A DNA stretch of 64,000 nucleotides from Squalus acanthias (taxonomy: Eukaryota): NCBI GenBank assembly GCA_030390025.1, contig CM059432.1:99760001-99824000 (forward strand). Direction: 5' to 3'. How positions within the stretch are numbered: the first letter of the stretch is position 1; each line of letters opens with the position of its first letter. The position numbers and the translations under genes are program-made. The notes under the pieces were generated by a model. That model did no database searches, was not told the origin of the DNA, and saw only the letters and a program-made list of their open reading frames with translations. Positions 1 to 64,000 of the stretch are shown here, piece after piece.

Positions 1-20
1 TATCATGTTCTTATGTTCTT

Positions 21-140
21 ATATCACCGATCCTTCATCGTCGCTGGGTCAAAATCCTGGAACTCCCTACCTAACAGCACTGTGGGAGTACCTTCACCAC
101 ACGGACTGCAGTGGTTCAAGAAGGTGGCTCACCACCACCA
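21..140 (+). mobile_element. 3' end fragment of the second LINE family (same family as 25425-42527)
   Basis: Near-identical to 42331-42450 (ccgatccttcatcgtcgctgggtcaaaatcct...ctcaccaccacc). Confidence 0.8.
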
Positions 141-179
141 GCACCGCCCATATCCCATAAACAGGTTTTTATAAAATTG

Positions 180-845
180 ACAGCTATTTAACTATGGCAG
201 GCACATCACCCAAATATATTGCACCACACTCACTGACACACTTCCTTTTCTCTTACAGGCCAAGGTAGCATACAACAGGAGGGAGCAACAACTGAGACCC
301 TGATGGACCTCAAGGAATCAGTCCTTGAAATCATTGGAGGGGCAGTGACAGAGTCCGTGGGCAGCGGAGAAGTTAAAACCATTGCTGATGATAATGGTAT
401 GTTCATACCTAATCCTTCTTCTCACATCCCACTTACCCCCCTCATCCCACAATCTCTTCTCACTTACAAGCTGCTGATTGTGTATGCATGGATATCTTGC
501 TTTCATCCCATCCACTCACCACAAACCGACCCCTGTGCCTTTCTGCTTTCAGATACCCAAGAAGTGCCTTCAGCGCAGCCTGTCCCTTATCCTCAGCAAG
601 CTGATGGAGGAGACAAAGAAGAAGAAGACATTAGCACTGCCTGACACTCACAGACACCAGCTCAGAAAATGGCACTGAGTGTGCTTTAGAGGGTAGTATA
701 GTGGCGGGATCTGCATGTGGTGAGTCGCCGAGGATGAGTGGGCTGCAGCCATGCCAGGGGGAAATGGTTGTTCAGGTGCCAGCTCCCCAGAGGGCGAGTT
801 CACACATGAGTTCTGCTCCACAGGACTCAGATGATGACTTCAGCA
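180..845 (+). pseudogene. Degraded fragment of a Harbinger Myb/SANT accessory gene (exons 2-3)
   Basis: Acceptor ttacag|GCCAAGGTAGCATACAACAGG (AKVAYNRREQ) and RASSHMSSAPQDSDDD match exons 2 and 3 of the Myb genes at 21582-23484 and 2520-4058. Confidence 0.75.
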
Positions 846-1593
846 GGACCTCTGGGTTCCCTGTACTTCTGGATTCCCCAGCCGTTACAAGGTCACATCC
901 CTGCACCTTCCCTACCTCCCCATAAATATTGGGGCCAATATACTTCACAGAAGTGTTGGTGTCATTTGGAAGAAATTCATGCAATACATCGATTAACTTT
1001 ATGGAGCATTCACAGTCACCACAAAAAATTCACTTCCTGCATAACATACAGTCCTAAAGCTAAATTAATGTTTCAGGTGGGATACGTCATCAGAACATCT
1101 ATCTGAAATATTCATCTATTGTTCCCTTTCAGATATTGACTGAACTGCTGCATATTTCTGGATTTTTCTTTGTTTCTTTTAAATTGCAGATTTTATGCAT
1201 GTAGACCTAGAGTTACTGCTAGTTTCTTTTGTCAATGGGGGAAAAATTCATCCCCTTAGCGCCTCCCGTTAGTGCTAGCTGGCAACACTCACTAACCACC
1301 CAATCTGCTAAATTGATTGTCGCCACCTATCTTAGCGCCTGGAGTAAACACCGACAGGGAGAGCTGGTGTGAAGCACCAGGAAGCCGGCTCCAGGGATGT
1401 TATTTAAAGGAATCATCAGTAATGACTCACAGCTGTCAGGTTATTGCAGTTCAGTGGTTTCTTGTCAGTTTCACATGCTACAAAAGTTTCATTCAGTAAT
1501 TTCTAGGTTCTTTTGCATCAGGAGTGTTGTGGCAACTAAAAAGTAACTACATTTATTCTTCAAAGAATCAAACTGCTACACTTGGTTACATTA

Positions 1594-2519
1594 ATGGGGG
1601 CTGTACTGGCAGTCGACCTCACTCTCCAGGATCTATGGCGAAGGGAGCGGAGGCAGTGAGAAAGACTGGAACATGTGCCCAGAGGGAGGAGGAGGGCCAT
1701 CAGGGCTCTCAACAGCAGGCCTTACCCTCAGAGGGTATTCCGAAAGCACTTCTCCTACCTCCAATTAAGCGAGGAGCAGTGTATTAGAAGACTTTGCTTC
1801 ACCAAGGAGGTGGTCACAGAACTCTGCCACCTCCTGCAACCAGACCTCCAGCCTCAGACCAGGGCGACCACGGCTCTCCCAGTGACAGTCAAGGTCACCA
1901 TTGTCCTCAATTTCTTTGCCAGCGGATCCTTCCAGTCTGCAATAGGAGACATAGCTACCATCGCTGTCCATCACTGCATCCGGGAGTTCACAGAGGCTCT
2001 CTACTGTAGGAGAAGGAATTACATTTCCTTCCCCATCACCAGAGAGAAGCAGGACGAGCATGCATGTGGCTTTGCCAGGATAGCTGGATTCCCCGTGGTG
2101 CAGGGTGCCACTGACTGCACCCATGTTGCTTTGCGGGCACCGCATAACAATCCTGAGATCTTCCGTAACCGCAAAGGCTACCACTCACTTAATGTGCATT
2201 TGGTGTGCGACCACAGACAGTGAATCCTCAATGTCATGCCCGCTATCCTGGCAGCAGCCATGCTGCCTTCATTCTGCACCAGACCAGTGTTCCAGCACTC
2301 TTCCAGCCACCACGTCAAGCTCGCGGCTGGCTGGTCGGAGACAAGGGCTATCCGTTCTCCACCTGGCTCATGACTCCCCTCCACAATCCCAACACTCCTG
2401 CCCAGCACTCTTATAATCAGAGCCATGCTGCCACCAGGAACACCATCGAGCAGACCATCAGCCTGCTGAAGCAATGGTTCCGCTGCCTTGACTGCTCAGG
2501 AGGAGCCCTCCAGTACTCA
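1594..2519 (+). pseudogene. Harbinger DDE transposase (HARBI1-like), stop + frameshift, 3'-truncated
   Basis: Motifs [60 protein letters not shown] in ORFs 1675-2223 and 2205-2573; ATG 1594; TATTTAAA at 1401. Confidence 0.92.
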
Positions 2520-4058
2520 ACATCCCTCGCAATCTGTTGGAGCACAGATTGCTGGCCTGCTTCGACACCGTGAAAGCCCCGGTCGACGGTGGCAGACTCA
2601 GCCATGATGGCAGCAGTCTAAGCTTGCGTGGCATCAAGCTGAGACTGCATGAGAGCATTCTGAGATTGGATGCCACCAAGCATATACTGCATTACAGCAC
2701 TAATACGTTGCATCGCTTCCGCCTGTGCTACAATGGAAGCTGCCAGATCGCCCACCACATGTGGCATCAGGTCTGGGTTGCCACGGTCTCTCTGGGAGTC
2801 TACCATCCTTTGCAGACTGGAAATGATGGGCTCCATGGTGTGCACAGAGCCTTGTGCAATGTTGGAGGCGGACTCCTCCATGCTCATTACCATTGCCAAC
2901 AGGTTCTCGGGCACCCTTGCTATTGCACCTATCATCTTCGTGTGCATGCCCATCACCCTTCTTCTAAAGGCCTCTCCATTGAGGTCCTCATCTGAGTCCT
3001 GTGCAGCAGAACTCGCGCGTGAACTCGCCCTCCGGGGAGCTGGCCCCCGAGCTACCCTTTCCCTCTGGCCTTGCTGCAGCCCATCTGTCCCCAGTGCCTC
3101 ACCCTGTGCAGATCCCACTACTATACTAGCCTCTAAAGCACTCGTAGTGCCAGTATCTGAGCTGGTGTCTGCGGGTGAGAGATGCAGTGACACTGTGTGT
3201 TCGTCCTCCTCCTCTTCTCCCACTTCACTCTCTACGCTACCCTCAGGGATAGGCTGCTCAGGTGCTTGCTGATTATCTGAAAGATAAACGCACAAGAGTC
3301 GGGTTAAGGTGAGGGGAGGGGGGCAGGAAAAGAGAAATGCATGCATACAGCATAATTAGATGGAAAGTGCGAAACGCTTGTGGGGTGAGGGGGAATTGGG
3401 ATGTGAGAAGAAGGAGTAGGGACATACCATTGTTTTCCTCGGGGGGTCGATGTCGCCGGTGGCCACGGCGTCCACCACCTGGCGCCCAATAATCTGCAGC
3501 ACTCGATTCTCCAGTGCAGGCAGTGGTTGGGTGTCGGCTTGTCCCCCACCTGTGTGCTTCTGCTCCCTCCTGTTGTGAGCCACCTTGGCCTGCAAGAGAA
3601 AGGAAAGTGCGTGAGTGATGTGGAGCAATGTGTTTGGGTAATGTGCCTGCCATAGTTGAATAGCTGCCATTGTGTGCAAGGCGTGAGTTGTGGGTGTGAG
3701 TGTTGGTAGGTAGAGATTGTTGGTGGGTGAGTGCTGGGGGTGTGGTGCTTTGGGCAGTGTGTGAAGACTGTGGTTCAGATGGTGGTATGTATCATTTGTT
3801 GAAGCATTCACTCACCCTGACCACCCAAGTGAGATCGTTAAATTTCTTTCTGCACTGTGTGTGAATCCTAGGGACCACAGTGCTGCCCGAGACATGCTGC
3901 ACTACCTCCCTCCACATGGTGCAGAAGATTTGTGGCGAGGGCCTCCTGCCACTTGTCACGTAGAGCACCGCCCTCCATCTCTTCACAGCGAAAACTAATG
4001 CCTTGAATGCATCATCGCCGAATCTGCGGGCTCTCTCCCTGAGGTATGGATCTGCCAT
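2520..4058 (-). pseudogene. Harbinger Myb/SANT DNA-binding protein gene, 3 exons (4058-3816, 3589-3428, 3276-~2520), truncated
   Basis: RARRF..W.EV..VS..R...QCRKKFNDL trihelix motif; GT-AG introns at the same positions as in the other copies; stop near 2618. Confidence 0.88.
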
Positions 4059-7000
4059 GAGTACAGCTGGTACAGTCCTCCAGCTCCTTCTCCTTGTCCT
4101 GCTTCTGCTTGCGGAGGCAGCTGCACAGCCAGCAATACTGAGAATGAGGTGCTGCAGCATCAATGAACCTCCGCTTTAACTAGTGAAAAAAGCCTGTGAC
4201 AATCAGGACTTGCGATTAGACTGCACCTGACACTGGTCCACCCTTTGAGTATAACGCCAATGAGCTTGGTTTTGGGCTTTAAGACTTGAATTCGGACTCC
4301 AATCATTTTTTTGAGCAGTGAGCATGAATTTTGCGTGCAGTCTAAAGCATTCGCGCCTGGTGCTAATTCTCCAACTTTTCTACTGACACCGCCCATTCCT
4401 TGGCTATAACGAATTTCGAGCCCAAGGGGTTTTAATCATTAAGACAAAATGAGTCACGTAAAAATACATTATTGTAATAAACTTTTTCACTTTTGTATTA
4501 AAGCATTACAGCTGTGCTTTACAATCTTATCCCAGGCAACTATAATTGTACACAGAACTATATAAAAACACGAACACATTCTGATCTACCTCAGTATCTC
4601 AAACGACTTTAATGCCTGAAAAGAGATGCACTAAATAGAATTTTACGAAGTGCTGGTCATGTTCCTAAAACTTTAAATAAGACGTTAAGGCAACCTAGGA
4701 TCAGACACTTCCAAAGAGATTTTATAATTCTTTGAGAGGATGCCTTATTTTCCATCTAGTGCATTAGCAAGAAGCTCTGATAATTTTTTGACAATGAAAA
4801 TTCTCACAATAAAGATAAATTCTTGGATTTGATGAATTCCACTGAAAATGTTTTGTTCAACAACTAATCTGTTATACATTCATCTAAGTAGGTGCTTGAT
4901 ATAGAAACATTCCCAACTATACACCTTACCAGGGCATCAGCCATACAGCAACTGCAATCGAGCAAACATTGATGAGACTCCAATCAAACTGTTCACTTTC
5001 CCCTCCAGCTTTCCAATGTAAATGCATTACAAATTAAAACCGATGTGGAACACACAGATAACCACCTAAATTGGTCAACCTCCGCAAAAAGAAATTTTAA
5101 AAAGTAAACTTGCATACATTTTTCCTACAACATATTTAAAACTTATAATTAATACAGAATCGTCTCTGTTACATTACTTGCCAAATCTGTATAATTCCAT
5201 CTCAGCAACTTGTCTTAACTCCATTTTAGTCTTCCTTATCAGGCCTGCTGTTAATAGATAAGGGGTAATTAAATGATTGCAAAATTGACACAGATGTAGT
5301 AGGCCAATTGGCCGATCCCATCTAATCCCTTCAGAAAAAGCTACATTCATTCCCTCTCATATCTAATTATTTCTTAAGTTATTTCAGGGTCCTTATCTCC
5401 AGAGCCGTACCTAAAAGTTCCGTCCACTTGTTGATCACTCTTTTTGTGAAGAAGAACTTCCTGACATTGGCCCTAAATTTGCCATTCACCAGACAGAATC
5501 AGTGTCTGCTTGTCCTAATTCATTCTCTTGAAGATGGCCTTTTTAAAATTCAAATTTCTAGCTATTTCCTCAGTTGAATTCAATTCCAGATCAGGAAAAC
5601 AAAAAGAGCGAACTGTAAGACTATTGAATTCAACAACCTTGTCAGCAAGTGACATTGTCTACAAACGACTAGATATTAAATGGGAACGTTGAATTACAGC
5701 AAAGTGTACACACTGAAGAACTTTTGTAATTTTCTATAATTACAGTGTGACACATGTTAAGTGAACACTTTAAGTGCATCTCTAATAATTGAATGCTAGA
5801 TATATAAAGTACTTATTGACAGTTTTAGTTTTGTATATCTTGACATTCATTCTGTATCAGGTTGAAGTCTCCAATTAATTCTGGTAGAATAGATCATATA
5901 TGTGATTGGAATTAAAAGCTTAATGAGCTATTACCGTGTGTTCCAGCTCTCTGCAGTTGAAACCAGATGGAATATGCTATGCTACCTGCCAACACTTGAT
6001 GTTCATTAATGCAATTTGACTAAAATACATTACAAAAAATTATTACATCTCATCAGAATTTCTTTCAAGTATTCAGAAACAAATGTTTCTAGTGTGATTA
6101 ATTCAGATTCATATCTTAGACCACTAACATTCTCTCCTATTTGTTCAACAAGACAGTGGATAATCAATCACTCTTTACAATTAGACTGAAGAATAGGAAA
6201 AAGCTTTGGTATGAGCACAGAAATCTGAGTATGTAGATATAAAGAGCCAGATGGTATTGGCCTTCAGGATATTTAGTGCCAGAACAGACGTATGTAACTG
6301 CAGATGTTAGAACTTGATAGCAGATGGCATATTACTAGAGTAGTGCAGGATCTCTGCATTGTTTTATGGTTCAACACTTTAGAATGCTTAGCAACATATA
6401 TGTGACGAATACTGGAGAATTGTATGGTAACGGATTTATAGAAGGTTAATTTGGTTATGGACATATGGGCATAGATTTTTTTTTGGAAAAGGCCATTCCT
6501 TCTTCATATAAAAATCTAAATCGCTCAGCTTCTCACCGAAAGAGTAATTCCAGGTTCCAGCACTTCCAAGGTGCTCGCAATAAGCACATCATGAAAAATC
6601 ATGGGTGTGAATCCCCTGATTTTCCATCCATTAAAACAAGGGCTGCATGCCCATAATTTCCCAAACTGTGCCCCCATGGAAGTGATTCAATCTTCTGGAT
6701 CACAGCATCACCCCTCATATTCCTCAAGCCCTTCTTTTTCCTACAAAAATATCTGATTGCCTTTTGAACCCATTGTGACATCAGCTTCAATGGTAACTAA
6801 CGTCACAAATCAATGAAGTCTGTCTGAAACATTAACCAATCTTTTCTCTTTCCAAATGCTGATCAACTTACTGAGTATTTCCAGCATTTTCTGTAACTGT
6901 TTTAAGTTAAAGCATTAATTATTTTGCAAGAGAAACAATAATTGATCTGTGTGTCAGCTGTGGCTCAGTTGGTAGCACCCTCGCCTCTGAGTCAGAAGGT

Positions 7001-7142
7001 TGTGGGTTCAAGTCCAACTCCAGAGACTTGAGCACCAAAATCTAGGCTGACACTCGAGTGCAGTACTGAGTGAGTGCTGCACTGTCGGAGGTGCTGTATT
7101 TCAGATGAGACTAGGAGGAAGCAGTCAGTGTAGGGATCCTCT

Positions 7143-7790
7143 GTGGTCGTTCCCCTCAGTAACAGGTATACCGCTTTGAATACTGTTGAGGGGGACGACT
7201 TACCAGTGGTAAGCCACGGTGAACGGATCTCCGGCGCTGGGTCCGTCCCTGTGGCTCAGAAGGGAAGGGGGGAGAGCAGGAGAGCAATAGTTATTGGGGA
7301 CTCAATAGTCAGAGGGACAGATAGGAGGTTCTGTGGCAGTAAAAGAGACTCACGGATGGTATGTTGCCTCCCGGGTGCCAGGGTCCGTGACGTCTCGGAC
7401 CGTGTTTTCAGAATCCTCAAAGGGGAAGGGGAACAATCACAAGTCGTGGTACACATCGGTACCAACGACATAGGTAGGAGAAGGGACGGGGATTTAAAAC
7501 AGGAATTTAGGGAGCTAGGTTGGAAGCTGAGAGCCAGTACAAACCATGTTGTAATTTCTGGTTTGTTGCCGGTGCCACGTGCTAGCGAGTTGAGGAACAG
7601 GGAGAGAGTGCAGATAAACACGTGGCTGCAGGGATGGTGTAGGGGGGAGGGTTTCAGTTATGTGGATAATTGGAGCACATTCTGGGGAAGGTGGGACCTG
7701 TACAAACAGGACGGTTTGCACCTGAACCAGAGGGGCACCAATATCCTGGGAGGGAAATTTGCTACGGCTCTTCGGGGGGATTTAAACTAA
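7143..7790 (+). CDS. CR1 ORF1p C-terminal part, SGNH/GDSL esterase domain (no true start)
   Basis: LSNRY, VIGDSIVRG, CLPGA, HIGTND, DGLHL motifs; open frame to TAA 7790. Confidence 0.88.
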   Translation: MVVPLSNRYTALNTVEGDDLPVVSHGERISGAGSVPVAQKGRGESRRAIVIGDSIVRGTDRRFCGSKRDSRMVCCLPGARVRDVSDRVFRILKGEGEQSQVVVHIGTNDIGRRRDGDLKQEFRELGWKLRASTNHVVISGLLPVPRASELRNRERVQINTWLQGWCRGEGFSYVDNWSTFWGRWDLYKQDGLHLNQRGTNILGGKFATALRGDLN

Positions 7791-10597
7791 TTTGTCAGGG
7801 GGATGGGAAAAAGGGCTGTAGTCCACGAGCCAGTGGTGAGTGTAGGGAGGTACTGAGGAGGGTATCAAGGTCGCAGGAATGTACCGGCAGACAGGAAGAT
7901 GGCTTGAAGTGTGTCTACTTCAATGCAAGGAGCATCCGGAATAAGGTAGGAGAACTTGGAGCGTGGATTGGTACTTGGGACTACGATGTGGCGGCCATTA
8001 CGGAGACATGGTTAGAACAGGGACAGGAATGGTTGTTGGAAGTTCCGGGGTATAGATGTTTCAGTAAGAGTAGGGAAGTTGGTAAGAAAGGTGGAGGAGT
8101 AGCATTGTTAATCAAGGATAGTTTAACAGCGGCAGAGAGGCAGTTCGAGGGGGATCTGCCGTCTGAGGTAATATGGGCTGAAGTTAGAATTAGGAAAGGA
8201 GCGGTCACGTTGTTAGGAGTTTTCTACAGGCCCCCAAATAGTAATAAAGATGTGGAGGAAGAAATTGCAAAGCAGATTATGAATAGGTGTGGAGGTCACA
8301 GAGTAGTTGTCATGGGTGACTTCAACTTTCCAAATATTGATTGGAACCTTTATAGGTCAAACAGTTCGGATGGGATAGTTTTTGCACAGTTTGTGCAGGA
8401 GGGTTTCCTGACACAATATGTGGATAGGCCGACAAGAGGTGGGGCCACGTTGGATTTGGTACTGGGTAATGAACCGGGCCAAGTGTTTGATTTGTATGTG
8501 GGAGAGCACTTTGGAGATAGTGACCACAATTCGGTAACTTTCACTATTGCAATGGAGAGGGATAGGGCCATACGGCAGGGCAGGGTTTATAATTGGGGGA
8601 GGGGTAATTATGATGCGATTAGGCAAGAATTAGGGAGTATAAGATGGGAACAGAAACTATCAGGGAAAGGCACAAACGAAAAGTGGAGCTTTTTCATGGA
8701 GCAATTACTGCGTGTCCTTGATAGGTATGTCCCTGTCAGGCAGGGAGGAAATGGCCGAGTGAGAGAACCATGGTTCACAAAAGAGGTTGAATGTCTAGTC
8801 AAGAGGAAAAAGGAAGCGTATGTAAGGATGAGAAAACAAGGTTCAGTTGGGTCGATTGAGGGGTACAAGGTAGCAAGGAATGAGCTAAAAAAAGAGCTTA
8901 GGAGAGCTAGGAGGAGGCATGAGAAGTCCTTGGCGGGTCAGATCAAGAAAAACCCCAAGGCTTTTTACTCTTATGTGAGAAATAAAAGAATGACCAGGGT
9001 GAGGGTAGGGCCGGTCAAGGACAGTAGTGGGAACTTGTGCATGGAGTCAGAAGAGATAGGAGAGGTGATGAATGAATACTTTTCGTCAGTGTTCACCGAG
9101 GAGAGGGGCCATGTTCTTGAGGATGAGAGTGTGATAAAGGTGGATAGGCTGGAGGTGGTAGATGTTCTGAGGGAAGATGTTTTAGCAATTTTGAAGAACC
9201 TGAGGGTCGATAAGTCCCCTGGGCCAGATGGGATATATCCTAGGATTCTTTGGGAGGCAAGGGAGGAGATTGCAGAGCCTCTGGCTTTGATCTTTGGGTC
9301 CTCACTGTCCACGGGGATGGTGCCAGAGGACTGGAGAGTGGCGAATGTTGTTCCTCTCTTCAGGAAAGGAAATAGGAATGACCCTGGTAATTATAGGCCG
9401 GTTAGTCTTACTTCGGTGGTTGGTAAGATAATGGAAAAGGTCCTGAGGGATAGGATTTATGACCATTTGGAAAGGGGCAACTTAATCAGGGATAGTCAAC
9501 ACGGATTCGTGAAGGGTAAGTCTTGCCTAACAAATTTGATTGAATTCTTTGAGGAGGTAACTAAGTGTGTAGATGAAGGTAGAGCAGTTGATGTCGTATA
9601 CATGGATTTTAGTAAGGCGTTTGATAAGGTTCCCCATGGTCGTCTCATGAAGAAAGTAAGGAGTTGTGGGATAGAGGGAAATTTGGCCGATTGGATAAGT
9701 AACTGGCTATCTCATAGAAGGCAGAGGGTGGTGGTGGATGGAACATTTTCGGACTGGAGACCAGTTACCAGCGGTGTGCCACAGGGGTCGGTGCTGGGTC
9801 CTCTGCTGTTTGTGATTTTTATCAATGACTTGGAGGAGGGGACTGAAGGGTGGATCAGTAAATTTGCTGATGACACCAAGATTGGTGGAGTAGTGGATGA
9901 GGTGGAGGGCAGTTGTAGGCTGCAAAGAGACATTGATAGGATGCAGAGCTGGGCCGAAAAATGGCAGATGGAATTTAACCCTGATAAGTGCGAGGTGATT
10001 CATTTTGGTAGGGCAAATTTGAATAAGGATTACAGGGTCAACGGCAGGGTTCTGAGGAACGTGGAGGAGCAGAGGGATCTGGGGGTTCATATCCACAGAT
10101 CTCTGAAGGTTGCCACTCAAGTGGATAGAGCAGTAAAGAAGGCCTATGGTGTGTTGGCGTTTATTAACAGAGGGTTTGAGTTTAAGAACCGCGAGGTTAT
10201 GCTGCAACTGTACAGGACCTTGGTGAGACCACATTTGGAATATTGTGTGCAGTTCTGGTCACCTCACTATAGGAAGGACGTGGAAGCATTGGAAAGAGTG
10301 CAAAGGAGATTTACCAGGATGCTGCCTGGTTTGGGGGGGAGGTCTTATGAGGAAAGATTGAGGGAGTTGGGGCTTTTCTCTTTAGAGCGGAGGAGGATGA
10401 GAGGCGACTTAATAGAGGTTTATAAGATGATGAGGGGGATAGATAGAGTGGATGTTCAGAGACTATTTCCTCGGGTAGAGGCAGCTGTTACAAGGGGGCA
10501 TAACTATAAGGTGCATGGGGGAGATATAGAAGGGATGTCCGAGGTAGATTCTTTACTCAGAGAGTGGTTGGGGTGTGGAATGGACTGCCTGCTGTGA
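7780..10597 (+). CDS. CR1 ORF2p: AP endonuclease + reverse transcriptase, open except a frameshift near the C-terminus
   Basis: NARSI, ITETW, GGGVA, YRPP, MGDFN, SDH (EN); [40 protein letters not shown] (RT). Frame departs from consensus at the G run ~10516-10521. Track start 7670 is TTG, not ATG. Confidence 0.93.
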
Positions 10598-11208
10598 TAG
10601 TGGAGTCGGACACTTTAGGAACTTTCAAGCGGTTATTGGATAAGCACATGGAGCACACCAGAGTGATAGGGAGTGTGATAGCTTGATCTTGGTCTCGGAC
10701 AATGCTCGGCACAACATCGAGGGCCGAAGGGCCTGTACTGTGCTGTACTGTTCTATGTTCTATGTTCTATGTTCTATGAGACGTTAAACCGAGGCCCCGT
10801 CTGCTCTCTCAGGTGGACGTAAAAGATCCCATGGCACTATTTCAAAGAAGAGCAGGGGAGTTATCCCCGGTGTCCTGGCCAATATTTATCCCTCAATGAA
10901 CGTAACAAAAACAGATTATCTGGTCATTATCACATTGCTGTTTGTGGGAGCTTGCTGTGCGCAAATTGGCTGCCGTGTTTCCTACATTACAACAGTGACT
11001 CCACTTCAAAAGTACTTCATTGGCTGTAAAGCGCTTTCAGATGTCCGGTGGTCGTGAAAGGCGCTATATAAATGCAAGTCTTTCATTCTTTTACTTTCTC
11101 ACTGAGGGAATGTCATTTCACTGACATTTGAAATCTAAAAGTGTGTCTACACTCTAACCATAGCATTGCATTGAAAGGATAGCTTTGCTAAACTTGGAAT
11201 ATAAACAT

Positions 11209-12915
11209 GGGGCTGGATTTTACTAACCTCGGTAGGTCTGTGGCGGGCGACGTCGGTGGTGGGTCCTGGCTTAGTTGCTGTCTCCATCCCGCTGTCCAAA
11301 ATGACTTTCCCCTGATTGGGCTTGTTAAGCCTGCCCAGCGCATTTGCTGGCCAATTGAAGGAAGTGGGTCTGATGACATCATTTGATGACGCTTCATCAG
11401 CTGGTTTCCTTAAAGGGACCATGTCCACATTCATTTTGACAGTTGTGCTGTCAGTGTTCTGCAGCATTGAGGTGCTGCAAACACTGACAAGCACTGCACA
11501 GAGGTGCACGGCTGCACCCAGGCTCTCGAATTACTCCCTCTATATGCTTATGGAGGGAGTCAGAGCACGCACAGAGGTTCTCTTCCCTTCCAATGGGCGG
11601 AAGAGACCTCCCCAGGAGACCAACGCAGCCTGGTTGCACATTGTACAGGAGGGCACAAGCAGGGATGTTGTCAGGAGGACCAGGCTGCAGTGGCACAAAC
11701 CTTGCAATGATCTCAGCAGATCACAAAACATAACTGCCAAGCCACACTCAACCTCATCCTGCTGTGCCACTCATCACATCCCCATCACTCTGCCTTCCCT
11801 ACCCCACTCCTGCACATCCTTACACCAACTTACCTTGCACCTCCACCCATCCCTTTCTATCTACATTATCACTTCCCCATCTCACTAGCCACCCCTAACA
11901 CTCACGCTCATCCTAGTCCAATCACACCAAGTAACAACACATAGGGGTAGGCACTTGGCTGTTTTAGCCAATGTTCATGTGAAGTTTCTGTGAATTATCT
12001 CTCAAACATTGAAACCTTTATTTTGAACATTTTGCGTTCTTGGACAGATTTGTGTGCATCTTTGGAAGTGGCTTAGTGAGTTGCAGTGAATGGTGAGACA
12101 TAATGGTACCCCCTGCAATGGTGATGAGTGTGAAAGGAATGGCTTGGGCATTGTAGGGATGCTTTATGGTGTTGGTGTGGGGTAGTGCCAACCTGGCACA
12201 TCATGTGGCAGCCAGGGTGTACAGCATCAAGTAAAGTAAATCTGGCCATGATGAGGCCATCCCTTCGTCCCGGGCAGCAATGTGGTTGGGTGCTGATGCC
12301 CTGTGTCCTGTGCAGCATCAGGTGATTGTGGAGAAGGTTGGTGTTGTTGTTGGTTCTGCTGGTGTTGGGGCTGATCGTGGTGGGATTCTGAGGACCAAGG
12401 TGAGATAGTTTCAAGGGCACTGATGCTGATGTAATAGATGGCAGGTGAAGTTAAGATGACAGAAGCGATCTGTCAATGGTGAGAGAGGTTGATCCAATGA
12501 GGTGACACTGGATAGAGAGTTTACTCCAAACACTTGCAAGCTGCATAAAGCTCAATCTGTCTTCCAAATACAGTAAGCAACAGCTTCTGAGATTGGAAAG
12601 TGAACAGCTGTGAGATGGGAGCCTTTATAGCACATTTGTAGCTGTCAAGTGCTGCGATGATTCCATGGCCATTCACCTCCCGACCTGTTTACCTGACGTG
12701 ATCCCCGAGCAGTGTAGACCCCATAGATGACATGGTAAATGCTGAGGGTGAGCTTAAAATAGTTCTTAATGGTCTGTTAACAAGGTTATAATGACCTGAA
12801 TTGTCTCCCCCACCGCTGTGTGTCGGGTTTGCTCAGTGTTGACACACCCGACATTTGGGAAAGGCGCGTGGCGGCGGGTTGACAGTAGGGCCTGAGACTC
12901 TGTCAAAAATGGTCT
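11209..12915 (+). mobile_element. Old non-autonomous Harbinger-like element with Myb/SANT exon remnant
   Basis: Left end GGGGCTGGATTTT shared with 30126; ORF 11316-11888 holds a degenerate AAPRLS..L...V..R.EVLFP..W...R...QW.K..NDL Myb motif. Right boundary uncertain. Confidence 0.6.
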
Positions 12916-12989
12916 GCGGGGGGCAAAAGTGTAGTGTGAAGGTAAGTGATGTGTGCAAGAGTGGAGAGGTGAGTATCTGAGGTAAGTGC

Positions 12990-13444
12990 AAAGTGTTAGT
13001 AAAAGAGTATTTACCTTTGTTTGTCCCAGCAGGCTTCAGTTGGTTTGTATGCGGAGAGTCTCGGACCTCCTTGTTGGAGATGACAGATGGCCATTGCATT
13101 CTCAGATGCAACAAACATCTCATTTCTGTAAAAGAAAGAAGTTTGATGAGGTCTTGAATTCAAGACCTCATCAAACTACAGCGAATGTCACTGTTTGACA
13201 GCTTCACAGAGCTGTCAAACGATGGAAATTCATCTGTCAAAAATTTTTGACAGATGAAACGTCATACGTTGACGTTCTCTGCAATCGGCTTTACCTTAAT
13301 TGGCCTGCTAAGCCCATTGGGCGGGTTAACAAGTTCAATCAAGAGAAAATAACGTGGGTTGGCCACAAATTGATGGAGGCGGGACATTGACCTGCCAAGC
13401 AGCAGTCCCGCCTCCAACATGCCCCCATTAACAAAATGGCCCCC
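12990..13444 (-). mobile_element. Left-end fragment of the MITE family seen at 30126-30969
   Basis: Reverse complement aligns by eye to 30126-30540 (gaggcgggactgctg, ccaatt.agg.aaagcc, ttgacagatgaatt, gctgtcaaaca.tgaca). Confidence 0.65.
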
Positions 13445-13691
13445 TAAGTTTTGGTTTGTTGCGCTTTTATGAATGTGAAAGTTGAGACAAGCAGCAGCAA
13501 GTGTAACAAAACAAATTACAAGTGAAAGAGTGTGAAGCCCAGGTATGAAGCCTGAAATGGGATTGTCAAAAAAAATGTAAAAAGAAAGGAAGCAAAAACA
13601 GGTCACTGCTATCAAAAGAAAAAGAAAGACTTGCCTTTCGTGACCTCAGGACATCCCAAAGTGTTTTACAGCCAATGAAGTACTTTTGAAG

Positions 13692-15156
13692 GGGGAGGTG
13701 CCTGAGGATTGGAAAATGACAAGTGTGACACCATTGTTCAAGAAAGGGTGTAAGGACAATCTTAGTAACTACAGGCTGGTCAGTTTAACATCAGTGGTGG
13801 GTACAGTTTTAGAAACAATAATCAAAGACAAAATTAACGGGCACTTGGAGAGGTTTAAGCTAATTAAGGAGAGCCAACATGGATTTGTAAAAAGCAGATC
13901 ATGTTTCACTAATCTAATTGAATATTTTGATGAAGTAACAGGGAGGATCAATGAAGGGAATGCAATGGATGTTGTCTACATGGATTTTAGGAAGGCGTTT
14001 GACAAAGTACCACATAGAAGGCTGGTTAATAAAATTGAAGCTCATGGAATAGGTGGGTCAGTGGCAGCTTGGATAAGGAATTGGCTTAAGGACAAAAAAC
14101 AGCGAGTTGTGGTAAATGGCTGTTTTTAAGACTGGAGGATGGTAGACAGTGGTGTTCCCCAATGGTCAGTGCTGGGGCCATTGCTTTTTTCATATATATA
14201 AATGATCTGGATATTGGAATACAAAGTAGAATTTCTAATTTTGCCAATGACACCAAACTTGGGGGTGTGGCAAACAGTGTGGATGATACCAATCGACTGC
14301 AACAGGACATAGAAAGGCTAGCAGAATGGGCAGACAAGTGGCAGATGGAATTTAATACAGAGAAGTGTGAGGTGATGCATTTTGGCAGAAGGAACAGGGA
14401 GAGGCAATATACACTTAATGGCACAGTTTTAAAGAGTGTGCAGGGACAGAGGGACCTGAGAGTTAATGTGCATAGGTCCCTGAAGGTGGCAGGACATATT
14501 GACATAGTGGTTAACAAAGCATATGTGATCTTGGTCTTCATAAATAGAGGTATTGAGTGTAAAAGTAGAGAAGTTAATGTGAATCTTTATAAAGCGCTGG
14601 TTAGGCCACAACTGGAGTATTGCGTCCAGTTCTGGTCACCACACTTTAGGAAGGATGTGAAGGCCCTTGAGAGGGTGCAGAGGAGATTTACCAGAATGGT
14701 TCTGGGGATGGGGGATCTTAGCTACAAGGACAGGTTGGAGAAGCTGGATTTGTTTTCATTAGAGCAAAGGTGGTTATGGGGTGATTTGATAGAGGTGTAC
14801 AAGATTATGATGGGTTTGGATAGGCTAGACAGGAAAAGGCTGTTCCCACTAATTGATGGTGCAAGGACTAGGGGGCACAGATTTAAAGTTTTGGGCAACA
14901 GATACAGGGGGGTTTTGAGGAAAAAAAAATTTACGCAGCGAGTAGTGAGGACCTAGAACTCGCTGCCGATGGACGTGGTGGAAGCGGACACACTCAATGT
15001 TTTCAAGGGGAGACTGGATAAGCAGTTGGGAAATAAACTTGCAGGGCTACGGGGATAGAGCGGGGGAATGGGACTGACTCGATTGCTCTGCAGAGAGCCA
15101 GCACGGACTCGATGGGCTGAATGGCCTCCTTCTGTGCTGTTATGACTCTATGACTA
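13692..15156 (+). mobile_element. 5'-truncated CR1 LINE (RT 3' half, stops/frameshifts) inserted in an inverted SacSINE1 tail (13620-13691, 15157-15187)
   Basis: RT ORFs 13686-14129 and 14162-14956; CTATGA-type tail; TSD TGAAG at 13687 and 15157. Confidence 0.9.
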
Positions 15157-15439
15157 TGAAGTATAGTCACTGCTGTAATGTAGGAACAGACAACTATTTT
15201 TATAATAATACTAATAGATCTCCTGTAGCATTACTAACACTGAATCAGAGTTATGGGGTTGAACTTGGTCTTTGACCATAGTGCTAAATGTGTGCTAGCA
15301 AATCGGCAGCCCATTTTATACCCCGCCCAATTTTCTTTTCTATTGGCTGCCAATTTGCTATCACCCATTTTGTGCCACCACCCAAGACCAATTTCAGCCC
15401 CATGATGTGCAAATAGGTGGAAGGTGGACATAAAAAAAG

Positions 15440-15630
15440 AAAGGCTTGCATTTATATCGGGCCTCTCACGACTTCAGGATGTCTCAAAGCGCTTTACAGC
15501 CAATGAAGTACTTTTGATGTGTAGTGACTGTACATAGGAGCAGAAGTAAGCCATTTGGCTGCTCGAGCCTGTTCCGCCATTCAACTAGATCATGGCTGAT
15601 CTGTATCTCAACTCCATCTACCCACCTTGT
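15440..15630 (-). repeat. SacSINE1 tail fragment followed by a CR1 3'UTR fragment
   Basis: ttgcatttatat...cagccaatgaagtactttt (SINE tail, reverse), then ataggagcag...gatcatggctgat (CR1 tail, reverse). Confidence 0.7.
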
Positions 15631-15804
15631 ACATCTCCAGTGGAATTATTTAGAAAGAAGATAAGAAAAATAATTTTTTAAACTTTCTGTAAGCAAGGAT
15701 TGTTTACAAATTCTCAGTATAAACAAAGTATAATATAAATGTTCTAATAAGCATCCATTCTGCTTCTCTCATTAGTCCCACTCTTCGCCAATGATTCGCC
15801 AGTA

Positions 15805-16738
15805 GAACATAAGAACATAAGAAATAGGAGCAGGAGTAGGCCATTCGGACCCTCGAGTCTGCTCCACCATTCAATAAGATCATGGCTGATCTTCTACCTC
15901 AATTCCACTTTCCTGCACTATCCCCATATCCCTTGATTCCCTTAATATCCAAAAATCTATCGATCTCTGTCCTGAATATATTCAACGACTGAGGCCCCAC
16001 AGCCCTCTAGGGTAGAGAATTCCAAAGATTCACCACCCTCTGAGTGAAGAAATTTCTCCTCATCTCAGTCCTAAGTGGCCGTCCCCTTATTCTGAGACTG
16101 TGACCCCTGGTTCTAGACTCCCCAGCAAGGGGAAACATCCTCCCTGCATCTACCCTGTCAAGCCCTGTAAGAATTGTGCATGTTTCAATGAGATCACCTC
16201 TCATTCTTCTAAACTCTAGAGAATATAGGCCTAGTCTACTCAATCTCTCCTCATAGGACAATCCCCCCATCCCAGGAATCAGTATCCTTCCTTAGGTAAG
16301 GAGACCAAAACTGTACACAGTACTTCAGGTGTGGTCTCACCAGGGCCCTATATAAATTGCAGTAAGATGTCTTTACTCTTATACTCAAATCCTCTTGTAA
16401 TAAAGGCCAACATACCATTTGCCTTTCTAATTGCTTGCTGTACCTGCATGTTAACTTCCAGTGATTTGTGCACAAGGACACCTAGGTCCCTCTGAACACC
16501 AACATTTCACAATCTCTCACCATTGAAAAAATACTCTGCTTTTCTATTTTTCCTACCAAAGTGAATAACTTCACATTTTTCCACATTATATTCCATTTTC
16601 CATGTTCTTGCTCACTCACTTAGCCTGTTTATATCCCCTTGAAGCCTCTTTGCATCCTTCTCGCAACTTACATTCCCACCTAGCTTTGTATCATCTGCAA
16701 GCTTGGATATAGTACATTTGGTCCCCTCATCCAAATCA
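15805..16738 (-). mobile_element. CR1 3' fragment with internal deletion near 16283
   Basis: ORFs 16007-16270 and 16251-16481 ([21 protein letters not shown]); (AACATAAG)n tail; close to 28393-29370. Confidence 0.9.
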
Positions 16739-17393
16739 TATTTTTTCAATAAAACTTCACCTCAAAAAAGGTTTTAAAATTCATCCTCCAGCTTGCTTTC
16801 AAATCATTTGGGAAAAAAACCCTCATAAATATTGTTATTGCCTGAGGAAAGTTGCACTTTCAGTTTTGTACTGAGAGAAATAAATCTTCATGTAAACAAT
16901 AATTGTTTTTAAATTTACAGTATGACCAAAATAAAGTACTGGTGTTCCAAACATCACCCTATGGGGTAGAAATTGATATGTGTTTTCCTCTTTTTTAATG
17001 TGTCAAAAGGGCATAATGTATACCAGCTCTGGGCCCAAGGTCCTGCGCCCGATATGCTGTTGTGACATGGTCACTGCCCGAATGGGCCGGCTTTCAGGTA
17101 TCCCTGGCGGCTGCCAGAAAGCAGCACTGGCCCAATTTAAATATTAAATAATAAGGGTGCTGTGGCTGTTGCAGGGCCCCTCTACAATATTTGGCAAAAA
17201 CCCCGTGTGCAAGCTCTGAAAGGTTTTTTTCTTTTTACAGAGGCCTAATTAGCGGTTTTTAAAGGGACTGCTGGAGGCTGCGGAAGAAACACAAAGGTAA
17301 GATTTCCAAACCTACCTGAAAGTGGATCCAGGAGGTGCAGCAGTGTTCCTCCTGGCTCTATATTAAAACTGTGGGACGCATTCCAGCTAATTA

Positions 17394-17730
17394 AATACTT
17401 TTTGAAGTGTATTTACTGTTGTAATGTAGGAAATGCAGCAGCTAATTTGTGCTCAGCCATCTCCCACAAACAGCAATGTGATTAATCTGATTTAGTGATG
17501 TTGGTTGAAGGATAAGTATTGGCCAGGAGATCTCCCCTGCTCTCCTTTGAAATAGTGCCATGGCAGCTTTTATGTCCACCTGAGAGGGCAGACGGTTTAA
17601 CATCTCATCTGAAAGACGGTGGCTCTGACAGTGCAGCATTCCCTCAGTTCTGCACTGAAGTGCCAGCCTTGATTGTGTGTTCAAGTCTTTGGAGTGGCGA
17701 GAGTGCTACTAACTGAGCCATAGCTGACGC
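17394..17730 (-). mobile_element. SacSINE1-like DeuSINE, degraded
   Basis: Reverse complement of the 6952/10776 SINE, including head (aactgagcca.agctgac) and Deu core. Confidence 0.8.
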
Positions 17731-20700
17731 CCATAGCATTGACAGCTTGGCCTTGAATTTATCAAGCAGCAACTCAGTGAAGCTTTTGCAGCTGTTTCAG
17801 TACTCTTCATAGAGCACTGGGTCCCGCTCATTGCTGTGACCAGAACTAGTGCTTACGGTGAGGGTGAGGGTGGATGCAGAATTGAGATTTTGGATGTGTA
17901 GATAGTGGCAGGTCTACAGAAGAAAGAACATTGAATTAAAAAAGTCAGGGAGGGAGCATCAGCAGCTACAAAAATGGAATCCAGCTAGGTGTGGGTGCAA
18001 CATTGCCCGTGGGTTGCTGAAATCATTTCTGAGGCTTAGGCATTTCTGTCAACATACTGTAAATGGAATTACAGGCTTACGCAGGCAATGTCTCTGCTAT
18101 TTTATTTCAAGAAGTAAATGATAATCCACCCACATCAGAATTTTTTAAATTTTAAATCAAAGACATTATAATATAATTTCTTCCCAGTCTGACTCTGGGT
18201 GAGGGGTGTCATGGTGTATGCACCGCATTGATTTTTAGAAAATTGCAATGTGATTGAACAGAATTTTTAGCGGCAAGAAAATTGGAATTGGGAGAAAGAT
18301 TGTTTTTTCATAGGATTGTTGAATAACAAAAGTAGAAAATAAGCAATTAGAAAGGAGAAAACCAAGGAAACTTAAACACTTAGCCAAGAAGGAAGAAGAA
18401 AATTGACTGACAACTCAGTTGTGCTGCAGACAATAAACTTCATTTTACAAGCAACAATTTTTCCATTTAGTAACCGTCAGCTCTTTAAACCTAAAGAAAA
18501 TATTTCACCAATTTAGCCAGACACAGTAACTATGTTCAGGAAATGATACAGAAAAAAAGCTTACATGAATGTTGCCTAGTATTAGTTCATCTATATTCAT
18601 TTTAGTTTTTCTAGTTATCTGACTTGCACAGGAACCTATCACCATATTTAAGAATCTTTAATTCAAACTACTGAAAATCCACAAGTAGCATTTCTGTTTG
18701 CCCAAAATGGAGTCCCTCTAAAAACACATTTACTTACCTATATCCTGAGAATTAAGGTGCAGATTGGCAAGAACCAAGTCTTAAATACCGTCAAAGTTTT
18801 GTAGGGATACCGCTGGCATTTAACTAGTTAAAACCAACTTATCAGCACAGAGCACTGGTAACCCACCCGCTACTTTCCAACTAGGGCCATCCTATGCCTC
18901 AGGGCTTGCGGGGTTATCTGGAGCTGAGTGCAAAGAATGTTAGCCCCTATTGACAGATATACCCTTCCTGGTCCCGTCAATGAGCTAGGCTGACTGGTCA
19001 ATCATTAAAAATATTTTTGAATAATGTGAACCTGACTAGCTCAGGCATCGCAATACCAAATGTGCTACAGAAGGTCAAGTCATTTTCAATATCTTATCAC
19101 CTGGCAAGTCATTTTGAAGATAAACTGATCCCAAAGAAAGCCTGCTTACTTTCCCTGAGCATCTTAGAAATATAAGGACCGAAAATGACTGGTCCTTTTG
19201 GTGCACTTCCACCGCAAGCCCCACGGGGTCATGCTGAAGGACTACAAATTAGGCTGGGACCTGGTCAGGGACCAGCTCTCCCCAGCAGTTTTTGTAGGGC
19301 CTTATAGAGGCTGAGCGTCTGCTTACCCCAAGCAAGGCCAGGAGCATAGTAGGAGTGAAGCGGGGGGAGGTGACTGAGGACAGGAACTTACTGGGACTTC
19401 TCGCATTCCTGGCTGGGGGGAAAGTCACTAGGCTGGTATGCTGCGTGGAAGCAAGCCAACGAATGGGAGAACTGTGGCCCACCTGGGGGTCCGGGCCAAG
19501 ATTCTGGCCTCCAAAGAAAGAAGAACTTTTTCAGGTACATTTTGGCCCCTCTACCCCGACCCAGCACTCGCTGTATTTTGCACTCTCCTAGAGCTGGCGG
19601 TTCCCTGAAATGTGCCCTCAGTCCCACCCAACTCTGGTGGGGTCAGCGCCTGAGGTCACAGGTGGGCACATTCGGTATGCACACCACAATGTCAAGCACA
19701 CAGATTTTCAGGCCCATATTTGATTGTTAGGCTACCAGAGAATATATTATCTTACTTATGTACATGGTTGCTTAGGTAAAGGTAAAACTAAAGCGAACTA
19801 AAAGCACTAAAATCAAAGCAACTATATTCACCTTCGAATCCCAACAGGCCTACCTCAACCTCAATGGTGGTTTTAGGCTTTACAATGCCCCAGCAAGAGT
19901 CACTGAGAAGGCCCCCTTTAAACTGTTCATGCAACATATTTTGAGATTAGTACAAGAATCTGCAAAATCCATTTAATCCCATCAATCTCAAAAACTAAAT
20001 ACATTTTCTGGTTCACAAAACTCACAGGATAGCTTTCTAACACGTTGAACTTTTGCCTCCTGTTACATTTACTGAAATTTTACTTTCAGGCAAAGGGGAA
20101 GGCAGCATTTAGGAAAGCAATGGGGAAAGAGTCTTCAGTCATCAACAGCTCCTGCAGTGACTGATGGAGGATTGACGGGACCTGGGAAACATGAATTGAA
20201 AGGGCTAATTCATGTTCTCTGTGCCTCTGACAATTGAAGAGTTCTGCTCCATTGAATACGTTAATGCTACCTTTCCCCACAGTGGGACATTGAATTAGGA
20301 AGCCATGAGATCGAGAGCCCTACCGCACTTTACGGTTCCTGGGCTCCTAAGAACTCAGCCTCACAATCTGCCTTCAGTTAACTAATTAAACTTATTTGTG
20401 ATGCATGATCAGAAGGCAAATGCATTTCTTGCTACACTGGGAATGTTGTCACTAGCTTTGTTGTTTTGTTTCTAAATAACGAAAGGTACAGCTCCAAAAA
20501 ATTGTTTGTCAACATTTGCTGATTAACGAAGGAGTCTGACTCTTGAGTTCAGCTATTTTTTTGAGCATGGTCTTCTCCAGAAACGTTTACCTAGTGCGTA
20601 GTTGTTGTGCATCTGTCTACTCCCCATACCCTTCATAAAACAGTGAAATTATTGCCACCATCTAATCATGCAGGAAGCTGACAGCTCTAAATCATTGATT

Positions 20701-21581
20701 AAACAGATGTGCTAGTCGGGTATGCCAAGAAATTTCCCATGAGTCATTGCTTTACAGCATCAATTAAAGATAACTTTTGCTTGTGAATTGAAAGCTGGCC
20801 ATTAAGAGATACCGGGGTAGTTTATCACTCGGTTTCAGGTGCATAAGCAACGACTCATGGAAAGCATGCGCCTTAACTGGGAGGCCGGAGCCTTCTGAAG
20901 CAGTTCGCTCAATGCCTAATGATTAATCTTAGGCCCCTTGTTTCGCTTGCAGTGGCCTTCAGGTAAATCCAAGGGATGGGGTGAGGGGAAGACAACAAGA
21001 GGGAAGTCGCTTGCAGCTGGGCAGCACTCCTGCTTCTCCTGGCTCTAGATCAAAGTTAAACAAACATTAACTTATCTTTCTGGTGGTGGACGCTTGCTAG
21101 GCCGCATCCACAACAGGAAATCCTGAGCAGAACGGGCCCATCACCTGCCCACTCAGCTTGGCCTAATTTCTTAGAAGGGTCCTAAAACAGGAGCTAGGCT
21201 GCCCATTAGCATATGCAAGGGACTTGGGGGAGAAATTCATTATAGCCCAGGAGTGGGCGCTAACTTTGGAAAAGTTTGAGATTTAGCGCCAGATGCTAAT
21301 GATTCAGAGTGCATGCAAAATTCAGTGTTAGCGCTCAAAGAAAGGACTGGAGCGCTAGATCAAGCACTAATGACCTAGCTCAGTGGCGTTGCACTCAAAA
21401 TGCTAAGCAATTTCAGGTGCCGTCTAATCACTAGTCGTCATTGCCACAGGCTCTTTCCAGTTCTTAAAGGGGAGGGTCAAATATGCTGCAGAACCTCATT
21501 CTCAGCACTGCTGGTTCTGCAGCTGTCTCAGCAAGCAGCAGAAGGCCAAGAAGAAACCGGACCACTGAAGGAGGTGTCATT

Positions 21582-23484
21582 ATGGCAGATCAATGGCCCA
21601 GGGAGAGAACTCGCAGATTCTGCGATCAAGCATTTGAGGCCTTGGTCTTCACTGTGGAGAGACGGAGGGCGGTGCTGTACCCAGCAAGTGGCAGGAGGCC
21701 CTCGCCGCAAGTCTTCCGTGCCATGTGGAGGGAGGTAGCCCAGCATGTCTCGGGCAGCACTGTGGTCCCCAGGACCCACACACAGTGCAAGAAGAAATTT
21801 AATGACCTCACTTGGGTGGTCAGGGTGAGTCAATGCTTCAACAAATGCTACATACCACCATCTGAACCTCAGTCTGCACACACTGCCCAAAGCACCACAC
21901 CCCCAGCACTCACCCACCAACAATCTCTACCTACCAACACTCACACCCACATCTCACACCTTGCACACAATGGCAGCTATTCAACTATGGCAGGCACATC
22001 TCCCAAACACAATGCTCCACACTCATTCAAACACTTAGCTTTCTCTTGCAGGCCAATGTTGCTCACAACAGGACGGAGCAGGAGCGCACAGGCGGGGGAC
22101 AACCTGACACCCAATCACATTCTGAGCTGGAGGATAGAGTGCTACAAATTATTGGGTGCCAGGTGGTGGGTGCCATGGCCACCAGTGGCGTTGACCCCCT
22201 TGGGGACAACAACAGTATGTTCATCCCTACTCCTTCTTCTCACATCCCACTTCCCCCTCACCCTACAAGCCTTTCCCACTTTCCAGCTAATCATATTGTA
22301 TACATGCCTTTCTCCCTTCCTGCACCTCCTCCCCTCACCTTAACGCGACTCTTGTGCGTTTATGCTTTCAGTTAGCGAACAAGCAGCTGAGCAGCCTGTC
22401 CCTGAGGGTACCATAGAGAGCGAGGCGGAAGAAGAGGAGGAGGAAGAACACACCGCATCACTGCATGTCTCACCCGCAGGCACCAGCTCAGATACAGGCA
22501 CTACGCATTCTTTAGAGGCTAGTATAGTAGTGGGATCTACACAGGGTGATGCACCAGGAACGAGCAGGCTGCAGCAAGGCCAGGGGGAAATGGTAGCTCA
22601 GGAGCCAGTTCCCCGGAGGGCGAGTTCTCACGCGAGTTCTGCTGCGCAGGACTCAGATGAGGACCTCAATGGGGAGGCGTTTAGAAGAAGAGTGATGGGC
22701 ATGCACATGGAGATAATAGGTGCAATGGCAAGGGTGCCTGAAAGCCTGTCGACAATGGTAAGGAGTATGGAGGAGTCCGCCTCCAACATTGCACAGAGCT
22801 CTGCGCACACTGAGGGGCCCATCATTTGCAGTCTGCAAAGGATGGTGGACTCCCAGAGAGACCGTGGTGACCCAAACCTGTTGCCACGTATAATGGGTGA
22901 TCTGGCAGCTTACATTTCAGCACAGGCGGATGCCACGCAATGTCTTACTGCTGTAATGCAATCTATGCTTCATGACATCCAATCTCAGACTGCTCTCATG
23001 CAGTCTCAGCTTGATGCCACGCAAGCTCTGACTGCTGCCATCATGGCTGGGTTGACCACCATCCACCGAGGCTTTCACGATGTCGCAGCAGGCCAGCAAT
23101 CTGTGCTCCAACAGATTGGTAGTGATGCTGAGGTGCTGCCCCGGGGGAGTGGCAGTGGGTCAGTGGAGCAGGAACCTGCTGTCCTCTCTCAGGATGACAG
23201 CATTCCTGCTCCCACCACTGCCATTACGCCATTGCCCTTGTCGCTACCTGTCATCCAGCCAGTCAGACTGCTGCTGCCCATGCTGAGGTGGTGCAGTCTA
23301 CAGCTGAGCCTTCCAGGCCCAGAGCTGGTTGAGGGTGTCCTGCAAGGCCATCTGAAGTCTCCCGCACGGACACTCAGCAGCCTTCCACCAGCCCTGCTGC
23401 AGCCACTGGGCCAACACTTTGTAGGAGCACTAGAGTAGGCAAAGGCATTGTAACGAGAGGCACTAAGGGATTGCACAAGGGTGA
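21582..23484 (+). pseudogene. Harbinger Myb/SANT gene, exons 21582-21824, 22052-22214, 22372-~23484; frameshift near the 3' end
   Basis: MADQWPRERTRRF...W...QCKKKFNDL; GT-AG introns in phase 0 and 1 give a continuous frame into ORF 22362-23438. Confidence 0.85.
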
Positions 23485-23652
23485 AAGCAAATATTGTTGT
23501 TGTAAATATGTGCTCACTAATTATTGATAAATTTATTAATTGGCTTTGGATGATTTTGTGGTGTCTCTCAGTTCAGCTTTGTGCTGTGATATGGCCTGCG
23601 ACAGGGATGGAATGATGGGGATGTAGTGAGCAACGGGGATCTGGGGTTTAAT

Positions 23653-24724
23653 TTATTGGAACCGCAGTCTGATAAGGCAGTCACAGACCACCCTTCCAGC
23701 AGGCTGATTGAGTGGCTTTCTCCTCCCTCGCTCCTGTTCCTCCTCCTCCTCCTCCTTGTCTTTCTCTTCCTCCTCCTCCTCTCCCTCTTCCTCCTCCTGA
23801 GGTGGGCCCACAATCCCTGTTGGCAAGGGCTGGGCCCTCATGATGGCCAAGTTGTGGAGCATGCAGCAAACCATGACGAAATGGGACACCCGCTCAGCCG
23901 AGTACTGGAGGGCTCCTCCCGAGTGGTCAATGCAGCGGAACCATTGGTGGAGAGCGGATAGCCCTTGTCTCCGACCAGCCAGCCGTGAGCTTGATGTGGT
24001 GGCTGGAAGAGTGCTGGCACACCGGTCTGGCACAGGATGAAGGCATCATGGCTGCTGCCCGGAAAGCAGGCATTCATTTGAGGATTCGCTGTCTGTGGTC
24101 GCACACCAACTGCACATTAGGTGAGTGGTAGCCTTTGCAGTTACGGAAGATCTCAGGATTGTTATGCAGTGCCCGCAAAACCACATGGCTGCAGTCAGTG
24201 GTGCCCTGCACCATGGGGAATCACGCTATCCTGGCAAAGCCACATGCACGCTCGTCCTGCTTCTCTCTGGTGATGGGGAAGGAAATGTAGTCCCTTCTCC
24301 TACTGTAGAGAGCCTCTGTGACATCCCGGATACAGCAATGGATGCCGAACTGCAAGATGTTAGCTATATCTCCTGTTGCAGACTGGAAGGATCCGCTGGT
24401 GAAGAAATTGAGGGTGACGGTGACCTTGACTGCCACTGAGAGAGCCGTGGTCGCCCTGATATGAGGCTGGAGGTCTGGTTGCAGGAGGTGGCAGAGTTCG
24501 GTGACCACCTCCTTGCTGAAGCGGAGCCTTCTAAGACACTGCTCCTCACTTAATTGGAGGTAGGAGAAGTGCTCTCACAATACCCTCAGAGGGTAAGGCT
24601 TCCTGTTGAGAGCCCTCATGGCCCTTCTCCTCCCTCTGGCCACATGTTCCAGTCTTTCTCGCTGCCTCTGCTCCCTCTGCCATAGACCGTGGAGGGCGAG
24701 GTCGACTGCCAGTACAGTGCCCAT
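23653..24724 (-). pseudogene. Harbinger DDE transposase, frameshifts and internal deletion
   Basis: [36 protein letters not shown] spread over several frames; segment between GYPLST and QWFRC is missing. Confidence 0.9.
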
Positions 24725-26257
24725 TAATGTAACCAAGTGTAGCACTTTGATATCTTGTCAGAATAAAAGTCACTAATTTTGAGTAGCCAGAACACTCCTG
24801 AAAGTAAAAAACCTTTAACTGGCTCAATTAAACTGTTGTACAATCTCAAACTGACAACGCAGCAGTGAAACACCACTAACCTGTCAGATGTGACTGATCC
24901 TTTAAATAGCGCCCCTGGAGCCGCCATCCGCCTGCTTCACGCCTCCTCCCCCTGTCATTGTCTGGGCGAGGCGCTAAGGCAGGGATTGATAATCAATTTG
25001 GCAGATCGGGCGCTCAGTGAGCGTTGCACTTTCACTGACATCATGATCTGCCTGGCGCTAAAGCCCCAGGTGCTAACTGTTAGCAGCAGCGCTAAGGGGC
25101 AACTGGATTTGGCGTGCGGCGCTGGGTTCACCTCGCCCCGGCACTACTGCATTAGCACCCCGTTAGCACCCCGCCAGGTGCTAATGGGAGGCGCTTACGA
25201 ACTGCATTTCTCTCCTTAATGTCTGTTTTAGGTGGCCACCCCAGACGCCGGAAAATATTTTTTTCTCCTGTTTTCTGTGCAGAAAATGGACACAAGGAGG
25301 ATTTCTACCTCATAGGACATGTTTCTGTTCGAAACAGTTCCAATATACTTTGTATGCTATTCATTGCACCATCTTCCTTAGTCTTGTGCTCCCAACCCAT
25401 CCCCTCTGAACAACCCTACCACCCTTACCCGGTCTGGCCTATATATGACTCCAAACCCACAGCAATGTGGTTGACACTTAACTGCCCTCTGAAATGGTCT
25501 AGCAAGCCACTCAGTTGTATCAAACTGCTAGGAAAAATAATAAGAATAAAACCGGATGGACATCCCGGCATCAACCTATGCATCGGATTCATACATGGCA
25601 AAGGCACACCCAGCCCAGTCAACCCTGCAAAGTCCTCCTAACTAACATCTGGGGAATTCTGCCAAAATTAGGAGAGCTGTCCCACAGACTAGTCAAGCAA
25701 GAGCCTAACGTAGTCATACTCACAGAATCAAACCTTTCAGACAACGTCCCAGAATCCTCCATCACTATCCCTGGGTATTTCCTGTCCCACCGGCAGTACA
25801 GACCCACCAGAGGTGGCGGCACAGTGGTATACAATAGGGAGGGAGTGGCCCTGGGAGTCCTCAACATTGACTCCGGACCCCATGAAGTCTCATGGCAGCA
25901 GGTCAAACATGGGAAAGGAAACCTCCTGCTGATTACCACCTACCGCCCTCCCTCAGCTGCTGAATCAGTAATCCTCCATGTTGAACATCACTTGGAAGAA
26001 GCACTGAGGGTAGCAAGGGCACAGAATGTACTCTGGGTGGGAGACATCAATGTCCATCACCAAGAGTGACTCAGTAGCACCACTACCGACCGAGCTGGCC
26101 GAGTCCTGAAGGTTATAGTTGCCAGTCTGGGCCTGTGGCAGATGATAAGAGAACCAACACGGGGGAAAATCCTACTTGACCTCGTCCTCACCAATTTACC
26201 TGTCGCAGATGCATCTGTCCATGACAGTATTGCTAGGAGTGACCGCCGCACAGTCCT

Positions 26258-26834
26258 AACATAGAAACATAGAAACATAGAAAATAGGTACAGGAGTAGA
26301 CCATTCGGTCCTTCGAGCCTGCACCGCCATTCAATGCGTTCATGGCTGAACATGCTACCTCAGTACCCCATTCCTGCTTTCTCGCCATACCCCTTGATCC
26401 CCCTAGTTGTGAGTGTTATATCTAACTCCCTTTTGAATATATTTAGCGAACTGGCCTCAACAACCTTCTGTGGAAGAGAATTCCATAGATTCACCACTCT
26501 CTGGGTGAAGAAGTTCCTCCTCAGCTCAGTCTTAAATGGCTTCCCCTTAATCCTTAGACTGTGACCCCTGGTTCTAGTTTTCCCTAACATTGGGAACATT
26601 CTGCCCGCATCTAAACCAGTCAGGATTTTAAATGTCTCTATAAGATCCCCCCTCATTCTTCTGAACTCCAGAGGATACAAGTTCAGTTGACCCAATCTTT
26701 CTTGATATGTCAGACCGGCCATCCCAGGAATCAATCTAGTGAACCTTTGCTGCACTCCCTCAATAGCAAGAATGTCCTTCCTTAAGTTAGGAGACCAAAA
26801 CTGCGCACAATACTCCAGGTGTGGCCTCACCAAG
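26258..26834 (-). mobile_element. CR1 3' fragment
   Basis: ORF 26360-26833 = ORF2 C-terminus; (AACATAGA)n tail; TSD GTCCT at 26253 and 26835. Confidence 0.92.
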
Positions 26835-27000
26835 GTCCTTGTGGAGACAAAGTCCTATCTTCACATTGTGGATACCCTCCATCGTGTTGTGTGGCACTAC
26901 CACCGTGCTAAATGGGATAGATTCAGAAGAGATCTAGCAGCTCAAAACTGGGCATTCATGAGGCGCTGTGGGCCATCAGCAGCAGCAGAATTGTATACAC

Positions 27001-27782
27001 TGTAGCGAAAAGTCTTTTGCTGATTAAGATTGGCTGTCATTATGCTTGACCGAAGGCCGTTTTGCTGGGCAAATTCTATAATCAACAATCGAACTTTTGC
27101 GGCTACAAGCTATTTACAGATAAGGAAGTAGACAATGAGGTGTTACTGAAAGGAGGCCTGCAAGACAGAACACAAGTCAACGACCTTTGCACAATGCATA
27201 TTGTGTTGCTGATCACCTCTGCAAACTTTGCAGCCCTCTCAGACATTGTTTAAGTGACCTCGAGTCTGATAAGGAGATAAAGACGTTAATAGCTGACAAT
27301 AGCCAGTGGACTCAGGACACAATGGAAGAATGCCAACTCGACCAACTCCTCCCACATACCGGAGAAAGGAGGGAACGCCTTTTTGCAGCACAAAGCGGAT
27401 TACCGAGAAGAATAAAAGACAACGCCCAAAAAGATAACTTCCCTGTAGTTGGAAAGATGTGGCCTGGCCAGTCATCTCGCCTACGAGGACAGGCTGCAGT
27501 CGGAAGAGGGGTGTGACTTGGTTGGTGGGCCCAAAGAACCTATAATCAACACGAACTGACCAACCGTGGGTGATCGTATGTATATCATATCTGCAACATA
27601 TGTTAGTGGTGACGGGCATTGTATTGCAACAAGTTTAGTTTTGACATTGTATTGTAACCTTTGATCTCTGACATCTCAATAAAGTTGAGTTAAGTCGGAA
27701 TCCGCGTTTGTGTCAATTGCTCACTTATAGTTCTCGGGTCAGAATCTTAAACCTGTGACGTCCCGAAAGGAAACGTCTTGCA
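27001..27782 (+). mobile_element. Probable solo LTR (~780 bp)
   Basis: TG...CA ends, AATAAA at ~27678, host LINE resumes on both sides; TSD imperfect (tacac/accac). Confidence 0.6.
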
Positions 27783-28392
27783 ACCACCACAATCTGTAAC
27801 CTCATGGCCTAGAATATCCCTCACGCTATCATTACCATCAAGCCAGGAGACCAACACTGGTTCAATAAGGAGTGTAGAAGAGCATGTCAGGAGCAGCACC
27901 AGGCGTACCTAAAAATGAGGTACCAACCTGGTGAAGCTATATGTTAGAAATTAGGGGTATCTAAAACGGATATGGTTGTGCGAATGAAATTGTGATGCAA
28001 ATAATACTGTGTTTAGATGATTGTATTAGAACTTGAGACAAGATTGTCTCTTCAGGCGAGTATTAGAATAGTTGGATAGATGCTTAGAATTTGCTTAAGT
28101 TTTTGGTTCCCTGCGGATTATATAACATTCTGTACCATGGCAAATCACATATGACCTTGCTTCCCAGGCTAGCTATCTGCAGTTTGTAAGTTAGGTATTC
28201 GACTTTGTATAATGTATCTTTAATTTGACCAACAAAGGCCCAATGCCTATGTTTCTTCAATTACTGCTAATAAACTTATTATAATGCTAAGTTGGGATTT
28301 TGACTTTGTTTAATAACGAAACTGCTTTAAAATGCATAAGCTAACCAGTGTGTGAGAATAGAATAGAAGATATCTTTGGGAATTTAATGATA

Positions 28393-31300
28393 ACATAACA
28401 TAAGAACGTAAGAAATAGGAGTAGGAGTAGGCCATTCGGCCCTTTGAGCCTGCTCCGCCATTCAATAAGATCATGGCTGATCTTCTACCTCATCTGCACT
28501 TTCCTGCACTATCCCCATATCCCTTGATTCCCTTAATATTCAAAAATCTATCGATCTCTGTCTTGAATATACTCAACAGCTGAGCCTCCACAGCCCTCTG
28601 GGGTAGAGAATTCCAACGATTCACCACCCTCTGAGTGAAGAAATTTCTCCTCATTTCAGTCCTAAATGGCCAACCCCTTATTCTGAAACTGTGACCATTG
28701 GTTCTAGACTCCCCAGCCAGGGGAAACATCCTCCCTGCATCTACCCTGTCAAGCCCTGTAAGAATTTTGTATGTTTCAATGAGATCACCTCTCATTCTTC
28801 TAAACTCGAGAGAATATAGGCCTAGTCTACTCCAGCTCTCCTCATAGGATAATCCCCCTATTCCAGGAATCAGTCTGGTGAACCTTTGTTGCACTCCCTC
28901 TATGGCAAGTATATCCTTCCTTAGGTAAGGAGACCAAAACTGTACACAATACTCCAGGTGTGGTCTCACCAGGGCCCTCTATAATTGCAGTAAGATGTCT
29001 TTACTCTTATATTCAAATCCTCTTGTAACAAAAGACCAACATACCATTTGCTTTCCTAATTGCTTGCTGTACCTGCATGTTAACTTTCAGTGATTCGTGT
29101 ACAAGGATACCCAGGACCCTCTGAACACCAACATTTCCCAATCTCTCACCATTTAAAAAATACTCTGCTTTTCTATTTGTCCTACCAAAGTGGTTAACTT
29201 CACATTTCTCCACATTATATTCCATTTGCCATGTTCTTGCTCACTCACTTAGCCTGTCTATATCCCCTTGAAGCCTCTTTGCATGCTCCTCACAACTTAC
29301 ATTCGCACCCAGCTTTGTATCATCAGCAAACTTGGATATATTACTTTTGGTCCCCACATCCAAATCATTGATATAGATTGTGAATAGCTGAGGCCCAAGC
29401 ACTGATCCTTGCGGTACCCCACTAGTTACAGCCTGCCAACCCGAAAAATGACCCGTTTATTCCTACTCTCTGTTTTCTGTCCATTAACCAATCCTCAATC
29501 CATGCTAGTATATTACCCCAATCCCATGAACCTTAATTTTGTTTAATAACCTCTTGTGTGGCACCTTATAAAATGCCTTCTGAAAATCCAAATAAAGCAC
29601 ATCCATTGGTTCCCCCTTATCTATTCTGCTAGTTACAACCTCAAAAAACTCTTAACAGATTTGTCAAATGCGATTTCCCTTTCAGAAATCCGTGTTAATT
29701 CTGCCCAATCTTATTATTATTTTCGAAGTGCCCTGTTACCACGTCATTAATCATAGATTCTAGCATTTTCCCTACTACTGATGTCAGGCAACTGGTCTGT
29801 AGTTCTCCGTTTACTCTCTCCCTCCTTTCTTAAATATTGGGGTTACATTTGCTACCTTCCAATCCGTGGAAACCGCTCTAGGATCTATGGAATTTTGGAA
29901 AATGGCAACCAATGTATCCACTATCTCTATAGCCAACTCTTTCAAACCCCTATGATGTAGGCCATCAGGTCCAGGGGATTTATCGGCTTTCAGTCCCATT
30001 AAATTCTCCAGTACTATTTTTTTACTGATACTGATTTCTTTCAGTTCCTCATACTCGCTAGACCCTTGGTTCTCCACTATTACCGGGAAGTATTTTGCAT
30101 CTTTTTCCGTGAAGACAGACACAAAGGGCTGGATTTTAGCTTAGATCCGGAGGTCGAGGCGGGACTGCTGGTTTTCAGGTTTCAGTCCCGCCCCCAGCGA
30201 AGTCTGATGAACAGACGCTATTTTCCCTTGATTGGCCTTGTTAAGCCCACCCTGCGGGCTTACCGGCCAATTGAGGGAAAGCCGGTGTCAGATGACGCTT
30301 CATCTGCCGGTTTTGTTAAAGTGACAGGCACCATAATTTTTTGACAGATGAATTGTCAGTGTTTGACAGCATTGCGGTGCTGTCAAACACTGACAATCAC
30401 CGTCCAAAGGTGAGCCCTTTCACCCAGGCTCTCCAATGACGCTCTCCTTAGGATGAAATAGATGGCAGCTGCTTGTGAGATTGCAGAAGCCATCTGTCAC
30501 TTCTCCCGATGAGCTGAGGCTGCACAAACACATCACAGCTTGTCACCTGCAGAAGCATCAAACCACAGTAAAAAAAATGTCCCCAACATTCTCTCACCTG
30601 TCATACTTACCAGTGTCCCATTGCAGCCTTCACACTACCTCTGCAGCTGTCATTTCTACAGTTACAGTACAACAGACCCACAGCTTGCCTCACTTACCCT
30701 GGCGGGGTTTTCTGATGTCAGGAAGCCCACAGCAGTAGGCGCAAAATGGGAAAAAGCCTCTTAACTGCTTGTTAACTACCTATTAATTGGCTCTAATCAC
30801 CTTCCCGCCACTAGGAGACGGGTCCCTGCGCGAATCGGGGACCCGCCGCCCGGGAAGATCGTTTGGAGGCAGGTTGGGAGCGGGTTCGGGACCCGCTCCC
30901 ATTTTTTACCATTTTGCCACCGGTCCCGCCTCCAAACTCACCCCCTGAGCGCTGGCAAAATCCCCCCCCAATGTAATTATTTAATTTCTCTGCCATTTCC
31001 TTATTCCCCATTATAATTTCACCTGTCTCAACCTGTAAGGGACCCACATTTCGCTAATCTTTTCCTTTTTACATACCTATAAAAGCTTTTACAGTCTGTT
31101 TTTATGTCACTCTCTAGTTTACTCTCATAATCTATTTTCCCTTTCTTTATCAATTTCTTGGTCCTCCTTTGCTGAATACTTAAATCCTCCCAATCCTCAG
31201 GCTTACTACTCTTTTTGCAACATTTAATAAGCCTCTTCCTTTGATCTAATACTATCTTTAACTTCTCTTGTTAGCCACGGTTGGACCACTTTTCCTGTGG

Positions 31301-33550
31301 GGTTTTTGTGCCTTAAAGGAATGCAAATTATGTATTAATTCTTTAAATGCTAGCCATTGCTTTTCGACTGTCATACCTTTTAATATAGTTTCCCAATATA
31401 CCTTAGCCAATTCACCCCTCATACCTATGTAGTTTGCTTTGTTTAGATTTAAGACCCTAGTTTCGGATTTAAATAAATCACTTTCAAACTCAATATAAAA
31501 TTCTATCATATTATGGTCATTCTTCCCTAAAGGCCGCTTTACTACAAGGTTGTTAATTTACCCTTTCTCGTTGCACAATACTAGATCTAAAATAGCCTAT
31601 TCCCTAGTTGGTTTCTCAACATACTGATCTAGAAAACTATTTTGCATGAATTCGTCCTCCACACTATTACTGCAAATTTGGTTTGCCCAGTCTACATGTA
31701 GATGAAAGTCCCCCATGATTACTGTATTACCCTTGTTACATGCACCTCTAATTTCCTGATTTATACTCTGTCCTACATTACAACTACTGTTTGGGGGCCT
31801 ATAAATAACTCCCACCAATGTTTTCTGCCCCTTGCTGTTTCTTAGCTCCACCCAAACTGATTCTACTTTTTGATTTTTGGAGCTAAGATCCTTTCTCACT
31901 ACTGTCTTTATCCCATCCTTTTCTTATCAGGGCTACCCCTCCTCCTTTTCCATTTTGCCTATCTCTTCTAAAAGTTAAGTATCCTGGAATATTTAGTTCC
32001 CAACCTTGGGCACTTTGCAACCACTTTTCCGTTATGGCTATTAGATCAAACCTGTTAATTTCTATCTGCGCTATTAATTCATCTATTTTGTTGCGAATGC
32101 TTCGCACATTCAGATATAGTGCCTTTAGCTTCGACTTATTTCTATTTTTCCTTGATGTCACCTTAGTCACTGATGCCTTATTACCTTTTGTAATTCTCTC
32201 TGTCCCTTCCTGACCCACTCTGCTTATTTTTACCCAAACTCTGCTCTCGAGCCTTGACATTTCTCTCGCAGCTTTTAAATTTACTCTATCCTGTTTCCTC
32301 CCACCCCTGCCCCCCTCATTAGTTTAAAGCCCTGTCTACAGCCCTAGTTATTCGAATCGCCAGGACACTGGTCCCAGCCCGGTTTAAGTGGAGCCAGTCC
32401 CAACAGAACAGCTCCCTCTTTCACTAGTACTGGTGCCAGTGCCCCATGAACTGAAACCCCTTCCTCCCCCACCACTCTTTGAGCCATGCATTTAACCCTC
32501 TAATCTGTTTGTCCCTATGCCAATTTGCACGTGGCTCAGGTAACAATCCAGAGATTATTACCTTTGAGGTTCTGCTTTTTAATTTCGATCCTAGCTCCTC
32601 AAACTCCCTCAGCAGAACCTTATTCCTAGTTCTACCTATATCGTTGGTTCCTACATGGACCATGACAACTGGATCCTCCCCCTCCCACTCCAAGTTCTTC
32701 TCCAGCCACGAGGAGATGTCCTTAACCCTGGCACCGGGCAGGCAACACAACCTTCGGAACTCTCGTTCGCGGCTGCAGGGAACTGTATCTATCCCTCTGA
32801 CTATAATGTCCCCTACCACAACTACAATCCCTTTCACTCCCCCCACTTGAATGGCCTCCTGCACCATGGTGCCATGGTCAGCTTGCTCATCCATCCTGCA
32901 GGCTTTTCCCTCAGCCACACAGTCAGCAAGAACCTCATACCTGTTGGACAAGGGCAAAGGCTGAGGCTCCTCCAGCACTGCACCTAGGGTCCCCTTAACT
33001 GCCTAAGTTGCAGCCACACCCTCCTGTCGCTGACCACTAACCAGACCTGTACCACTACCTAACCTAAGGGGTGTGACTGCCTCCTGGATCGAAGTGTTCA
33101 GTTAACTCTCCCCATCCCTGATGCCCCGCAATGTCTGCACCTCAGATTCCAGCTCAAAAACTCTGAGCTGAAGTTCCTCAAGATGCAGGCACTTACTGCA
33201 AACGTGGTTGTCTGGGATCACAATGCTCTCCACAAACTCCCACATGCTGTAGTTGCGGCACACCGCCTGCACTGCCATCCCTATATGACCTTGATTTATT
33301 TAATTAAATTTAATCAAATTTGTAATTGGGTAACTTAGTTTACAGTGTCGTTTCTTGACTTCTTACTTGATCTAGATTGTTAAGGGTACTGAAATTACAT
33401 ATATCTACCAATAACACAAAGCACTACAAGTAGTGTAGGCAAAAAGCAACAACTCCTTCTCCCTCTTCTCCAAATTCCCACTCTTTCCAAATTCCCAAAT
33501 AAAGCACTCTGTTCAAGTCCACTCCAATTAATCCCGCTCTGTGCTCTGCA
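28393..33550 (-). mobile_element. Near full-length decayed CR1 (Cys-rich + esterase ORF1, EN-RT ORF2)
   Basis: ORF1 32424-32978 (LSNRY, VGD, HVGTND); EN 31597-32260; RT pieces 28490-30122; AACATAAG-type tail. 5' boundary approximate. Confidence 0.9.
30126..30969 (+). mobile_element. Non-autonomous Harbinger-like MITE inside CR1 ORF2
   Basis: TIRs GGGCTGGATTTT / AAAATCCCCCCC; CR1 coding sequence resumes on both sides. Confidence 0.75.
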
Positions 33551-35092
33551 GAAATGTTTACTTTTATACGATATGTTTACTTATATATGATTCATTCCAT
33601 GGTACAATAGTCTGATAATGGAATGAAATAGTTCATTTTGCATAGCTAAAGCTACATGAACAGCGTGAACATAAATAACTGATAACAAGTAACTACGAAC
33701 AACTGAAGGCCGAGAATGGCAGGATAAGGATGGGAGAGATAGGAGGAAATCAGATGGGTGGGTCTTCAGAATGTATAAACAGAAAAGACATGTGAGGAAA
33801 AGCATGAGACCCCTTAGGGGAGGCCTTCATCTGAAAGTTAAGACAAAGAACTCGACATACCATTGGGCACCTTGTCTTAAGGGGAACCTCTATAGGTTAA
33901 ATGGTCCTGTCCATATTCTACCCCAGGCCCACCCCTAAGAAGAGTATAAAAGAAAGACCCAAAAAGCCCTTAGCTCAGATGGTGAAGTGGAGAGCTTCCA
34001 AGGGTGATCAATGGTCTAACACTCTTCCGAGGGTGGAACCATGCTGACCCTAGTTTAACACTCCTGGTGATTCTAGAAGAAAGGTAGAGAGGGAGAAAAG
34101 CTGTAAGCCGAAGAGTTGTTCGTGCCATCTGTCCGATCGGGACCGGTACCAGCTGTTTGTCATGATCGTATGTTTTTACTGTATAACTAGTGTGTTATAT
34201 TCCATCTTAAACTCTGATTAAACACAATATACCAACCATATTTGTTTGCACTCGATCCTGATTATTTGAAAGACCAGAGATAATCTAATCTCTACATATA
34301 ACACAAGAATCATGCATGCTAAACAGTGGAAGCAGCAAGCTATAGACAGAGCTAGCGATCCCACAACCAATGGATCAGATTAAAGCTCTGCAGTCCTGCC
34401 ACATCCCGTCGTGAATGGTGGTGGACCATTAAACAACTAACGGGAGGAGGAGGCTCTATGAATATCCCCATCCTCAATGATGTTGGGGCCGAGCACGCGA
34501 GTGCAAAAGACAAGGCTGAAGCGTTTGCAACCATCTTCAGCCAGAAGTGCCGAGTGGATGATCCATATCGGTCTCCTCCTGAGGTCCCCACCATCACAGA
34601 AGCCAGTCTTCAGCCAATTCGATTCACTCCACGTGATATCAAGCAACGGCTGAGCACACTGGATACAGCAAAGGCTGTGGGCCCTGACAACATCCCGGCT
34701 GTAGTGCTGAAGATTTGTGCTCCAGAAATGGCCGCGCCTCTAGCCAAGCTGTCCCAGTACAGTTATAACACTGGCATCTACCCGACAATGTAGAAAATTG
34801 CCCAGATATGTCCTGTCCACAAAAAGCAGGACAAATCCAATCTGGCTTAGAAGGTGTCATCGACAGTGCTATTAAGCGGCATTTACTCACCAATAACCTG
34901 CTTACCAATGCTCAGTTTAGGTTCCGCCAGGACCACCTGGTTCAAGATCTTATTGCACCTTGGTTCAAACATGGATAAATGAGCTGAATTCTTGAGGTGA
35001 GCTGAGAGTGACTGCCGTTGACATCAAGGCAGCATTTGACCGAGTGTGGCATCAAAAAGCCCTAATAAAACTGAGGTCAATGTGAATGCGGG

Positions 35093-35186
35093 GCTCTAGT
35101 GGCGCAATCGGTTAGCGCACGGTACTTATATGACAGTACAGGCTCGGGAAATGCCGAGGTTGTGAGTTCGAGCCTCGCCTAGAGCA
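35093..35186 (+). tRNA. tRNA-Ile-TAT: tRNA-Ile (anticodon TAT) with 20-nt intron (35131-35150); probably a retroposed pre-tRNA copy
   Basis: Acceptor GCTCTAG/CTAGAGC, D stem GCGC/GCGC, anticodon stem CGGTA/TGCCG, TAT at 35127-35129, intron after position 37, T arm GTGAG-TTCGAGC-CTCGC. Confidence 0.92.
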
Positions 35187-35199
35187 TCAAGTCGTTTGT

Positions 35200-35633
35200 G
35201 GGCAACACGGTGGCATAGTGGTTAGCACTGGTGCCTCACAGCGCCAGAGACCCGGGTTCGAATCTGACCTCGGGTGACTGTCTGTGTGGAGTTTGCACAT
35301 TCTCCCCGTGTCTGCGTGGGTTTCCTCCGGGTGCTCCGGTTTCCTCCCACAGTCCAAAAATGTGTGGGTTAGGTTGATTTGGCTATGATAAATTGACCCT
35401 TAGTGTTAGGGGGGATTAAATATGTGGGGTTATGGGGATAGGATGGGATATGTTAGGGGGAATTAAATGCGTGGGGTTACGGGGGTAGGGTGGGATGTGA
35501 GTACTGTGGGGATTGGGGCAGGGACAGGGTGCTGGATTTGGATGATCAGCCATGATCGTATTGAATGGCGGAGCAGGCTCGACGGGCCGAATGGCCTACT
35601 CCTGCTCCTAGATTCTATGTTTCTATGTTTCTA
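35200..35633 (+). mobile_element. HE1-type V-SINE with CR1-derived 3' tail
   Basis: tRNA head (TGGCATAGTGG, GGTTCGAATC), V-domain GTGGAGTTTGCACATTCTCCCCGTGTCTGCGTGGGTTTCCTCCGGGTGCTCCGGTTTCCTCCCAC, tail matching the CR1 3'UTR at 61395-61485. Confidence 0.9.
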
Positions 35634-36148
35634 TGGAATCATGGGAAATTCTCCACTGGCTGGAGTCATACCTAGCACAAACGAAGATGGTTGTGGTTGT
35701 TGGAGGCCAATCATCTCAACCCCAGGACATCACTGCAGGAGTACCTCAGGGCAGTGTCCTAGGTCCAACCAACTTCAGTTGCTTCATAATAGGGTCAAAA
35801 GTGGGGATGTTCACTGTTGGTTGCAAGGATTACACAATGTTCAGTTCCATTTGCAACTCTTCAGATAATGAAGCAGCCCGTGCCCACATGCAACAAGAGC
35901 TGGACAATATTGGCTGGGGCTGATAAGTGGCAAGTTACATTTCCGACATTCAAGTGCCAGGCAATGACCATCTCCAACAAGAGAGAGTCTAGCCACCTCC
36001 TCTTGACATTCAATGAGATTACCATCGCCGAATCCCCCACCATTAACATCCTGGGGGTCACCATTGACCAGAAAATTAACTGGACCAGCCACATAAATAC
36101 TGTGGCAACAAGAGCAGGTCAGAGGCTGGGTATTCTCATAGAGTCATA

Positions 36149-37040
36149 GGGGAAAAATTCAGTTGCGCCCCATTTGGGGCGCAAATATCGTCCGGGCGCA
36201 AAGATTAGCGCCTGGCACTAATTATCGCCACTGACTGGAAACTTCACTTTTAACGCCCCGGGAGGTGATTGGAGCGCTAAATCAGGCGCTACACACCTGT
36301 CTTAAGGCGCAAAGGCCGAGGAGTGAGGCGCTAACTCAGAGCGCTGGCGAAGCTCATGTAATGTCAGTCAGCAATGGAACACACACACAATGGCACGGGC
36401 CAGTCCTTAAAGGGGATGGTTGATCTTGCATTCCATCCACATCCTGCTCATTGAAGCCTTGAATCTCGGCCTGGAGAGACCTGCACATCAAATCTGCTGG
36501 AAAGAACAATGGAGAGTACCAGGCAAAGAGCTCAGAGTGCAGCCCCCACAGTCTCTTCGAAATCGATACAAGGAATAGCAAATCAAAATGAACCTGCAAA
36601 GTGCTGCTCAGTACCCAAAACTCCTTCACACAACGTTGAATCTCTCCAGAAGTCTCTCTCACTCTCTCTCAGAATGCGTAGTTCAAAAATGGCACGAACA
36701 ATAAAAGGCAGGAAGCGGTCACCTTTAAATAGCGCTCCCCCTTTCCCTTCATGACAGAAGAACGCTCCTGTCAACCTGTCATTGCTAGCGTCAGGCGGTA
36801 AGGCAGGGGGCGCCACTCAATATCCGCTCTGGGGCGATACCGGGGCGTTGCACACTCGTCTGACGTCACGATCTGCCGGCGCAGGAGATCGTGGCGGTAG
36901 TGTTTAGCGCCGCCGCAAAATGTCTAGTTAATTTCGCGAGCGGCGCAAACTTCACCGCGCCCGGGCGCTAGCTGCTTTGCGCCCCATTAGCGCCCTCTTA
37001 AGGCGCTAATGGGAGGCGCAACCAACTGAATTTTTCCCCC
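36149..37040 (+). mobile_element. Non-autonomous Harbinger derivative (family B MITE, ~890 bp)
   Basis: TIR GGGGAAAAATTCAGTTG / CAACTGAATTTTTCCCCC, TSD ATA; ends shared with H3/H4; near-identical to 53565-54457. Confidence 0.92.
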
Positions 37041-37411
37041 ATAGACTCAGAGAGAGAAAAATTAGGTTCGCACCCCGTTTGGGGCGCAAATATCGTCTGG
37101 ACGCAAATATTAGCGCCTGGCACTAATTATCGCCACTGACTGGAAACTTCACTTTTACCGCCCCGGGAGGTGAGTGGAGCGCTAAATCAGGCGCTGCACA
37201 CCTGTCTTAAGGCGCAAAGGCCGAGCAGTGAGGCGCTAACTCAGCGCGCGAGCGCAGCGCAGGTGCTGCCAGTTAGCGAGGGAACACAGACACACTGGCG
37301 CCAGCCAGTTCTTAAAGCGGGGGGGGCCAACTTGCTCCCCAGCCACACCCTGCTCATTGCAGCCTTGAATCTCGGCCTGGAGAGACCTGTGAATCCATTT
37401 TGCTGCCAAGG

Positions 37412-39081
37412 ATGGAGAGGGTGAGAGAACGAGCTCAGCGCTTCACCGAGCGGGCCTTGGATGCTCTGGTTGGCGCGGTGGAGCGCAGAAGATGTATACT
37501 CTTCCCTGAGAGTGGCAGGAGGCCTTTGCCACGCGAGTACAGAAGAGTGTGGAGGGAGGTGGCTCAGAGCGTCTCCTCCAGGAGCATGGTGCCCAGGACC
37601 CATGTTCAATGCCGCAAAAACCACGACCTCACTCGGGTCGTCAGGGTGAGTGGCTTTTTCTCAATACCTCTCCATCCCTCCATCTCAACCTCACTCTATG
37701 GCCAGAGGGTCTTAAAACCCCAATGCACAACACTCATCCAACACGTATGGCCCTTTCATCAAACACACACACACATTCCACACTTTGCATACAGTAAGGG
37801 CTATTCACCTATGGGAGGCACATCAGGCAAGACCATGGCTGCATACAGTAAGGGCTATTCACCTATGGGAGGCACATCAGGCAAGACCATGGCTGTATAT
37901 TTACTCAGATGCTGTCCTTTTTCTTGCAGGCCAAGCTGGCGCATAATAGGAGACAGCAGCAACGGACAGGTGGAGGGCGGCCTCAGCTGCAACCCCTCAG
38001 CAATCTGGAGGAGCGCGTCCACAGGATTGTGGCAAGCCGGGTGATCGGTCCCGTCACCACTGGAGACGCCGACCCCGTTCTGGACAGCAATGGTAAGGTC
38101 ATCACCTTTTTGTCCTCTGTCCTTCCACTTGTCCCTCACAACACCAGCCTTTGACACTTTCAATCCAACTTGCTAACTCGCTGCACTTATTCCTCCCTTA
38201 CTGCCACCCTGTCCTCACGCTAAAGCCACTCTTGTACCTCCCTGCTTTCAGATGGTGATTCACCAGCTGAGGAGACGGGCCCTGAAGCTGCCAGTGGGAG
38301 TGAAGCTGCAGCCGAGGAGGAAGAGGAAGCCGGAGCATCAGTGTCACCCTCTCCCGAGGAAGCCCATGCCGACACTGGGAACACACCTTCCCTGGAGGGG
38401 AGCAGGGGGGAAGGGTCTGATGAGGGTGAAGCTCCAGGACCCAGTGGGCGGCAGCAACGCCATGGGGGTAGGGAAGAACGGGGGCCTTCTCCCCAGAGGG
38501 AGAGTATGCCAGACACTCCTACTGCAATGGACGCAGAGGAGGAGCGGCTGATCGCAGAAATGAACACCCAGGCGGTGGGCATGCACACTGAGCTCATGGG
38601 TGCAGTGGGAAGGGTGCCCGAATGCATTGAGTCAATGGCAAGGAGTGTGGAGCACTTCGCTGTAGCACAGGCGGATGCCACACTAACGCTTAGTGCTGCA
38701 ATTCAGTCACTGACTGCCGTGATCCCATCTCTGACTGCTCTCATGCAGACTCAGATTGAGGCCACGCGAGCACTGACTGCTGCCAACCTCGATGGTTCGT
38801 TCACATGTCCCCGGGGCTCTCACCGCGCCGCAGCAGGCCAGCAATCTGTGCTCCAGCAGATTGCTCCGGATGCTGAAGTGCTGCCCCGTGGGAGTGCCAG
38901 TGTGTTGGGCGAGCAGGGAGTTGCTGTCCTCTCTCACGATGACAGCATTCCTGCTGCCAACACTGTCACTTCTCCACTGCACTTGCCACCGCCTGTAGGA
39001 CAGACTGCTGCCGCCCATGCAGAGTTGATGCAGTCTGCAGCCGGGCCCTCCAGGCCCAGAACTGGTCGAGGCCGTCCTTGA
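37412..39081 (+). CDS. Harbinger Myb/SANT protein, exons 37412-37645, 37930-38092, 38252-39081 (premature TGA; homologous stop at 39228)
   Basis: MERVRERAQRFTE..L...V..RR.IL...W.EVA..VS..R...QCRK; canonical GT-AG sites keep frame; TGA where H4 has TCA. Confidence 0.85.
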
Positions 39082-39540
39082 GGGGCATCTGCAGTGTCAG
39101 GGTCTGACGATCAGCAGCCTTCCACCAGCCTTGCTGCAGCCACTGAGGTCCCATTACGGAGGAGCAGTAGGGTTAGAAGGGGGGAAGTGCGCAAGGGAAG
39201 GAGATCACCCTCGAAGGGCAAAAAGTAGGAGGTGTGACAAAATGCTGGTCATTTGTTTATTAAAGGCCGAGGTTCGTGGTCCAACTTTTGTCTAGTGTTT
39301 TGGACATTATCTCCAGGTTGTGAGAACCAGTTATGTTAATGACTGTTTTTTTGTGTTTATTTCGATGAGTTTGTCATGAGGAAATGACACGCACAGAGTT
39401 TGTAAAATAAATACGTTTTTGTATTCAAAATATACATGTTTGGTGTTTGGAATCATTGGTGCCTTGGCCGGCTTAGGGGTTGCATGCTGGGTTCATTGAT
39501 GTTGTTAGCAATGGCAGAAGCCATTTCCACAGCAGGGGCC

Positions 39541-40686
39541 CTAGAAGCGGCTTGCTATCAGCCGTTGATGGACGGCCCTTGCAGTTTCACCATTGTGGGC
39601 CGCCCTCCCGCCTTGGTGCTGCTGATGATCATCCTCCTCGTCCTCTTCCTCCTCCTCCTCTGGTGGTGCTCCAAAGCCTGGTGGCATTGGCTGGGTCCTG
39701 ACGATTGCCATGTTATGCAACATGCAGCACACAACTACGAAGTTGGATACTCGCTCAGGCGAGTACTGCAGGGCTCCTCCAGAATGGTCGAGACAGCGGA
39801 ACCGTTGCTTCAGCATGCCGATTGTGCGCTCAATGATGTTCCTGGTAGCTTGATGGCTCTCATTGTACCGCAGCTCAGCAGGGGTGTTGGGCATACGGAG
39901 CGGTGTCATCAGCCAGGTGCTCAATGGATACCCCTTGTCCCCGAGAAGCCAACCAACTGGCTGATGCGGTGCCTCAAAAAGTTCTGCCACAGTAGTCTGG
40001 CGCAGGATGAAAGCATCGTGGCAGCTGCCAGGATAGTGGGCATTGACAGCGAGTATCAGCTGTCTTTGGACCAACTGAACATTCAAGGAATGGAACCCCT
40101 TTCTGTTCCGGAATTCCTCGGCATTCTCATGTGGAGCACGCAAAGCCACATGCGTGCAGTCAATGGCGCCCTGCACCATGGGGAAGCCCGCTATCCTCGC
40201 AAAGCCCAGAGCGCGGTCACGCTGCTTGTCTGGGGTCATGGGGAAAGAGATGAACTCTCGTCTCCTTTTCAAGAGGGCATTTGTGACCTGCCGGATGCAG
40301 CAATGCACCGCAAACTGGGAGATATTGGCGAGGTCCCCAGCAGCAGCTTGAAATGAGCCAGTAGCATAGAAGTTGAGAGCCACTGTGACCTTCACTGCCA
40401 CCGACAGAGACGTCCTGGACCTCAGTTGAGGCTGCAGATCTGGCTGCAGCAGGTGGCAGAGCTCAGTGACCACCTCCTTGCTGAATCGCAGCCTTCGCAA
40501 ACACAGCTCCTCAGACATATGAATGTAGGAGAGCTGTTCACGATATACCCTGGGAGGGTAAGCTCTCCTGTACATACGCCTGTTGGCCCTCCTCCGTCTG
40601 GCCATCATTGCCACTCTCTCTCTGCGTCTCTGTGTCCTCCGATTCAGCTGGAGCAGGACGACGCCCCCAATCAGTGCAGCCCCCAT
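39541..40686 (-). CDS. Harbinger DDE transposase (HARBI1-like), open 381-aa frame
   Basis: ATG 40686; GAIDCTHV, NRKGFHSLNVQ, PGSCHDAFIL, LLGDKGYP, RNIIERTIGMLKQRFRCL, CCMLHN; 2-codon in-frame deletion in VCDHRQ relative to H4. Confidence 0.92.
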   Translation of the reverse strand: MGAALIGGVVLLQLNRRTQRRRERVAMMARRRRANRRMYRRAYPPRVYREQLSYIHMSEELCLRRLRFSKEVVTELCHLLQPDLQPQLRSRTSLSVAVKVTVALNFYATGSFQAAAGDLANISQFAVHCCIRQVTNALLKRRREFISFPMTPDKQRDRALGFARIAGFPMVQGAIDCTHVALRAPHENAEEFRNRKGFHSLNVQLVQRQLILAVNAHYPGSCHDAFILRQTTVAELFEAPHQPVGWLLGDKGYPLSTWLMTPLRMPNTPAELRYNESHQATRNIIERTIGMLKQRFRCLDHSGGALQYSPERVSNFVVVCCMLHNMAIVRTQPMPPGFGAPPEEEEEEDEEDDHQQHQGGRAAHNGETARAVHQRLIASRF

Positions 40687-43600
40687 AGTCTCTTTGCAAG
40701 CAAAGTTATGAAGGACAGCAACCAAAGTACCAGCGAAGTTAGGATCAGTAGGCAAAACTACCTCACAAAGCGTTGACTCAATGCAGAAGTCTCTCTTTCT
40801 CTCTCTCCGAATCTCTCTCTCTCTCTCAGAACAAGTGGTGCAAAAATGTCAACCACAGAAAAAGACAGGAAGAGGCCCCCTTTAAATAGCGCCCCCCCCA
40901 GCCCCACAGCGATTGATAGCGTTCCAGTCTTCCGGTCGTTGGATGCGCCAGGCGGTAAGGCAGGGGGCGCCACTCAATTTCCGCTCCGGGGCGCCACAAG
41001 GGCGTTGCACCATGGAATGACGTAACAATCTGCGCGCGCAGGTGGTCGCGGCGGTAAGGTTTAGCGCCGCCGCACAATGTCTAGTTAAGTTCCCGAGCGG
41101 CGCAAACATCGCTGCGCCCGGGCGCTAGCGGCTTTGCGCCCCATTAGCGCCCTCTTGAGGCGCTAACGGGAGGCGCAACCAACTGAATTTTTACCCCATA
41201 GAGTTATACAGCACAGAAAGAGGCCCTTCGGCCCATCGTGTCCGCACCGGCCATCAAGCCCTGTCTATTCTGATCCAATTTTCCAGCACTTGGTCCGTAG
41301 CCTTGTATGCTATGGCGTTTCAAGTGCTCATCTAAATGCTTCTTGAATGTTGTGAAGGTTCCTGCCTCTACCACCCTTTCAGGCAGTGAGTTCCAGATTT
41401 CAACCACCCTCTGGGTGAAAAAGTTTTTCCTCAAATCCCCTCTAAACCTCCTGCCCCTTACCTTAAAACTATGCCCCCTGTTTATTGACCCCTCTACTAA
41501 GGGGAAAAGTTCCTTTCTATCTTCCCTATCTATGCCCCTCATAATTTTGTACACCTCAATCAGGTTCCCACATCAGCCTTTTCTATGCTCTAAGGAAAAC
41601 AACCCCAGCCTGTCCAGTCTCTCCTCATAGCTGAAGCGCTCCAGCCCAGGTAACATCCTGGTGAATATCCCCTGCACCCTCTCCAATGCAATCACATCCC
41701 TCCTATAGTGTGGCGACCAGAACTGCACACAGTATTCCAGCTGTGGCCTAACTATAGCGTTTTGTACAGCTTCATCATAACCTCCCTGCTCTTATATTCT
41801 ATGCCTCGGCTAATGAAGGCAAGTATCCCATATGCCTTTATAACCACCTTATCTACCTGTCCTGCTGCCTTCAGGGATCTATATACATGCACACCAAGGT
41901 GCCTCTGATCCTCTGTCCTTCCTAGGGTCCTACCATTCATTGTGTGGTGAGTTACTTACCTCCTGACTCCCCAAAGCCTTTCCACCATCTACAAGGCACA
42001 AGTCAGGAGTGTGATGGAATACTCTCCACTTGCCTGGATGAGTGCAGCTCCAACATCACTCAAGGAGCTCAACACAGTCCAGGACAAAGCAGCCTGCCTA
42101 ATTGGTACTCCAGCCACCACCTTAAACAATCATTCCCTCCACCATCAGCACATCATGGCTGCAGTGTGTACCATCTACAAGATGCACTGCAGCAACTCGC
42201 CAAGGCTTCTTCGACAGCACTTCCCAAACCCGCGACCTCTACCACCTAGAAGGACAAGGGCAGCAGGTGCATGGGAACAGCACCACTTCCAAGTTCCCCT
42301 CCAAGTCACACACCATCCTGACTGGGAAATATATCGCCGATCCTTCATCGTCGCTGGGTCAAAATCCTAGAATTGCCTCTGTAACAGCACTGTGGGAGTA
42401 CCTTCACCTCATGGACTGCAGCGGTTCAAGAAGACGGCTCACCACCACCTTCTCAATGGCGATTAAGGATGGGCAATAAATGCTGGCCTTGCCAGCGACG
42501 CCCGCATCCCATGAATGAATAAAAAAATACACACTGCAGTTATCACCTGGCTGACCGCATATGTCAGAAAGAATGGAATGTACAACATAATGGAACTGAT
42601 TACTCTAGCACAAAAAAGTGATTGGGATATCTCTATTTACACCAGAATATTGTTTACCTTATATTTATTTAATTCTTTGAATCTAAATTTTTATCATTTG
42701 ATATTTCTGTCTCAACAAATCGATTAGTTTGTGATAGAATTAAAGAGATTATTTTATGGGTTTGTGCTCCAGGCACAGAACCTTGCCCACCACATTCAGG
42801 TGCATAAAATGTAAGGGGGATAAATCATGAGGCAGCACACACTTGAATTGCTAATATATGCTCCTGTTTATTTGAGGCTCCACACTGGATGTGGAAACTC
42901 ATAAAGTTACCGCTAAAATCTCTGGTTACTTCAAATCTTAGACTAAACTTTGCTGTCCCATCACAGTAGTGGCAGGGCCATTGACAAACATAAGCAGATT
43001 GCATGCAAGTCACAAATAGCTTTATATGATTTATAAATATGATTTTGTTAGGTTCAATGTGAAAACAGAAAAAGAAAAATCTTGTCCACGTTTCTTGACT
43101 GAAAATTGCAAATTTTAGAGAAATAAAAAGGGACCTTGCTCAGATTCAATGAAAGGTAAAATTGTCAAATAGAATGCTAGATCAACAAGGAGAATTATTT
43201 AAACAGGAGATGACAAGGGTGCAAAGCAGATGCATTCAAGTAAGGAAAAAAGTAGTGGCCTGAAGGATGGGTTCCAAGAATGAATAAAGAAATTAGATCA
43301 AATATGAAATATTAAATAAATTAAGTGGTTATGGCACTTGACTTACACCCAGAAGATCATGTCTTAGAAATTCGATTGCATTGCTCCCGTTTTACAGGCG
43401 TAAAGTGGGCACCTAAGAGTCCATTATGGTGGGCGGAGTGCGCGCACTCATTCCACACCAGAAGTGCGCTGCCCCTCTTATTGTTTAGGGCTCTCCATGG
43501 TATCTAACATTCACGGACTGAATGCAACACACATACTGAAGACTTGTCGTTTAGGCAACAACTCCAGTTCTTATCAGGATGGAATTCTGCCAACTCCCTC

Positions 43601-44055
43601 CACCATAATTAGTAGGGTATGAAAATCAACTAAATAGTAAAGTTGTGCAGTCCACATTAATTACTGCTTAACAAGCAGTTAATAAAAAGAGCTGTAAACA
43701 CTGGGCATGAGTGTTAATGTGCATTGGGAATATTTACTCCCAGGAGTGAGTTTATCAACATGGTCAAAAGTTAACACCTGCTCAATTAATGCCAAAACAC
43801 AAAACTACTATTCCTTAATGCACAATTAGTGCATCCACGAGCACTAATTTACAGAACAGTTTAAACCTCCCTGATGTTTTATGATCAGATTGTTCTCTTG
43901 CTTGTTCATGTCACAACTTGTATCAGAATAGGATTTGTAATATAATTTTATGGAGTGACCCTGTTGAATCGCATTTCCATCTATGATGTAAGTAATTCCT
44001 GTTAAACTTTAATATTATTTATGATAGCAAAATCTATTTGATTTCCTGCTGTCTC

Positions 44056-44094
44056 CAGTTCTGATGAAAGGTCTTCGACCTGAAACGTTAACTC
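44056..44094 (+). ncRNA. Minimal type I hammerhead ribozyme motif in a Penelope-like repeat (44050-44150)
   Basis: AGTT-CTGATGA-A-AGGTC TTC GACCT-GAAA-C GTT-AACT: complete core, stem II, palindromic AACGTT, stem I AGTT/AACT. Confidence 0.65.
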
Positions 44095-45183
44095 TTTTTC
44101 TCTCTCCACGGATGCTGCCTCGCCTTCTGAGTTTTTCCAGCGTTTTCTAATATTATTTATGGAGAAGCCTCAGACAGTCATTCTTAAAAACGAATTCTAA
44201 TTTTTATTCCAGATTCCCTTTAAGCCTCCTTCATTCATAATAATAATAAAACAAACAGAAATGCTGGAAATATATAACAAGTCTGTCAGCATCCGAACAG
44301 AGAAAACCTGATGACCCTTCAACGGACTTCCGAAATTTGTAATTGTCTTTTCTTTTTTATCTGTCTTCTTTAATAATACTAGTTGATCTCCTGTCGTGTT
44401 GCTTGCAAGTAGTCTTGGGTTTGGAAGCTGCTAACCTGGCCTTTTTTCAGGCCACTGCTCAGGTACTCCTTGTGGGGAGTTGCTGCACAGGTTGACTAGA
44501 ACCAATTGCTTTTGGTAGCTTCTCTAGATTGGTCATCGCTTGGCTCCTCTCCTTGGAGGACCAGTTATTTCAAGTTCAGAAAAACTAGCTGGATATAAAG
44601 GTTTCTCTTTCTCCTTTCGTATATATACTTTTTTAAGATTGTTCAGTCCTGATTTGTTGGTGTTTTACACAGCGTGTGATGTCTGAAGTGTGATGGATAT
44701 GCTACATCCATATATATATTTACATTACACATATATATATTTACATTATACATATATATATCCATTAAGCATGTAGTTATATTGCCAGTTTCACATTGAT
44801 ACAAAGCAATTTTGAATGTGCATTGACACAAGAGTGGGAGTATAACTCAGGACTTTCAGTATGGGCCAATGAGGCAGTCCTGGTGCTTCACCAAGGCAGC
44901 TGGTTTCTATACTAGCTAACTTTGCACCATTATGACAGGTCAACTTATTTAAAGATTTTTGGGATATTCCTGCCGCATAGTGCATGGTGGGTTGGGAGCA
45001 CCAAGCTACTGTCATAAGTTTGATGGAAGATCAGTGAAAACCCTGAAGACACGGAATAAGCTGATTTCCCACCAAAGTTTCTGTTGCCGCAGAACTGCCA
45101 GGTGAAGATCTTAAACCCTGCATGAGGCTTGTCAATGGACATAACAAAACCTACCATATCACAAAAGTGTATTAAAACTCATT

Positions 45184-45336
45184 GGGGGTCATTTTAACCT
45201 TTGCCGGTAGGGTAAAACGGGTGATATCAGATCGGCTACCCATTGTACACCTCTCCCGATTTTTAGGAGGTGTATAATGGGTGGCCGATCCAATATCGCC
45301 TGTTTTACCCTATCACCAAAAGTTAAAATGACCCCC
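45184..45336. mobile_element. 153-bp fully palindromic Harbinger-type MITE
   Basis: TIR GGGGGTCATTTTAAC / GTTAAAATGACCCCC, TSD ATT, arms pair almost to the centre. Confidence 0.85.
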
Positions 45337-45600
45337 ATTGGCTTGGACATTCCTTAGACTTGCTCCCACTCCACCGGCGTTAGTTCACTGAAGGTGCGTC
45401 AGAAACCCCGTTTACACTATGTCAGTAGGGTTTCCGGAGAAGGAACACCGGCGGAGAGGGAGGAGCTCTGAGGAATTTCCTGGCCTTTGAATCAACATGA
45501 CAACTGAGCACCTGCCAAGGACATTTTCACCAGTTCAGCTCTTTTTTTTTCCAGTTGAAAATATTAATGCTTTGCATTTAGTGAAGGAATATGCCTACTT

Positions 45601-46020
45601 GTCTTATGTGGCTCAGCGGTAGCACCCTCGCCTCTGAGTCAGAAGGTTCAGGCCCCACTCCAGAGACTTGAGCACAAAATCTAAGCTGACACTCCAGTGT
45701 TTTACTGAGGGAGTGCTGCACTCTTGGAGGTGCCATCTTTCGGGTAAGACGTTAAACTGAGGCCCTGTTTGTCCTCTTAGGTGGATGTAAAAAATCCTTT
45801 GGCACTATTTGAAGAAGTGCAGGGGAGTTCTCGCTGGTGTACTGGCCAATATTTATCCCTCAACCAACAACACTGAAAACAGATGATCTGTTGTTTGTGG
45901 GACCTTGCTGTGCGCATATTGGCTGCCGTGTTTCCTACATTACAACAGTGACTACAGTTACAGCTTTTTGGGACGTCCTGAGGTTGGGAAAGGTGCTATA
46001 TAAATGCAAGTCTTTCTTTT
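45601..46020 (+). mobile_element. SacSINE1-like DeuSINE, nearly complete
   Basis: Collinear with 6952-7111 + 10776-11085; ends ATAAATGCAAGTCTTTCTTT. Confidence 0.85.
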
Positions 46021-46477
46021 TATAAAAGCAGCAGACAAAACAAATTTACAGAATATTACGTGCATTATGTGGGAACTTTATCTGATCTATAGGTTTAGTA
46101 CAATACAACAAACCCATTGTTTACAGATGATGCACTGGGAGAGATTTTCATCTCACTATCATCCCACTTATGTCTAAAAGCGGGTTGGTAGCAGAACTAA
46201 ACTCACGTGGAAGACAACTTACTACTGGTTGTCTGTTCTGATTTTTGGGTCGACCTTGATTTAGGCATCCAGAGCTCCTGCTGGAAGCAGGCAGAGGCCT
46301 GAGGCATATATGCAAGTCGGGGTCAAATGACATTGTCATAACCTCCAATGCCACTTTTGTCTCTGCCCCCAATGTTTCCACTCTTTCTTGATTCTACTCA
46401 CAAACTATGGGTGGCACAAGTTGGCAGGTGGCCATTTTCCACGATTTTTAAAGGGATCCTCAGCTTGTCTCAGGTAA

Positions 46478-46872
46478 TGATACAGAGATGCCGGTGTTGG
46501 ACTGGGGTGGACAAAAGTGAGAAGTCGCACAACATCAGGTTATAGTCCAACAGTTTTATTTGAAATCACAAGCTTTCGGAGCTGCTGCCCCTTCATCAGG
46601 TGAAGTGAAGGAATACGAATCGGCAAAGCATATATAGACAGAGAACAATGCCTGTGCAGCGTACAATGTCAGACGACTAAAGGCAGTCAGAAAGATTAAC
46701 TGTAGTCGTCTGACATTGTACACTGCACAGGCATTGTTCTCTGTCTATATATGCTTTGCCGATTCGTATTCCTTCACTTCACCTGACGAAGGAGCAGCAG
46801 CTCCAAAAGCTTGTGATTTCAAATAAAACTGTTGGACTATAGCCTGGTGTTGTGCGACTTCTCACTTTTGTC
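46478..46872. mobile_element. Penelope-like inverted terminal-repeat insertion: 170-bp arms (46510-46679, 46703-46872), each with a hammerhead motif
   Basis: Near-perfect inverted repeat; 13-bp direct repeat TTGTCTCAGGTAA at 46465 and 46868; AATAAA downstream of each hammerhead motif. Confidence 0.75.
46567..46602 (-). ncRNA. Minimal hammerhead ribozyme motif (intact core)
   Basis: Minus strand CAC-CTGATGA-A-GGGGC AGCA GCTCC-GAAA-GC TT-GTG. Confidence 0.65.
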
Positions 46873-49027
46873 TCAGGTAAAACACTGGAATATTTTGGGA
46901 GGCATTCTGCTTGTATTATAAAGTGTTGTTCTGCTACTCAGACCATTTCAAGATGCTAGCAGTGGCTGTAGAGCGTTCTGAACTCTGAAACTTCTGGCAA
47001 TTCACTTTTTTCTTCATTGGCCCTTCTGGACAATTCTGCTCTGTCAAAAGGAGGAGGGGGAGCAGCAGCAGGAGGAAGGAGCAAAGAGAACTGTAGCTGG
47101 AGGGAGAGTAAATAGAAGAACGCATTCTCGCAGAGATCCTTACCCTCACAACAGACTTTATAGGCACAGAACAACATGCCTGCAGTTCTCTGAAGTGCAT
47201 TGCATAAGGCAGGCTGTGCTTCTCTATAAGGAGGCTGTGACAAAGCTGTGTCAAGTTCTGCAAGAAGACCTGCACCTAACTGACATAGTTAGCACAGCAT
47301 TGCCTGTTCCTGCCCTGAGGTTCTTTGCCTCAGGCTCCTTCCAAACTGCCACGAGGGATATTTGTAACATCACTTAGTCTGCATTTCATGCCTTCATCAA
47401 GCAAATGACTGCTGCCGTCTTTGCTGCAGCAAACATTTTTATCACTTTACCCATGGACAAACTGAAGCAGCAGAATAGGGCTCTGGGATTTACACAGATT
47501 GCAGTCTTCCACCAAGTCCAGGGCATCATTGCTTGCACCCTTATTGCCTTGAGGACTCCTGCGCACAACCTTACCTTTCATGAATCGCAAGCGCTTCCAC
47601 TCCATAAATGTCCAACTGGCTTGTGATCACCAGCAGCACATCATGTAGGTCTGTGTTCACTTTCTTGGCAGCAGTCACAATGCTTTTATCTTGTGCCAAT
47701 CCTTCATGCCCCCATTCTTTGCCCATGCACGGCAAGTGAGAGTCTGCCTTCTTGGGGAAAAGAGCTTGGTCATGACTCCTCACTTGGCAATCATTCCTCA
47801 CTTGTCACGACTACTCTTAACAATCCAAGATCAATGGTCGAGCTGCACTACAATGAGATCCATGGTTCAACTTGAGGCCTCAGTGAGAAAACCATTGGAG
47901 CCCTCAAGTAACAAATCTACTGCCTAGTAGCTTCCTGCAATAAAGCCACAAAGAGTGCCCTGTATGATTGCGGTTTTCTGTTACTACATAACTTTGATCT
48001 GCAATGGGGAAAACAAATGGCATTGGACAAGGACATTCAACATGATGAGGGACAAGACTCTGATGACATAAAGGATGATGAGGAAGTGGGAGGGCTCCAA
48101 CAGTTGCCTGCTGTAAGAGCTATTCAGCAGCAGCTTATTGAAGAGCACTTCCGAAGAACGATTCCTGCTCCCCTGCATTGACAGTCATGTCCAACATCTC
48201 TCCCAATCCTTGCACCCTCAAATAAAACTGCATTTGCCCAAACATTGATATTTATATCACGTAATATTGTTGGAGCACCAGATAGCAAAGGAACATCTCT
48301 GCACACAAAGATTATTAAAAGGATTTTAATTTAACTGCCTTATGCAATTGCCTGACACTAATTATCACCCTGGTGTCAGCCCCTACTTCCTGTCTTAAGT
48401 GCTCTCTTACCTACTCTATTGGTTTTATGGAAGGTTGCTGTGTTTCAGTTAAGAGCTCTTGAAATGCTCATGGTCAGTGACCCCCTTGGAGCTTGGGCAT
48501 AGCTGTAGAATTCAGCAACCAGTTGGCTTTCTGGCACTAGGGTGGGCATTGGGTTGAGGGTGTTGCGAGAGTCCAGATGTGATGTCATCCTAAGAGATGG
48601 CAACATATTCCATTCCCATTGCATCACTGCCCCTGCGATTGGCCCAAAACTCAGCACTCCAACTGACCAGTAGGAGATTGTAGGAGATCCATGAACCGAC
48701 CGAAGCCCTTATTCATTCAAGCTTTCAAAGGCAAAGGAGATGACTGAGCCCAGATCTTGTATGGCCCCAGTATGAACATCCCTGAGAGATGCTACTAATG
48801 GTGCCACAGATTCCTGCAGGACCCAGCTGCAGTGTCCATTGAGGTGACATGGGCTGCATGGTTTACTCCAAAGTGACGATGACATGCGCCAAAACCCCAT
48901 ATAAGTTGGTAGTGGATCCTCTGTACTTTCTGACATGTAGCTGAAGCTCCCTGGCAGGCAGTCAAATGCATTGAGCAATTGCTGGCACACCAAAATCAGC
49001 TATCTTTTAAAAAATACCCCTAAAGTC

Positions 49028-50816
49028 TGGCAACTGAAATTGGTCTAGGGTGGTAGTGCAAAATGGGCAATAGCAAATCAGCCATCCTTTTTACACGCTA
49101 CACATCAATGGAAAAGGAAATCGGGCAGAACGTATAATGGGCTGCAAAGTCACTATTACTGTAAGGGTTGCGTGTCTCAGAGACGGTGCTGGTGCGAGGT
49201 TAGGCCTTTGTTGCCTAATACTATTGCTTGCTCTGGTCTCCGGCCAGCCTTTTTGCAATAAGCACCTGTGAGTGGTTCGACCCACTCGCCCTTACGGTTC
49301 TAACACTGCACTTAGGTGCAGGGAGCAGTAATGCAGAGAAAACTCAAATAGACCCGGTTGAATAGTGCGAAATGGAAATCTTTATTGCATAGCGTCCAAA
49401 ATCATGAAGTACATGTCATAGGCGCAAATTAATGAGAGTACAAGTATACACACATTCATAAAGCTTGGTCTATGGAAATGAAGAACGCACGGCACATCGT
49501 AAAAAGGGGAACACATTATACTTTAACTTTAATAACCACCCTCCCTTAACAATAACTACACTACGTCTAGATTTGTAGGATCGAAAAACATGCTCACCAC
49601 TCGTGTTACTTCGGAGAATTTTAAAGTGAGGCGCTCGGCTCGTTTCGCTGCAGCGCCTGACTGTCACGTGTTTGGAAGGGTATCTGTACCCCACTTGTTT
49701 ATTTTCGCTGCTGCGACAAGCAGACCAGACTCTCTGTTGTCATGAAGAACTCGACAGAACTCGGAAACGTTTGTAAAATTCAAAGAAAAGTCTTCCTGTG
49801 CTCGACACCGGTTGTCGGTAGACTTCAATGAAAAGTTCTTTATTATATTTTCGGGCGCGGTCGGGGTTTACTGACCGTGGCGGCACGTGGATTCTTCTCC
49901 TGTTCTTCTCGTCTCGTCTCGTCTCTTCGGGCCTCCGGGTCCAGACACCGTTTACCGACACTCGGGATGGTGCACCCTGTTACTTGCCCTTGTTGGGGCG
50001 GCTCGTTCCAATTGAGCTCCACCCAACATTCGAATAACCGACCAGTACGGCTAAAAGTCAAGAGTCAACAAAGTCCAGCCCTAAAGAAGAGCTTCAGCCA
50101 GCGATCGAGCGAGTCAAGGGAAATAAGAGCCCGATGGACATTTGTTCACTATAGTTATAGTGCTGTGTCCCCTTATCTCCCGCTCAAATCTTAATGTTTG
50201 TCCTTTGTGTAATATTGGCGCTCAAAACTCCCAACATGGGGCGATTATCTTCTTTAACGGGTTTCGGTAGCACCTGAAACTGGCCAACTATCCGTTAATG
50301 TTTTCCCCATTGTTGACCCAGCCAGGATGTGTACGAATCGTCTCCCTGACTGGTTTTGGGGGCCCCCGAATACTTGCTTAATCACCCGTCAATGTCTCTC
50401 TCATTGTAGAGCCGGGGGGGTATTTGTGTATTGATGTGTCTGGATGGGCCTTCGATTGCCCAGTACAATGGTCCTTACTTGTGCATGGAAAACGATTCCA
50501 GCACTTATATCTTTGCTATTGTTCCAAATGCAAACAGGTTGCATCCTGTCTTTATCAATGTTTACCGAGTATGATCCAATTTTATATCGAATGTTTATTC
50601 AACGCCATCTTGTCTGCCCACTGTATTTCTGGAAGCTTCTGCCACAATGCTCGGCGGCCATTTTACAGGCTTCTGTGTCCTTTATATCAGGACAGCATTT
50701 CATTTAATAAAACTGATCAAACGAATCTGCTTCTATCTTGTTATTTCGAATCGCGTTAATTGCGAAACTTTACATTACCCATTTTGTGCTACCACCCAAG
50801 ACCAATTTCACCCCCC
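49028..50816. mobile_element. Short palindromic MITE split by a solo LTR
   Basis: GAAATTGGTCTAGGGTGGTAGTGCAAAATGGG at ~49036 is the inverse of CCCATTTTGTGCTACCACCCAAGACCAATTTC at ~50778; related relic at 15265-15401. Confidence 0.7.
49160..50774 (-). mobile_element. Solo LTR, 1615 bp
   Basis: TGTAA...TTACA inverted ends, exact 4-bp TSD TTAC (49156-49159, 50775-50778); minus-strand TATA-like ~49845 and AATAAA ~49385. Confidence 0.8.
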
Positions 50817-51995
50817 CGTATCCCTATCCTCTTCAGCAGAGCTTAGATACGAGCTGGCCCTCTGGTGAGCTGTTTCTTGGGCTTTCCAGCTACAACTGTT
50901 TCTACTCACTTGTACTTGGTGAATCACCCAGAGCAGAGCCCGTTAACTCACTATCTACACCAAATGCGATGTCAATTTCTGTGCTGGTGCTTGGAAGAGC
51001 AAGAGATAGCGACGGTGTATCTTAGGAATGGTTCTCCCCCTCAGTGCACTTGCATGGTCTGAGGCATCTGATGGACCTAGAAAAGTGGGAGAGGGACAAG
51101 TGTTAGAATGTAGTTGCAAGGATAAGCAGTAACAGGTAAGTGGCAACTAAGTTGACATGCTGAGTGTGCGAGTGTGAATGAATCATAGAATCATAGAAAT
51201 TTACGTCACAGAAGGAGGCCATTCGGCCCATTGTGTTTGTGTCGGCCGAAAGAGCTATCCAGCCTAATCCCACTTTCCAGCTCTTGGTCCATTGCCCTGT
51301 AGGTTACGGCACTTCAAGTGCATATCCAAGTACTTTTTAAATGCGTTGAGGGTTTCTGACTCTACCACCCTTTCAGGCAGTGAGTTCCAGATCCCCACCA
51401 CCCTCTGGGTGAAAAAAGTTCTCCTCAACTCCCCACTAATCCATCTCCCAATTATTTTAAATCTATGCCCCCTGGTTATTGACCTCTCTGCTAAGGGAAA
51501 AACGTCCTTCCTATCCATTCTATCTAGGCTCCTCATAATTTTATACACCTCAATCAAGTCTCCCCTCAGCCTCCTCTGTTCTAAAGAAAACAACACCACC
51601 TATCCAATCTTTCCTCATAGCTAAAATTATCCAGTCCTGGCAACATCCTCGTAAATATCCTCTGTAACCTCTCTAGTGCAATCACATCTTTCCTGTAATG
51701 TAGTGACCAGAACTGTACGCAATACTCGAGCTGCGGCCTAACTGGTGTTTTATACAGTTCAAGCGTAACTCCCTGCTCTCATATTCTATGCCTCGGCTAA
51801 TAAAGGAAAGCATCCTACATGCCTTCTTGACTACCTGTCCTACTACCTTTAGGGATCTGTGGACCTGCACTCCAAGGTCCATCTGTTTCTCTACACTTCT
51901 CTACCATTTATTGTATATCCCTTGCCTTGTTAGCCCTCCCCAAATGCATTACCTCACACTTCTCTGGATTGAATTCCATTTGCCACTGTTCTGCC

Positions 51996-52140
51996 CAGAG
52001 GCCGGTGTCGGGAGCAGCAGGAGAGTACAGTGAGTATTTAAACTCACTTTCGCGGGCTTTTTTACAGAGGCCGGTGTCAGGAGCAGCAGGAGAGTACAGT
52101 GAGTATTTAAACTCACTTTCGCGGGCTTTTTTTCAGAGGC
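51996..52140 (+). repeat. 69-bp tandem monomers (2 copies + 7 bp) at the CR1 5' end
   Basis: CAGAGGCCGGTGTC...GCGGGCTTTTTT starts at 51996, 52065 and 52134. Confidence 0.9.
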
Positions 52141-53564
52141 TTACCAATCTCGCAGACCGACGGCGGCGTTCCAGAGCCACGTCACAATACAAAAAGTGAT
52201 GCAGGCAAGAGGAAGCAGCTGATTGGGTGAGTACTTATACTATTCTATAGTTCGACAGTTAATGTTAATAGTTTATAAAAGTTTAGAAGGTCTTAATTTT
52301 TGTGGTTATAGTTTCTAAGGTCTCTGTTGTGTAGCGGGGAGTGCTAGTAAACAAGGGCCCTTGAGTATATCATTTAATTGTAGTGTAATTAGTGGTATTG
52401 ATTTGATATAATTTAATTTAAATTTATTAAAGGGTAAGTCATGGCAGCACAGCTCGGCCCCATGGCATGCTCCTCTCGCACTATGTGGGAAATCAGGGAC
52501 ACTTCCTGTGTCCCTCACGACCATGTGTGCGGGAAGTGTATCCAGCTGCAGCTACTGGCAGACTGCATTGCGGCGCTGGAGCTGTGAATGGATACAGACT
52601 GGAGCATTCGCGATGCTGAGGACGTCATGGATAGCACGTTTGATGAGTTGGTCACACCGCAGGTAAAGGCTACACAGGCAGGAAGGGAATGGGTGACCGC
52701 CAGGCAGAGTAGTATGTGCAGGCAGGTAGTGCAGGGGTCCCCTGTGACCATCCCCCTCTCAAACAGATACTGTTGGGGGAGACGGCATATCGGGGGAAGG
52801 CAGCAGCAGCCAACTTCCTGGTACCATGGGTGGTTCTGCTGCACAGGACGGGAGGAAAAAGAGCGGGAGAGTTATAGTGATAGGGGATTCTATTGTAAGG
52901 GGAATAGTTAGGCGTTTCTGCGGCCACAAATGAGACTCCAGGATGGTATGTTGCCTCCCTGGTGCAAGGGTCAAGGATGTCTCACGGCAGCTGCAGGGAT
53001 TCTGGAGTAGGAGGGTGAACAGCTAGTTGTCGTGGTGCATATAGGTACCAACGATATAGGTAAAAAATGGAATGAGGTCCTAAAAGCTGAATATAGGGAG
53101 TTAGGAGGTAAATTAAAAAATAGGACCTCAAAGGTAGTAATCTCAGGATTGCTACCAGTGCCACGTGCTAGTCAGAGTAGAAATAGAAGGATATTTCAGA
53201 TGAATACGTGGCTAGAGGAATGGTGCAAGGGGGAGGGATTCACATTCCTGGGACATTGGAACCGGTTCTGGGGGAGGTGGGACCAGTACAAATTGGACGG
53301 TTTGCACCTGGGCAGGACTGGGACCGATGTCCTTGGGGGAGTGTTTGCTCGTGCACCGGGGGAGGGTTTAAACTAAAATGGCAGGGGGTTGGGAACCTGA
53401 GCAGGGAGACAAAGGACAGGGAAACAAGGATAGAAGCAAAAGTCAGGAAGGAAAAAAACAAAGGTGTCAGTCAGAGAAATCAAGGGTTTAAATCAAACGT
53501 GGCCACAGTAAATAATAATTCTAAAAGGACTAAGAGTGTTAAAAAAAACAAGCCTGAAGGCTTT

Positions 53565-54457
53565 GGGGGAGAAATTCAGTATCGCCCCATTTGGGGCGCA
53601 ATTATCGGCCGGGCGCAAAGATTAGCGCCTGGCGCTAATTATCGCCACCGACTGCAAACTTGACTTTTATCGCCCCTGGAGGTGATTGCAGCGCTATATC
53701 AGGCACTTCACACCTGTCTTAAGGCGCAAAGGCCGAGGAGCGAGGCGCTACCTCAGAGCGCTGGCGAAGCTCATGTAATGTCAGTCAGCAATGGAACACA
53801 CACACAATGGCACGGGCCAGTTCTTAAAGGGGATGGTTAATCTTGCTTTCCATCCACATCCTGCTCATTGCAGCCTTGAATCTCGGCCTGGAGAGACTTG
53901 CACATCAAATGTGCTAGAAAGAACAATGGAGAGTACCAGGCAAAGAGCTCAGAGTGCAGCCCCCACAGTCTCTGCTAAATCGATACAAGGAATGGCAAAT
54001 CAAAATGAACCTGCAAAGTGCTGCTCAGTACCCAAAACTCCTTCACATAAGGTTGAATCTCTCCAGAAGTCTCTCCCTCTCTCTCTCAGAATGCGTAGTT
54101 CAAAAATGGCACCAACAATAAAAGGCAGGAAGCGGTCACCTTTAAATAGCGCTCCCCCTTTCCCTTCATGACTGCAGAACGCTCCCCTCAACCTGTCGTT
54201 GCTAGCGTCAGGCGGTAAGGCAGGGGGCGCCACTCAATATCCGCTCCGGGGCGATACCGGGGCGTTGCGCACTCGACTGACGTCATGATCTGCCGGCGCA
54301 GGAGATCGTGGTGGTAGTGTTTAGCACTGCCGCAAAATGTCTAGTTAATTTCGCGAGCGGCGCAAACCTCGCTGCGCCTGGGCGCTAGATGCTTTGCGCC
54401 CCATTAGCGCCCTCTTAAGGCGCTAACGGGAGGCGCAACCAACTGAATTTTTCCCCC
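53565..54457 (+). mobile_element. Family B Harbinger MITE (893 bp)
   Basis: TIR GGGGGAGAAATTCAGT / ACTGAATTTTTCCCCC, TSD TTT. Confidence 0.95.
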
Positions 54458-55472
54458 TTTGTGTCTTAATGCAAGGAGCATTCATAATAAGGTGGATGAA
54501 TTAGCTGCGCAAATAGACGTAAACAGATATGATATAATTGAGATTATGGAGACATGGCTCCAGGGTGACCAAGGCTGGGAATTCAACATCCAGGTGTATT
54601 CAATATTCAGGAAGGACAGGCAAAAAGGAAAAGGAGGTGGGGTAGCATTGCTGGTTAAAGAGGAGATTAACACAATAGTAAGGAAGGATATTAGCTCTGA
54701 TGATGTGGAATCTGTATGAGTAGAGCTGAGAAATACCAAGGGGCAGAAAACGTTAGTGGGAGTTGTATACAGACCCCCAAACAGTAATGCTGAGGTTGGG
54801 GATGGCATTAAATGGGAAATTAGAGACACGTGCAATAAGGGCACAGCAGTTATCATGGGTGACTTTAATCTACATATAGATTGGGCTAACCAAATTAGTA
54901 ACAATACTGTGGAGGAGGAATTCCTAGAGTGTATATGGAATGGTTTCCTGGACCAATATGTCGAGGAACCAACTAGAGATCAGGCCATCTTAGACTGGGT
55001 ATTATGTAATGAGAAAGAATTAATTAGCAATCTTGTTGTGCGAGGCCCCTTGGGGAGGAGCGATCATAATATGATAGAATTCTTCATTAAGATGGAGAGT
55101 GAAGTAGTTGACTCAGGGGTAGAAATTAGGTCGCGCCCCATTTCGGGCGCAAATATCGTCCGAGCGCAAATATTAGCGCCTGGCGCTAATTATCGGCACT
55201 GACAGGAAACTTCACTTTTACCGCCCCGGGAGGTGAGTGGAGCGCTAAATTAGGCGCTGCACACCTCTCTTAAGGCGCAAAGGCCTAGGAGTGAGGCGCT
55301 ACCTCAGCGCACGAGCGCAGCGCAGCTGCTGCCAGTTAGCGAGGTAACACAGACACACTGGCGCCGGACACTTCTTAAAGCGGGGGGGGCCACTTGCTCC
55401 CCAGCCACACCCTGCTCATTGCAGCCTTGAATCTCAGCCTGGAGAGACCTGTAATCCATTTTGCTGCCAAGC

Positions 55473-57297
55473 ATGGAGAGGGTGAGAGAACGCGCTCATC
55501 GCTTCACCGAGCGGGCTTTGGATGCTCTGGTTGGCGCAGTGGAGCGCAGACGATGCATGCTGTTCCCGGAGAGTGGCAGGAGGCCTTTGCCACGCGAGTT
55601 CAGAAGAGTGTGGAGGGAGGTGGCTCAGAGCGTCTCCTCCAGGAGCATGGTGCCCAGGACCCATGTTCAGTGCCGCAAAAAATTCAACGACCTCACTCGG
55701 GTCGTCAGGGTGAGTGGCTTTTTCTCAATACCTCTCCATCCCTCCATCTCAACCTCACTATATGGCCAGAGGGTCTTAAAACCCCAATGCACAACACTCA
55801 TGCAACACCTATGGACCTTTCATCAAACACACACACACATTCCACACTTTGCATACAGTAAGGGCTATTCACCTATGGGAGGCACATCAGGCAAGACCAT
55901 GGCTGCATATTGTAAGGGCTATTCACCTATGGGAGGCACATCAGGCAAGACCATGGCTGTATATTGACTCAGATGCTGTCCTTTTTCTTGCAGGCTAAGC
56001 TGGCTCATAATCGGAGACAGCAGCAACGGACGGGTGGAGGGCGGCTTCAGCTGCAACCCCTCAGCGATCTGGAGGAGCGCGTCCACAGGATTGTGGCAAG
56101 CCGGGTGATCGGTCCCGTCGCCACTGGGGACGCCGACCCCGTTGTGGACAGCAATGGTAAGGTCATCACCTTTTTGTCCTCTGTCCTTCCACTTGTCCCT
56201 CACAATACCAGCCTTTGACACTTTCAATCCAACTTGCTAACTCGCTGCACTTATTCCTCCCTTACTGCCACCCTGTCCTCATGCTAAAGCCACTCTTGTA
56301 CCTCCCTGCTTTCAGATGGTGATTCACCAGCTGAGGAGATGGTCCCTGAAGCTGCCACTGGGAGTGATGCTGCAGCTGAGGAGGAAGAGGAAGCCGGAGC
56401 ATCAGTGCCACCCTCTCCCGAGGAAGCCCATGGCCACACTGGGAACACGCCTTCCCCGGAGGGGAGCAGGGGGGAAGGGGCTGATGATGGTGAAGCTCCA
56501 GGACCCAGCGGGCTGCAGCAACGCCATGGGGGGGGGGGAGGGAAGAACGGGAGCCTTCTCCCCAGAGGGAGAGTATGCCAGACACTCCTACTGCAATGGA
56601 CGCAGAGGAGGAGCGGCTGATTGCAGAAATGAACAGCCAGGCGGTGGGCATGCACACTGAGCTCATGGGTGCAGTGGGAAGGGTGCCCGACTGCATTGAG
56701 GCACTGGCAAGGAGTGTGGAGCACTTCGCTGTAGCACAGGCGGATGCCACACTAAAGCTTAGTGCTGCAATTCAGTCACTGGCTGCCAGGAACCCATCTG
56801 AGACTGCTCTCATGCAGACTCAGATTGAGGCCACGCGAGCACTGACTGCTGCCATCCTCGATGGTTCGTGCACATGTCCCCGGGGCTGTCACCGCGCCGC
56901 AGCAGGCCAGCAATCTGTTCTCCGGCAAATTGCTCCGGATGCTGAAGTGCTGCCCCGTGGGAGTGCCAGTGTGTCGGGCGAGCAGGGAGTTGCTGTCCTC
57001 TCTCACGATGACAGCATTCCTGCTGCCAACACTGTCACTTCTCCACTGCACTTGCCACCGCCTGTAGGACAGACTGCTGCCGCCCATGCAGAGTTGGTGC
57101 AGTCTGCAGCCGGGCCCTCCAGGCCCAGAAGTGGTCGAGGCCGTCCTTCAGGGGCATCTGCAGTGTCAGGGTCTGACGAGCAGCAGCCTTCCACCAGCCT
57201 TGCTGCAGCCACTGAGGTCCCATTACGGAGGAGCAGTAGGGTTAGAAGGGGGGAAGTGCGCAAGGGAAGGAGATCATCCTTGAAGGGCAAAAAGTAG
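55473..57297 (+). pseudogene. Harbinger Myb/SANT gene, exons 55473-55709, 55994-56156, 56316-57297; single frameshift at G11 (56528-56538)
   Basis: Complete QCRKKFNDL motif; GT-AG introns; basic C-terminus RRSSRVRRGEVRKGRR. Confidence 0.85.
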
Positions 57298-57591
57298 GAG
57301 GTGTGCCAAAATGCTGGTCATTTTTTTATTAAAGGCCGAGGTTCATGGCCCAACTTTTGTTTAGTGTTTTGGACATTATCTCCAGGTTGTGAGAACCAGT
57401 TATGTTATTGACTGTTTTTTTGTGTTTATTTCTATGAGTTTGTCATGAGGAATTGACACACACAGAGTTTGTACAATAAATAAGTTTCTGTATTCAAAAT
57501 ATACATGGCTGGTGGTTGGAATTATTGGTGCCTTGGCCGGCTTAGGGGTTGCGTGCTGGGTTGATTCGTGTTTGTAGCAATGGCAGGGGCC

Positions 57592-58752
57592 CTAGAAGCG
57601 GCTTGCTATTAGTCGTTGACGGACGGCCCTTGCAGTTTGACCATTGTGGGCCGCCCTCCTGCCTTGGTGCTGCTGCTGATCATCGTCCTCGTCCTGTTCC
57701 TCCTCTTCCTCCTCCTCCTCTTGTGGTGCTGCAAGGCCTGGTGGCATTGGCTGCGTCCTGAGGATTGCCATGTTGTGCAACATGCAGCACACGACTACGA
57801 AGTTCGAAACTTGCTCAGGCGAGTACTGCAGGGCTCCTCCGGAATGGTCCAGACAGCGGAATCGTTGTTTCAGCACGCCGATTGTGCGCTCAATAATGTT
57901 CCTGGTTGCTTGATGGCTTTCCTGGTACCGCAGCTCAGCAGGGGTGTTTGGCGCACGGAGCGGTGTCATCAGCCAGGTGCTCAATGCGTACCCCTTGTCC
58001 CCCAGAAGCCAACCAACTGGCTGATGCGGTGCCTCGAAAATTTCTGCCACAGTACTCTGGCGCAGGATGAAAGCATCGTGGCAGCTGCCCGGATAGTGGG
58101 CATTGACAGCGAGAATCACCTGTCTGTGGTCACAGACCAACTGCACATTCAAGGAATGGAACCCCTTTCTGTTCCGGAACTCCTCTGCATTCTCTCGCGG
58201 AGCACGCAAAGCCACATGCGTGCAGTCAATGGCGCCCTGCACCATGGGGAAGCCCGCTACCCTCGCAAAGCCCATAGCACGGTCATGCTGCTTGTCTGGG
58301 GTCATAGGGAAAGAGATGAAGTCTCGTCTCCTTCTGAAGAGGGCATTGGTGACCTGCCGGATGCAGCGATGCACCGCAAACTGGGAGATATTGGCGAGGT
58401 CCCCAACAGCAACTTGGAATGAGCCAGTGGCGTAGAAGTTCAAAGCCATTGTGACCTTCACTGCCACCGACAGAGACGTCCTGGACCTCAGCTGAGGCTG
58501 CAGATCTGGCTGCAGCAGGTGGCAGAGCTCAGTGACAACCTCCTTGCTGAATCGCAGCCTTCACAAACACAGCTCCTCGGACATATGGATGTAGGAGAGC
58601 TGTTCACGATATACCCTGGGAGGGTAAGCTCTCCTGTACATGCGCCTGATGGCCCTCCTCCGTCTGGCCATCATTGCCACTCTCTGTCTGCGTCTCACTA
58701 TCCTCCGATTGAGCTGGAGCAGGACGACGCCCCCAATCATTGCAGCCCCCAT
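57592..58752 (-). pseudogene. Harbinger DDE transposase with one CGA>TGA nonsense at 58561-58563
   Basis: ORFs 58561-58752 and 57592-58467 are in one frame; GAIDCTHV, VCDH, HDAFIL, GDKGY and IERTIG motifs are all present. Confidence 0.92.
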
Positions 58753-58947
58753 ATTCTCTTTGCCAGAAAAGTAATGAGGTACAGCAACTAAAGTAGCAGC
58801 AAAGTTAGGATGAACTAGGCCAAACTACCTCACAAAGCGTTGAGTCAATGTAGAAGTCTCTCTCTCTCTCTCTCCGAATCTCTCTCTCTCTCTCAGAACG
58901 AGTGGTGCATAAATGTCGACCACAGAAAAAGACAGGAAGAGGCCCCC

Positions 58948-59092
58948 TTTAAATAGCGCCCCCCCCAGCCCCACACCGATTGATAACGTTCCAGTCTTCC
59001 GGTCGTTGGAAGCGCCAGGCGGTAAGGCAGGGGGCGCCACTGAATTTCCGCTCCGGGGCGCCCCAAGGGCGTTGCACCATGGAATGACGTCA
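58948..59092 (-). promoter_or_regulatory. Putative transposase promoter: TATTTAAA box and upstream TGACGTCA (CRE-like) site
   Basis: TATTTAAA upstream of the transposase in H1 (1401), H2 (24901), H3 (40881), H4 (58948) and in all three MITEs; TGACGTCA at 59085, 36861, 54278, 62898. Confidence 0.5.
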
Positions 59093-62000
59093 CAATCTGC
59101 GCGCGCAGGTGGTCGCAGTGGTAAGCTTTTAGCGCCGCCGCACAATCTCAAGTTAAGTTCTCGAGCGGCGCAAACAGCGCTGCGCCCGGGCGTTAGCGGC
59201 TTAACGCCCCATTAGCGCCCTCTTAAGGCGCTAACGGGAGGCACAACCAACTGAATTTTTCCCCCTCAGAGACTAGGGTCCTGAATTTAAATAAAGGAAA
59301 CTTGGATGGTATGAGGTGCGAGTTGGCTAGGATGGATTGGGGAATGTTAATTAAAGGGTTGACGGTGGATAGGCAATGGTAAACATTTAAAGATCGCATG
59401 GATGAACTACAGAATTTGTTCATCCCTGTTTGGCATAAAAATAAAACAAAAAAGGTGACTCAACCGTGGCTAACAAGGGAAATTAGGGATAGCATAAGAT
59501 CCAAGGAGAGGACATATAAATTGGCCAGAAAAAGCAGCAAACCTGAGGATTGGGAGCAGTTTAGGATTCAGCAAAGGAGGACAAAGGGATTAATTAAGAG
59601 GGGGGAAATAGAGTATGAGAGTAAGCTTGCTGGTAACATAAAAACTGACTGTAAAAGCTTCTATAGATATGTGAAGAGAAAAAGATTGGTTAAGTCAAGC
59701 GTAGGTCCCTTGCTGTCAGAATCAGGGGAATTTATATTGGGGAACAAAGATTGGCTGACCAATTAAATACATACTTTGGTTCTGTCTTCACAAAGGAGGA
59801 CACAAATAAACTCCCAGAGATGTCGGGGAACATTGGGTCTAATGAGAGGGTGAAACTGAATGAAATCAGTATTTGTAGGGAAATGGTGTTAGGGAAATTG
59901 ATGGGATTGAAGGCCGATAAATTCCCAGGGCCTGATAATCTACATCCAAGGGTACTTAAGGAAGTGGCCCTAGAAATAGTAGATGCATTGCTGGTCATCT
60001 TCCAAAATTCAATAGACTCTGGAACAGTACCCATGGATTGGAGGGTAGCTAATGTAACCTCACTATTTAAAAAAGGTGATAGAGAGAAAACGGGGAATTA
60101 TAGACCGGTAAGCCTGACATCGGTAGTGGGGAAAATGCAGGAGTCCTTTAAAAAAGATGTAATAGCAGAGCACTTGGAAAACAGTGACAGGATCGGACAA
60201 AGTCAACATGGATTTACAAAAGGTAATACTGGAATTTTTTGAGGATGTAACTGGTAGAATGGATAAGGGAGAACCAGTGGATGTAGTGTATTTGGACTTT
60301 TAGAAGGCTTTCGATAAGGTCCCGCATAAGAGATTAGCGTGCAAAGTTAAAGCACATGGGATTGGGGGTAAGGTACTGACTTGGATAGAGAACTGGTTGG
60401 CAGACAGGAAGCAAAGAGTTGGAATAAACGGATCTTTTTCCGAGTGGCAGGCCATGACTAGTGGGGTACCTCAGGGATCGGTGCTAGGACCCCAGCTATT
60501 CACAATATATATTAATGAGCTAGACGAGGGAACTAGATGTAATATCTCCAAGTTTGCAGACGACACAAAGCTGAGTGGGCATGTGTGCTGTGAGGAGGAT
60601 GCAGAGAAACTCCAGTATGATTTGGACAGGTTGGGTGATTGGGCAGATGCATGGCAGATGCAGTATAATGTGGATAAATGCGAGGTTATCCACTTTGGTG
60701 GCAAAAACAGGAAGATAGATTATTATCTGAACAACAATAGATTGGGAAAAAGGGGAAGTGCAATGAGACCTGGGTGTCCTTGTGCACTAGTCGCTGAAGG
60801 TAAGCATGCAGGTGCAGCAAGCGGTTAAGAAGGCAAATGGTATGTTGGCCTTCATAGCGAGAGGATTTGAGTACAGGAGCAAGGATGTCTTGCTGCAGTT
60901 GTACAGGGCCTTGGTGAGACCACACCTTGAGTATTGTGTGCAGTTTTGGTCGCCTTATCTGAGGAAGGATGTTCTTGCCATGGAGGGAGTGCAGCGAGGA
61001 TTCACCAGACTGATACCTGGGATGGCAGGAATGATGTATGAAGAGAGATTGGGACGATTGGGCTTGTATTCGCTAGAGTTTAGAAGAATGAGAGGGGATC
61101 TCATTGAAACTTATAAAATTCTAACAGGACTAGACAGACTAGATGCAGGAAGGATGTTCCTGATGGCGGGGGAGTCCAGACCCAGGGGTCACAGTCTAAG
61201 GATAAGGGATAAGCCATTTAGGACTGAGATGAGGAGGAATTTCTTCACCCAGAGAGTGGTGAAGCTGTGGAATTCTCTACCACAGAAGGCAGTTGAGGCC
61301 AATTCATTAAATATATTCAAGAAGGAGTTAGATATATTCCTTAAGGCTAAAGGGATCAAGGGATATGGGGAGAAAGCAGGGACAGGGTACTGAATTTGGA
61401 TGATCAGCCATGATCTCATTAAATGGCGGAACAGGCTCGAGGGGCCGAAAGGCCTACTCCTGCTCCTATCTTCTATGTTTCTATGTGACCAGTCCATTGA
61501 TATCTTCCTGCATGCTACAGCTTTCTTCCTCACTATCAACCACACGACCAATTTTTGTATCATCTGCAAACTTCTTAATCATTGAAGTCTAAATCATTGA
61601 TATATATCACAAAAAGCAAGGGACCTAGTACTGAGTCCTGCGAAACCCCACTGGAAACAGCCTTCCAGTCACAAAAACAGTTGTCAACCATTACCCTTTA
61701 CTTCCTGCCACTGAGCCAATTTTGGATCTAATTTGCCACTTTCCCTTGGTTCCCATGGGCTTTTACTTTTCTGACCAGTCTGCCATGTGGGGCCTTAACA
61801 AAAGCCTTGCTAAAATCCATGTAGACTACATCAAACGTGTTCCCTCAGCGACCCTCCTTGTTACCTCCTCAAAAAATTCAATCAAGTTAATCAGACACGA
61901 CATCCCTTAACAAACCCATGCTGACTGTCCTTGATTAATCGATGCTTTTCTAAATGATGATTAATACTGTCCCTCAGAATTTTTTCCAATAATTTGCTCA

Positions 62001-62730
62001 CCACCGAGGTTAGGCTGACTTGTCTGCAATTACTCGGTTTACCCCTTTCTCCCTTTTTTAAACCATGATACAATGTTAGCAGTCCTCCAGTCCTCCGGCA
62101 CCACACCTGTAGCCAGAGAAGATTGAAAAAATGATGGTCAGAGCCTCCGCTATTTCCTCCCTTGCTTCTCTTAACCTGGGATACATTTCTTCCAAGTCTG
62201 CAGATTTATCTGCTAATGAGTGAAAAGGTTAACTAGAAAGAGAAAATGTAGGGAAAATCCCCACATATCCTGCTATGCGTGGGCTCCAGCCTCGCCATCT
62301 CCAATGCTCTCTCTGCAAATGTTGTTTCAGGGAAAAAAAGCAGAAGGAATATCTTATTGAAGAAAAGGCTAAATAAATTAAGGCAGAGTGAAATGTCGTT
62401 ATCCTGTGCCTCCAGCCTGGTGCCACACTCCAAGACAGCATGGTTGGAGAATTAGCACAACAGTGTTGTAGCTCTATCTCTAATGCATGATCTCTCTAAT
62501 CACAGCTCCCTCTGGGAGCCCTGGATCATTAAATTTACCCTCAATACAATGCCAGGTTTTAATCGTAAAATAAAAAATGGAATGCTTGTGCATGCAGGAA
62601 CTCGTTATATTTTGCTTGCACAGCATTCAAAGGATCAATAAAGTCGGTGCAGCGCAATATTTTTAGCACATTCCCCGACACTACAATCATAAAGTTGGTA
62701 AAGAGATTTTACGAATTAATAAAATATTTG

Positions 62731-63615
62731 GGTGGAAAAATTCAGTTGCTTTGCGCCTCCTGTCAGCGCCCTAATTGGGCGCTAATGGGGCGCAAAGCAA
62801 CTAGCGCCCAGGCGCGGCGGTGTTTGCGCCGCTCGCAAAATTGACCAGACATTTTGCGGCGGCGCTAAACACTACCGCCACAATCTCCTGCAGATCATGA
62901 CGTCAGTTGAGCGTGCAACGCCCGGTAGCGCCTCAGACCGGATATTGAATGGCGCCCCCTGCCTCACCGCCTGCCGCTAGCAACGACAGGTTGAGGGGAG
63001 TGTTTTGCAGTCGGGAAGGGATCGGGGGAGCGCTATTTAAAGGCGACTGCTTCCTGCCTTTTTTTGTCGGCGACATTTTTGCACCAGGCATTCTGAGAGA
63101 GAGAGAGTGCCTTCTGGAGAGATTCAACGCTGTAGGAAGGAGTTTTGGGTACTGAGCAGCACTTTGCAGGTTCATTTTGATTTGACCTTCCTTGCATCGA
63201 TTTAGAAGAAACCGTGGGGGCTGCACTCTGAGCTCTTTCCCTGGGTCTCTCCATTGTTCTTTCCAGCAGATTTGATGTACAGGTCTCTCCAGGCCGAGAT
63301 TCAAGGCTGCAATGAGCAGGATGTGGATGGAGAGCAAGATCGACCCTCCCCTTTAAGAACTGGCCGGCGCCAGTGTGTCTGTGTTCCATTGCTGACTGAC
63401 ATCACATGAGCTTCGCCAGCGCTCTGAGGTAGCGCCTTGCTCCTCGGTGTTAGCGCCTTAAGACAGTTGTGTAGCGCCTGATTTAGCGCTCCAATCACCT
63501 CCAGGGGCAATAGAAGCTAAGTTTGCAGTCAGAGGTGATAATTAGCGCCAGGCGCTAAACTTTGCGCCCGGGCGATAATTGCGCCCCAAATGGGGTGATA
63601 CCGAATTTCTCCCTT
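62731..63615 (-). mobile_element. Family B Harbinger MITE, inverted, more diverged
   Basis: Reverse complement of 53565-54457; TSD TTG (62728-62730, 63616-63618). Confidence 0.92.
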
Positions 63616-63650
63616 TTGCTTTCCATTTTCTAAGATATTTGCCAAGATAT

Positions 63651-63900
63651 TGGGCCTGAATTTCCGATCGGAGGCTTTCTGCGGGCGGATGCCTCCAACC
63701 GGGAAAAAATGTACGCACTTACCTGCTGGCTCCATAGGTCCCGAGACTTCCGATCCTGGGCCTCTCCACTAAGAAATGCGCAAAGGCCCAGTTATCCCAG
63801 GGGCGCATGCGGTTCGCAAGCGTCCCTGAGATCACGTGGGCCATGGGGAACCAATTAAAGAAGGGTATTCCCCAGTGCGCACGGAACTGTCAAAAGTATG
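63651..63900. repeat. Probable end of another GC-rich MITE-like element
   Basis: Starts GGGCCTGAATTT, like other Harbinger-type termini here; no partner end seen. Confidence 0.35.
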
Positions 63901-64000
63901 AATGGGGATCACTTATAAAACAGTTAAACATTAAATGAATTTTTTTTTAATCACATATTTAAAATCAGTTAAAATTACATTCAATTAAATATTTTAAACA

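What the first reader, a model, noticed from the sequence alone, without database searches (positions are those of the whole stretch)
35088..35640. Unspliced pre-tRNA-Ile(TAT) fused to an HE1 V-SINE and apparently retroposed as one unit
Seen: a fully base-pairing tRNA-Ile(TAT) still holding its 20-nt intron, with a 5-nt leader (GCGGG) and a 13-nt trailer containing only TTT (no T4 Pol III terminator), runs straight into an HE1 SINE with a CR1 tail. The block sits inside the RT region of an old LINE, which resumes on both sides with a short imperfect duplication (aatgtgaat / atggaat). Inference: either Pol III read-through from a real tRNA gene into a downstream SINE or an RT template switch produced a dimeric SINE with an intron-containing head. 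This could be a new composite SINE family and a route for spreading functional intron-containing tRNA genes.
Basis: partly seen in the sequence, partly recalled or inferred. Interest (0 to 1): 0.7.

Follow-up and report, generated by a model that had tools for sequence, protein, structure and literature searches.

The report
Unprocessed tRNA captured by jumping SINE
A raw, unspliced tRNA transcript sits fused to the front of a young SINE repeat as one insertion, likely because the copying enzyme jumped from one RNA to the other; it is a single copy, not a new repeat family, but this genome holds at least 19 such tRNA-SINE fusions made from many different tRNAs.

Summary
Observation confirmed with small corrections. 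tRNA-Ile(TAT) 35093-35186 keeps its 20-nt intron, leader and trailer, then joins a SINE identical to siblings over 426 nt whose tail is a CR1 LINE 3' end. The block splits an older LINE with a 4-bp (or 2-bp) duplication, not 9 bp. Donor genes are tandem arrays ending in T4 with no SINE behind them, so read-through is not supported. The junction is single-copy and has no daughters, so it is not a family. It is one of at least 19 independent pre-tRNA/SINE insertions (12 full-length isotypes; five Ile-TAT, each with its own junction). All are sense-oriented and end at a T-run; where donors were read, that run is the Pol III terminator. None found is CCA-ended or antisense. Pre-tRNA and U6 heads also sit on truncated LINE ends. 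Best reading: template jumping by a CR1-group reverse transcriptase onto the oligo-U end of primary Pol III transcripts (inferred, about 0.77). This is a variant of known U6/SINE chimeras; I found no paper on the pre-tRNA form. The scan noted the same class earlier in another genome (e1-8159181). Expression and function untested.

The parts
34351..35087 (+). Host LINE, decayed RT-region piece 5' of the insertion (outer limit approximate)
   Evidence: Broken frames; weak BLASTP match to the CR1 ORF at 59694-60239, 26%, E 9e-6; mean 87% to 29 paralogues near the site. No Pfam hit on the piece tested.
35084..35087 (+). Left copy of 4-bp target duplication GAAT (last 2 nt also match the donor's leader)
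   Evidence: Empty-site paralogues, e.g. L033 and L039 with the same T variant
35086..35092 (+). Pre-tRNA 5' leader (7 nt matching the donor, 5 nt unambiguous)
   Evidence: Match to array genes begins here; the same start is seen in chimeras L096 and L157
35093..35186 (+). tRNA-Ile(TAT) with 20-nt intron at 35131-35150; differs from array genes at tRNA positions 26 and 64
35187..35197 (+). Pre-tRNA 3' trailer ending in TTT, where the donors have their T4 terminator; one substitution against the donor
35198..35199 (+). Two junction nucleotides (GT): SINE leader or non-templated addition
   Evidence: Also at the junctions of L095, L096 and L108 and before 8 of 42 plain SINE head matches
35200..35635 (+). 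Full-length young tRNA-headed SINE (HE1/V-SINE by recall) with CR1-derived 3' end and (TTTCTATG)n tail
   Evidence: 100% over 426 nt to 6 siblings; tail aligns to the LINE end near 61376-61486; 3' stem-loop, z -2.7
35636..35639 (+). Right copy of target duplication GAAT
35636..36125 (+). Host LINE resumes (outer limit approximate)
   Evidence: mean 89% to 29 paralogues

Best explanation
This is a single-copy chimeric retrocopy in which an unspliced pre-tRNA-Ile(TAT) is joined to a full-length SINE, likely made when a CR1-group reverse transcriptase jumped from the SINE RNA to the oligo-U end of the pre-tRNA. Steps. (a) Inferred: the CR1 enzyme bound the SINE's LINE-derived 3' end and primed at a nick inside an old LINE. 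(b) Inferred: it copied the SINE to its 5' end, added or read 2 extra nucleotides, and continued on the 3' end of a primary Pol III transcript from the Ile-TAT tandem arrays. (c) Shown: the captured piece runs from a short leader through the intron to the terminator T-run and no further. (d) Shown: the block is bounded by one 2-4-bp duplication. (e) Shown: the same design recurs at 19 or more loci with different tRNAs, junctions and SINE subtypes, and none has daughters found. (f) Inferred: the chimeras do not spread because an intact tRNA head would be cut off by RNase P and RNase Z, or because the copies are silent.
For: Donor arrays (1638-bp period) share leader, intron and trailer, end in T4 and have no SINE behind them. 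The junction has 1 copy among 11,040 SINE heads of this spelling. Isotype-blind patterns: 12 of 18 hits and 16 of 23 hits are tRNA+trailer+T-run+SINE. Total 19 distinct insertions. Ser chimera L260 carries a trailer of about 95 nt that stops exactly at the donor's first T4; Asp L095 and Arg L097 also match donor leader and trailer. CCA-ended chimeras: 0. Antisense control: 0 tRNAs in 9 hits. For 8 of 17 chimeras tested, paralogues join the two flanks with a 2-6-nt overlap. Pre-tRNA-Lys and U6 also sit on 5'-truncated LINE ends, and three-part chains of Pol III RNAs occur. Precedent: U6/Mon-1 and U6/AnolisSINE2 chimeras with 1-9-bp TSDs (PMC4476161, section 10); template jumping by R2 RT needs non-templated addition (PMC8857657, abstract and passages).
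Against: Sequence cannot separate template jumping from RNA ligation before copying, or from joining of two separately made cDNAs. Jumping is shown in vitro for R2 RT, not for a CR1 RT, in the papers I read. For 9 of 17 chimeras no convincing empty-site paralogue was in my small library, although several show 5-6-nt direct repeats by eye. Donors were read for only 4 isotypes in depth (Ile, Ser, Asp, Arg-TCG). The head has 3 differences in 112 nt from the nearest donor read while the SINE has 0 in 426 (Fisher p 0.009); this is unexplained. The window's GT could be read as the donor's bases after the T-run with one T lost. Step (f) has no direct support.
Confidence: 0.77

Rival explanations
1. 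The pre-tRNA and the SINE RNA were ligated first (RtcB-type, as proposed for U6/L1), and the fused RNA was then retroposed.
For: Gives the same sense-oriented, end-to-end product; named as a route for U6/L1 chimeras (bioRxiv 10.1101/2025.02.02.635956, passages). Intron-bearing pre-tRNAs meet the tRNA splicing ligase; 6 of 16 isotype-blind hits bear introns.
Against: From established knowledge, not tested here: primary Pol III transcripts end in 3'-OH and begin with a triphosphate, which RtcB does not join. Junctions carry 0-4 variable letters (none, A, G, GT, AT, GA, AGT), which fits non-templated addition. Most captured tRNAs have no intron, and introns are retained, not opened.
Confidence: 0.09
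2. A separate cDNA of the pre-tRNA was patched onto the 5' end of the new SINE insertion by host repair during 5' joining.
For: Plain SINE copies often carry extra letters at their 5' junction. A 2-nt match between leader and target is seen in 3 of 5 Ile chimeras.
Against: All tRNA heads found are in sense orientation and end at a T-run; the antisense control found 0 in 9 hits. Patching would be expected to give both orientations and ragged ends.
Confidence: 0.07
3. Pol III read through a leaky terminator of a real tRNA gene into a downstream SINE, and that dimeric RNA was retroposed.
For: The window copy has only TTT; one native array copy has a broken T-run (L202). Arrays may be collapsed in the assembly, and tRNA position 64 is G in two chimeras but in no native copy, so an unseen donor is possible.
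Against: 0 of 180 native tRNA calls (104 overlapping loci, not de-duplicated) have a SINE head within 120 nt. Five Ile chimeras have five different junctions and different SINE subtypes, which would need five unseen master loci, plus others for 11 more isotypes.
Confidence: 0.03
4. It is a member of a new composite SINE family with an intron-containing tRNA head.
For: The unit has intact A and B boxes, a CR1-type tail, and no T4 before 36248, so it could in principle be transcribed and copied.
Against: Junction in 1 copy; a trailer+SINE pattern gives 5 hits, all full chimeras and one a locus duplicate; no shared junction among the Ile chimeras.
Confidence: 0.02
5. Two independent insertions landed at the same spot.
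For: Solo pre-tRNA retrocopies exist (L186, Ile-TAT with a 13-bp direct repeat).
Against: Chance of a same-strand SINE head within 10 nt is about 1.5e-5 per copy, yet 5 of the 6 clearly retroposed Ile-TAT copies read carry one. One duplication bounds the whole block.
Confidence: 0.02

Closest known systems
U6/SINE and U6/L2 template-switch chimeras of platypus (Mon-1) and Anolis (AnolisSINE2); Doucet et al. 2015, PMC4476161 (section 10 read whole, plus passages)
   Same: A Pol III RNA in sense orientation 5' of a SINE or LINE end moved by a stringent LINE; short TSDs (1-9 bp); one-off events.
   Different: Head is a whole primary pre-tRNA (leader, intron, trailer) of many isotypes, mostly full length, and carries its own internal promoter; partner is a CR1-tailed SINE.
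tRNA/LINE-1 chimeras of the human genome; bioRxiv 10.1101/2025.02.02.635956 (passages)
   Same: tRNA sequence co-inserted with a retroelement under one TSD; about 21 loci.
   Different: Those are mostly tRNA halves, antisense, with 9-19-bp TSDs, and are ascribed to twin priming; here full precursors, sense, 2-6-nt overlaps.
Pre-tRNA and tailless retropseudogenes (Schmitz et al. 2004; seen only as cited in PMC4476161 and PMC4494074)
   Same: Unprocessed tRNA used as an RT template, pointing to recruitment in the nucleus.
   Different: Those are L1-made solo copies; here the pre-tRNA is the second template behind a SINE. L186 looks like the solo kind.
SINE head addition: tRNA onto a 7SL SINE, 5S onto a tRNA SINE, U1/U2 onto SINEU (PMC4494074 and PMC4824008, passages)
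   Same: A new RNA head added 5' of an existing SINE, ascribed to template switching.
   Different: Those became multi-copy families; these are single copies, that is the raw first step.
HE1 (V-SINE) with partner LINE HER1 of sharks and rays (listed in PMC3747384 table and PMC4824008 introduction; sequence match is recalled)
   Same: tRNA-like head, central domain, 3' end shared with a CR1-type LINE.
   Different: Identity to the published consensus was not testable; at least two tail types occur behind the same head in this genome.

Membership tests
Template-switch chimeric retrocopy (U6/L1, U6/SINE type) | Cellular RNA copy 5' of a retroelement 3' end, same orientation | tested here: met
Template-switch chimeric retrocopy (U6/L1, U6/SINE type) | One target duplication around the whole unit, none between the parts | tested here: met
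   4-bp (or 2-bp) duplication against empty-site paralogues
Template-switch chimeric retrocopy (U6/L1, U6/SINE type) | Captured piece bounded by RNA ends, without donor genomic flanks | tested here: met
   Match to donor covers only leader to T-run; same for Ser, Asp, Arg chimeras
Template-switch chimeric retrocopy (U6/L1, U6/SINE type) | Join made during reverse transcription rather than by RNA ligation | not testable with these tools
   Needs a biochemical or cell assay
SINE family (composite or dimeric) | Multiple dispersed copies sharing one junction from a master copy | tested here: not met
   1 copy; no daughters
SINE family (composite or dimeric) | Pol III transcription of the whole unit | not tested
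   No run held half of the junction words; no reads were laid
HE1 / V-SINE (SINE part only) | 3' end shared with a CR1-type LINE | tested here: met
   (RVT_1, E 8e-20, upstream of the matching end)
HE1 / V-SINE (SINE part only) | 80-bp V-domain and identity to the HE1 consensus | not testable with these tools
Functional tRNA gene | Cloverleaf, A and B boxes, intron after position 37 | tested here: met
Functional tRNA gene | T4 or longer terminator close behind the gene | tested here: not met
   First T4 at 36248, about 1,060 nt downstream
Functional tRNA gene | Expressed, spliced and charged product | not tested
   No RNA data

The most novel reading that the evidence does not exclude
CR1-group reverse transcriptases in this lineage routinely jump onto the oligo-U ends of primary Pol III transcripts, scattering promoter-intact, intron-retaining tRNA genes that are transcribed as tRNA-SINE dicistrons and cut apart by RNase P and Z. 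That would be a retroposition route for new working tRNA genes and a live series of the first step of SINE head replacement, with tRNA processing as the filter that stops intact heads from founding families.
Probability: 0.2. Interest if true: 0.68.

Novelty: new variant of a known kind. Interest (0 to 1): 0.46.

Why it matters
SINE families are thought to gain new heads by template switching, but the evidence is mostly old, finished families. This genome holds a young series of the raw products, with donors still in the assembly. It shows which RNA is taken (the primary transcript, not the CCA-ended tRNA), marks Pol III start and stop sites of tRNA genes in DNA, and makes testable why intact tRNA heads have not founded families here. 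It also warns that dispersed high-scoring tRNA calls in such genomes can be retro-chimeras. The single locus given is ordinary within that series.

Tried and rejected
1. 'Pre-tRNAs are captured only by full-length SINEs': rejected. Among 22 dispersed Lys-CTT places fetched on C1-C15 and C22, L411, L412, L402 and L422 are pre-tRNA + truncated LINE end, L418 a partial one, and L419 a tRNA-U6-tRNA chain.
2. 'Intron-bearing pre-tRNAs are preferred': not established. Ile-TAT 4 of 138 against Asp+Lys 3 of 549 gives p 0.03, and p 0.10 without the window itself; counting the Lys/LINE chimeras removes the gap.
3. 'Differences in the head mark tRNA modifications': no pattern across the chimeras with donors read; the change at position 26 is also a CpG change.
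4. Other RNAs before SINE heads that follow a T4: Rfam on 78 loci found only two tRNAs (L260, L308). These came from the first 100 of 278 listed matches; 3 loci already seen, 4 known chimeras and the last 4 rows were left out.
5. Unselected SINE heads: no tRNA head seen by eye in 40 loci.
6. Public runs: none held half of the junction words (best 0.28); no reads were laid, so polymorphism, orthologues and expression are open. No related genomes are held.
7. Non-tRNA hits dropped from the pattern counts: 6 of 18 (three SINE-SINE dimers, L092, L101; L104 is a tRNA 3' fragment judged by eye, below Rfam and ARAGORN thresholds, counted among the 19 but not among the 12), 2 of 3, 7 of 23. L114 is likewise a fragment judged by eye. 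My first label for L104 (Leu with intron) was wrong.
8. Ile-TAT census incomplete: 38 of 138 matches were not listed, and not all C2450 copies were read. T4-ended Ile copies with a non-native next base: 0.
9. Literature: 8 searches found no description of pre-tRNA/SINE chimeras; the library lacks most subscription papers, including the HE1 and dimeric-SINE originals, and bioRxiv supplements are closed. PMC13343379 (passages) has nothing on tRNA or HE1.

Full report
What is there. The window lies in G000, a 3.7-Gb assembly; a shark or ray is inferred from the recalled likeness of the SINE to HE1. ARAGORN and Rfam each find one tRNA in the window, tRNA-Ile(TAT) at 35093-35186, fully paired, 52.8 bits, with a 20-nt intron. 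It is followed by 11 nt of trailer ending in TTT, two junction letters, and a SINE from 35200 to 35635. The SINE is identical over 426 nt to six siblings elsewhere, so the insertion is young. Its 3' end aligns with the end of an RT-encoding LINE in this window and folds into a stem-loop.

The insertion site. Twenty-nine paralogues of the host LINE run straight across the site; two carry the same T variant as the window's left flank. Against them the duplication is an exact 4 bp (35084-35087 and 35636-35639). Two of those bases also match the donor's leader, so 2 bp is the lower reading. Sibling SINEs likewise show very short overlaps.

The donor. The best matches are tandem arrays with a 1638-bp unit on C2450 and C188; the match covers query 7-118 only, that is leader to T-run. 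These genes have the same leader, intron and trailer, end in T4, and have no SINE behind them. A pattern in the intron and 3' exon counts 138 Ile-TAT copies, 100 listed. Among those read, 54 sit in native-type flanks without a SINE. Over 104 overlapping native loci of several isotypes, 0 of 180 tRNA calls (not de-duplicated) have a SINE head within 120 nt. Read-through into a neighbouring SINE therefore has no source in the assembly.

Not a family. The junction pattern has one match, the window. A pattern for trailer plus SINE head has five: the window, three other Ile chimeras, and a duplicate of one of them with the same flank. No trailer-only daughters exist in that set.

A recurrent class. 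Isotype-blind patterns (T-loop, gap, T-run, SINE head) gave 18 and 23 hits; 12 and 16 are tRNA chimeras. With Ile-specific and T4 searches the total is 19 distinct insertions: Ile-TAT five times, Asp twice, Lys-CTT, Glu-TTC, Arg-TCG, Arg-TCT, Met, Phe, Gly-GCC, Leu-AAG, Ser-GCT, Ala-AGC, and two 3' fragments judged by eye. That is a lower bound, about 0.2% of the 11,040 heads with this spelling. Seven keep an intron. Each has its own 0-4 junction letters, and both SINE tail types occur. Where donors were read, the captured piece is the primary transcript: the Ser chimera has a trailer of about 95 nt ending at the donor's first T4, and Asp and Arg chimeras match donor leaders and trailers. Controls: 0 CCA-ended chimeras; 0 tRNAs in 9 antisense hits; no tRNA head seen in 40 unselected SINE loci. 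For 8 of 17 chimeras tested, paralogues join both flanks with a 2-6-nt overlap; for 9 no convincing paralogue was in my library. The chance of a same-strand SINE head within 10 nt is about 1.5e-5 per copy, yet 5 of 6 clearly retroposed Ile copies read have one.

Results against my first reading. I expected capture only by full-length SINEs. Dispersed Lys-CTT copies disproved this: four are pre-tRNA plus a truncated LINE end, and U6 shows the same. A preference for intron-bearing precursors is not established. The head of the window copy has 3 differences in 112 nt from the nearest donor read, against 0 in 426 for the SINE (p 0.009); one of them recurs in an independent chimera and in no native copy. 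I cannot say whether this is an unassembled donor or a copying artefact.

How it likely works. A CR1-group enzyme binds the SINE's LINE-derived end, primes at a nick, copies to the SINE's 5' end and jumps to the oligo-U 3' end of a nearby primary Pol III transcript, copying it to its start; the 5' end is then joined with a 2-nt match to the target. The boundaries, orientation and single duplication are shown; the jump is inferred. In vitro, R2 RT jumps between separate templates after adding non-templated bases (PMC8857657, abstract and passages), which fits the variable junction letters. Ligation before copying and patching of a separate cDNA remain possible. The copy keeps its A and B boxes but has no T4 until 36248; a transcript would be expected to be cut by RNase P and Z, which could release a tRNA and would also keep the chimera from spreading as a unit. 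This last step is inference only.

Comparison with what is known. It works like, and meets the sequence tests for, template-switch chimeric retrocopies: U6/Mon-1 and U6/AnolisSINE2 (PMC4476161, section 10). Human tRNA/L1 chimeras differ in being mostly antisense halves (bioRxiv 10.1101/2025.02.02.635956, passages). Head addition by template switching is proposed for several SINE families (PMC4494074, PMC4824008, passages). Eight searches found no account of whole pre-tRNA/SINE chimeras, within a library that lacks most subscription papers. HE1/HER1 is listed in PMC3747384 (table passage); the sequence identity to HE1 is recalled, not tested.

Verdict. Real feature, one insertion event, not read-through, not a family; one example of a recurrent capture of primary Pol III transcripts by CR1-group retroposition. 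New variant of a known kind. Interest 0.46. No read data were laid on the locus (one search found no run with half of its words), so polymorphism, orthologues and expression remain open.

Noticed in passing
L275 (G000:C17:68357462, minus) and L419 (G000:C14:50298080, minus): Three-part chains: U6 + 5S rRNA + a ferritin-like mRNA 3' piece (ferritin label by recall), and partial tRNA-Lys + U6 + a tRNA 3' piece. They suggest repeated jumps between small RNAs.
   Followed up: partly
L273, L274, L276, L277: Dispersed U6 copies: two fused to 5'-truncated LINE ends, two 3'-truncated with poly(A).
   Followed up: partly
L403-L409, L413-L417, L420, L421, L425, L426 (C1, C2, C4-C7, C10-C12, C14, C15, C29): About 15 dispersed tRNA-Lys(CTT) copies keep native-type flanks; those compared share up to about 1 kb on each side at 93-95% identity. 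This looks like a DNA-level mobile cassette carrying a tRNA gene; its ends were not found.
   Followed up: partly
window 35177; L157 and L197: tRNA position 64 is G in two independent Ile-TAT chimeras and in no native copy of the assembly. Unseen donor allele, RT error or RNA editing; unexplained.
   Followed up: partly
L097, L358-L362 (C4, C570, C2450): tRNA-Arg(TCG) genes with an intron of about 16 nt, native and chimeric. By recall, vertebrate Arg introns are usual in TCT, not TCG.
   Followed up: no
L098, L099, L105, L113: SINE-SINE dimers in which the first unit stops at the same point, 98 nt into the head: a small subfamily or a recurrent jump onto a short SINE transcript.
   Followed up: no
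L186 (G000:C9:103488677): Older solo intron-containing Ile-TAT copy between 13-bp direct repeats, no SINE: tailless-retropseudogene type.
   Followed up: partly
L002-L030 (G000:C2450): The 1638-bp tRNA-Ile array unit seems to be filled largely by a decayed LINE 5' region (read by eye).
   Followed up: no
L092, L249: The head of another tRNA-like repeat, ending in a T-run, lies directly before a SINE head; possibly the same capture with a different Pol III RNA.
   Followed up: no
window 57592-58560 (minus): 322-aa open frame with DDE_Tnp_4, E 5e-39: Harbinger-type transposase by recall.
   Followed up: no
window about 33700-34330: Stretch with a TATA-like box that may be a solo LTR, just 5' of the host LINE (by eye).
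   Followed up: no
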